The notes under the pieces: generated by a model
The model's input: the letters and a program-made list of their open reading frames with translations, nothing else
Databases searched by the model: none
What the model was told of the DNA's origin: nothing
Program-made: the position numbers and the translations under genes
Origin: Eledone cirrhosa
Lineage: Eukaryota
Assembly (NCBI GenBank): GCA_964016885.1
Contig: OZ024749.1
Location: 44,578,001 to 44,642,000, forward strand
Length of the DNA stretch: 64,000 bases
Reading direction: 5' to 3'
Shown here: piece after piece, positions 1 through 64,000 of the stretch
Position numbering within the stretch: the stretch's first letter is position 1
Layout: the number at the start of each line of letters is the position of its first letter

Positions 1-303
1 AAGTCAACTAGATCATTTTGTCATTTTTATGGAAACTGAGCGAAAGATCTTCCCACCCCCCCCACCACCCCCCAACACACACACACGCATACACACATCT
101 ACCCATCTCCTCACACACACACCTACACTAGCTGCTCCACCAAGCCTCTGTTGAAACAATGAGTGTTAATGACGTTTATAGAATACATACCACCTTCATT
201 GTTGGAGACATAGGATATTCGGGATGATTATATGCATTTCTGAATAGCAGAATTTGGTGATACGAAAAACAGAGAGAAATAGGGAGTGAGAATGATATAG
301 GGT

Positions 304-358
<55 letters not shown>

Positions 359-546
359 GGAGAGGGAGATAGTGAAAGAAAGAGGGAGAGTAAGAGGGAA
401 ATAAAGAGGGAGTTGGAGATAGAGAGGGGCAGTGGGGAGAAAGAGGTCTATATACGGAGAGAGTGAGAAGCACAGAGATAAATAGAGATTGGAAAATAGA
501 AGCTGAGGGTGATAGAAAGAGTTAAAATAATCATTACACATATATG

Positions 547-706
<160 letters not shown>

Positions 707-707
707 A

Positions 708-960
708 ACGCACGTGGCCTAGTGGTAAGAGTGTTGGACTTACGAAAATAATGTCGTTGACTCGATTCCTGGGTTGCGTGTTGTGTTCTTGAGCAAAACA
801 CTTCATTTCACGTTGCTCCAGTATACTGAAATTGAGTACCAGCTATAGCTGGAGGTTTAACCCTGCGATGGACTGGCATCCTGTCCAGGGGGGAGTCTCG
901 TACTCTCAGTCGCTTCACGTCATGAAACCGGGATAAGCACCAAATGAGCGTTCTGGCTTA
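708..960 (+). mobile_element. tRNA-derived CORE-type SINE (family B)
   Basis: A-box-like TGGCCTAGTGG and degenerate B-box ACTCGATTCC. CORE-like TTGTGTTCTTGAGCAAAACACTT follows, then a tail CCCTGCGATGGACTGGCATCCTGTCCAGGGGGGAGT...GAAACCGGGATAAGC resembling widespread invertebrate SINE tails. Confidence 0.8.
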
Positions 961-982
961 AAAGGAATAAATATATATATAC

Positions 983-1023
<41 letters not shown>

Positions 1024-1100
1024 ATTGTTTATATATATATATGTAAATATGAATGTTTATCTATATACGTATATGTGCGTATATATATATATATATATAT

Positions 1101-1238
1101 AACGAAGGAAATGTGGTAAGGAACCAGGTGGACCATAACGCACCAAAGTACTCAATACTTGAGGTAGTAGAGTGGGTAATAGGAACCAGTAAGACCCCGA
1201 CAGCTGAGCTCAAGCCGTTTCGACGGCTAATTCTGGAC
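1101..1238 (-). mobile_element. TA-inserted Penelope-like terminus, family P1 (long arm only, 3' half of hammerhead)
   Basis: Near-identical to copies at 3954, 4151, 26766, 32979, 42433 and 51958; begins directly at (TA)n. Minus strand reads GAAA-CGGCT-TGAGCTC-AGCTG-TC-GGGGT. Confidence 0.75.
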
Positions 1239-1693
1239 TCATATGTATGTACATATATATATATATATATATGTACATACATAAACAGCTTTGGTTGTTT
1301 TACTATGCTTAAAACCGTCGTTCCGTAAGACGTATGTACCTGATTATGTGTGCAGTCTGATTTTCAGGATTTGACTGTTGCCTCGTAGATAATGGCCTCT
1401 CTCTCTTACATGACACATCTACAGGGCATGGGTTTCTCATGCTAGCATCAGGCTAGGTAGCGATGTGATGATTTATTGTTTATAATTCATTTAAAGTTGG
1501 GCATTGAACTAAAATTGACTGTAAGGTTGTGCCTTTTGAAATGTTTCCTCTAAAGTTGACTAGATTGGAAGTGTTTGCACTGACGTTCGGTGAGAAGGGA
1601 GGCGGGAACCATATTGTCCTATGGTTATATTTGAATCATATATATATATATATATATAAATGCATATATATGTATGTGTATGAGTGTGTGCAA

Positions 1694-1727
<34 letters not shown>

Positions 1728-1771
1728 CTTTCTCTATCTCTCTCTTTCTCTCTCTCTCTCTTTCTCTCTCT

Positions 1772-1861
<90 letters not shown>

Positions 1862-2159
1862 ACATACATTTGCGTGTGTGTGAGTGTGTTTGTGTATGCA
1901 TATATATACAGATGTAAGCTTGCAAACATATCTACATTAAAAAAATCCGCGACTTATATTTTTTTTTTTCAAAAAAAATTCGGTTTCATTTTTATGAAAT
2001 TTATCTTGCAGCCCTAATTCCATTATAAATGATATAAGCTTTCAGAACGCCATTGAGCATCATATCATTAGAATCTACTCACAATAACTGTTATCTCTTA
2101 TATAAAAATGAAAAAATATGAATTAAGCATAAAGTATTCCTCCTCATACTAAACATTTT

Positions 2160-2305
2160 CCTCTTCTTCTTTTTCTTCTTATTCCTCTCTTTCTTCTTCT
2201 TCTTCTTCTTCTTCTTCTTCTTCTTCTTCTTCTTCTTCTTCTTCTTCTTCTTCTTCTTCTTCTTCTTCTTCTTCTTCTTCTTCTTCTTCTTCTTCTTCTT
2301 CTTCT
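2160..2305. repeat. (TTC)n microsatellite
   Basis: Direct; source of the poly-Lys ORF. Confidence 0.97.
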
Positions 2306-2381
2306 TTCTCACTCTCTCTTTATATATATATATATATGTGTGCGTGTGTATGTGTGTGTGTGTGTGAGTGTGTGTGTGTGT

Positions 2382-2425
<44 letters not shown>

Positions 2426-2541
2426 GTTGTTATTATTATTATTATTATTGCTATCTTTATTATCTATATCTTTTCAGATAAATGTGAAGAAATCATCGAA
2501 AATCTTTGCAACTATATATATATATATATGTGTATATATGA

Positions 2542-2605
<64 letters not shown>

Positions 2606-2811
2606 TATATACATATTTCAGGTAAGCATAATTTTTTAAAAGTGTTTCATTCGCTTTCATATAATTATGTTATATAGTGTTGTTAAATTTCTTGTCTTGT
2701 TTAGGTATTTATTTATTCTCAGATGTATTTTTAACGATATATCTAATCTCTAACTATATTTAAAATATATCACACACTCAGTATTATGAAAAGAATTATA
2801 ATTCTTCTGAT

Positions 2812-2881
<70 letters not shown>

Positions 2882-3107
2882 ATTTCTTTTTTTACTTCTT
2901 GTAGATGATATAAGATTAAACAGATGTAATACCGTGATGCATCCTTACACATTCACAATCACACGCACACTCAGTCAAAATTACTCACACACACACACAT
3001 AACCACCCCTTTATATATATATATATGTATATATATGTATATATATGAGTGTGCTTGTGTGTGTGTGTATGTATATGGCCTATCTACCTCATCTTTCTTT
3101 CTGTTTT

Positions 3108-3155
<48 letters not shown>

Positions 3156-3166
3156 TACGAATATAC

Positions 3167-3220
<54 letters not shown>

Positions 3221-3498
3221 CTACATATAACGTGTGTATGAATTCCGGTATGTCCGTCTGTTTATACGCGCGTGTATCTCTATCTATGTGTAGGTGTAGA
3301 TATTTGGCTTTAAAGCAGAAAAATGTAACTGAATTCAGAGAAAGGAATATATATATATATATATTTTTAAAAAGCATAAGAGCTACATTAACACATTGTC
3401 TGTAGCTCTACAGATTATAACACACACCGGCAGACACGCACACGCACACACACACACAGACAGAGACACACACACACATATATATAAATATATATATA

Positions 3499-3558
<60 letters not shown>

Positions 3559-3577
3559 CTGGTACTTTCTTCGGTTT

Positions 3578-3630
3578 TAGCTGTCAAAACGGCTGGAGCT
3601 CAGCGGTCGGGGTCCTGACACTTTATCTAT

Positions 3631-3672
<42 letters not shown>

Positions 3673-3800
3673 GAAAAGAGTACGATCCCCGACGGCTGAG
3701 TTCCGGCCGTTTCGTTAGATCCGACAGCTAGATCGCCAGCTAAATATCGAGTACTCTGGTCCGTTATGGTCCACCTCGTTTCTTACCAAACCCTCCATCT
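3578..3800. mobile_element. Two diverged P1-related fragments (3578-3630, 3673-3800)
   Basis: Share CCCCGACGGCTGAG..GCCGTTTCG and GAGTACTCTGGTCCGTTATGGTCCACCT with P1 and with the copy at 42679-42871. Confidence 0.6.
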
Positions 3801-3953
3801 CAATTCTACTTTTGAAAGCATAAAGGAAACAAATATTCTTTAAAAGACTCCAGTTGCATTTTCGATTTCTTTTCCTTATACGTTCACTCGTGTAGGACAT
3901 CTCATTTATATATATATATATATATATATATCCGTGTATATATATATATATAT

Positions 3954-4095
3954 AACGAAGGAAATGTGGTAAGGAACCAGGTGGACCATAACGCACCAAA
4001 GTACTCAATACTTAGGGTAGCAGAGTGGCTAATAGGAACAGTACAGAATTAGCCGTCGAAACGGCTTGAGCTCAGCCGTTGGGGTCTTACTTGTT

Positions 4096-4098
<3 letters not shown>
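3954..4098 (-). mobile_element. P1 element with internal deletion of one hairpin arm
   Basis: AACGAAGGAAATGTGG start, (TA)n on both sides, ends GTTCCT like the other copies. Confidence 0.75.
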
Positions 4099-4150
<52 letters not shown>

Positions 4151-4152
<2 letters not shown>

Positions 4153-4343
4153 CGAAGGAAATGTGGTAAGGAACCAGGTGGACCATAGCGCACCAAAGTA
4201 CTCAATACTACTTAGGGTAGTAGAGTTGGTAATAGGAACGAGTAGGAACCCGACGGCTGAGCTTAAGCCGTTTCGACGGCTAATTCTAGTCCAGAATTAG
4301 CCGTCGAAACGGCTTGAGCTCAGCCGTCGGGGTCCTACTCGTT

Positions 4344-4346
<3 letters not shown>
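4151..4346 (-). mobile_element. P1 element with ~58-bp terminal fold-back hairpin
   Basis: Arm AGGAACGAG...TAATTCT is followed immediately by its reverse complement; flanked by (TA)n. Confidence 0.8.
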
Positions 4347-4405
<59 letters not shown>

Positions 4406-5238
4406 CATGTGTTGTTTCAAATAGTTAATATTTTCTCCTCTTCATTGTCCCCGTCAACCCTCTTCTATTCTTTATGTATTAAATTGTGATTAGTCGTTCT
4501 TCCTTCCAGAGTCACACAGTTTCTCTATCATTTTATATATATATACATATATTTTTGTCTGATTCTGTTCTATAAACGTCTCTCTCTCTTTCTATCTCCC
4601 AATCTCCTTCTATCTCCTATGCTGGCGCTTGTTCCTCTTATATCCCTCTACCTCCGACAATTCATATAGCCCTGATATTTTCCTATCCTTCCGCCATCAT
4701 CGTTTTCGTCCATCCAATAATTTTATGTTCAAAATATATGAGAGCAAACTTATTGGCATACGACACAAACTATGATGCCCTTTTACCAATTACAACATTA
4801 TCAACAACAACAACAATAACAGCCACAACAACAACCAAAACATCAGCAACTGCAACAACAACAAAAACAAAAACAACAACTATTATCACAATAGTTGTCA
4901 GTAATGCCACAACGTTCTTTAAGCTGTTTATCCTTTAGTTCGCTTGCACAAAATCTCTCTTCAATCAATCGTAATGAATTACTCATAACTCGCTCGCAGG
5001 TTTTCCTGTGTTCTGTTGGGGAAAATAGCCACGTGATCAACTAGGAAGCGGACTCTATAACAAAAGCGAGACACGCAGAAACCCTTCGTCCTAAATATTA
5101 CGACCGCTTCACGTTACACTTGGTCATTAAAGCATTTGTATGGTGGTAGAGAGCAAGAGGAAAAATTACTAACTCTGTCTATACAGGGGTCCGTATATCA
5201 ATGAGAGGGAATTGCAAGGAGAGGGACTGACGGTGAAA

Positions 5239-5297
<59 letters not shown>

Positions 5298-5310
5298 TTA
5301 TTATTATTAT

Positions 5311-5435
5311 TCTCTTTACGATCTGAGTTCAAATCCCGCCGAGGTTGACTTTGCCTTTCATCCGTACGGGGTCGATAAATTAAAGTACCAGTAATGCACT
5401 GGGTGATTGCAGGCCTTGTGCCTAAAGTAGAAACA

Positions 5436-5440
<5 letters not shown>
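5311..5440 (+). mobile_element. tRNA-derived SINE family A, 5'-truncated
   Basis: B-box GTTCAAATCC, central GACTTTGCCTTTCATCC..GGGGTCGATAAA..AGTACCAG, tail GCCTTGTGCCTAAAGTAGAAACA(ATT)n. Confidence 0.9.
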
Positions 5441-5483
<43 letters not shown>

Positions 5484-5704
5484 GTTCTTTGAGTCTCAGT
5501 CATTGATGTTAGTTAACTGGAAAGTTTGTTGAAATGAATATCAAGCCACTACCTGCAGCCTCAGATATTGAGGACGTATCGGAGGGTTCTTGCTGTTCCC
5601 AGCAAGCATGCCTTTTGAAGTGTTCCAAAAAGCGGGGCAGGGCAAATTTTCTTTAACCATCCCTGGAAACTTTTTGAGATAGTACCTAGTGCGCCTATGA
5701 CAAT
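5484..5704 (-). mobile_element. R4/Dong-type RLE non-LTR retrotransposon 3' fragment
   Basis: Reverse complement of 14195-14420 (IVIGALGT...QKACLLGTAR..LNI* plus the same 3' UTR); bounded by (AAT)n on the element strand at both ends. Confidence 0.88.
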
Positions 5705-5736
5705 TATTATTATTATTATTATTATTATTACTTACC

Positions 5737-5850
5737 ATTGTGCACTTTTACTCGACCTTATTGTAAACCCCCACTGTCCCTGTCTTTGTATTGTCCCCTA
5801 CATGTCGGCCCTTGTGGCTAATAAATGAAATCATTATTATTATCATTATT
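5737..5850 (+). mobile_element. Probable LINE 3' tail fragment
   Basis: Ends CCCTTGTGGCTAATAAATGAAATC(ATT)n; a similar tail lies on the minus strand at ~35815-35890 (CCCTGTATGGCTAATAAAGAAAATC). Confidence 0.4.
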
Positions 5851-6075
5851 TGGCCCAAGGATGCTATACTCATATTTCGTGAAACATCTTTAGCTTTTAT
5901 ATTATTGCCGTCTTGTGAAAATATGAATTCTTATGAATTCTTTCCATGGTCAGGAATGTATTGTGACCATTCCATATATATTTATAATACGTTCTGTATT
6001 TGTCTTACCCCACACAACATTTTCACTGCTTATCTCTTCCCCTCTCTATCTCTCCCTCTTTTCATTCGCCCTCAC

Positions 6076-6191
<116 letters not shown>

Positions 6192-6639
6192 GTGTGTGTG
6201 GTGTGTGAGTGTGAGACATTGAGAAACGTAGATATGTATATATATATTTATATGCTTCTGGCTATAATATCTTCCAGAATCTGTATAAATTTATATTGGA
6301 ATAGCAATGTTAGTTATATTAGTTAGAAACAAATCAGGGGATTTGAGAAATGGTTAGAATGCGAAGCACAATGATGTGTAGTGGAGAGTTACATTCCTTG
6401 ACTGTCTGCTATTAATTTCTATCAATGTCAACTTTGCTTTCCTTCCTATCGTGTTAAAAAAAAACTATATAGAATCAATCAAGTACTGTTACCAATATAA
6501 TCGATTATTTTCTTCCATGTAAGATGATATATTTTACGAAAATGATAATTGTATCGATAACAGAAACAGTTTATAATCGACAGTCGGTCGACTTTCGTCA
6601 AATCGGACTGAGGAAACAATGTTTCCGTTGGTCTTTCCA

Positions 6640-6786
6640 ATTGCTATCGGTCGCAACTCCAGGTAGAAGGAGCAACGTCAAATAAAGTGTCTTACCCAAG
6701 GACATAACGCATCGCCCGGTCCAGGAATCGAACTCATAGCCTCACGATTGCGAATCCAATTCTTTAACCCTCAACCACGCGCCTTC
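6640..6786 (-). mobile_element. CORE-type SINE (family B) fragment
   Basis: Minus strand: GGCGCGTGGTTGAGGGTT...GAGTTCGATTCC...GTTATGTCCTTGGGTAAGACACTT, homologous to 708-830. Confidence 0.75.
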
Positions 6787-6959
6787 ACTATTTGACTAGT
6801 TTAAATGCTAAAGTGTTAAAAAGACTTTTATTGTGTCACGAGTCCAATGATGGAGATTATAAGTTTAAACATGGCGGAACTTCCGGTTTCACCTTTGTTT
6901 TTCAAATATAGTTTCCTTCTTGCTTATGTTCTTGTTAATGTTTCTGTTGCGATTTTATC

Positions 6960-7885
6960 AGTGTACGTGTATGCATTCATTCATATGTGTGTGAATATGT
7001 CTCCATACGTATTTGTGTGTATGCGTGTGTATGTGCATGTGTGTTTGCGTCTTATTACGCATTTATGTATGTGCGTGTATCTATGTTTGGTTACGTATTT
7101 GTGTGTATGTGTGTGTGTATATATCTCTTCTTATATATGTCTGTGTATGTGTGTGTATGTGTGTGTATGTGTGTGTGTTTGTGTCTTCTTACGTATTTTT
7201 GTCTATGTTTGTGCATATATGTCTTATTGCATATGTATGTGTATGTGTTTGATTTTGTGTCTTCTCATGTATTTGTGTGTATGTGTGTGTGTTTGTGTCT
7301 TCTTACGTATTTGTGTGTATGTCTGTGTGTATATGTCTTTTTACGTATATGTATATATGTGTGTTTATATATGTCTCCTTATGTATATGTGAGCCTGTGT
7401 GTCTATTTGTGTGTGCATATATATATGCGTGTATATATATGCGTGTATATATGTCTTCTCACGTATTTCTGAGTATATGTGTCTGTTTGTGTGTGTATAT
7501 ATATCCTCCTATGTATTTATGTATATGTGTGTTTGTTAGTGTGTGCATATATGTATGTGTGTGCATATATATCTAGCTATGTATTTATGTGTATATGTGT
7601 GTCTGTTTGTGTGCTTATATATATATGTGTGTGTGTGTATATATATATGTCTTCTCAAGTATTTATGTGTATGTGTGTCTGTTTGTGGAAATATATATAT
7701 ATGCCTGTGTATATATGCCATCTCACGTATTTATGTTTATATGTGTGTGTGTTTGTGTGCATATATATGTATGTGCATATATGTTTTCTCACGTAATTCT
7801 GAGTATGTGTGTATGTTTGTGTGCATATATGTATGTGTGTGTATATATGCCTTCTCACGTATTTATATGTGTATAGATGTGTGAT

Positions 7886-7932
<47 letters not shown>

Positions 7933-8350
7933 CTATATATATCTCCCCACACATTCATGTGTACGTGCGTCTGTGCGTGTGTGCATATATATATATGTGC
8001 ATATTATGAATATGTGTGTGTATATATGTCTTCTCACGTATTCATGTGTGTATGTATGTCTGTTTGTGTGCATATATGTATGTGTGTGCATATATATCTA
8101 CCTATGTATTTATGTGTATATGTATGTCTGTTTGTGTGCATATATGTATGTGTGTGCATATATATCTACCTATGCATTTATGTGTATATGTATGTGTGTT
8201 TGTGTGCATATATGTATGTGTGTGCATATATATCTACCTATGCATTTATGTGTATATGTATGTCTGTTTGTGTGCATATATGTATGTGTGTGCATATATA
8301 TCTTCTCACATATATGTGTGTACGTGTGTCTGTTTGTGTGTGCACGCGTC
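6960..8350. repeat. Degenerate ~68-bp minisatellite built from TG/TA repeats
   Basis: Recurrent TCTTCTCACGTATTT/TCTACCTATG anchors; exact 68-bp spacing at 8097, 8165 and 8233. Confidence 0.85.
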
Positions 8351-8577
8351 TGTGCATTTCCTTTCGCTGTTTACATCAAATATAGAGACATTAAGTTATT
8401 GAGAATCACAGTAGCTATTCATGTTGTAATGACAGCAGTAATTATAATGTTAATAAGAGACAATAGGTTAACAATAATAACAGCTAAGTAATATTATTAA
8501 CCTTAACATCGACAAACAACAATATCAATATTACCCGTTAGTACTACTATGATATGATGTTGCTGTATTGGAGCTTT

Positions 8578-9895
<1,318 letters not shown>

Positions 9896-10295
9896 CGGCA
9901 TTAATTATTATTTGTCGCATTACATCGTTATGCATAAATTGTAAATAGATGAAGGGTAAAGTGATAACAAAAGAACGTCTGTGATTGGGAAATTAATTAC
10001 AATCCACCTGTGAAATGTCGGGTCGGTTAGTTTGTAAGGAAAATAGATAGACGGATAGATAGACAGATAGAGAAGGAGAGGGGGGGAAGATGGAGAGAGA
10101 AAGAGTGCGTGTGTGGGCTGAGGTGATTGAGAGACAGGGTGGGAGAGGGAAAGAGAAAGAGTGCGTGTGTGGCTGGGGGTGAGTGGGAGACAGGGTGGGT
10201 GTGTGGTGTAATGTGGATCATTAGACTTTTGTTGTTAAATATAATTAGTGACTCGTGTACGACGGAAGTTGTTGCTGAAGAAGCTACTGCTCCTA

Positions 10296-10337
<42 letters not shown>

Positions 10338-10371
10338 GTGATGCGTTTAGAATAATCTCTAAAATGAAGCA

Positions 10372-10591
<220 letters not shown>

Positions 10592-10729
10592 ATTCTATTC
10601 TATTATATATATATACACAATATTATATTCTATCATATATAAGTATATATATATATATATATATATACAATATTCTATTCTATTATATATACATATGTAT
10701 ATATATATATACATATACAATTTTATATT

Positions 10730-10792
<63 letters not shown>

Positions 10793-12321
10793 GTGTGTGT
10801 GAGGGTGTGTGTGTGTGTGTGTTAATCGAATACGTTTGATTTTGTTCATTGATACAGATACAAAGACACAGTTGATTGCTTAATTCCCGAGGTTCATCTA
10901 TCTAGGGCAGAATATCATTTACTTTTATTTCCCCTAAATTCGTTTTTTTTTAATTAATTACAGAAATAAAAAAAAAATGTTGCAAGTACTTAAAACTTAA
11001 TTGTTAATTTTTTTTTAACATGACAAAAGCCCAAACAAAAAAATATGTCAGAATACCGCTTATTTGCATTCTGGAATCTTTCATGTATAGATTGACTCAT
11101 AATTTACAACATCGATCTATTATATACCTTATTATACTACAAGCTTGTTTTTCTGATTTTAATTCTTACGAATATTTAGTGTCGTTGCAGAATATATTTC
11201 CGACTAACTTGCTTGCAAGTTCAATTCTAAAGCGAAAAATAAAGTTTATATTTTATATATCTGTTTCATACATAGTGATTCATTCATAAAGCTTCATCCC
11301 CCGATGAGGTTAAATGAGGCCGAAACTTTACCAGTATTGCCAAGCTGACTGGTATTAAATGTGGATGCGACATGGCCGAATGTTTAAAAACGTCCCTTGG
11401 AAATCACCAGGTCCAGGGATTTATCCCAATGCACGGCATATTTAGCAAGTGACAAATTCCAAAGAAATGGTCCAAGATATTTCTTGTGTAGGATATTGTA
11501 TAGCTAAGAATTGCTTGGAAATCCGTCGGATGGATTGAACCTGTAATTCAAAGGAATCAGACCTGTTATACATTATGTAACGTTTCCAGCCACATTCTTT
11601 ACAGATAATTGTTTCTACTTTTGGCACAAGAAAAGTAAAACCTACGGTATAAAAAGTACGATACAGCGAGAGAGAGAGAGAGCGAGAGAGAGAGCTGGGG
11701 GGGGGGGGGGGGGGGTTGGAGTGTGTGTGTGTTAAATATCTATCTATCCATCTAGCTATCTAATTTCATTCGCTGGCTGTCCCATTGTTCGAACAACTGA
11801 AAAACACATCATCGAAACTCATTGCGGTACAGACGAATGTCGGATGGCGGTTTAAAGATCTGATCTTCAAGAATATAAAAAAAAAAAAATAAAGTGGATG
11901 TAAACTTGAATATTAAAGGGATGTTATTCGGTTCTAAGACATGGTTTAACATAATTAAGATAAAAAATGTATTAAAATATATTAAGAACTATTGAAATTG
12001 TTACTGTCAGAGAAATTATACCAACAACTATCTTTTGTTACATACTGAAACATATATTTGTGAAAATCATTTCATACATGCTGATATATTCATGAAAGAA
12101 GAAATTATTTCTTTTAAAATTTACATTACAGAAATGAAAATTGTAAAAAAAATGAAAAATAATAATTTCAAGCAAGAAAAGTAAGGCCTGTGTTATAAAA
12201 TTACCATACAGTGAGACAAGGAGAGAGGGGGGGGGGGATATATAGAGAGAGTGTGAGAGAGAGAGAGACAAAAAGAGAGAAAGAGAAAGAGAGAGAGTGA
12301 AATATCTATCGAACAATCTAT

Positions 12322-12376
<55 letters not shown>

Positions 12377-12716
12377 TAATAAATGTCTGGTCTCATGACT
12401 GGTCAGTAATAGGCTTGCCAAAAGACTTGAATATAGTTTGCAGCTATGAAAGATCGTTAAATAATTGGCAGGCGTTTAGAGCCAAAGAAACATACGATTT
12501 GCTTGTAAGCTGTGCTTGTTCTGTATACTTAAAAACCATGCAGGTGTTTGTTGCTTCAAGCAAAACAGGTGAGAGGTATTAGTTAAATTTGTCCAAAACA
12601 AATTGACTTTTCGAGAATTTACAACCGACTTCTACTTATCTTTCATATATTTCTGTTTGTTTTTAGATTTTCATTTTTTTTTTAGTAAACTGATATATAT
12701 ATATATCAGTTTACTA

Positions 12717-12766
<50 letters not shown>

Positions 12767-12793
12767 ATATATATATATAAACACATATACACT

Positions 12794-12843
<50 letters not shown>

Positions 12844-13262
12844 CATGTATGTGCTGTATATGTGTAGGTGTGTACAAGTGCATGTGCGTGTATGTATGGT
12901 CATGTTCTCTTTTTAATCCTTTAATCTCATAATCTCTAGTTGTATTAATTAGCCAACGCGAGGATTCCATTAGTAATAGGAAATGGCATTTAACTCTGTA
13001 TATAGCTGACCACATACCTATCAAAGCAAACAAACCAAAACGTCCGAAAATCGCAATGATATTAGTAGGGCCTGGTCATAATATCAGAATATTTTCACAT
13101 GGGTTTCTTATTACGATGATATTTGTGTGATAATTCTTATATTTGCCATTTGTTTATAATTCATTGCTTGAAGATATCTTTAAGATATCCTAAGTATATA
13201 TATTATATAACTAAGCGGTGCTACACTATGAGGTGAAACAAGGAATCTCTAAGATCCTAAAG

Positions 13263-13695
13263 GGCGGTGGAGTGGCAGTATTGGTAGAGGTTCGGACACC
13301 ATGCTTTGACGCATTGAGTTACAGCCCTTGCCATTCTGAGTTAACTTTGTCTTTCATCCTTACGGTGTCGATAAAATAAAGTACCAGTAATGCACTGGGT
13401 TATTGCTGGCCTTGTGCCAAAAGTAGAAGCAATTATTGTGACATATTTATGTCGTATGGCGCTCTAACCACACTGCCAATAATAATAATAATAATTGTTT
13501 CTACTATGGGCACAAGGCCATCAATTTTGGGGAAAATCGATTAAATCGATCCCAGTGCATTACTGATGCTTCCTTTTATCGACACCGTAAGGATGTAACA
13601 CAATGCTAACCTCGACGGGATTTGAACTCATAACGTAAATGACCATCACTCTATGTCACAAAGCATGCTGTCCGACGCTCTACCGATACTGCCAA
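13263..13695. mobile_element. Two family A SINEs tail-to-tail (13263-13437 +, 13494-13695 -)
   Basis: A-box TGGCAGTATTGG head, central domain and AGTAGAA(A/G)CAATT tails on opposite strands. Confidence 0.9.
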
Positions 13696-13730
13696 TAATA
13701 ATAATAATAATTATTATTATTATAATAATA

Positions 13731-14420
13731 AACACCATATTGACAAAGAGGAGGCTCGCTCACTGTGTAGGATCTGTGGAGAGAGAGAGGAGACTGTGGC
13801 TCACATTGTATCCGAGTGTAAACACCTAGCCCAGACTAACTATAAGGGCTGGAGACATGATGTGATAGGCAGGGTGATCCACCGGCACCTATGAAAAGTA
13901 AACAATTTACCACATTCTGAGAAGTGGTATGAGTATAAGACCGAGCCGGTGATGGAAAACGATCAGGTGAAGATGCTGTGGGATTTTAGGATACAGACGG
14001 ACAAGAAACTGGAACACAATAGACCTTACCTGGTGGTTTTGGACAAGGAAACAAGATCGTGCCTGATTGTGGATGTGGCCTGCCCATTCGACACGAGAGT
14101 GCAAGAGAAGGAGAGGGAGAAAATTAACCGATACCAGGACTTAAAGTGGGAGGTAAAAAGGATTTGGAACTGCCATGAAGTCAAAGTGGTCCCGATTGTC
14201 ATAGGCGCACTAGGTACAATCTCAAGGAGTTTCCAGGGATGGTTAAAGAAGATTAGTCCAGCCCCACTTTTTGGAACACTTCAAAAGGCATGCTTGCTGG
14301 GAACAGCAAGAACCCTCCGATACGTCCTGAATATCTGAGGCTGCAGGTAGCAGCTTGATATTCATTTCAACAAACTTTCCAGTTAAATAACATCAATGAC
14401 TGAGACTCAAAGAACAATAA
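13731..14420 (+). mobile_element. 5'-truncated R4/Dong-clade non-LTR retrotransposon (CCHC knuckle + RLE endonuclease), inactive
   Basis: Translates CRICGEREETVAHIVSEC (13766-13819), RHD, LWDFRIQTD, RP(Y)LVV..IVDVACP..EKINRYQDL, VVPIVIGALG, LQKACLLGT. In-frame TGA at 13892; catalytic PD changed to PY. Flanked by (AAT)n. Confidence 0.92.
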
Positions 14421-15126
14421 TAATAATAATAATAATGATAATAATGATAATAATAATGATTGGCAATAAATATTAATTTCAGGTTTCTGTGATATGCCTC
14501 AGCACTATTTTATTGTAATATTGTTTTTTTTTTTGTAGTTGTTTTTCGGAAAAGGAGGTGTGTGTGTGTGTATGAGGCTTTACGTATCCCCTATTTAGGT
14601 TTATTTTTATTTTATTTTATTTTTTTTGTTAATGAAATTAGAAAATTTAATCAAAGAAGTAAATAAGCGTAAGGGTGAAAGTAATTTTGTAAAAAAAAAT
14701 AGCGGAACTAACTTCTGTCACTTATTACGTATAATGCATTCTGTTTAGTCTGGGTCTATGTGATGTATGTATGTAGTATGTTGTACTGGGTATTGGGTGA
14801 TGTATGCATGTTTGAAGTGAATCTATAAGTGTTTGCGTATGTGTTTCTGCAAGTGGATATATGTGTAGTATGTATGTGTTTCTGAGTTTCTGTTACTGTG
14901 TGTGTGTGTGTAATTCTAATTAAGTATTGATGTGTGTAGCCATGCATGACGACGTGCATGAGTGAATATGGTTGAATAGGATGACACAGCAAAGACGAAG
15001 AATAATGTTTTTGCCCCTCTCTCTCTCTCTGTATATATATATATATATGCGTATGTGTGTGTGTGTGCGTGTGACTGTGTATGTTCATGCATGTGTGTGT
15101 GAGAGTATGTGTGTATGTAAACATAC

Positions 15127-15227
<101 letters not shown>

Positions 15228-15236
15228 TATATATAT

Positions 15237-15273
<37 letters not shown>

Positions 15274-15296
15274 CGCACATATATATATATATATAT

Positions 15297-15331
<35 letters not shown>

Positions 15332-15589
15332 GGTGTGTGTGTGTGTCTGTATGTACGTATGCTTACAGTCAGGATGAAACATCTCAACCCTACAACAAGA
15401 TTATGGTTTCCTATTCAAATTGATATAGATGGAAATGAAGGATGCATTTCAAAGACCTCGACTTGCTTCTGTTTGGTTTTTTCAGACATAGATTTAGTTC
15501 AATACATAGTTTCTACATAGCTTTCTGAGCAGGCCCCAAATATATATTTTATTGTGTTGAACATAATTTTATTGCTAAGCTTATAGAAA

Positions 15590-15646
15590 ATGTGTTACAC
15601 CTTACCGTATATAAGATGTGTTACACCTTACCGTATATAAGATGTG
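15590..15646. repeat. 26-bp perfect tandem duplication
   Basis: ATGTGTTACACCTTACCGTATATAAG twice plus a partial third copy. Confidence 0.95.
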
Positions 15647-15791
15647 AAACCAAAACGACAATTTGGTGCGATGTAATGTGTATTAAATAAATATATACTA
15701 TCTTTATATCATAGCGGTGTCTTTAGACATAACTACCCTGTCTTAAAGATCAATATGAAACATGAAATATTTTATATTTAAGTTATATAAA

Positions 15792-15968
<177 letters not shown>

Positions 15969-16573
15969 ATATATATATATATATATATTAATATTCCCAC
16001 GTAGAACATGTGATATATTCATTAATCCTCGTCTGAAGATTTCACGTTCTTGACACATAAGTATATTAACATATCATATTAACATATTAACAAGCGTAGT
16101 CCTTCCAGGTTGCATCCGTACACTTGTTGTGCGTTATAAGATAATTAGATTCTCGTTCTCACCTCACCCTCCAATAGTAATATTTCCTGAAATTGTATGA
16201 ACTGAAACGATATAAGCTTTGGTGAAATATTTAGATATGTTCGAGGATATAACGTTAAAACTGCTAGAGCCAGGATAAGAAGATCCTAGTAATGTCTGTA
16301 AAATGGTTGACGTTAAAATAGGTACGAAAACGTAGCGACGCTGTGGAAAATGATTGTAACAATGAAATTGGGACGACTCATGATATAAATAAGTTCTGAA
16401 CAGAAATGCCTGCTACCATAGGTTTCAAGCAGTACACGACACAAATATTATATAGCTGCTAGTTTAGTTAACTTCAAACAAAACCACGATGGTTCAGTAC
16501 ATTAGATACTCCGCTTTTCTCCCTGATCTATTCTCCGGAAAATCTTGGCACTATACATATATATGTATATATG

Positions 16574-16689
<116 letters not shown>

Positions 16690-17001
16690 ATGTACATATA
16701 TTTCCATATATATACATATACACACATTTTCAAGCATGAATACATAGATAGATAGATACATAAATACATATTAGTCTGATATTCTTCTCGGCGTGTGAAA
16801 TGTCAAACAGATTACCAATTACTAAACACATAAACTGATAAAGACTAACAAAGTATTACACATAACTACATGGGCATACTTCTTCTAATGTCCATATATA
16901 TATACACACACATGACCACATACAGTAACAGAAACAAGAACACACACACACTCAGACATATATACATACACATACGTACATACCCAAACAGAGAGACGCA
17001 G

Positions 17002-17067
<66 letters not shown>

Positions 17068-17105
17068 GTGTATATATACATATATATATATAAATATATA
17101 TGTAT

Positions 17106-17226
<121 letters not shown>

Positions 17227-17256
17227 CATATATTATATAAATATTATATTATAATA

Positions 17257-17334
<78 letters not shown>

Positions 17335-17828
17335 TATGCATATATATATATATATATATCACTAAATCTTTCTCTTTCTCTATCTCATTGTACAATTTAC
17401 ACATTTACAAACACTTCACCACACTACCACACAGCACAACACAACACCACACAAACACACTACAGAAAACAAAACATTTCTTTCACTATCAATTTACTGA
17501 AACTTCAAAATTCACCCCGAAATAGGAGATATTTTATTAGAACTTTATTGTTTTACGAGTCGGATTTAATGGCGTGGTACTCATTGTTGTTCTGACTTGA
17601 AGAGAAGATTTTTGCAGCGTTGATTCAGAATCGGTCTTACGCTATTGCGCTAACCTGTGTTTGACCCATTCCATACTCTTTGCCAATAAATTGTACAATT
17701 AGCGCTTGTTCTTACACAAATCAAAAGCAATGCCTATCTGTATGTGTCTTTTAGTGTGTTTTACAATGTGCCTCTCTGACGCTGTTTGCTTGCGCGTGTG
17801 CGTCTGTAACTGTGTGTGTGTTCGTGTA

Positions 17829-18165
17829 CTTGTTTATTTGTGTGCTTGTGTGTTAGTGTACGTGTGCCTTTGAATCTGTGTGTGCTTGTTTATTTCTGTG
17901 CTTGTGTGTTTGTGTGCGTGTGCCTTTGCATCTGTGTGTGCTTGTTTATTTCTGTGCTTGTGTGTTTGTGTGCGTGTGCCTTTGCATCTGTGTGTGCTTG
18001 TTTATTTCTGTGCTTGTGTGTTTGTGTGCGTGTGCCTTTGCATCTGTGTGTGCTTGTTTATTTCTGTGCTTGTGTGTTTGTGTGCGTGTGCCTTTGCATC
18101 TGTGTGTGCTTGTTTATTTCTGTGCTTGTGTGTTTGTGTGCGTGTGCCTTTGTATCTCTGTGTGT
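17829..18165. repeat. 56-bp minisatellite, ~6 copies
   Basis: CTTGTTTATTTCTGTGCTTGTGTGTTTGTGTGCGTGTGCCTTTGCATCTGTGTGTG repeats at 17885, 17941, 17997 and onward, with identical central units. Confidence 0.95.
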
Positions 18166-18499
18166 GTCCGTGTGGTTGTTTATATGTGTGTGCTTGTGTG
18201 TTTGAGTGAATCTGCCTTTCTAACTGAGTGTGTTGGTCTTCTTGTTTGTTTGTGTGCTCGTCTGTCTGTGTTCTTTTGTGTGTTTGTGTCTCTCTCTAGC
18301 CGTGTGAGTTTATACATGGACCACATTGTTTTATGTATGTGTATGTGTTTTGTTAGTGAATCGGTAGTGTGTAAGTAACCTCTGTGAGAGTTTATATGTA
18401 TGTATGATTATATATATATATATATATATATGATATGTGTGTTTGTGTTTCCACCTATAGTTATGTATATATACATACATTATATACATATACATATAC

Positions 18500-18561
<62 letters not shown>

Positions 18562-18927
18562 ATATATACACACACATACATACATATGTATATATATATA
18601 GATACATATGTACATAAATATGCATACACACACACACACACACACACTCACACACACACATATATATATAGAGCGAGATTGTGTGTGTGCGCATGTGTAT
18701 ATATAAATATATATTCATTGATGTATTTGTTTAGATATGTATGTGTTTTCTGATTTTATATTATGTCTTGTATTTCTCGTGCGTGTATAAAATATTATGT
18801 TATGCACTATATGTGGAAATGTGTATATATAAGCATGTTTATTTATCCGTGTATCCGTGTGGCTGAATATATCTCTATGTATGTATGTCCGTATGTATGT
18901 ATATATATATATTTATATATATATATA

Positions 18928-19006
<79 letters not shown>

Positions 19007-19016
19007 TATATATATA

Positions 19017-19096
<80 letters not shown>

Positions 19097-20159
19097 TGTG
19101 TGTGTATATATATATATTTAAATGTATGTATATGTGTGTGTGTAAATGATGAAACCGCACATTTATAGCTGGGTCGTTGCGGTCAAGCATACATCGTTAT
19201 AACGAGAACAAAGTATTGCCAATTAGATCCGAAATTTGTGTACGACTTTAGTGAAACTTCAGTTTGGCTCTAAACGTTCGGAAAGGCATCAGTTAAAATT
19301 ATCTGAGTGATGGGCGATTCATTTCGTCATTCCATTGAATACAGTTATCTTTGATCTGCAACCTTTTTTTGTACAATTCTTGCATTATGGACATTTTAAA
19401 TTGAATTTTCTACGGTAACTGTCTGACCATTATTTCCAAATTGAACATTTGCGCTTGTGTCAAGCCGGCCGCCATTGTACGTAGCTTATTTGATAAGCAC
19501 TCTTAATATCACTATGATCAACATCTTTCAGAATCCGAACAACTTTCATCTTTGCTTCACCTCTGACACCCTGGTATTTACTTTAGTATTTAGGCTAAAG
19601 TAGAAGCATCATCGAACAACGAACACACAGTGTTATTATGGCAGTGACAGTAAAGAAGATATGAAAAGAAAAAGCGAGTTTTCCTGACGATTCGAAAGGA
19701 AAACAATTCATTCATTTGAGACGTTGGTGATAAAAAGTCACGTGGATACCTGACGGAAATGGCAAGGGGTCAGAGAAATGTAGAAATAACAATAGCGAAA
19801 TGCGTGGAGGAGTCATAATGGCCGAATTGATAAGGTGATGCCCTCTTAGCTGAAAAGTCATCAGTTCGTTTCATAGTTCTATGCATTGCCTGCCCTTAAC
19901 TTCAAGCAGAACAAGTAATCGTTGGATGCCGTAGAGTGAGTGCTGGAGACTTTAGATGTGTGGTGCTGGTACGAGTCGGTTGTGCTGGAATAGGTCCCGA
20001 ATTATTTACTTCGTGATTATCCACAGTGTTATATGTGCGAAAGCTATATGGATGAAAGAATAATGTAATAGAGTTAAGGCCTTTGTAGTTTCTGCTTATT
20101 CCTATACCAGCACTGAAAACATTCCATCCGTGATCATCCCTTTTCTTTTTATAACACAT

Positions 20160-20200
<41 letters not shown>

Positions 20201-20207
20201 TATAATA

Positions 20208-20285
<78 letters not shown>

Positions 20286-20312
20286 TATATATATAACTAA
20301 ATAACCAAGAAT

Positions 20313-20480
20313 GGAGGCATATATACCTGTGTGGTTAAGAAGTTCGCTTTGCGATCAGGAGGACCTGAATTCGATCCCACTTCGTATCATCTGGAGGAAA
20401 TGTCTTCACCGTATCATCGAGATGGTCAATGTGTTGCCAGTAAATTTGGTTAGACGCTAGTCATATGGAAACCCATCGGC
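20313..20480 (+). mobile_element. Old tRNA-derived SINE (family C), degenerate
   Basis: CTGTGTGGTTAAGAAGTTCGC...TTCGATCCCAC...AAATGTCTTC...ATTTGGTTAGACG; a related relic lies at ~11363-11480. Confidence 0.5.
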
Positions 20481-20490
20481 TGATTGTATA

Positions 20491-21025
20491 TACGGTGGTC
20501 GACTGAAAAGTTAATTGGCTGACCAAGTCAGTCTCATAGAATGAACAAATGAGGTGTATTTTTAAAACATAGTCCCTGTTGAGAAACAATGTTTATAAGA
20601 AGAGTTGAAATTAATGCATGCAAGATTTCAAAGCAATAGCATCACCCCTTCATAAGCTGACCAAGACACTCTAATGGAATGAACAAATGAACATTATATG
20701 TCCTCATAGTCCCTGGAAAGAAACAATGTAGTTATTAATGAAGAAGTGGATTGGCAGTATCGGTAGAGGGTCGGACGCCATGCTTTGACGCATAGAGTTA
20801 CGGCCCTTGCCATTCTGAGTTCAAATCCCGCCGAGGTTAACTTTGCCTTTCATCCTTACGGGCTCGATAACATAAAGTACCAGTAATACACTGGATAATT
20901 GCTGGCCTTGTGCCAAAAGTAGAAACAATTAATGAAGAAGATTTGAAATTAATGCATGCACAATTAGACAGTTCTAGTATCACTCCTTCAATATTACCAT
21001 ATGAACATTTCAGCTGACACTCGTA
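20491..21025. mobile_element. Non-autonomous mariner-like element (MITE) with TA TSD
   Basis: TA-CGGTGGTCGACTGAAAAGTTAA ... TGAACATTTCAGCTGACACTCG-TA form imperfect TIRs; internal ~140-bp duplication; nested SINE. Confidence 0.6.
20747..20930 (+). mobile_element. Family A SINE with 13-bp TSD, nested in the MITE
   Basis: ATTAATGAAGAAG at 20734-20746 and 20928-20940. Confidence 0.93.
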
Positions 21026-21346
21026 TATAATTGTAAGTTATACTGTTGTCACACATAGTGTCACGATGGTTTGAATCGAAAATTATATAAAGGGTACCCG
21101 CATCTGTCGAATATTGAAGCACTCACACGTTAAGATGCGTAGTGAATTTATTGACCAAGCGAAGACACATTTGCGAAATGAACGGATTACCTATACTCTA
21201 GAACTACATGTTATCATTTTAAATTCCATATTCAAGACTATAGAGCGTGATTTGATGGGGATTGGGTTGCAACAACCAACAGCATGAGCTAGGATATATA
21301 GGTCCCGTAGTGGACTGGATCTGGAGTTTCTTTAAAATTGTTATAT

Positions 21347-21489
<143 letters not shown>

Positions 21490-21500
21490 GTATGTATGTG

Positions 21501-21531
<31 letters not shown>

Positions 21532-21535
<4 letters not shown>

Positions 21536-21680
21536 AAATAACAGATTAAAGTTTAAGCAAAGAATCGATGCTTTCACCCTTAACGTTAAGGGTGAAAGCA
21601 GCGATTATTTGCTTAAACTTTAATCTGTTATTTTAATAAATATTTGTTCTACGGTTTTTATATATATTTATATATTGCTT
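21532..21680 (+). mobile_element. TA-flanked fold-back element, family P3 (Penelope-like terminus)
   Basis: ~53-bp arms with no spacer, centred on CCCTTAAC|GTTAAGGG; the same sequence occurs at 31208-31260. Confidence 0.7.
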
Positions 21681-21760
21681 TTCTCTATTTACACACACAC
21701 GCTGCCATATATGTATATATATATATATACATATATGTATATATGTATGCATATACATGC

Positions 21761-21807
<47 letters not shown>

Positions 21808-22303
21808 TATATATATATTTATATATATATATATATATAAGTACTGTCTAATTATTTCCTGTTAGTTTGCTGATTAATAAATCGTACTATACGAATCCAT
21901 TTTCCACATTTTATCTGCCGATTATCATCTTTACACACCATTGTATTCAACTTCTTCAGCTATTTAAATGTTTTCTCATTTTTCATCGCATTTCCTTTAC
22001 TTTCGTTCCACAGCTTCTGTTTTTCAAGTCATATAATACAGACGGCTATTGAAATTGACACATCCTCCGGTGTAGAAAACAGTTTTTTTCTCCCTTTGTT
22101 CAACTGCATTCGTTTTTGTTTGCTACTGTGTAGTTTTTAGTTTTTTGATTGTCTGCCTGTGTATGTATGTATGTATGTATGTATGTATGTATGTATGTAT
22201 GTATGTATGTATGTATGTATGTATGTATATGTGTAAATGTATATATATATATATATAAATATATATATACATGTGCATGTGTGAATGAGTTTGTGTTAAT
22301 ATG

Positions 22304-22345
<42 letters not shown>

Positions 22346-22452
22346 TATTTATGTATATATATTTGAATATATATATGTATATTTATTTAAATATACATAT
22401 ATATATATATACATATACATATATATACATATATATATAATATATGTATATA

Positions 22453-22573
<121 letters not shown>

Positions 22574-23083
22574 CAATACTTTGATATTTTTATCTAAATA
22601 GTGTAATATCTGAATATCTAGAAATGTATTCTGTATTCACTTAGTCATTTAATATTCATAATCTCTACATCCGATGTCCCAAATGCATCCATTGTTTAAG
22701 AATAATATCATAGAAAATGCCGAAATAGCATATAACCTGCGGAACTAAATAAAAAGCAAGTATTTTATTAGTAATGGTTTTTTTTACTAGGATTCTATCA
22801 CTATTTCCTTTTCTTTACTCAGCAATACAGTTTGTTTAATATCATTTAGTATGTTTTTTGTTACGTTTGTATAAGATAAATAGCATTACTGTGGAATTTA
22901 TTATAAATACATTTGATTTGATATTTTTTCTAGAATTATGTTTTGTCTTAACATTAAACTACTGAAAAATTAACCGAACATACGCACACTCATATACGCA
23001 CAACCACGCTCTCTCATATACTCGCACACACGCACACAAACAAATGCACACACATACACACACATACACACATATACATATGC

Positions 23084-23131
<48 letters not shown>

Positions 23132-23205
23132 GCATATGTATATGTGTGTATGTGTGTCTATAAATATAAATATATATATACACACACACAAACACATACA
23201 CGGAC

Positions 23206-23238
<33 letters not shown>

Positions 23239-23674
23239 TATTTATATATGTGTGTGTGTGTGTATGGTTGTGGATGTATAAATGTTTATATATGCTCCCA
23301 GACACATGTATGCATGTGTATGTGATATGTACGTGGGTGTGTGTATGTGTGTGTGCGTGCGTGAATGTGTCTGGGTGTATGTGTGTGTGATATTGTTTGT
23401 TTGTATAGATTGTTTGTTTATATACGCATATTTGCATTGCGTGTGCAAGGACACGCACAAAGGTCACCGCCAAACACACACTTATAAGTGTTAGTATAAC
23501 ACTTATAAGTATAAGTGTTTTTTTTATGATAAAATTATAAACATATATTTATTTTATTTTTACTTTATTGTTATTGTTCGTATCATCACCACCAGTAACT
23601 GCAACAATAGCATCAACAACAGCAATAACAATGATGATTATGAAGATGATGATGACGATGATGGTGATGGTGAA

Positions 23675-23713
<39 letters not shown>

Positions 23714-23752
23714 AAGAATATATATTACAATTATTTCAATTATTATTTTAAT

Positions 23753-24440
23753 GGCGGTGGATTGGCAGTATCGGTAGAGGGTCGGACGCCATGCTTTGAC
23801 GCATAGAGTTACGGCCCTTGCCATTCTGAGTTCAAATCCCGCCGAGGTTAACTCTGCCTTTCATTCTTACGGGGTCGATAAAATAAAGTACCAGTAATAC
23901 ACTGGGTAATTGCTGGCCTTGTGCCTAAAGTGGAAACAATTATTTTAATCGTGGTTATTGCTATTGTTGGTGTTATTACTCCTACATCAATTACTATAAG
24001 TTTTGTTGTTGTTGTCGTTGTTGTAGTTGTTGTTGTTGAACTTATAAGTTTACACCGTAGTGTTATGGCCCCTTACATACTGAGTTCAAATCCCGCCGAG
24101 CTTAACTTTTGCCTTTCATCCTTACGGGGTCTATAAAATAAAGTACCAGTAATACACTGGGTAATTGCTGGCCTCCTTCCCAAAGTAGAAACAAAAATTA
24201 TTATTACAACTATTATTATTGTTATTGTTGTTGTTTTGGTTGTTGCAGTCGTCTTCGCTGTGTTTGTTGTTGTTGTTGTTATTACTAATACAACTATTAT
24301 AGTTGTTGTTGTTGTTGCTGCTGTTAAGTTGTTAATATAGCTAAAACTAAACTTTGCCTTTCATCCTTTCGGGGTCGATAAAATAAAGTACCAGTAATAC
24401 ACTGGGTTATTGCTGGCCTTGTGCCTAAAGTAGAAACAAG
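23753..24440 (+). mobile_element. Three tandem family A SINEs (23753-23940 full, 24062-24200 and 24348-24440 truncated)
   Basis: Family A body in each; the first has an 11-bp TSD ATTATTTTAAT. Confidence 0.9.
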
Positions 24441-24488
24441 TATTATTATAGTTATTGTTGTTGTCGTTGTTGTCGTCGTCGTTGTTGC

Positions 24489-24519
<31 letters not shown>

Positions 24520-24687
24520 AATACTACAAATATTATAATTGTGGCTGTTGTTGTCGTAGTCGATGTTGTTGCTGTTGTTGTTACTGTTGTTGGTGTTATT
24601 GTTGTTATTACTACTACAACGATTATAATTGTCGCTGTTATAGTTGTCGTCGTTGTTGTTGTTGTTGTTGTTGTTGCTGTTGTTGTT

Positions 24688-24768
<81 letters not shown>

Positions 24769-24770
24769 AA
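24440..24770. repeat. (GTT)n-rich microsatellite
   Basis: Direct. Confidence 0.95.
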
Positions 24771-24969
24771 TGTATTGTCAACGTAAAATGAATGCAGCTA
24801 TCTGTTTAGTTCTGTATATTGCTTTGTAATCACTGAGATTGCCCAAGGTAAACAGTTTTAGAAATTTAAAACTAAAAGCTCACGTATGCTTAAGTACATG
24901 TCACAAAAGACATGCACACGTCTGCGCACAAACACTACTTGAAACACGTACACCCATTAACTCACACAC

Positions 24970-25008
<39 letters not shown>

Positions 25009-25066
25009 TACATACATACACACATACACACACATACACACACACACACCCACATACACACACACA

Positions 25067-25109
<43 letters not shown>

Positions 25110-25582
25110 ACATACACTCTCTCTCACTTACACACACTTATACGTTTATTTATATACACACATACTGTAATACATTCACTCACACAGCTACGCAAACAAA
25201 CAAACATACATATATATGCAAACAAGTATACACACAGCCACACAAATGGCATATTCACACTTTTACACTGACACTTTATAAGGAAATACATACTAAGCAT
25301 ACATACATATACATACTAACAAACATATAGACATTCTGTAGGCAAGCACACACATGCATATACATATATGTCATTTTCACACACATACAATGAAACTTTA
25401 ATAATGTAACACGTATTAACACTATTGTATAAACACACACACATACACACACGCGCACACACACACACACGCACACGCACGCACACACACACACATATGT
25501 ATACATACACCCAGAACTCAGAAATTTCTATTAACATATTACTACCAAAACATAAACTAACTTACATATATATAAATACATA

Positions 25583-25745
<163 letters not shown>

Positions 25746-26185
25746 TGAAATCTTAATAAGGAAAAACAGTAACACATATTTGTATATCTATTATAATCAC
25801 ACATGCATACACACACAAGAATATATATAAGCATCACTACCACATGTACACATACACATATACACACCTGCATGTATTCATCCACGCATATAATTATTTA
25901 CTAATTTATACTGACACAATATATACATTCTTTCACATAGACAGATACCACAGGTGCATTCTAACCGACTTACACATGCAAAACATTTATACACACATAT
26001 TTCCATATATAGACACATACATATGCAAGGATAACATGTGTTTGTAACTTACTTTGACATATATTACGCAGAGATATTCACAAATATAGGCAAGTTTACA
26101 GTTTACACGTTAAAAATCATATGCAAAGTTATTAGTGTATTAATATCTATTAAAATACACTTACACACAATATATATTCGCAGAA

Positions 26186-26551
<366 letters not shown>

Positions 26552-26643
26552 ACCACATATATAACGCATGAATAACGCATGTACTGTAATCATATCAGCA
26601 TTAAACACTGAATATTTCCTTCTTAAAATAAATGTATGTCTTC

Positions 26644-26675
<32 letters not shown>

Positions 26676-26686
26676 GTATATATATA

Positions 26687-26765
<79 letters not shown>

Positions 26766-26767
<2 letters not shown>

Positions 26768-26982
26768 CGAAGGAAATGTGGTAAGGAACCAGGTGGACCA
26801 TAACGCACCAAAGTACTCAATACTTAGGGTAGTAGAGTGGGTAATAGGAACCAGTAAGACCCCGACGGCTGAGCTCAAGCCGTTTCGACGGCTAATTCTG
26901 GACTAAATTCTGGACTAAATTTTAGTCCAGAATTAGCCGTCGAAACGGCTTGAGCACAGCCGTCGGGGTCTTACTGGTTCCT
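26766..26982 (-). mobile_element. P1 element with fold-back hairpin
   Basis: Long arm plus inverted short arm; small duplication AATTCTGGACTA at the apex; (TA)n on both sides. Confidence 0.8.
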
Positions 26983-27327
26983 ATATATATATATATATAT
27001 ATACTTAATCTGTCATGCACACACAGAAACACACAAACTTACAGAACGGATAGTATCGTATAATGCTCTACAAATTGTCTCCCGTCACTGAATAATACTG
27101 TTTTATGCAAATGGCTGTATTTTGAATGATTTCTCTTATTTTCTTATATTGATTCATTTTAGTATCGACAGAAAATATACGTAACTGTATCCTCTATGAA
27201 TGTTAGTATGCTGACGAGATGATATCGGCTGAAACATGTGTCTGTCTATAGCTGTACATCACCTACAAGGAAAGTTCAGCCATCTCACTCTCTCAGTATG
27301 TGAACAATTCTGAGATCTTACATTTAT

Positions 27328-28090
<763 letters not shown>

Positions 28091-28559
28091 TAGTCTCTAT
28101 TACATCCACGCTGTGGGTATCCCCAATTATTTATTCTTTTGTGGGCATTAGCTAAACCAAAATCTCTGTCACTTCTGATGTTTCGATTTTCCCCCGATCT
28201 ATATATCCTATAGGGCTAGTTAGAAATAAACACATATGCGATATATCCCAAAATCACGTATTAAGCACAGTAGAAGAAAATATTAACTTAAGGGATTTTA
28301 CTATCTGAACCGGTCTCGAGTTCCATACGAAACCAAATCATTTCGTATACGACGCGAATTTTCTATTCCTCGTAAGTCACTTCTTTGTGCCTTAGTAATA
28401 CATAATTCTTAATTTGGTGGAGTTCAAAGTTCAGAAGTAATGAAGACATAGGAGAGAAGATAATCCCTCAATAAGCCAAATCCACCAACATTCATCGATT
28501 CTTAGTTGTAAATATTTTCTTTGTTCATTTCTCTCTTGTTGATTTTGTAGTAGTAGTAA

Positions 28560-28628
<69 letters not shown>

Positions 28629-28648
28629 TTGTTGTAGTAGTAGTAGTT

Positions 28649-28695
<47 letters not shown>

Positions 28696-28744
28696 TGTAG
28701 TAGTAGTAGTAGTAGTAGTTGTAGTTGTTGGAGTAAGAGGTATT

Positions 28745-28955
28745 GTTGTTTAGCTTTAGATCAGCCATGATCAAGGCGATATGATGAAAGGTAATTGCTT
28801 CCATTGCGACTCCTTGTCTTTTAATCTTTCAGTCATAATGCATCTCGGGCTTACTTTATCCAACTTGTTCCCTTCTGACTTCAAGGCAACAAAATTGGAT
28901 ATGAGATCTATTTGACTGCTATTTCTAGCCGATTGCACGACTACGGAGGCTCTCT
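28745..28955 (-). mobile_element. Old interspersed repeat (SINE-like), relatives at ~41630-41815 and ~43045-43270
   Basis: Loose shared motifs (CTAGAAATAGCAGTCAAAT..., TGGATAAAGTAAG..., CTGATCTAAAGCTAAACAACAA) ending in an (AAC)n-like tail; highly diverged. Confidence 0.4.
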
Positions 28956-28967
28956 AATGTTAGCTTA

Positions 28968-29200
28968 ATGTGCTTAGTTTTATAGAAAAATGTATAAACA
29001 TCACATAATTCAGATGCTTCTATAATATGTGTCCTTAGTATTACAGAAAAATGCATAAACATCACACAATTGAGGTACCTCTATAAAATAATGTGTCCTT
29101 ACTATGACAAAGAAATGTATAAACATCACATAATTTACGTGCCTCTATAAAATAATGTGTCCTTAGTATTATAGAGAAATGTATCAACATCCTATAATCT
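28968..29200. repeat. ~60-64-bp tandem repeat, 3.5-4 copies
   Basis: ATGTGTCCTTAGTATTA.AGAAAAATGTATAAACATCACATAATT recurs at ~28968, 29027, 29091 and 29155. Confidence 0.9.
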
Positions 29201-30674
29201 CCTTTGCGTGCTTCTATGATATAGTATACGAACATTAAAGAAACATATATCTAATATCAATGTGATAATATTTGATGTTTACACGTACAATTTTATTCCG
29301 GATTCGTTTGATTGAATTAAACTGTCGTAGAATGTAACACCAAAACTATAATATACTTATCACTATCTTCGCATTTTCATATAATCCTTCATTTTACCTT
29401 TTTATCTTATTTGGATATATCACGTTGATGTAACAAACGCCATTCTTATCAACCATCTTTTATCATTCATTTTCTATACTACTCTCTAATGTTTTCCTTC
29501 AAACCTTCTACATCTTTCTATCTAGAATCCACATAACTGAGGGGTTGTAATAACACAAGCCACTGTTCTCATGCTACATTAGTGAGCTAAATTTCAACAC
29601 GCACATTTTTATTATATATTGTTTCTCTGACCGCTTTTAAATGTATACTTGGTCAAGTGAGGGCGCGTGTGTACGCCACTGTTTACGCTTAATATTCACA
29701 CTGAAGTGTATGTTTTGCTTTCTTTTTGTATTATTTTCTCTTGTTTGTTAGTTTTTTCTATTTCTTTCTTTTATACTTTATCTATTTTTCTTCATTTTGT
29801 ATATATATTTGTTTGGTTTTTTATTTATTGGTTTCTTATTTTACGTGTTTCCTTTCTAAGCGGATCAAGCTTAAATTCATACCATTTGAGAATTGCGAAA
29901 TATTATGTGTGGCAGCGAAACCTTAACGGTTTTAATCATTTTACGCCTCGAGGTATCAGCTTGAGGCTAATATCCAAGACCAAGACATCATCACTTCAGT
30001 TTCCATGTGAGGTTTCTTTTAACAATTCCTTTTCCTCATGTTGTTACTTTCGAAATCATTATAGTGCTTATTCTAGGTCTCTTGTCTTCTTATCCGCTAC
30101 TTCGAGTAATTATTATATTGCACCTTTCTTAGATGATAAATCCATTTTATCAACAAATTCGCTCGTTAATTTTTCATTCTCTTAATCCGTTTCCTCTCTT
30201 AACTTGACTTTATGATAATATGTTGCGTATTAGTATTCACGAGATGTTATCTTTGTTTTTAATTAGAGAATAGTATAATATTTAATCTATATATCTGTGA
30301 GACGTTACAAATGCACAGGAGATGTATTTGAAAATATTTGTTGTTTGAAGACATATAAGAAATGACAGAAACAATAGTTTATATTCAAATAGAAATGATT
30401 TTATTTTAAATATTTTCACAATAAGTGAAAATACCAATGTAATTAGTTATATATTTAATATCTTAGCATTTATGCTTTAGATTTGATGTAACGGTATAAG
30501 AGTTGTTGTAATCATGCCGTTCTCAAGGAAAATCATTTCTAAAATGAAATTGTATGCTGTTTAAATTCACCAGATGAATTAACCTCGAATCATTTCATTG
30601 TGAAAAATATATTTCTTATGTATTGATACAAAGTTCAATATTTAACCCTTCTTTAAAACATACACCAGTGTATT

Positions 30675-30903
30675 ATAACAGTATCAACTAGCAACAAAAG
30701 ATTCCTACGAAAGTACCACATATATTATAGGGCCAACGATGAAATTCTGTTAATCAACAGTGACAAGACATGAGATTTCACTGAAATCTCGCGTAAGCAA
30801 CTTAACACGAAAAAGAAAGGTTGTATAATATAGACATTAACAATTATTTACTACAGATTTTATCGTGGTAGCGTTGGATCAAGGATCCCCTCGATTACAA
30901 TGA
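30675..30903 (+). pseudogene. Possible decayed cadherin (protocadherin-like) repeat
   Basis: 30856-30903 reads DFIVVALDQGSPRLQ* (cadherin V-x-A-x-D-x-G-x-P-x-L). Upstream frameshifted pieces ITVSTSN/KDS..TTYII/LINSD..KQLN fall in cadherin order. Confidence 0.35.
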
Positions 30904-31129
30904 ATACAAACATAAATAAATAAATATATATATATACACATTTGTTATGTATAGAAATATTTTCATATGAAAAAACACCATGATTTCATACGGTACCACT
31001 TCTGTATAAAATAAGTATGCATCTCTACTAATGTATTGAGTCACATATCTAACTATGGTATCAACACCTTACAGAAGACCATACTTATATATATATATAT
31101 AGTAATAATAATAAATTTGAAGACTAAAA

Positions 31130-31253
31130 TCCAAAGAGGGCTCGATAAGGATAAATATATATCAGATATATAAGAACCGTAGATAAAATTTAGTTTCAGA
31201 CGATCCCGTTAAGGGTGAAAGCAGCGATTCTTTGCTTAAACTTTAATCTGTTA

Positions 31254-31260
<7 letters not shown>
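31130..31260 (+). mobile_element. Family P3 element with degenerate hammerhead
   Basis: AGTTT-CAGACGA-TCCC GTTAA GGGT-GAAA-GCA..TGC-TT-AAACT; the upstream part is the inverse of the sequence following the 21532 hairpin; abuts (TA)n. Confidence 0.6.
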
Positions 31261-31335
<75 letters not shown>

Positions 31336-31640
31336 TAGTCTGATAGACAGATGAAGAAGGCTGAGAGAGGGAAACTTGTGTGAGAAATGGTGTGATCTGT
31401 ATATAAATGTTTAATGCTAAATTCTTAGATTCCTAATTTCGTTTCGTTCATATATTATAACACTCGCGCACAGAGGCATACACGTTCGTATGTAGAGTGA
31501 GAGATAGATGGAGACATAAATACATAGATACATAGATAGATAGATAGAAATAGATAGACAGACAGATAGACAGACAGATAGATAGATAGATAAATAGGTA
31601 GGTAGAGATATAAATCGATAGATAGATAGACTGGTAGATA

Positions 31641-31689
<49 letters not shown>

Positions 31690-31756
31690 ATAGATAGTTA
31701 GTGAGAGAGAGAAAGAGACAGAGAGAGAGAGAGAGTGAGAGAGAGAGTGAGAGAGA

Positions 31757-31792
<36 letters not shown>

Positions 31793-32132
31793 TAGAGAGA
31801 GAGAGGGACAGGATTATGTATTTTACATATTTATGCATGTGGGTATGTGGGTATATTTTTTATTTATATATAGATGTGTATATTCATCCCTAAAGAATTC
31901 ACGAGAAACATGTTGAATTGCTTGGGAGACACCTGCCTATGTCAAGCACAATAGATTCTAAACTTGTAATGATTCTTTTTTTCTTTCTTTCTCAAATATT
32001 TCCACACACTTTACAGAAATTTCAATTTATTATTCATGAATTCATTTTTACATTTTAACTGATTTGACATCATTAGTTTATATTGAAAAAATACAAAACA
32101 AATTCATATAGATGTACGTGTATACATACATG

Positions 32133-32226
<94 letters not shown>

Positions 32227-32326
32227 TATATATGTATGTATATATGTATGTATGTATATATGTATGTATATATGTATATATGTATGTATATATTTATGTA
32301 TATATATTAATATATAATATAAATAT

Positions 32327-32390
<64 letters not shown>

Positions 32391-32592
32391 TATTTATATA
32401 TATATGTGTGTATGTATTTATGTATAACTGTATGACGTTAAATATATTTTTGCTGATATTGCACAGAAAGAATGTTGAAGGCTTAACTTTTAGTGAGAGC
32501 ATGTGTAACTGATCTATCTGTTTGTCTATCGGTTTCTCTTGCTATATTCCTTCTATATATTGTACCGATTGTGTTGTTATTTCCGTTTACCC

Positions 32593-32670
<78 letters not shown>

Positions 32671-32725
32671 ATTTAAAACTGCACTATCAACAAGTGTTTT
32701 TTTTAGCCTTCATATCATGTTCTCC

Positions 32726-32796
32726 TGTTTTATCTGATGAAAACACAAATATTATTGTTTGATGATGTTTGTTTTTGAAATGCGCATAATAAAATA
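32726..32796 (+). ncRNA. Type I minimal hammerhead ribozyme, family P2 copy 1
   Basis: Stem I TGTTTTAT/ATAAAATA, CTGATGA (32734-40), 16-bp stem II, GAAA (32777-80), palindromic TGCGCA, AUA cleavage triplet. Confidence 0.78.
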
Positions 32797-32917
32797 TATT
32801 GAACTCCTTTAACCATCTTTTGATCTTATATTATGCATACTCCAGTCCCACAAACTGTAGAGTGCTTCTTATCCGATATCTGCATTGCTTTATTGTACTA
32901 CAATAAAACTCACCTCC

Positions 32918-32959
<42 letters not shown>

Positions 32960-32978
32960 CATATATATATATATATAT

Positions 32979-33177
32979 AGGAACGAGTAGGACCCCGACG
33001 GCTGAGCTCAAGCCGTTTCGACGGCTAATTCTGGGATAAATGTCCAGAATTAGGCGTCGAAACGGCTTGCGCTCAGCCGTCGGGGTCCTACTCGTTCCTA
33101 TCACCCACTCTACAACCCTAAGTATTGAGTAATTTGGTGTGTTATGGTCCATCTGGTTCCTTACCACATTTCCTTCG

Positions 33178-33179
<2 letters not shown>
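32979..33179 (+). mobile_element. P1 element in the opposite orientation, with fold-back hairpin
   Basis: Short inverted arm then long arm; GAAA 33059-62, GTC 33079-81; (TA)n flanks. Confidence 0.8.
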
Positions 33180-33215
<36 letters not shown>

Positions 33216-33666
33216 TATGCAAATATTTCATATGGAGAGAGTATATATGACTGTGGAAAATTCAACAATGTATAAACACATTCTCCTTCTCCCAGGAATT
33301 GCATCAGGGAGAGAGCAACCGTAATGGAAAAACCATACGATGTATTAGTTCCTTGGTCAGATCTGACGAACAGATTTTTTTCTGTTATATTATTTTAGTG
33401 TGTATCTGTGCGTGTGTATATGTGTGTGTGTGTGTGGGTGTGCGTATGTGTCCGTGTCCCTCTGTTTATTATATATGTGCGTGTACCTTGCCATACCAGA
33501 GTGTTTGTCTAGTTTTGAAAGCTTTCTCAGATTCAGCATGACGTAGCTACTTGTGATTTCATGCTTCCGCATACATTACTGCATGTTTTACTATGGCGGA
33601 GCATTATCTATGTATATGTCACTGTATACCACTATTTCAGCTTGTACCGTTGTATGTTTCAATGAT

Positions 33667-34445
<779 letters not shown>

Positions 34446-34783
34446 TGTGTGCACACAGAGAGAAAGAGAGAGAGAGGGAGAGAGAGAGAGAGAGAGAGAG
34501 AGAAACTTTACGTTAGATGTCTGCGTACTCTCGTTAATATCTAATCGTGTGTGTGTGTGTGTAGATATCATTATAAATCTGTGTAAGTATGTATGTGTAT
34601 GTATGTGTGCTTGTATGACATGTCTGTCAGGGGGTAACTGATGATCCTTAACGTGTTGAGACTCCATTAGGCTTCTCTCAAACTTTCGTATTATCCTTGT
34701 TCTACTTAGTCAAGCCGGAGCATTACAGTACACAATTCTGCACGGACATACGAGCTAATGTTGTCGCCTAAAGAAAACGTAAA

Positions 34784-34835
<52 letters not shown>

Positions 34836-34867
34836 TGTAGTAGTAGTAGTAGTAGTAGTAGTAGTAA

Positions 34868-34929
<62 letters not shown>

Positions 34930-34935
34930 ATGGTT

Positions 34936-35800
34936 CCTGATTTAGGCATAATTGTTTCTACTTTTAGCACAAGGCCAGCAATTATCCCAGTGCATTACTG
35001 GTACTTTATTTTATCGACCCCGTAAGGATGAAATACTTGTTTCTACTTTAGGCACAAGGCCAGCAATTACTCAGTTCATTACTGGTACTTTATTTTATCA
35101 ACCCCGTAAGGATGAAAGGCAAAGTCAACCTCGGCGGGATTTGAACTCAGATCGTAAAGGGACGTAACTATGCTGGAAAGCATGGCGTCCGACCCTCTAC
35201 CGATACTGCCAATCTACATAATGCCAGCAACTTTGAGGTGAAGGGAAAAGTTGTTTAAATCGGCCCCAGTGCGTTACTGTTGTAATATTTTATCGATCTC
35301 GTAATTTTGAAATTCGAATATAAAGAAAGGGAGCAATGCCATATATCATTGGATACGGCGGTGTAAATAATTCTACTGATCCATCATCCACAGAATGTAA
35401 CACATCAGTTACAGTCAATGTAGAAACTATGGAAATATAAATATCTTGAGATTAAGATCTTCAGAATGCAGGATAAGAATAACTGGACAATACTTATAGG
35501 GGGATCGGAAGACTTGGATTTAAAAAATGAACTGCAAGTATTCATCTACAAAATCCAAGGAATTCTCATCCTAAGGAACTGGAAAAAAATCAAAAGAAAA
35601 CAAGGAGGCAGATAATCTTAGAACCATTGTTTAATAATTGTTTCTATTTGTGGCACAAGGCCAGCAATTACTCCAGTGCGTGACTGGTACTTTATTGTAT
35701 CGACCCCGTAAGAATGAAAGGCAAAGTGAACCTCGGCGGTATTTGAACTCAGATCATAAAGGGCCGTAACTCTATGTTGCAAAGCATGGCATCTGACCCT
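34936..35800 (-). mobile_element. Cluster of family A SINEs (34950-35032, 35037-35215, old 35222-35390, 35636-35800)
   Basis: Repeated TTGTTTCTACTTT.GGCACAAGGCCAGCAATT...CGTAAGGATGAAA motifs. Confidence 0.88.
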
Positions 35801-36296
35801 AATAATGATAATATGATGATTTCTTTATTAGCCATACAGGGCTCACATTAAGGAAACATAGACGGTACACGACGATACAGTGTGGGTTTTTTTTGTGTAA
35901 AATAAAATTTATAACAGATATTAAGAAAATAATAATAACATAACGAATATCATCCAACTTTTGCAATATCGTTTTCTCACACGTTCACAACAAAATCAAT
36001 TGAAAAACTAAAACAGACAAGTTTTATATCAAATTTAAACAGAGAGGTGGCAAAACAAAGCAAGAAAACCAAACAATATTAAAAAAAAGAAAAACAAAAC
36101 ATAAAACAACTTGGTGCATATACTACGTGCCGAGAACAAGCTTGTGTTTCAACGAGACTAAATTTCAACAATTTCCGTACAACTTCCGGTTGATTTGCAA
36201 ATGTAAAAAAAAGCTACATATATTATAAAGCGACCTGGCCTCCATCGAAAGATCTTCGTCGAAACCTTTTTAATTGTTTACTAAGGTCTGGATTAC

Positions 36297-36411
36297 CTCT
36301 GTCAACCACTCAGCCATTACAACCCAGCGCATCCCCTCTGTCTTTATTGCTGTCAACCATCCATTTTTTCCTCCCGTTCTTGTATGTACAAACGAAGCAT
36401 CATCATGTAGC
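36297..36411 (-). other. Candidate 115-bp exon
   Basis: Long polypyrimidine tract ending CTTTTCCAG acceptor and GAG|GTAATC donor; one frame is open throughout (LHDDASFVHTRTGGKNGWLTAIKTEGMRWVVMAEWLTE). No homology recognised. Confidence 0.3.
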
Positions 36412-36667
36412 CTGGAAAAGGAAGAGTAGGTAGGTGAGAGAAGTAAGAAAGCAAAGAATAAAACTGGATCTCTTTGCATTTGATATTATCAACGATTACT
36501 GACACGTTTTTTTTCTTAATGTCTGCCTGACCAGATGTGTGTTTGTGTATGGATGTATATATTAATGCGAGTGTGTGTGTGTGTATGTTTGAATATATGT
36601 ATGTACAGAGAGAGAGAGAGACAGAGATAGAGATAGAGATAGAAGGGGAGAGAGAGATAGAGTGGGG

Positions 36668-36710
<43 letters not shown>

Positions 36711-36900
36711 CTAATTCGATGGATACATATATTCATTAACCCAACTGTGTATATATATATATACATTATATACATACATGATATATATATATATATATAT
36801 GTATGTATATAAATATATATATATAAGTGGAACAAGTTCGTATATACGGACATAAGTGAAGAAAGACATATATGGAGAGAGGAAATAAGTGTTTATGTAA

Positions 36901-36943
<43 letters not shown>

Positions 36944-37690
36944 TATATATATATATGTGTATGTATGTATGTATGTATGTATGTATGTATGTATGTATGT
37001 ATGTATGTACGTATGCATGTATGTATATCGAACACTTCTGTCTATAGGAGTGACTGAGTGAGAGTGTAAAGTAAAAATAGTGAAGGCGAAAGTAAGTGAT
37101 TGTTAGATAAGCGAGTAAGTGCATATATTTGCTAACTAAATGTATAAAATCTGCATGTTAAACGTCTTGCACGTTGTAGGATGCCTCTCAGCACACATTC
37201 TCGTGGTGAGTAAATACGAGAAGAGCACAAACCTCGTGATTATGTGACAGGACGTAAATGGCCATACTTGTTAGTTATGTAGGCGTTGTCTCTCTTACTA
37301 GTTTATTCCTTAAGTAAACCAAACAATATCTATTTTGTGTTGATTTTTATTTGACATTTTTATGGCATTTTTTTTGTTCATTTCGTACATCCGTATTTTT
37401 TTAAATCTTCTTACTATTTATTAAGCCATCAATGAGTGTTCTGTGTTTCCATAGTATTGATGTGCACACGAGTAATATAATTGGAATGCCTGCTAATTGG
37501 GATGATCTTAAATCATTCCCTATTACCACACTGAATATATTTATATTTTTTATATATATATATGTGTGTGTACTTAAGAATGTATATGTATATTCATGTA
37601 TGTGTGTTTGTCTGTGGGCAAGTGTGTAAGTATGTGTACATATATATAAATATATACATACACACATGTAAATATATATGTACATACATG

Positions 37691-37730
<40 letters not shown>

Positions 37731-37845
37731 AGGTAAGAAGAAATAACAACACAATCGGCACAGTATATGGAAGGTATATATTGGGTTAATATATGTGTTC
37801 ATATATTTATGTATATATATATATATATATGTGTGTGTGATGTAC

Positions 37846-37907
<62 letters not shown>

Positions 37908-38090
37908 AAAAATGGCTTCTACAGGACTAGAACTGTTTCATTCGGGAGAAATTATCATTAAATTCTGCTACGTATTATTTAGTACCTTACTTACTGTGGT
38001 TACCCCCGATTGAACCCGCGATAAACATATATATATGTAAAATTATATACATATATATATATATATATATATGAGTGTGTGTGTGTGTTG

Positions 38091-38173
<83 letters not shown>

Positions 38174-38796
38174 GGTGTGTGTATGCATGCGTGTGCGTGT
38201 ATCTATATTTATGTTTGCATGTCTATCTATATGTTCGGTCCGTAGTCAACTTACCCCACGTCGAAACCGATTCAGAGATCTAGTGAGGAATTCCAGTCTC
38301 AACTATTTGACATATTGTGTTAACATTCTGCTAAACTATAAGTAAATGACGACCTCAGAGCATTTCAACATGACACTTCTATCACCTCAGGAATTTGCCC
38401 ATGATACAAGTACAATATCCGGGCTGCGGAGATGTAGTCATATTTCTCGAAATTCTACGAAACCAGTGGTAGTGTAATGTTTTCTTTGTCGTTTAATACA
38501 TACTTGCCTTAACATATATGAATGAGTTCATATATGTGTGTGTAAGTGGATGTGTGGATGTTTGTTTGTGTTTATGTGTGTGTACGTGTTTATTTGTTTC
38601 AGTGTGTGTATATGTGTGTATGTGTGTGTATGTGTGTGTATGTGTGTGTGTATTTGTTTAATTATTTCAATCACTGAGCTGCGATCAAGCTGATGCTCCA
38701 CACCCAAGAGCTTAAGTCGATCATACCAACACAATTATTTATTTCAGTTTTAAATCATCGATCTCCACTTACATCCACTGCCCATATATATATTTT

Positions 38797-38874
<78 letters not shown>

Positions 38875-38930
38875 TACATGTATATATATACATGTATATA
38901 TATATATTCATATATATATATGTATATATA

Positions 38931-39006
<76 letters not shown>

Positions 39007-39024
39007 CGTGTGTGTATGAATGTA

Positions 39025-39088
<64 letters not shown>

Positions 39089-39461
39089 TGCATATATATA
39101 TACATGTATGAGTACATGTATGTCCAACCTAAAGTAATAAGATTTGAAGAGAAAGAAAGACGGAACAAACACTAAATGAGGTGGGTTGGTGTGTAGATCT
39201 TTCAAAATGTGTATTTAGTTTTCTTTACGTGGCTGTTTAAGTAGTTGTTCTTATTTTTAACATTTCTTTTGGCAACTCCTTCGTAATTTGCGAAATACAA
39301 AGCGACAAGAAATTAAAGGAAATGGTTTCCATTCATGAGACAGGAATTTTAAAACTCAAGATTAGCACGTCAGGCAAATGTATAGATTAGCCACTTTACG
39401 TAAGATCCCAGATTGCACATCCTAGCTTAGTCATAGTCACTCTCTACCGAACGTAGTATCG

Positions 39462-39492
<31 letters not shown>

Positions 39493-39882
39493 AAAATGAG
39501 GAAAAAATCAAAAAAGATCCTGTAGTATTCTATATCCCGTCTTGATCATTTCATTTAATAGTTTTCAGCACCAAAATTAAATAACCGCCTCAAAACAAAT
39601 TAAGAGCGAAAAGCAAAACCAAAATACATACAAAATTCAACACAAACTAGTCGTAGATTTAAAAGTAATTCCTGAAGATGTCGGATATTCTGTAAAACCA
39701 ACATTCACTGCAGTTTCATATATTATGTCCTGAATAAATGTTTTAAAAAACCTCAAGGATTAATTTTAACATTCACACTTAGAAATGAAGAAATGAAAAG
39801 TAACGCTATTTAGTTAGATTCCTACGATGTTGCATAACATAGGAGTCTTCTTGAATGATTGTTTTAAGTATATAGTCCACAG

Positions 39883-40069
39883 CCCTATCATAAAAACCAA
39901 CGAGAAGAGCACAAGAATTTAACACACCGTCCAATCCAGTAATCAAACCAACGGCATTATAATCGTGAGTCGGTACTCAACCCTATCATGAAACCAACGG
40001 GAAGAGCACAAGAACTGAACATACAGTCCGGTCCGTTAATCAAACCAACGCCATTATGATCGTGAGTCG
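39883..40069. repeat. ~98-bp diverged tandem duplication
   Basis: CCCTATCAT..AACCAACG.GAAGAGCACAAGAA...AATCAAACCAACG.CATTAT.ATCGTGAGTCG twice. Confidence 0.9.
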
Positions 40070-40273
40070 AACAACATAAACACTAGTTGTTGACTATGGC
40101 TCCCTGATGAGGCGTAATGAGGGAGAAAGAAGACATATATATCGCTATAGCTGCAAAATTTTCGAAAGATTCCAAACATTGCATATAATGATATAGTGTT
40201 GAATTAAAGTGAAGTTTAAGAATTCGATTATTCTAATGAATTTTTATCACATTGCCAATATAATTCGACCTGA

Positions 40274-40418
<145 letters not shown>

Positions 40419-40625
40419 ATATATATATATTCTGACCACCACATAAACAGTGTTAACCTATATTTCGCTATGTTATTCATGCAAAATGTATATATCTATA
40501 ATTTTCGATGGATACTTAAATGCACACATAACTACATACAGACGCAATATATATATATATATATATGGGTCTCTCTATCTCTATGTATATACACATATAA
40601 ATAAATATATATGTATATATATATG

Positions 40626-40659
<34 letters not shown>

Positions 40660-40693
40660 TATGTTTGTGTGTGTGTATATATATATATATGTT

Positions 40694-40743
<50 letters not shown>

Positions 40744-41108
40744 AATATATATATATTTATATTAGTACATAGTTATATATAAGAGTGCAGATAATCAACT
40801 GCTACAACAACTAGTCCTTGAAGAAGAGCGCCTTAGGCATAGCGAAATGAAATTATCTTCGCACTCTTATCTATTTCGATCGCTCTCCCCATACACCGGT
40901 CCACTTTTTAATCAAATGCTTTTGTTCATCGCTATTCTCGAGTTCATCTTAAATCTTATCAGTATTGTTGGCGAAATTGAAACCCTACCCAGCTCTACCA
41001 CCCTTAGCATCATTTCTCTCTTCCTTTTCAAAAGAATCGGACATTTCTTCCTGTCCAAAGCACCAACCGTTATATTCCTTTTATTCTCATATGGGAATAT
41101 AATATTCG

Positions 41109-41159
<51 letters not shown>

Positions 41160-41262
41160 ATGTATGTATGTATGTATGTATGTATATATAATATATATAT
41201 ACATGTATTATTTATATGTGCATATATATATATATGTATATGTGTATAGATATATGCATATA

Positions 41263-41308
<46 letters not shown>

Positions 41309-41368
41309 TGCATATATATATATGTATATATATGCATATGTATATGTATATATGTACATGGATATGTG

Positions 41369-41400
<32 letters not shown>

Positions 41401-42007
41401 AATGTGTGTGTGTGTGTGTGTGTATATATATAGTCGTATCGACGTAAGTAACCAGCATGTATGTCCTCGACTAATATCTATGTGGTTAATATTCGGTACG
41501 TGTTACTGCTGTACTGTTATATTATTAACAATATTACCAACAACGACAACAACAATAACAACAACAACAAATACCTATTAAATCACTAATTATATACATT
41601 TATTTACCTCTAGTAGTAGCAAAGGTACGATGCAGGACTCTACTCTATTGCTTGACCTGATAAATGTAGCGGTCAAATTCCTTCATATCTAATCCATTGT
41701 GTTAATGAAAATATCATATTACACATTGTAAAGCTACATTCACTACAGCTGTCAATGATGTGATATTTTGCTCCTATGTTTACCTATTTGGGACTGTCCT
41801 GGTGTTAAACAACAAATATTGTGGAGAATTTGACTTCGTCTTCTGATGTTACTGCATTACAATTAATAACATTGATACTCTATTTTAGCTTCTGTTTTTT
41901 ACCGAGAGACATTATCTTCACAGTGACACTAAATTTAGTTTTAATAATCGTAACAAATATGTTCATAACTTATATATATATAAAAAGAGAGAGAGAGGGG
42001 CAGAGAG

Positions 42008-42102
<95 letters not shown>

Positions 42103-42193
42103 AGGATGTGAGTTTTATTGTACCACACTTAAAACAATGCAAATATCGGATAAGTAGCACTCAACAGTTTATTGGACTGGAGTATATATAAGA

Positions 42194-42400
42194 AGAAATT
42201 AAAAGATGGTTAAGAAAGTTCCATGTATTTTATTATGCGTATGTTGTTTAGACACTACCATGCTCACAAGTGTTTTTTAAGCTTCATATCATGTCTCCCT
42301 ATTTTATCTGATGAGAACGCAAATATCGTCCCAGGATGATATTTGTTTTTGAAATGCGCATAATAAAATACATGGAACTTTCTTAACCATCTTTTAATTT

Positions 42401-42405
<5 letters not shown>
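42194..42405 (+). mobile_element. Family P2 Penelope-like terminus with ~48-bp inverted arm
   Basis: 42194-42242 is the reverse complement of 42354-42402; the body is homologous to 32688-32830; ends in (TA)n. Confidence 0.75.
42300..42370 (+). ncRNA. Type I minimal hammerhead ribozyme, family P2 copy 2
   Basis: Perfect 8-bp stem I TATTTTAT/ATAAAATA, CTGATGA (42308-14), stem II 42315-30/42335-50 with CCAG loop, GAAA (42351-54), TGCGCA palindrome, predicted cleavage after A42362. Confidence 0.82.
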
Positions 42406-42432
<27 letters not shown>

Positions 42433-42434
<2 letters not shown>

Positions 42435-42637
42435 CGAAGGAAATGTGGTAAGGGACCAGATGGACCATAACGCACCAAAGTACTCAATACTTAGGGTAGT
42501 AGAGTGGCTAATAGGAACGAGTAGGACCCCGACGGCTGAGCTCAAGCCGTTTCGACGGCTAACTCTGGACTAAAAAAAAAAAGTCCAGAATTAGCCGTCG
42601 AAACGGATTGATCTCAGCCGTCGGGGTCCTACTCGTT

Positions 42638-42640
<3 letters not shown>
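42433..42640 (-). mobile_element. P1 element with fold-back hairpin (poly-A loop)
   Basis: As the other P1 copies; the apex contains T(A)11. Confidence 0.8.
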
Positions 42641-42678
<38 letters not shown>

Positions 42679-42681
<3 letters not shown>

Positions 42682-42871
42682 AAAAGAGTCAGCACGCCGA
42701 CGGCTGAGCTCGGGTGGCTTAGTTCGCATCTAGCTGTCGAAACGGCCGGAAATCAGCTGTCGGGCTCTTGATTATTTTCCTCTCACCCACTCTACTACCC
42801 CAAGTATTGAGTACTCTGGTACGTTATAATCCACCTGGTATATTACCACACCCTTATTGTTATATATATCT
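42679..42871 (+). mobile_element. Diverged P1-related subfamily copy
   Basis: GAAA-CGGC..GCTG-TC-GGGC and ACCCACTCTACTACCCCAAGTATTGAGTACT are conserved; TA flanks. Confidence 0.7.
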
Positions 42872-43873
42872 ATATATATATATATACATATTCTCTCAAT
42901 CATTTTCTCTCTCTCTCTATCTGTCTCTATCTCTCTGTCTCTGCCTCTCGCTCGCTCGTTCTCTCTCTGCTTCAATTGGGAGAAGTTTCAAATCGAGTGA
43001 GTAATGGGTTCTCTGCCAGGTATAAATATACCATAACTGTGCCTCACTGACACCGTTAAGTGTTCCAGCCATTTGATCGCTCAAACCTTTAACAAAATAT
43101 TAGTCTAGTCGAATCACACTTCACCGGCTGACATAACACATTGAATAACATAGTCTAATAATACAATACAATACTACACTATACAATACAGGTTGGTCAA
43201 TACTCGGAACGAATTTTGTTATAATTTATAATTCTCATCAATCCGGGATGACCGGAGGCTAAGCGTCATAATGACACCATCAGCAAATCCATGACGACAA
43301 TAAGAACAACAACATAAACACTAAGAACTACTGTAATTAAGAAAAAATATATAATTGTTGATGTATAACGTCATCAGATAGAAACATGACAATGGTTATC
43401 TTTAAAAATCATGATGGTGATTCTTACACATTTTTTCTCTTTTGTTATCTAAACATTCTTCAACCACTCTCAAACATATGCCGTCATTCAAGCATCTTTT
43501 TTTATGTTGTTCGTCTGTTTTTATGCTTTATTCCTTATTTTTTTTTATCTATTGTAATTCTTCACTTTGACCAACCATTTACAATGAATCATTCTCATCA
43601 TTTTCTTCTATCCTCTGAATGAAACAACTTACGTGCAGCAGAAATACATGCTTACACACACACACACTCACTCACACGTAAAAAGACACACACACAGACA
43701 CATATATATATACACACACACATACATACACATATACACACACACATACACAGACAGTCTCACACACACTGATACAAACTTATATGAAAACATATACATA
43801 TATACATACATAAACACATACACGTGTATATATACACTGTTATATACATACATATATATATATATATATACAT

Positions 43874-43928
<55 letters not shown>

Positions 43929-43929
43929 C

Positions 43930-43994
<65 letters not shown>

Positions 43995-44027
43995 CACATG
44001 TGTATACACACGCAAATACACACACAG

Positions 44028-44086
<59 letters not shown>

Positions 44087-44604
44087 TTGTAATATGCATT
44101 TTCCTTTACGATATATTTTTTTAATGCAGCCTCTTTTTCTTTTTTCTTTTTCCCTATATTTCTTTATATTCCACCCGAACCACCCCAACAACTTTACCTC
44201 CTATTGTTCTCTGAGTGTCATCATCACTAGCTATTCTCATTCTGCCTCTATTCTTATCTGCTGCTCATAGTGGTATACGATTCTGGTGTAAACAATGGCA
44301 TTTTATCTTGGTCTCTGAACTTTCTATTGGTCCTTGAAGACTTCGGTTTCTTTCTTTAAGTGCGTCTGTTTGTTTTTTTTTTGTATTTGTTGTTTTTGAT
44401 GCTGTTGTTGTTATTGTGGTTATTTTATTTATTTATAATTGTTTTTGTTGTTGTTTTTTAAACACAGCTTACCCTTTCCTCTACACTGTGTATACAGACT
44501 AGATATGTCCGTTATGCAGGGTCTTTACTCTAAATATTGATAACAACAACTCAGCAATAATAATGAGAAAAATAATAGTTGTTATTATTATTAAGATAAA
44601 GTAA

Positions 44605-45441
44605 GGGCAGTGAATTGGCAGTATCGGTAGTGGGTTGGACGCCATGCTTTGCAGCATAGAGTTATGTCCCTTTACGGTCTGAGTTCAAATCCCGCCTAGG
44701 TTAACTTTACCTTTCATCCTTACGGGGTCGATAAAATAAAGTACCAGTCAAGCACAGGGGTCGATTTAATCGACTTTCTCCTCCCCCAAAATTATTGGCC
44801 TTGTGCCTATACAAGAAACCATTATTAAGCGGTGTTGGCATTATCGGTGGAGGGTCGGACGCCATGCTTTGCAGCATAGTTACGTCCCTTAACGATCTGA
44901 GTTCAAACCCCGCCGAGGTTGACTTTGCCTTTCATCCTTACGGGGTCGATAAAATAAAGTACCAGTAATGCACTGGTAAATTGCTGGCCTTGTGCCAAAA
45001 GTAGAAATAATTATTAAGATAAAGTGGATGATGATGATGGTGATAACAATAACGACAACAATATTAATAATAATTGTTTCTACTCTTGGCACAAGGCCAG
45101 CAATTACCCCAGTGTATTACTGGTGCTTTATTTTATCGAACCCGTAAGGATGATGAAAGGCAAAGTTAACCTCGGCGGGATTTGAACTAAGACCGTAAAG
45201 GGCCGTAACTTTATGCTTCCATTAATAATATTAATAACGGTCTCTGATTTAGGATCAAGGCCAGCAATCTTTTGGTGGGAGGCGAAAGTCGATAAAATCG
45301 ACCCCAGTGCGTGACCACGTAAGGATCAAAGGCAAAGTTTTCCTCGTTGGACGGTGGGATTTGAACTCAGAACGTAAAGGGCCGTAAATCTATGCGGCAA
45401 AGTATGGTGTCAGATGCTCTACCGATACTGCCAATACACCG
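44605..45441. mobile_element. Four family A SINEs (44605-44825 +, 44830-45012 +, 45073-45218 -, 45238-45441 -)
   Basis: Family A motifs; nested TSDs ATTATTAAG(ATAAAGT). Confidence 0.92.
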
Positions 45442-45949
45442 AATAATTGTAATAAAAACGTTGCTATTGATGGTATTGGTGGTTATATTAGTGGCAGTTT
45501 CATAATGATGATGATGACGATAGTGATCATCATCATCATCATCATCATCAGCCTAACGAGCAGCTACACCAGCCTCTTCCTTATTGATATTACAACAACA
45601 TGCTATAATAAAATCTATTGATAGACCCTCCATTACTAACTTACTGCTCTCTTATCAAACTATTTCCTAGATTGATTGAGATGTTCTCAGCATATCAGTT
45701 GAAAATATATGTCGATTACTCAGAAGTAGTTGTGAATATTCTGATGGTGCAATGTAATTAGTTGGGTGTGAAAGAGAAAAATAGAATCATATGACAGGAT
45801 AAGCGATGCCAGCGAATTCGTGATATTTTAATAGCTGTTGTAGCTAGAAACTAAAGACGAGCGAGAGACTAAAAATGGCTTACAATGGCAAAATATTGAA
45901 AAGCATGATTTTGTCGTGACTTTCATAACTAGAAGAAAAAAGATTGACA

Positions 45950-46790
45950 TTGCAAGATTCGGAGTAGGCCGCCTAAAAGTGCAAAGTTGACAGGATTATT
46001 GAGTGTACTAAGATGACACAAACCGGATATAAAAGTAGAATTTGTAGAAAAGACAATATGCGCTATGATGTTAGGAAATTTTTATTAAAGTATATTAGAA
46101 TTCTACCATTAGCAGCAAGCAAATGTTATAGAAAATCCATCATGTGTAATGTGCTCTTGCCATGGGGTTATATCCATATTGTAAGTCACGAAAATCAAAT
46201 GCTGTCATAAAAGAGAATATTGACAACTAAGCAAAATCGTATATTTTGCTATATCATATGATCAAATAGTTGCTAGATTAGAAACACTTTATCCATTGAA
46301 TAATATATGATATTGTAATCTCCGGTGGAAAGTTCATATTGCCAGTGGGCCGCGGGGATCATAATCTATCGTGTCTTTTAAGATCAGCAACAGTGTTTCT
46401 TTAAACAAGAGAAGTTTACCATTTACCAACGTTTGCATACTTTAAGAAATGAACTAAATTAGGAAGAGCAAAAATAGTGTAAGTTAGGGAAAATGGAAGG
46501 AGCAGTGGAATCTACACCACTGTCTAGGCAATATATCTAAGCCTCACCCCACGGACAAAATGGGGAAGGCATAACCACGAAGAACAGCCAACGACTCTAG
46601 CTGCCTGAATTACTCTTCATAGGGTTCCGTTCTCATGGACGATACACTACTCTCAATTTTGCGCAGAAAAACGTCAGTCCTGGAAGCGAGGACGTCAGAT
46701 GTCTTGAAAGCAAACGGCACGATATGAAAGCTGTGGCTCAAGGCCCGATATCTATCTCGTATAATCAATTATGTCACCAATATTGATATC
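45950..46790 (+). pseudogene. Possible piggyBac-like transposase fossil
   Basis: Broken fragments in piggyBac order: RKDNM, IENPSCV, NQMLS*, and C-terminal RYESCGSRPDIYL; many stops and frameshifts. Confidence 0.25.
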
Positions 46791-47428
46791 GGCAGTCTCC
46801 AGTTGTGAGGAGAAAAATGTTGCCTCAAGAGTCCTTCTGAGGAAACCATCACCTATGGTGCCATAATTAAGGTTATGAATTCGATCTGAGGAGGACCCAA
46901 TATTTTTCTGTTCTCCTTCGAACTACTGCAATCCATAAATCATCATTTTATCCATATTTTTCTTCTCTCAACACCCGCCAGCACTTCCAGACGCAATTGA
47001 AAAGGATCATAGGAGCGGCTGATCAATTTCTAGAATAAACAATGGAAAGCCAAACGCCAAAATATATATCAGATATTACAAACTGCTATTGATAGTCACT
47101 GATAGGTATCAATAGATGGCCTGGAATTAAAACAAAGGATAACTACCTTTCTGGGTTGAATAACTGTGTGAATTTCTCATATCAAACATAATATACATGC
47201 ATACGTTCTGCATATATATATACAGACATACATTTAGAAATACGTACATACGCGCATACAAACATACATACATGCAGTCATATGTACGTGCATACATACA
47301 TACATCGATATATACGTGCATACATACATATATTCATAGATACATACACACATACATACATTATATACGTATATATATATATATGCATACATATATACAT
47401 ACATAAATACATACATACGGACATACAT

Positions 47429-47461
<33 letters not shown>

Positions 47462-47532
47462 CATACATATATATATATATATATATAAATATACATACAT
47501 ACATACACACATATATATATATATATACATAC

Positions 47533-47565
<33 letters not shown>

Positions 47566-47574
47566 TATATACAT

Positions 47575-47606
<32 letters not shown>

Positions 47607-47946
47607 GTATGTATAAATATATGTATAAATATATATATATATATACATATGGTATATCGTGCAATGGCCATACTCGATAACGAGGGGGCAGTCATCATCA
47701 TCATCATATAAGTTTGTATGTATATATATATATATATATATATAGGCATACACATTAAGATAGATATGTAAACTGCCCATACACTGATGTGCAAGCAAAT
47801 GACACCATGTCGTGGTAGGAGTGAGAAATTAAAAATGTGGGACAAAAAATTAGAGAAAAATAACAAATGCGACTGGGACAACTGTTTTATACGCACGTGT
47901 ATGTATATATGCGTGTATGTATGTGTGTATGTATATATGTATGTAC

Positions 47947-47977
<31 letters not shown>

Positions 47978-48018
47978 TGTATGTATGTATGTACATATGT
48001 ATGTATGTATGTATGTAC

Positions 48019-48049
<31 letters not shown>

Positions 48050-48212
48050 TGTATTTATGTATGCATGTATGTGTGTATGTATTTATGCATGTATGTATGT
48101 ATGGGTGAATGCATCCATACACACATATATCTATATGTATGTATTTGTGTATTTACATACGTATTCTTTTTACTGTACGTCGTCACGCACGCACATAGAT
48201 GCTGATGTACAG

Positions 48213-48245
<33 letters not shown>

Positions 48246-48262
48246 CATACATATATATATAT

Positions 48263-48324
<62 letters not shown>

Positions 48325-48489
48325 CGAAAGAGATTGAGAGTAAAGTAAGCAAGGCACCAGAGAGAGAGAGAGAGAGTGTGTGTGTGTGTGTGTGCGTGTG
48401 CGTGTACGTGTGTGTACCAGAAAGAGAGAGAAAGAGAGGGGGTGTGTGAGAGAGAGAGTGATAGATAGGTAGAGAGAAAGAAAGAAGGA

Positions 48490-48529
<40 letters not shown>

Positions 48530-49006
48530 AAAAAGAAAGAAAGAAGGAAATCTAGAAAAGACATAAAGGAGGAAAGAGAAAGTAAAATATAGTAAGAGGA
48601 TGGGAAGAGAGGAGACAGTTAGACAGCGTGACTCGACGGGGTGTAATGAAGAGAAGTATATTGCTAGCATTTATTCCATGTGACAAAACTAAGGACCTGT
48701 CATTTGCAGAAATTAACAAAAGTCTTGCAGGCCTTAAACGTGTAATTAAGTATAGAGTTTCGTCATTTCAATTGGCACAGACGGAATTTCAAACTGTAGA
48801 GGACTAGTGTTTCTTCTGATAGGGTCTAGTCTGTGTCTATGTAGGACTTACTACTACTGCTACTGATAATGTTATTGCTACTGCTATTGCTACTACTATT
48901 GCTACAGTTATTGTGATTATCGGGCATGATTATGCTGTTCATGATGATGTTGATTTTGGTGTTATTAATGATAGTGCTTTGATGAAGATGATGTTGATGT
49001 TCTTGT

Positions 49007-49812
49007 TTGGCAGTATCGGTAGAGGGTCGGACGCCATGCTTTGTAGCATAGAGTTACGTCCCTTTATGGTATGAGTTCAAATCCCGTCGAGGTTAACTTT
49101 GCCTTTCATCCTTACGGGGTCGATAAAATAAAGTACCAGTTATACACTGGGATAATTGCTGACCTTGTGCCAAAAGTAGAAACAATTATTTTGATGATGA
49201 TAATGCTGATGTTGGGACTTACTCCTACAACTACTTCTATTGCTACGGTTATTGTGGTTATTGATGATGATGTTGTCCGTGTTGTTGTTGTTGTTGTTGT
49301 TGTTTATGATAATACATTGATGATGATGTTGTTGTTGAAGTCGCGTTATTGCTGATATTTTTTGATGGTGCTGACGTTGTAGTTGATATTGTTTTAATAA
49401 TTGTTTCTACTTTTTGGCACAAGGCCAACAATTATTCCAGTGTATTACTGGTACTTTATTTTATCGACCCCGTAAGGATGAAAGGCAAAGTTAACCTCGG
49501 CGCAATTTGAACTCAGAATGGCAAGGGCCGTAACTCTATGCGCCAAATCATGGCATCCGACCCTCTACCGATACTGCCAACCACCGATAATAATGATTTC
49601 TTATATAGGCACAAGGTCAGCAATTTGGGGGGGGGGGGGAGATGAAGTCGATTAAATCGACACAAGTGCTTGGCTGGTCCTTTATTTTATCGACCGCATA
49701 AGGATGAAAGGCAAAGTTAACCTCGGCGGGATTTGAACTCAGATCATAAAGGGCAGTAACTCTATGCAAAACATGGCGTGCGACCCACTACCGATACTGC
49801 CAATCCACCGCC
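49007..49812. mobile_element. Three family A SINEs (49007-49188 +, 49399-49586 -, 49595-49812 -)
   Basis: Family A motifs. Confidence 0.92.
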
Positions 49813-51370
49813 TTACTTCTATGTATAATAATACAACTAGGAACTCTCTATCTCATTACCAAGGTTTTAGTTAAAGCAACTTTGTAAATGTAGTTACATA
49901 TAGCTTTACCACAAACTATAGATAACTTAAAACCTTTTAATAGAAACGCAATTAAGGAGAGTTACATGTGTTATAAACATTTTGTTCATGATATTAATCA
50001 TTTTTAGGAAGAGATTTTAATGAATTTGAAGTTCTAAGATAACTACGGTTTCGTCCGTGATATCCTTGCCTCTGTTCTTGTCCTTAATACATTAGACGCA
50101 GAAATATTCCCACTTTGGTTATTGGAAATCGCTCAAATGAGAAAAATATTCTGCCGAATCCATGACAGAGCATTTATGTGGTAGCTTAATATTTTAAAAA
50201 TATCAGTTAATTATTTCTACCGCTCTCTCACACTATAGAATCATGCGACGTACTTTCCAGTTTCTAATTTGAGACAAAATATGTTAGAAAATCTGTTGAT
50301 GTTCCTTTATCAAAAATGTCATCAAATAGTCTCTGAATCAAATTTGGGTAGTTCATAAGTGTAACCAACAATGCTATGGCCTAACAAGAGCGGGCGTGGG
50401 GACGATTATTCAAGACCTGACAGTACATGCTTAAATCTTCTAAATTGAAGGAGATAGTGACTAGCTGCTCTTTAGCGTAGTTGATAACGCAATAGTCCAA
50501 GTGTACTTTACCCGATTTGCTCAACCATTATTATGATAATTTAGGTTGAGATACACACAATGAACCCCCACCACATTCTCTTTCTCAATATATCTATATA
50601 TCTATCTCTCTCTCTCTATATATGCATATATATATCTGCCGTTCTACAAAATATCTAGATCTGTTACCCCAGGATTATATAGCAGCGAATGATTTCCTCT
50701 CTATATAGTAATTTTACAATATCATACACAAAACTCAATAAAACCAACAAGAGTAACAAAAACATTAAAAATGTCTAAGAGAAGAAGCAAGAATTATTCA
50801 TTTTTATATACATTTTTATTTCATTTTAATAGGAAATGAAAAAAATGTTGAACCTTTATTTCTAATAAATTACCGCATTTATCCGAAAGGTTCACAGGGT
50901 TGACTGGACCCCAAGGAGTTTACTTTAAATAGGCTGGTATTCTCGTTACTGGGCTATTTTAAAACCAATGAGAACTTTTTCAAAAATTCTTAATGAATGT
51001 AGAATAAAAAAAAAATTAATTAATTTGCAATGAAATTGCTTAAATCCCCACTGAAACGCTTAAAGCTATTCGCTGTACGTTCAACTTTTTCCCAGAATTT
51101 ACGTAATTTGGTGGAAAAATAATTACGGTAGACCACCATTAATCGGTCGAGATAGAAGTTGGAAAGAAAGGTTTCATCACGTTCTTCCATACATTATTCG
51201 GCTATAAATTGTCGCAGAAATTATTTCATTGTGTTTGATTATGCAAAACGTCATTAAAGCTCCTGCATGTATTTATGTTTAAGTTTAAGTATGCATGCGC
51301 GATAGGCGATGTGTACCTCAGAGCGTACATGCCTCTATCTGTGTACACACATACGCACATACATATATAC

Positions 51371-51422
<52 letters not shown>

Positions 51423-51510
51423 GGGTATATATATGTATATATGTATATATATATATATATTATATATATAATGTGTGTGTGTGTTCATAAACATTCCAAT
51501 AATATATATG

Positions 51511-51545
<35 letters not shown>

Positions 51546-51855
51546 GTATATATATTCCTCTCTCTGTGTCCATGTTGCTTCTAAAAAATACTAATATAAT
51601 AATCTGAAATATTGTAAGATAATTATTGCAATATTCTAAACCGGGAGAATAATTTTTACAATGTCAACATGGTTTCTCTGAATACAGGGTTAACTAAGAT
51701 CCTATTGCACTAATCTATAGTTCATGTCGTTTTAAAAATAGAGAGGGGGAGCGCCCACAATACATATAATTAAGGATGTAATTAAAAGCAGCTAATTACT
51801 CCCTATTGTGACATTTAAATACATCGACGTTGTCATCAGCCACTGAAGTAAAAAT

Positions 51856-52099
<244 letters not shown>

Positions 52100-52138
52100 T
52101 ATCTGTGTGGATGTGATGTAGTAATATCCGGTCATGGT

Positions 52139-52227
52139 ATCTGTTTTCAAGCCATGGTTTCTTCTTCTTCTTCTTCTTCTTCTTCTTCTTCTTCTTCTTC
52201 TTCTTCTTCTTCTTCTTCTTCTTCTTC
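52139..52227. repeat. (TTC)n microsatellite
   Basis: Direct. Confidence 0.97.
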
Positions 52228-52557
52228 TTCTTCTTCTTCTTCTTCTTGTGACTAGAAGGGAACTAACAACTGAAACCTTACAAACTTTAAATTAAAGCAA
52301 TAGAAACCTGTTGACAAGGCCAGGTGTTTCTAGCTAGTTACAGTTAAGGTTTTCTCAATAAAGCTCCATAACTCGGGTACCGTTGATTTGAATGGTCGCT
52401 AGAAAAAACACTTTCATTTGCGTTGTCAGAAATAACTGAACATAATATCTTTGCATCTAGTATTGAACCAATTGTAATGTAACACATATTTCGACTATAT
52501 TCGAACCTTTCAGTATTACTGTAGAAAAGAACATATAACCACTCCCTTGCCTATAAT

Positions 52558-52768
52558 GGTTTCTTATAAAGTCACAAGGCCAGCAATTTTTGTGGGGAGG
52601 GGAAAGTCGATTAAACCGACTCCAGTGCGTGACTGGTACTATATTTAATCGACCCCGTAAGGATGAAAGGCAAAGTTAACCTCGGCGGGATTTGAACTCA
52701 GATCATAAAGGGCCGTAACTCTATGCTGCAAAGCATGGCGTCCGACCCTCTACAGATACTGCTAATCT
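52558..52768 (-). mobile_element. Family A SINE (long variant) with TSD
   Basis: Flanked by CTTG(C/T)CTATAAT. Confidence 0.9.
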
Positions 52769-53995
52769 CTTGTCTATAATATTGTGTCAACATAACTGTT
52801 CCCTTGATTGAATTAACCCTACCGCTGCTACTTGTTTGAATGCTATGCTTTCGAGTAATTTTCCTTATGGCTGATGTGCAACAGTCTAATTTACGATAAC
52901 TATATATCAATCATGATAGGCGCCTAGTCATACTCTGCCAGGTGGGTAACATACATGACAACGTATAAGGAGAACGAAGGGTTAGGTTGCTATTATTGTT
53001 GGAGATTGTGATGATAGGAAAAAAAAAAAAACATATCATCAGCTAAAAAACACAAAACAAGCATAGAAAAATAAACCACAAAAAAGCCGACATGAAAAAT
53101 CCTTAAATTCACAAGTATACAAAACAAACAGCTAACACTTTTTCACATAACAGAACAAAACCGAAATGTTCAAGCAAATGAAGATACGTTTGTGTAATGG
53201 ATAAAACTAAACCGAATAAAATCGTTTCCATTTCTAATTTTTCCCTACTTCGAGTCTTATTTCCTTTCTTTTTCTTTTGTACATCCATTTTGGTCTCACC
53301 CCTACATCTTTCCCTCACCCACTTCTCTCTCAGTCCTTTTTTGTTCCACTTGTTTACTTTCCTTTGTTTTTTTGTGTTCTTTTTAGTGTGAGAAAGTGTG
53401 AGTGCATGTGTGTGTGTGTGTGTGTGTGTAAATTTCGGTGAATAACTGCAATAAAACAACCCTGTTAAATGAGCGATCTAATCAATATGTTAGCGAGTGG
53501 CTTTTCTGAGATTCTGTTAAATGAATCCTTATATCAGAGAAACAGGATTAAGAGAGATTCTAGTTTGACAGACTGATAAAAGGAAGATCTAAGCTAAAAT
53601 TTCAATCCGAGGTAGCATCAAAGAATAAAAAATAAAAAATAAAAATCCTTAACAATTTAGAGTTAAAAAATATATATATGAAAATAAAAAAATCATTCGT
53701 ACAGAGACACTCGTGTAAAGAGGAAAAAAATGGTTTACTTTTGAGAACAATTTGTCATCGTTTATAGCATCCCCATTACTATACTCACAAACACATACAC
53801 ATACACACATATATATGTATTTGTGATTGTGTCTATTTTTTCATGTATATACGCACTCATGTGTATCTGTGTTGATGTGAATAAATATACAAAATAGCCT
53901 GTGGCTGTGTGGGCGTGCTATAAGCATGTATATGGTATATTTTATATATCTGAGTTCGTATTCTTTTCATATCAAGATGCGTTCATAATAATACT

Positions 53996-54045
<50 letters not shown>

Positions 54046-54047
<2 letters not shown>

Positions 54048-54387
54048 GTGGCCTGCCCATTCGACACGAGAGTGCAAGAGAAGGAGAGGGAGAAAATTAA
54101 CCGATACCAAGACTTAAAGTGGGAGATAAAAAGGATTTGGAACTGCCATGAAGTCAAAGTGGTCCCGATTGTCATAGGCGCACTAGGTACTATCTCAAAA
54201 AGTTTCAAGGGATGGTTAAAGAAAATTGGCCCCACCACACTTTTTGGAACGCTTCAAAAGGCATGCTTGCTGGGAACAGCAATAACCCTCCGATACGTCC
54301 TGAATATCTGAGGCTGCAGGTAGTGGCTTGATATTCATTTCAACAAACTTTCCAGTTAACTAACATCAATGACTGAGGCTCAAAGAA

Positions 54388-54390
<3 letters not shown>
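54046..54390 (+). mobile_element. R4/Dong-type retrotransposon 3' fragment in (AAT)n
   Basis: VACPFDTRVQEKEREKINRYQDLKWE...LRYVLNI* and 3' UTR nearly identical to 14073-14420. Confidence 0.92.
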
Positions 54391-54437
<47 letters not shown>

Positions 54438-54450
54438 TAATAATAATAAT

Positions 54451-54828
54451 TTTGGCACAAGGCCAACAATTTCGGGGAAATTAAATCGATTAAATGGACC
54501 CAAGTGCTTTACTGGTACTTTGTTTTATCTATCCCGTAAGGATGAACGCCAAAGCGGGATTTGAACTCTATGCTGCAAAGTATGCTCCCCGATGCTCTAC
54601 CCATATTGCCAATCCACCACCTATAATAATAATAATAATTGTTTCTACTTTAGGCACAAGGCCAGCAATTACCCAGTGCATTACTGGTACTTTATTTTAT
54701 CGACCCCGTAAGGATGAAAGGCAAAGTTAACCTTGGCGGGATTTGAACTCAGAATGGCAAGGGCCGTAACTCTATACGTCAAAGCATGGCGTCCGACCCT
54801 CTAACGATACTGCCAAATCACCGCCCTC

Positions 54829-54866
<38 letters not shown>

Positions 54867-55287
54867 TACTAAAAAAATATTTATTTCCTCTTGTCTCCAC
54901 GTACAGGTGTGTCCTTGCAAGACCAACATACCTGTCTTGGTAATTTAATTGTTTCTACTTTTTGTCACAAGGACAGCAATTACCCAGTGCATTACTGGTA
55001 CTTTATTTTATCGACCCCGTAAGGATGAAAGGCAAAGTTTACCTCGGCTGGATTTGAACTCAGTCCGTAAAGGGGAGTAACTCTTTGCTGCAAAACATGG
55101 CGTCCGACCCTCTACCGATACTGCCAATCCATCGCCCTTGGTAATTTAATTGTTTCTACTTTAGGCACAAGGTCAGCAATTATCCCAGTGCATTACTGGT
55201 ACTTTATTTTATCGACCCCGTAAGGATGAAAGGCAAAGTCAACCTCGGCGAGATTTGAACTCAGATCGTAAAGGGACGTAACTATGC
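54451..55287 (-). mobile_element. Four family A SINEs (54451-54621, 54637-54826, 54948-55136, 55149-55287)
   Basis: Family A motifs; triple TGGTAATTTAAT TSD. Confidence 0.92.
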
Positions 55288-55597
55288 TGGTAATTTAATG
55301 TAGTTCAATGTTTGTTCAACTTTGATATCGCAAACGTATCCTCGTCTTGCACATCCCATCCGCTTTTCTAATATAACTTAATTTAAACTACAATATACAA
55401 ACTCATGTATGTTTTAAGTGATAGTGTATGATCTGAGGTAGATATGGCTCATATTTCTTGCAGTCTCAATGATGTGGCCTTTGTCCCGATATTTGTTACT
55501 TCATTTTAAATTGCTTCAGCACCACTCATCCCAGGAACCAGTGTATCCCAGGAACTATGTTCAAATTCATTTCTCTCTTCAGTATCTGCTCTAAGTA

Positions 55598-55636
<39 letters not shown>

Positions 55637-55774
55637 GTGTGTCTGTGTGTGTGGCATCGAACTTAAAGAAGTGGATAAATAATAAATAAACATACCGATA
55701 TCTATACAAATGTTGATACTAATATACGTATAATACTAACTTAGTTATAATACTAAGGTAAATTACTAACTTAT

Positions 55775-55949
55775 AATTGTTTCTACCTTTGGCACAAGGC
55801 CAGCAATTATCACAGTGTATTACTGGTACTTTATTTTATCGACCCCGTAAGGATGAAAAGCAAAGTTAACCTCGGCACGATTTGAACTCAACAACTCTTT
55901 GCTGCAAAGCATGGCGTCCAACCCTCTACCGATATTGCCAATCCACCGC
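55775..55949 (-). mobile_element. Family A SINE inside a short TATAATACTAAC tandem array (55715-56040)
   Basis: Family A motifs; the repeat units continue on both sides. Confidence 0.88.
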
Positions 55950-56460
55950 ACTTATTTATAATACTAACTAAGGTATATTACTAACTTACTTATAATACTA
56001 ACTAAGGTATACTACTAACTTACTTATAATATTAACTTAGGGGGAAATAAAGATAACAAGGATGTCTTACTAAGGAAGTCACTGGTTTTCGACTAATATA
56101 AAGAAAAATATTCATTGATCATTGCATCATTTACCTTGGGGATATAAGTTTTGTTGAAATGTAAACATAACATAAATATGCTAACGAGGTGAATATAATT
56201 TATCGGTTTGTCGAATAATGCAATAATGCAACATAAATAAATCATCGTTAATCAGTAAAGAGTTATTTAGGTAATAATTATAACCTAAAGTGAAAAATAT
56301 AAATAACTATAAACATAATAGCAAAATGTATAATTTTGCAAATAGTTTTAGTCGTCAGTTTGCTCGGATTTTTTGGCTTGCGAGAAAGTCTATTTAATCG
56401 TAACTCCGGGAACATATTGTCTTTTTTCTATATTTATAGGTGAAATGATATATAAGCTTG

Positions 56461-56512
<52 letters not shown>

Positions 56513-56534
56513 GGTAAAGATACGTATGTTGGTA

Positions 56535-56598
<64 letters not shown>

Positions 56599-56694
56599 TG
56601 TATGTGTGTGTGTGTGCATGCTTGTAAAAGTTAAACAGAAATAACATATATATGTCTGTTTTTTAGTGATATATATATATATATATATACTAAC

Positions 56695-56770
<76 letters not shown>

Positions 56771-56807
56771 ACATATATATATATATATATTAATATATAT
56801 ATACTAA

Positions 56808-56890
<83 letters not shown>

Positions 56891-57017
56891 TTTATACACA
56901 CACACATATATATACATATGTGTGTGTGTGTGTCTGTGTGTATATAAACTCCCTGCTATCATGGGAGATAAGCTTAAATAGTACAGAAGCACAACACCTG
57001 AGGCCAGTGTCATATGC

Positions 57018-57071
<54 letters not shown>

Positions 57072-58011
57072 ATGTATATATATATTCTAGTTGTTGCTGT
57101 TGGTAATATTTATGGCTTCAGTCATTAATCTAATTGATAAGATGATCAGTGGGAGAGAGACAGACTGTGTTAATGCTTGGTTTTGGCAGGCAGACTGTCA
57201 TGTTCTTATCACGCTGTTGGCGATACCTTAATATTCCAGGTAAGATACGATATTTTTGACGACTATAATATGACGATACAATGATTTGTTTGGGGTTTAG
57301 AGGAGGGCGTTGTGTAATGCCTTCAATTTCATTTGGCAGAAATGGTAGGAATCCACGTAAAATACTTTAAATATATATTTTTAATAATGCTATATTTTTC
57401 TTTCACATTTAAAATCCCTTTAAAATCTTATATACAACGTATTTCACAGTCGTTCTCGCTTCTCTTGTCCACGAATCCTGTCGAATTATTTGTGTTGTCA
57501 GACTAACAGATGTCGCATATTAATAATAATCCAGTGTGTTACATTAACAACACCGTAAGAGCGTTGGATAAATGTTTTGTTGTATTTTTACGAACATTCC
57601 TTTTCATCTTTCCTGGAGTCGATAAGAAATTATCAGTAACGTACTGGGTTCAATTTAATTTATTTTCCCCCTCTCTTCAAAAATGTTTCGCTTTGTGTTG
57701 AAGTAAGAAATCAAATAATAATTCAAGGTAAATTTATAGAAGGCCCCGTTATAGATAACATTTTAGTTATGAGACTTTTACAACACATTTATTTGTTGCT
57801 TAAATGCACATCATGTAGGCTGAAAAACTGTCACAATAACTATAGCACAAGTAATTTGACACATTTAACAATCAATATATATATGTTTTAATGAATGCAA
57901 ATGACATACATATACTATTCGAATGGATTAGACAAAACTCACGTATCCATGATTGTTAAAAGGCATGACAGACCATCTGTTGCTGTACCTGTGATGTACC
58001 TGTATTAATTT

Positions 58012-58406
58012 TCATCATCATGATCATCATCATCATGATCATCATCATCATACGGTGGCCTCAGCCGAAATCGACTCAACAATTGATCTCCTCGTGGGTC
58101 TGTCGTTCAATGCCGTTGCGAAATCCTGGAGATGAATCTCTGAAGATGACATCGGGATAGGAGAGCTTGCGCCCATATAATTAGTGACTGCTTGTGGTTT
58201 CCAAAGCACTAATGAGGACAGAGCCTCATTGGTGGCACGATGGCAGTGGCCAGCGAATCTTACTCTCCTTTTACGTACAGCGACAGATATGCGTGGAAAG
58301 CCGGCATATATTTCTTTCAAAGTCAGATGTCGCCAGCTTCTGTTCTGAATGCGTCGAAGTAGGCGAGTGTAGGGGCCATCAAGGCACTTTTGTATTAATT
58401 TTAGGC

Positions 58407-58445
<39 letters not shown>

Positions 58446-58830
58446 TGTATGTACAGAGAGAGAGAGAGAGAGAGCCGAGAGAGAGAGAGGGAGAGAGAGG
58501 GGAGAGAGAGAGAGAGAGATGGAGTGTGTATATACATATATACGTACATACGCAAGAACATACAGATATACATATACATACCCGTGTGTTTTTGTGTGTA
58601 CGAGGGTGAGGTGAAACTGTGACGACTGTTTTTAGCTCCTGGTCAGTGCTGTTGTTTGCCAAAATCAGATACTTGATATGTGTGGACATTGGCCAGAATG
58701 CGACAGGGTTGACCAGACCTTCGCTCCAGGGATGTTGTGTAGTGAGATGTTGTTTCAGTTTGACCTGGTGGACAACATCTGGAATGTTCTAAGTAGTCCC
58801 GCCAGCAAGAAAACCTGGATGCCACTCACA
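58012..58830 (-). mobile_element. RTE-type non-LTR retrotransposon 3' fragment, split by a microsatellite block
   Basis: LDGPYTRLLRRIQNRSWRHLTLKEIYAGFPRISVAVRKRRVRFAGHCHR..LVLWKP is the typical RTE post-RT region; (GAT)n tail follows the stop. The 58600-58830 part is assigned with less certainty. Confidence 0.8.
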
Positions 58831-59034
58831 GGAAACCGAAAAATTAAAATTAAAAACGAGAACAACAACCGCAACAAAACGGCAATAACAGCAGCAACAA
58901 CAACAACAACTATAACTGTAAAAGCTGCCTCAAATACAGCAATTACTATTTCCCTGGGGCTGGGGAGCTTTTGAAGACAGTTGATGGAGATAGGCCATGT
59001 GAGACTGTTTGAATGAGCCTCTATGTCAGATGAA

Positions 59035-59189
59035 CGTCGACGACGATGATGATGATGGCTGCGATGTTATTTCTTCGTTGTTGATGATGATGATGAAGAA
59101 TATGATCGAAATTATGAAGATGATGATAATGAGGATAATGATGCTGAAGCTGATGACGATGATGATGATGATGCTGATGATGAAGATAT

Positions 59190-59220
<31 letters not shown>

Positions 59221-59247
59221 AATCAACCATGGCTTTGATGATGATGG

Positions 59248-59278
<31 letters not shown>

Positions 59279-59324
59279 AACCAACCATGACTATAATGAT
59301 AATGATGATGACGACGACGACGAC

Positions 59325-59360
<36 letters not shown>

Positions 59361-59454
59361 AATGAAGATGTTGATGATAATGATGCTGATATGTACAATG
59401 ATGACAATCATGATATGTGTGATGGTATTGCTCCTAAGGATGACGATGACATTG

Positions 59455-59508
<54 letters not shown>

Positions 59509-59670
59509 TTGACAGTGATGATGTTGACAATGCCGATCATAATGATGATAATGATGAAGAAGCTGATTATACTAATGAAGGAGATGGGGTTGTTGCTCTT
59601 GCTGATTATAATTTACATGCCGATGATTATAGGGATGTAAATGAATAAGATGATGGCGATGATGATGATA
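59035..59670. repeat. Degenerate (GAT)n microsatellite
   Basis: Direct. Confidence 0.95.
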
Positions 59671-59717
59671 ATAATCGATAGAGGGGAAAATATGATACAT
59701 ATACAGTATATGATAGT

Positions 59718-59945
59718 AATTGTTTCTAATTTAGGCACAAGGCCTGCAATTTCCCAGTGTATTACTGGTACTTTATTTTATCGACCCCGTAAGGATGAAA
59801 GGCAAAGTAAACCTCGGTGGGATTTGAACTCAGACCGTAAAGTAATGGTGACATATTATGGAAGGTGTTGGTGGTGATTGTAGATGGTGGTAGTGAAGGG
59901 GGGTCATGGCATTCATGTTGTTGTTGTTGTTGTTGTTGATGTTGC

Positions 59946-60009
<64 letters not shown>

Positions 60010-60262
60010 GGTGGTGGTGGTGTCGGTGGTATACTTGTCTACTGATGATACTATGTTATTATGGTTATGGGTGGTGGATTGGCAGTATCGGGAGAGGGTC
60101 GGACGCCATGCTTTGCAGCATAGAGTTACGTCCCTTTACGGACTGAGTTCAAATCCCGCCGAGGTTAACGTTTGCCTTTCATCCTTACGGCGTCGATGAT
60201 AAAATAAAGTACCAGTAATGTACTGGGTAATTGCTGGCCTTGTGCCAAAAGTAGAAACAGTT
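59718..60262. mobile_element. Two family A SINEs (59718-59842 -, 60070-60262 +)
   Basis: The second is flanked by a 15-bp TSD GTTATTATGG(T/C)TATG. Confidence 0.9.
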
Positions 60263-60339
60263 ATTATGGCTATGTTGGCGATGATGGTGGATATGTTGAT
60301 GTCGACGCAATTATATGTTTGTTCGTCCGAATAGGAATG

Positions 60340-60450
60340 GCTGCGTCTGTTTGTTTACCTTGGACGTTTAACGATAATGCGTTGGTGACGTCATAGTTAA
60401 ACTGATCACATTTACAGCGTCGAATCGTTCTATTGAACGGAAGTGGCAGA
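60340..60450. promoter_or_regulatory. Candidate cis-regulatory cluster
   Basis: Locally CpG-rich unique DNA with TGTTTAC (60352), full CRE TGACGTCA (60386) and ETS CGGAAGT (60438). Confidence 0.3.
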
Positions 60451-60586
60451 CATTTTAAGAAATACATAAACGAACGGACTGCAAAATTAAATTGCTGCTG
60501 CAAAACTTCACCAAATACCTCTGTCTCATACTCACTGTTTATCTCTTCCTCCTTCTTATTCTGATATACACACGCACACATAAGAC

Positions 60587-60620
<34 letters not shown>

Positions 60621-61389
60621 CTAGTGCGTGCATATATATGTTTACATATATATATATCTATATATACATATATATATACGTTCGCATCTCTACAACGTGC
60701 GCCGCCCTTCCAATTCTCTATATCTATACACATATTTATACATACACACACACACACGCGTGCGCACACACACACACCAATACACACACACACACAGACA
60801 CACACTGTATATATATATGAATGTGTGTATATTTACATACGTAAAATATATACATCGATGTATATATCTCTGTGTGTTTATGAACACTTTACTACCAGGG
60901 CCAGAAACGCCCTTCTCACTACTTTATGTTAACTAAACAATATCTCGTCCACACATTGGCAAATATTTGATCAATGTTAAGTTTTAATTTGTTGTCAAAA
61001 TTAATTTCTTTTCATATGTTTGCTTAGCCTTAAATTGTGTTAGTATCTCCTCTGACCCCTCCCCCAACACTCTCCTCATTATATTTTCTCTTTCGTTCTT
61101 TCTTTCGTCATTTCCGCTTTTATATTTATCTTCTCACACACTTTTCCTTCATTCTGTTCATTCATTTATCAACCCTTTCTCAACCATCCATTCGCTCTCG
61201 TGCTTTCTCGCATTTATACTCCTCCTCGCTCGTTCTCTCACGTTCTCTCTATCTCTCTCTTTTTCTCTTCTCTCTCTTCTCTGACTTGTCCCTCGCTAGC
61301 TCTCTAGTTAATACACTTCCATCACTTACGCCATATACATTCTATATCTACACACACTTATATATCCATATACAAACACACAGACAAAC

Positions 61390-61474
<85 letters not shown>

Positions 61475-61476
<2 letters not shown>

Positions 61477-61635
61477 TAAATAGTGAGTCTTGTTACTCTG
61501 GAGTTTCACCTGTTTATAGGTAGGAAATCAGATAAGATGTTCTTGTTTGATGACCCAGGGATAAACAGGCGAAACTCTATAGTTGCATGACTCACTACTT
61601 GGCATTAATAAAATGAATTTAAACTCTGCATCGGA
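61475..61635 (+). mobile_element. TA-flanked inverted-repeat element, family P4, degenerate hammerhead
   Basis: 61481-61517 is the inverse of 61561-61597; TTGATGA..GAAACTCTATAGTT, then AATAAA. Confidence 0.55.
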
Positions 61636-61703
61636 TATATATATATATAGCATATATATATATATATATATATATAGGATATATATATATATATATATAT
61701 ATA

Positions 61704-62020
<317 letters not shown>

Positions 62021-62394
62021 ATTACTCCAAGTTATACATACACAGGAATACAACTGAAGTCATAAACTCGTCATCCACGTAAACCCCTTGTTGAGTCTTA
62101 CAACGCCGTACGCTTAAACTATTCATGATAAGAAGTTTTCACAACCTCTAATCGGATTACCTTTAACGATATCTTGTTATCCTATATATATATATATGCT
62201 TATCATCGCATTATTGTCAGGTGCCAGAAATTGAATGTAATTAAATTTTATTCATAATTTCATCTTTCTGTGAAGGACTAATGTCTAACACGTTCAGACA
62301 CTTTTCCTATTATTTCGAGTGTTAAACTAATATATATATTTCTTCATTGTACTGTATTATTTACTTCGTTACTTTTGTTAACCTTATATATATG

Positions 62395-62457
<63 letters not shown>

Positions 62458-62567
62458 TTTCTATATCTTTCTTGCTTTACATCTTTTCCTATCAAAGTTT
62501 CTGCTCTCTTCTCGCTACTAATTTTATTCATTCAATATGTTACTATTTTTCATTTTCTCTCTCTCTC

Positions 62568-62642
<75 letters not shown>

Positions 62643-64000
62643 CTCTCTCTCTCACACACACATACACAGCCACTTCCTCACTTACACTCACTCCCCCACT
62701 CACACCTCACTCACTCCCTCACTCAAACATTCTCACTTTGCCTCTATCTCTTTTTATAACTTTCCACTCTCTCCATCTATGTAAGTTTATTTTTCTCTCC
62801 CCGTCTTTTGCCAACTCCTGTATACTTTATCCAATAAGGGTTTTATTAATAGTTCCCTCTGCGTATCCCTTATGTACTCTCCTTGTTTTATTTCCCATCT
62901 GCTCAAGGGACATTTGTTTGTTATTTCATTACATTTTGCTTGTTGTTGTTGTTATTATAGTCGTTGTTATTGGTGGTGGTGGTGATATTATTATCCTTAT
63001 TGTTATCATTATTATTATTATTATTAATAATAAAGAAATCATCCTTATTATTATTGTTATTATTTCGTCTTTTACGTATTGTTGACCTTCACACGTTTAC
63101 CGTTCTAATGTACATACTGTAACAATATTTTTGTATTTTTTTTAATTACACAATTACATGCTGTTAAACAAATAAAAGAGGGTTGAGGAAGTGAGATCAC
63201 ACTTTGCTGCTTTTGTCGATGATGTTGGTACTGGTGGCGACAGACAAACAGATAGACAGGTTGACAGACAGACAGGCAGACAGACAGATAGGAAGACAAA
63301 CATAACTGACAAGCGTTTTAACGAATGTTGACTAATAACGTGGACGGGAGGTAACTTGACGGTGCTTAAGCAATTGCGATGGAACATAACTGAACTGGAA
63401 AATAATTTCTCCATTTGACACACCTCTATTACTTTTCCCCCCTGAGAGGGAACCATAGAAGGAGAAAGAGAGGGGAAGAGAGAATTTAAAAGAGGGAGAA
63501 TCAGAGTAGAGAAGAGAAGATGCTGGAATAATAGAAATAAAATGGTGTTTGCTTATTTGTGTGCCTATGGTTTGTGTTATCTTTCTAGATTATAGTTTAG
63601 ACGGCATTCAATAAATTGTCATTAAGAGTGCTGTAGGCGACAGTCCGAGAACATACACACTCTCGAGTCTTGGGGAAAGTGAAAGTAGAACTGTGAAAGC
63701 CCGTGCATAGCCTTCCGTATCGTCTCGTCTCATATTTGTATTCTCTCCGTTGTTTACTTTTCTCGGATAACTTCAGCTCGGCTAGATGCTCTTGTTTCAT
63801 CACTACACATATATATGTATAACACTGTACATGGTGTTCATGTGGATGTATGGATGTATGCATGAATATACAGTGTGAATTAATGGATGTATATACGTAT
63901 GGTTTGATATGTTTGTTTTTATGTATTTCATATGTTTGAATGCATGTGCATATGTGCACATATCTAAGCATTATTGTATGTAAATATGAACGTACACGCG

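What the first reader, a model, noticed from the sequence alone, without database searches (positions are those of the whole stretch)
26766..26982. Abundant TA-targeted family P1 keeps only half a hammerhead and folds back at stem II
Seen in 7 copies (1101, 3954, 4151, 26766, 32979, 42433, 51958): the sense strand reads GTCCAGAATTAGCCGTC-GAAA-CGGCT-TGAGCTC-AGCCG-TC-GGGGT, i.e. stem II 3' strand, GAAA, 6-bp stem III, GUC and stem I. No CUGANGA lies upstream. In the hairpin copies a ~60-bp inverted copy begins there instead, with variable apices (GT, TAAATT.., GATAAAT, T(A)11), so the events look independent. Inference: cDNA snaps back on the long ribozyme stem II during target-primed reverse transcription, making the ribozyme fold the determinant of a stereotyped ~200-bp non-autonomous hairpin element.
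Basis: partly seen in the sequence, partly recalled or inferred. Interest (0 to 1): 0.8.

Follow-up and report, generated by a model that had tools for sequence, protein, structure and literature searches.

The report
Penelope element's stranded start-of-transcript hairpins
These ~200-base hairpins, tens of thousands per genome, are short insertion products of a Penelope-type jumping gene whose full copies carry the whole ribozyme motif; they likely form when both ends of a cut in an AT repeat copy the same RNA back to its start and are then joined, which offers a natural test of how these elements make their inverted ends.

Summary
The repeat is real: 7 window copies and 17,250 exact 40-mer arms genome-wide. 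Its parent is a ~3-kb Hydra-clade Penelope-like element (PLE), found here with an RT + GIY-YIG ORF. The 'missing' ribozyme half exists in 794 exact parent-type copies as a U3-A8 core variant, already known from Schistosoma PLEs. Hairpin arms end 3' at two fixed sites (+61, +139, the PLE 'tail') and 5' at a cliff (+1) near the apex of stem II. That cliff is a T(T/C)AGT motif 29-31 nt behind a TATA-like box, with non-genomic G or T-runs before it, so it is likely the RNA's capped start. Snap-back of one cDNA on stem II is not supported: truncation is symmetric between arms, each arm has its own added tail, and the loop is not kept. Best model: both DNA ends prime on one RNA, run off its 5' end and are end-joined. 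135 of 139 hairpins pair one long with one short arm, and 28 of 7,028 mix two variants. They look like by-products, not a self-propagating element. Open point: no long ORF copy starts at +1.

The parts
26766..26904 (-). Long arm, element positions +1..+139 (+1 = 26904): 3' half of hammerhead plus the 78-nt PLE 'tail' (+62..+139), which in full-length copies runs on into the ORF leader
26905..26923 (.). Apex filler, 19 nt: A-run, a templated repeat of the arm's first bases, T-run
26924..26984 (+). Short arm, element positions +1..+61, ending in TAT that merges with the (TA)n flank
26933..26969 (+). 3' half of the type I hammerhead in the short arm: stem II 3' strand 26933-26941, GAAA 26942-26945, stem III, GUC with predicted cut after 26964, stem I 3' strand 26965-26969
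   Evidence: structure derived from parent copies
26640..26765 (.). Left (TA)n target tract (approximate start)
26985..27002 (.). Right (TA)n target tract
1101..1239 (-). Solo long arm +1..+139 with a non-genomic G before +1
3954..4100 (.). Hairpin copy: long arm truncated at about +49 (3954-4043, -) joined to short arm from +1 (4040-4100, +)
4151..4348 (.). Hairpin copy: long arm from +6 (-), short arm from +1 (+)
32977..33179 (.). Hairpin copy in the opposite orientation: short arm (-) 32977-33034, long arm (+) 33042-33179
42433..42642 (.). Hairpin copy with both arms reaching +1 and a 10-A filler
51958..52099 (.). Long arm from +18 (-) plus a ~21-nt stub of the second arm
42677..42850 (.). 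Older related subfamily (F2), degenerate hairpin

Best explanation
The hairpins are short insertion products of a Hydra-clade Penelope-like retroelement, likely made when both DNA ends of one cut in a (TA)n tract prime reverse transcription on one element RNA, run off its 5' end and are joined head to head. SHOWN: the parent element (pLTR-ORF-pLTR, 3,057-nt unit in L102) holds a complete type I hammerhead motif with a U3-A8 core; arms end at +61 or +139 next to (TA)n; arms stop 5' at a cliff at +1; one long plus one short arm is the rule; the two arms nearly always share sequence variants. INFERRED: (a) +1 is a capped transcription start inside the stem II apex, so the RNA carries only the ribozyme's 3' half at its 5' end; (b) the endonuclease cuts both strands, and the two 3' ends prime at the two internal sites +61 and +139 using 2-4 nt of TA microhomology; (c) both cDNAs reach the RNA end after 61 or 139 nt, often gaining a C opposite the cap and/or a run of A; (d) end joining with small deletions, microhomology or templated inserts closes the apex; (e) the products lack the promoter-like region and the ORF leader and are dead on arrival. 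Long insertions have the same two-armed layout but come from templates that do not end at +1.
For: Parent and ORF. Ribozyme: 794 exact 5'-half copies; the MFE and centroid of L048 are the hammerhead fold, and four other copies lie within 0.3-2.2 kcal/mol of it; three both-sided changes in stem II against the older subfamily. 3' ends: +61 in 151 and +139 in 164 of 353 arms; (TA)n flank in 337 of 349. 5' cliff: 122 of 331 non-parent arms start exactly at +1 and 1 of these continues 5 nt upstream; 150 of 205 tail arms start between -5 and +8. TATA-like box at -29 to -31 in the young subfamilies and T(T/C)AGT at +1 in all 16 aligned copies. Base before +1: T 60, G 31, C 22, A 9 of 122; parents have T or C there. 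Genome-wide ATG+AGTCC 284 against ATC+AGTCC 91. Two cDNA ends: long arm further 55, short further 44, equal 35 of 134; T-runs or G before +1 on both arm types; in 5 of 14 long one-tail insertions the tail arm is the shorter one (read). One RNA: 135 of 139 hairpins long+short, 0 long+long; 3,607 and 3,393 matched against 28 mixed hairpins; among mixed ones 3 of 20 are long+long (Fisher p=0.002). Where a partner arm was in reach, an arm passing +1 had a partner that also passed +1 (37 arm views; 3 others were separate neighbouring hairpins; 21 had none in reach). In vitro precedent: the anole PLE protein cleaves and extends both strands and starts at two internal sites that define the tail (PMC11167929).
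Against: No RNA data, so the transcription start and cap are inferred. The TATA-like box is absent in the older F2 subfamily and varies in others. The G excess is only 3-fold, and 13 of 31 G cases abut partner-arm sequence. +1 also lies in a predicted distal helix of stem II, so an RNA-processing or structural cause is not excluded. None of the 17 long ORF-bearing loci among 30 tail-to-ORF junctions begins at +1 (14 keep the upstream pLTR, 3 are otherwise truncated), which a simple '+1 mRNA is the template for everything' model would not predict. Matched variants could also reflect subfamilies active at different times. Later deletion at the centre of a palindrome could create some of the symmetry. 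About 4 of the 27 'short arm further' cases are parser artefacts of substitutions. Most sampled loci were chosen by exact patterns on one contig and are biased to young copies; 10 of the long insertions were chosen as pairs.
Confidence: 0.62

Rival explanations
1. Single-cDNA snap-back (first reader; related to the self-priming proposal for PLE head-to-head palindromes): one cDNA primed at +139 folds back in the stem II region and copies itself to +61.
For: Near-complete variant matching of arms, 28 mixed of 7,028. Breakpoints lie in the stem II apex region. Some apices fit a small fold-back, such as the pure A filler at window 42433. PMC3846280 proposed self-priming on an antisense template.
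Against: Short arm reaches further 5' about as often as the long arm. T-runs longer than the partner's A-run. Stem II loop almost never retained (1 of 122). In 5 of 14 long insertions the tail arm is the shorter. Mixed-variant hairpins and head-to-head joins with other repeat families exist. Solo copies stop at the same +1.
Confidence: 0.12
2. Twin priming is right, but +1 is not a transcription start: it is an endonucleolytic processing site or a strong RT stop in the distal helix of the long stem II.
For: +1 sits 4 nt from the apical loop of a predicted inner helix. TATA-like box not conserved in F2. No long ORF copy starts at +1.
Against: Non-genomic G excess before +1. T(T/C)AGT is kept while the rest of the loop diverges, and F2 arms often start at the same A in a different predicted fold (read by eye). 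A-runs and template jumps at +1 point to a physical RNA end.
Confidence: 0.15
3. A self-propagating non-autonomous hairpin element (SINE-, retrozyme- or MITE-like) mobilised as a ~200-bp unit.
For: Very high copy number; arms passing +1 were only 31 of 382 sampled; stereotyped size.
Against: 108 distinct apices in 134, none seen more than 4 times and the recurrent ones are simple joins. No terminal inverted repeats, since the 78-nt tail has no partner. No complete ribozyme and no tandem monomers. The same variants occur in parent-type copies for V1, V2, V3 and V5.
Confidence: 0.06
4. Two separate RNAs are routinely used, one per DNA end.
For: 28 mixed-variant hairpins; hetero-family head-to-head joins (L004, L006).
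Against: 99.6% matched variants and 0 of 139 long+long in the general sample; long+long appears only among mixed hairpins (3 of 20).
Confidence: 0.05

Closest known systems
Hydra-clade C-terminal EN+ Penelope-like elements (Craig et al. 2021, PMC8557442; passages, section 11 and supplement part 2 read)
   Same: Single ORF with RT then GIY-YIG; DKT, CxCX5C linker, CxxC and CxH, no CCHH; (TA)n targeting; pLTRs with a hammerhead; inverted 5'-truncated copy and a one-sided tail.
   Different: Unit slightly over 3 kb; RWR instead of RWK; tail 78 nt rather than 30-40; hammerhead with U3-A8 core, ~55-nt stem II region and 6-bp stem III, whereas all Hydra hammerheads listed in their File S2 have CUGANGA; most copies are fixed-size minis stopping inside the ribozyme.
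Anolis Poseidon PLE (PAc) in vitro mechanism (Frangieh et al. 2024, PMC11167929; parts 1-2 of 4 read: main text and start of methods)
   Same: Both strands cleaved and extended; two internal RT start sites whose interval is the tail; AT-rich target; ribozyme cleavage not needed for insertion.
   Different: Different clade; here priming shows 2-4 nt TA microhomology; the text I read does not state that the two primings build the inverted insertion, nor a stop at a transcript start.
PLE hammerheads with U3-A8 covariation (Schistosoma Cercyon family; Cervera and de la Pena 2014, PMC4209133; part 1 of 4 read)
   Same: U3-A8 in place of C3-G8 in a PLE pLTR (about 1,300 hits there); pairs of motifs on opposite strands 100-700 bp apart.
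   Different: Those are minimal motifs; this one has a full stem III with a palindromic loop and a very long stem II.
Head-to-head palindromes of Adineta vaga Penelope elements (PMC3846280; passages read)
   Same: Inverted pLTR junctions, optional tail, TATA plus Inr-like motif inside the pLTR.
   Different: That paper read them as self-priming on an antisense template; the counts here favour two primings on a sense template.
   Same: Both target ends prime on one RNA; the internal junction shows end-joining features.
   Different: In L1 the second priming site is variable and the first is the poly(A); here both sites are fixed, internal and 78 nt apart.

Membership tests
Hydra-clade PLE (parent) | Single ORF, RT followed by C-terminal GIY-YIG endonuclease | tested here: met
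   695-710 aa frames with YRDD at 340 and VIY..YIG at 583. By motif only: no Pfam hit for the query, RVT_1 in 1 of 40 aligned relatives, no PDB hit. Both translated copies carry a frameshift or lack the start.
Hydra-clade PLE (parent) | DKG changed to DKT | tested here: met
   DKT at 109; DK[TS] in 40 of 40 aligned
Hydra-clade PLE (parent) | N-terminal RWK motif | tested here: inconclusive
   Query has RWR; RW[KR] in 37 of 40
Hydra-clade PLE (parent) | CxCX5C linker; CxxC and CxH flanking the conserved E and N; CCHH absent | tested here: met
   CNCPDRSIC, CNLC, CKH; 40 of 40 each. Only one cysteine inside the GIY-YIG core of the query, by eye.
Hydra-clade PLE (parent) | (TA)n insertion; pLTRs; inverted 5'-truncated copy; one-sided tail | tested here: met
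Hydra-clade PLE (parent) | Placement inside the Hydra clade on an RT tree with reference elements | not tested
Hydra-clade PLE (parent) | Canonical hammerhead | tested here: inconclusive
   Complete topology but U3-A8 core; Rfam has no hit in the window, which holds only half motifs
Type I hammerhead ribozyme (parent pLTR) | Three helices around core, GAAA and NUH | tested here: met
   90.6% of cells paired, 3 both-sided changes, all from two F2 copies; folds; folding z-scores only -0.8 to -2.6
Type I hammerhead ribozyme (parent pLTR) | Watson-Crick pair between positions 3 and 8 | tested here: met
   U-A in 14 of 16 aligned; 4 of 57 distinct copies have C3 with A8
Type I hammerhead ribozyme (parent pLTR) | Self-cleavage after GUC (+41) | not testable with these tools
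   Only 4 of 205 tail arms start at +40..+46: no strong trace of cleaved templates
Non-LTR retrozyme | Tandem monomers each with a complete hammerhead | tested here: not met
   Hairpins are inverted and hold half motifs; definition from bioRxiv 10.64898/2026.07.22.740005, part 1 of 5
MITE | Terminal inverted repeats with a uniform internal sequence | tested here: not met
   One terminus (the tail) has no inverted partner; apices differ between copies

The most novel reading that the evidence does not exclude
The minis are stranded 'strong-stop' cDNAs of a retrovirus-like cycle in a Penelope-like element. The mRNA would start at +1 and be ended by the ribozyme at +41 of the downstream repeat, giving a 41-nt terminal repeat. 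Both cDNAs would be primed just inside the 5' end (+61, +139), run to the cap and, on intact RNA, transfer to the 3' repeat to copy the ORF and rebuild the promoter-bearing pLTR. On RNAs lacking the 3' repeat they are joined as hairpins. This would explain why stopping at +1 is all-or-none per insertion, why no long ORF copy starts at +1, and why chimeras jump onto RNAs at +184..+358. Read-through or circular templates explain the same facts equally well.
Probability: 0.25. Interest if true: 0.82.

Novelty: new variant of a known kind. Interest (0 to 1): 0.52.

Why it matters
How PLEs form inverted pLTRs with a one-sided tail, and what their hammerheads do, are stated as open in PMC8557442 and PMC3846280. 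This family supplies tens of thousands of independent, fixed-geometry events that can be counted. They favour two primings on one sense RNA over self-priming, and they place the RNA's 5' end inside the ribozyme, so that only the downstream repeat could self-cleave. The family, the U3-A8 core and the inverted layout are each of known kinds; what is new is the stop at +1 and the testability. For annotation: these repeats should be filed as PLE products, not MITEs or SINEs. Similar hairpin scars were noted by this scan in other genomes, so the layout itself is common.

Tried and rejected
A DNA search of the genome with the arm gave nothing because common words are skipped. CTGANGA within 4-30 nt of the arm's GAAA: 13 hits, chance apex fillers or chimeras with other repeats. 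Rfam scan of the window: 0. Pfam and PDB searches were nearly blank. No RNA holder listed, which is no evidence on expression; contigs cannot show RNA starts. My first breakpoint parser gave a false peak at -4 from partner-arm sequence and added A/T runs, and one search used a junction 18-mer as a reference; start positions and the base before +1 are therefore taken. A splice-acceptor or trans-splicing origin of +1 was considered and rejected: arms keep the AG and show no shared leader. Ribozyme-cut 5' ends were looked for and are rare. The automatic classes printed mislabel several short chimeras as '5trunc'; I read the rows by eye. Literature: seven answered searches found no paper describing start-site-bounded PLE mini-hairpins or twin priming for PLEs; subscription journals and Repbase/Dfam entries were not searchable, and only 1 of 59 parts of the PMC8557442 supplement plus a term search were seen. 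Look-ups of earlier notes by place and by sequence were empty.

Full report
Observation. The sequence at 26766-26984 is as described: (TA)n, a 139-nt antisense arm, a 19-nt filler, a 61-nt sense arm, (TA)n. All seven listed copies were recovered at 93-100% identity. None of nine window arms has a core motif within 60 nt upstream. The window lies in a 3.0-Gb genome where a 40-mer of the arm occurs exactly 17,250 times, with 0 for the reversed control. In 464 kb around the window there are 49 arms at 86% identity or more, 10 of them with the exact 40-mer. Scaling gives roughly 85,000 arms, or some 40-50 thousand insertions; this rests on a count of 10 and is rough. I number the element from the A of AGTCC as +1.

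The missing half exists. But non-hairpin copies share an upstream continuation holding ACCCC-TTGA(T/G)AA-G and CGGCTA, with 794 exact matches. ACCCC pairs with GGGGT after the GUC (stem I), CGGCTA with TAGCCG before GAAA (stem II), and UUGANAA is the core with a U3-A8 pair in place of C3-G8. One natural copy folds into the hammerhead as both MFE and centroid; four others lie within 0.3-2.2 kcal/mol. Across 16 aligned copies 90.6% of cells pair, with three both-sided changes in stem II, all contributed by two copies of an older subfamily. The U3-A8 variant is described for Schistosoma Cercyon PLEs (PMC4209133, part 1 of 4 read). Cleavage was not tested.

The parent. Twenty stretches around 5'-half matches gave full and partial elements. 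L102 has pLTR-ORF-pLTR with a 3,057-nt period, the tail running straight on into the ORF leader, a start codon at +232 and an inverted partial copy. The protein has YRDD, a GIY-YIG-like motif, DKT, CxCX5C, CxxC and CxH, and RWR for RWK. These match the Hydra-clade diagnosis in PMC8557442 section 11. 403 relatives were found among 7,999 scored candidates. Pfam and PDB gave almost nothing and no tree with named references was built, so the clade call rests on motifs.

Ends of the arms. From the 464-kb neighbourhood and 130 pattern-selected loci, 3' ends fall at +61 (151) or +139 (164) of 353, with (TA)n next to 337 of 349. The element reads TAT at +59..+61 and TTAT at +138..+141, so both sites have target microhomology. 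The 78 nt between are the one-sided tail; in the anole PLE the tail is the interval between two RT start sites, and both DNA strands are cleaved and extended (PMC11167929, main text read). At the 5' side, 31 of 382 arms were parent-type, 20 were dropped as too short or belonging to the older subfamily, and 122 of the remaining 331 start exactly at +1, with 1 continuing 5 nt upstream. Among 205 tail-bearing arms, 150 start between -5 and +8, 15 further upstream, and 4 near the predicted ribozyme cut. Solo copies and tandem chimeras stop at +1 too.

What +1 is. It is the A of T(T/C)AGT, kept in all 16 aligned copies while the rest of the loop diverges, 29-31 nt behind a TATA-like box in the young subfamilies but not in the older one. 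A TATA plus Inr-like motif in a pLTR was noted in PMC3846280 (passages); Drosophila Penelope has a TATA-less internal promoter (PMC2377424, passages). The base before +1 is T 60, G 31, C 22, A 9, whereas parents have T or C; 13 of the G cases abut partner sequence. Genome-wide, ATG before +1 outnumbers ATC 284 to 91. Copying of the cap as an extra G and addition of A-runs by RT are from my own knowledge; PMC11702581 mentions an extra G in a passage that was cut off. I infer a capped start, at about 70%. Against it: no RNA data; +1 also sits in a predicted distal helix of stem II; and none of 17 long ORF-bearing loci among 30 begins at +1.

How the hairpin forms. Of 139 hairpins with both arms parsed (of 141), 135 pair a long with a short arm, 4 are short+short and none long+long. 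With the corrected parser (134 pairs) the long arm reaches further 5' in 55, the short in 44, equal in 35; by 4 or more nt it is 31 against 27, about 4 of the latter being artefacts. A copy made by fold-back of the tail-bearing cDNA cannot hold bases that its template lacks. Fillers are often an A-run then a T-run, sometimes T only; 21 of 38 fillers of 6 nt or more hold a 6-mer from the arm. Departures from the common letter are 112 on one arm against 51 shared, 49 of those at two recurrent sites. In long insertions with one tail, the tail arm is the shorter in 5 of 14 (read). So each arm behaves as its own cDNA. Yet they nearly always share variants: 3,607 and 3,393 matched against 28 mixed, and among 20 mixed ones examined 3 are long+long. 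Passing +1 is all-or-none per insertion where a partner was in reach (ten loci were chosen as pairs). The simplest reading is two primings on one RNA followed by end joining. Subfamilies active at different times and later apex deletion remain partial alternatives.

Not a self-propagating unit. 108 of 134 apices are distinct and repeats are simple joins. The hairpins lack the promoter-like region and the ORF leader; in the anole element the first 172 nt of the ORF were needed. Transfer of that requirement to this family is inference.

Comparison and novelty. It works like a canonical EN+ PLE insertion (inverted truncated copy, one-sided tail; PMC8557442 passages), and the parent meets the tested Hydra motifs. 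It fails the retrozyme and MITE tests. Three earlier AI notes on other genomes reached a similar 'PLE fold-back scar' reading; they are unchecked and lower the novelty of the layout. What I did not find in seven searches is a mass-produced product bounded by a start-like site inside the ribozyme, or counts that separate twin priming from the published self-priming proposal. The unexplained lack of long copies starting at +1 leaves room for read-through templates, circular templates, or a strong-stop and strand-transfer cycle; the last is the novel case.

Verdict. Observation confirmed; interpretation partly supported; new variant of a known kind; interest 0.52.

Noticed in passing
L261, L262, L263, L270, L273, L275, L277, L283, L284; G000:C3:214146640-214147759: Short chimeras in which a unit running from about +1 to +184..+358 (clustered at +232..+255, near the ORF start codon at +232) is followed directly by another copy starting near +1; a five-unit array with 273-274-nt period is listed. 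Suggests template jumps onto short 5' RNAs.
   Followed up: partly
L002, L004, L006, L007: Head-to-head joins between an arm of this family and other repeat families that carry canonical CUGANGA hammerhead-like motifs; at least three such families seem to be present in the genome.
   Followed up: partly
window 3577-3788 and 42677-42850; L037:1801-1909, L205:5181-5290: Older subfamily F2 with compensatory stem II changes, no TATA-like box, the same TTAGT and the same hairpin habit.
   Followed up: partly
L166, L186, L226: A V2 sub-lineage has C3 with A8, a mismatch at the core 3-8 pair, predicted to impair cleavage.
   Followed up: no
L163 and L198: Near-identical 11-12-nt apex fillers in opposite orientation relative to the tail arm; possibly a source RNA with a short 5' extension.
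   Followed up: no
L111:3-839 (-), L115:3769-5085 (-), L105:3-1097 (-), L113:5934-8209 (-): Frames of other retroelement families, apparently PLE-like, next to the parent copies.
   Followed up: no
   Followed up: no
window 8950-9850, 27519-27862, 33670-34230: Long (GAT)n and (TA)n tracts; the window is dominated by simple repeats.
   Followed up: no
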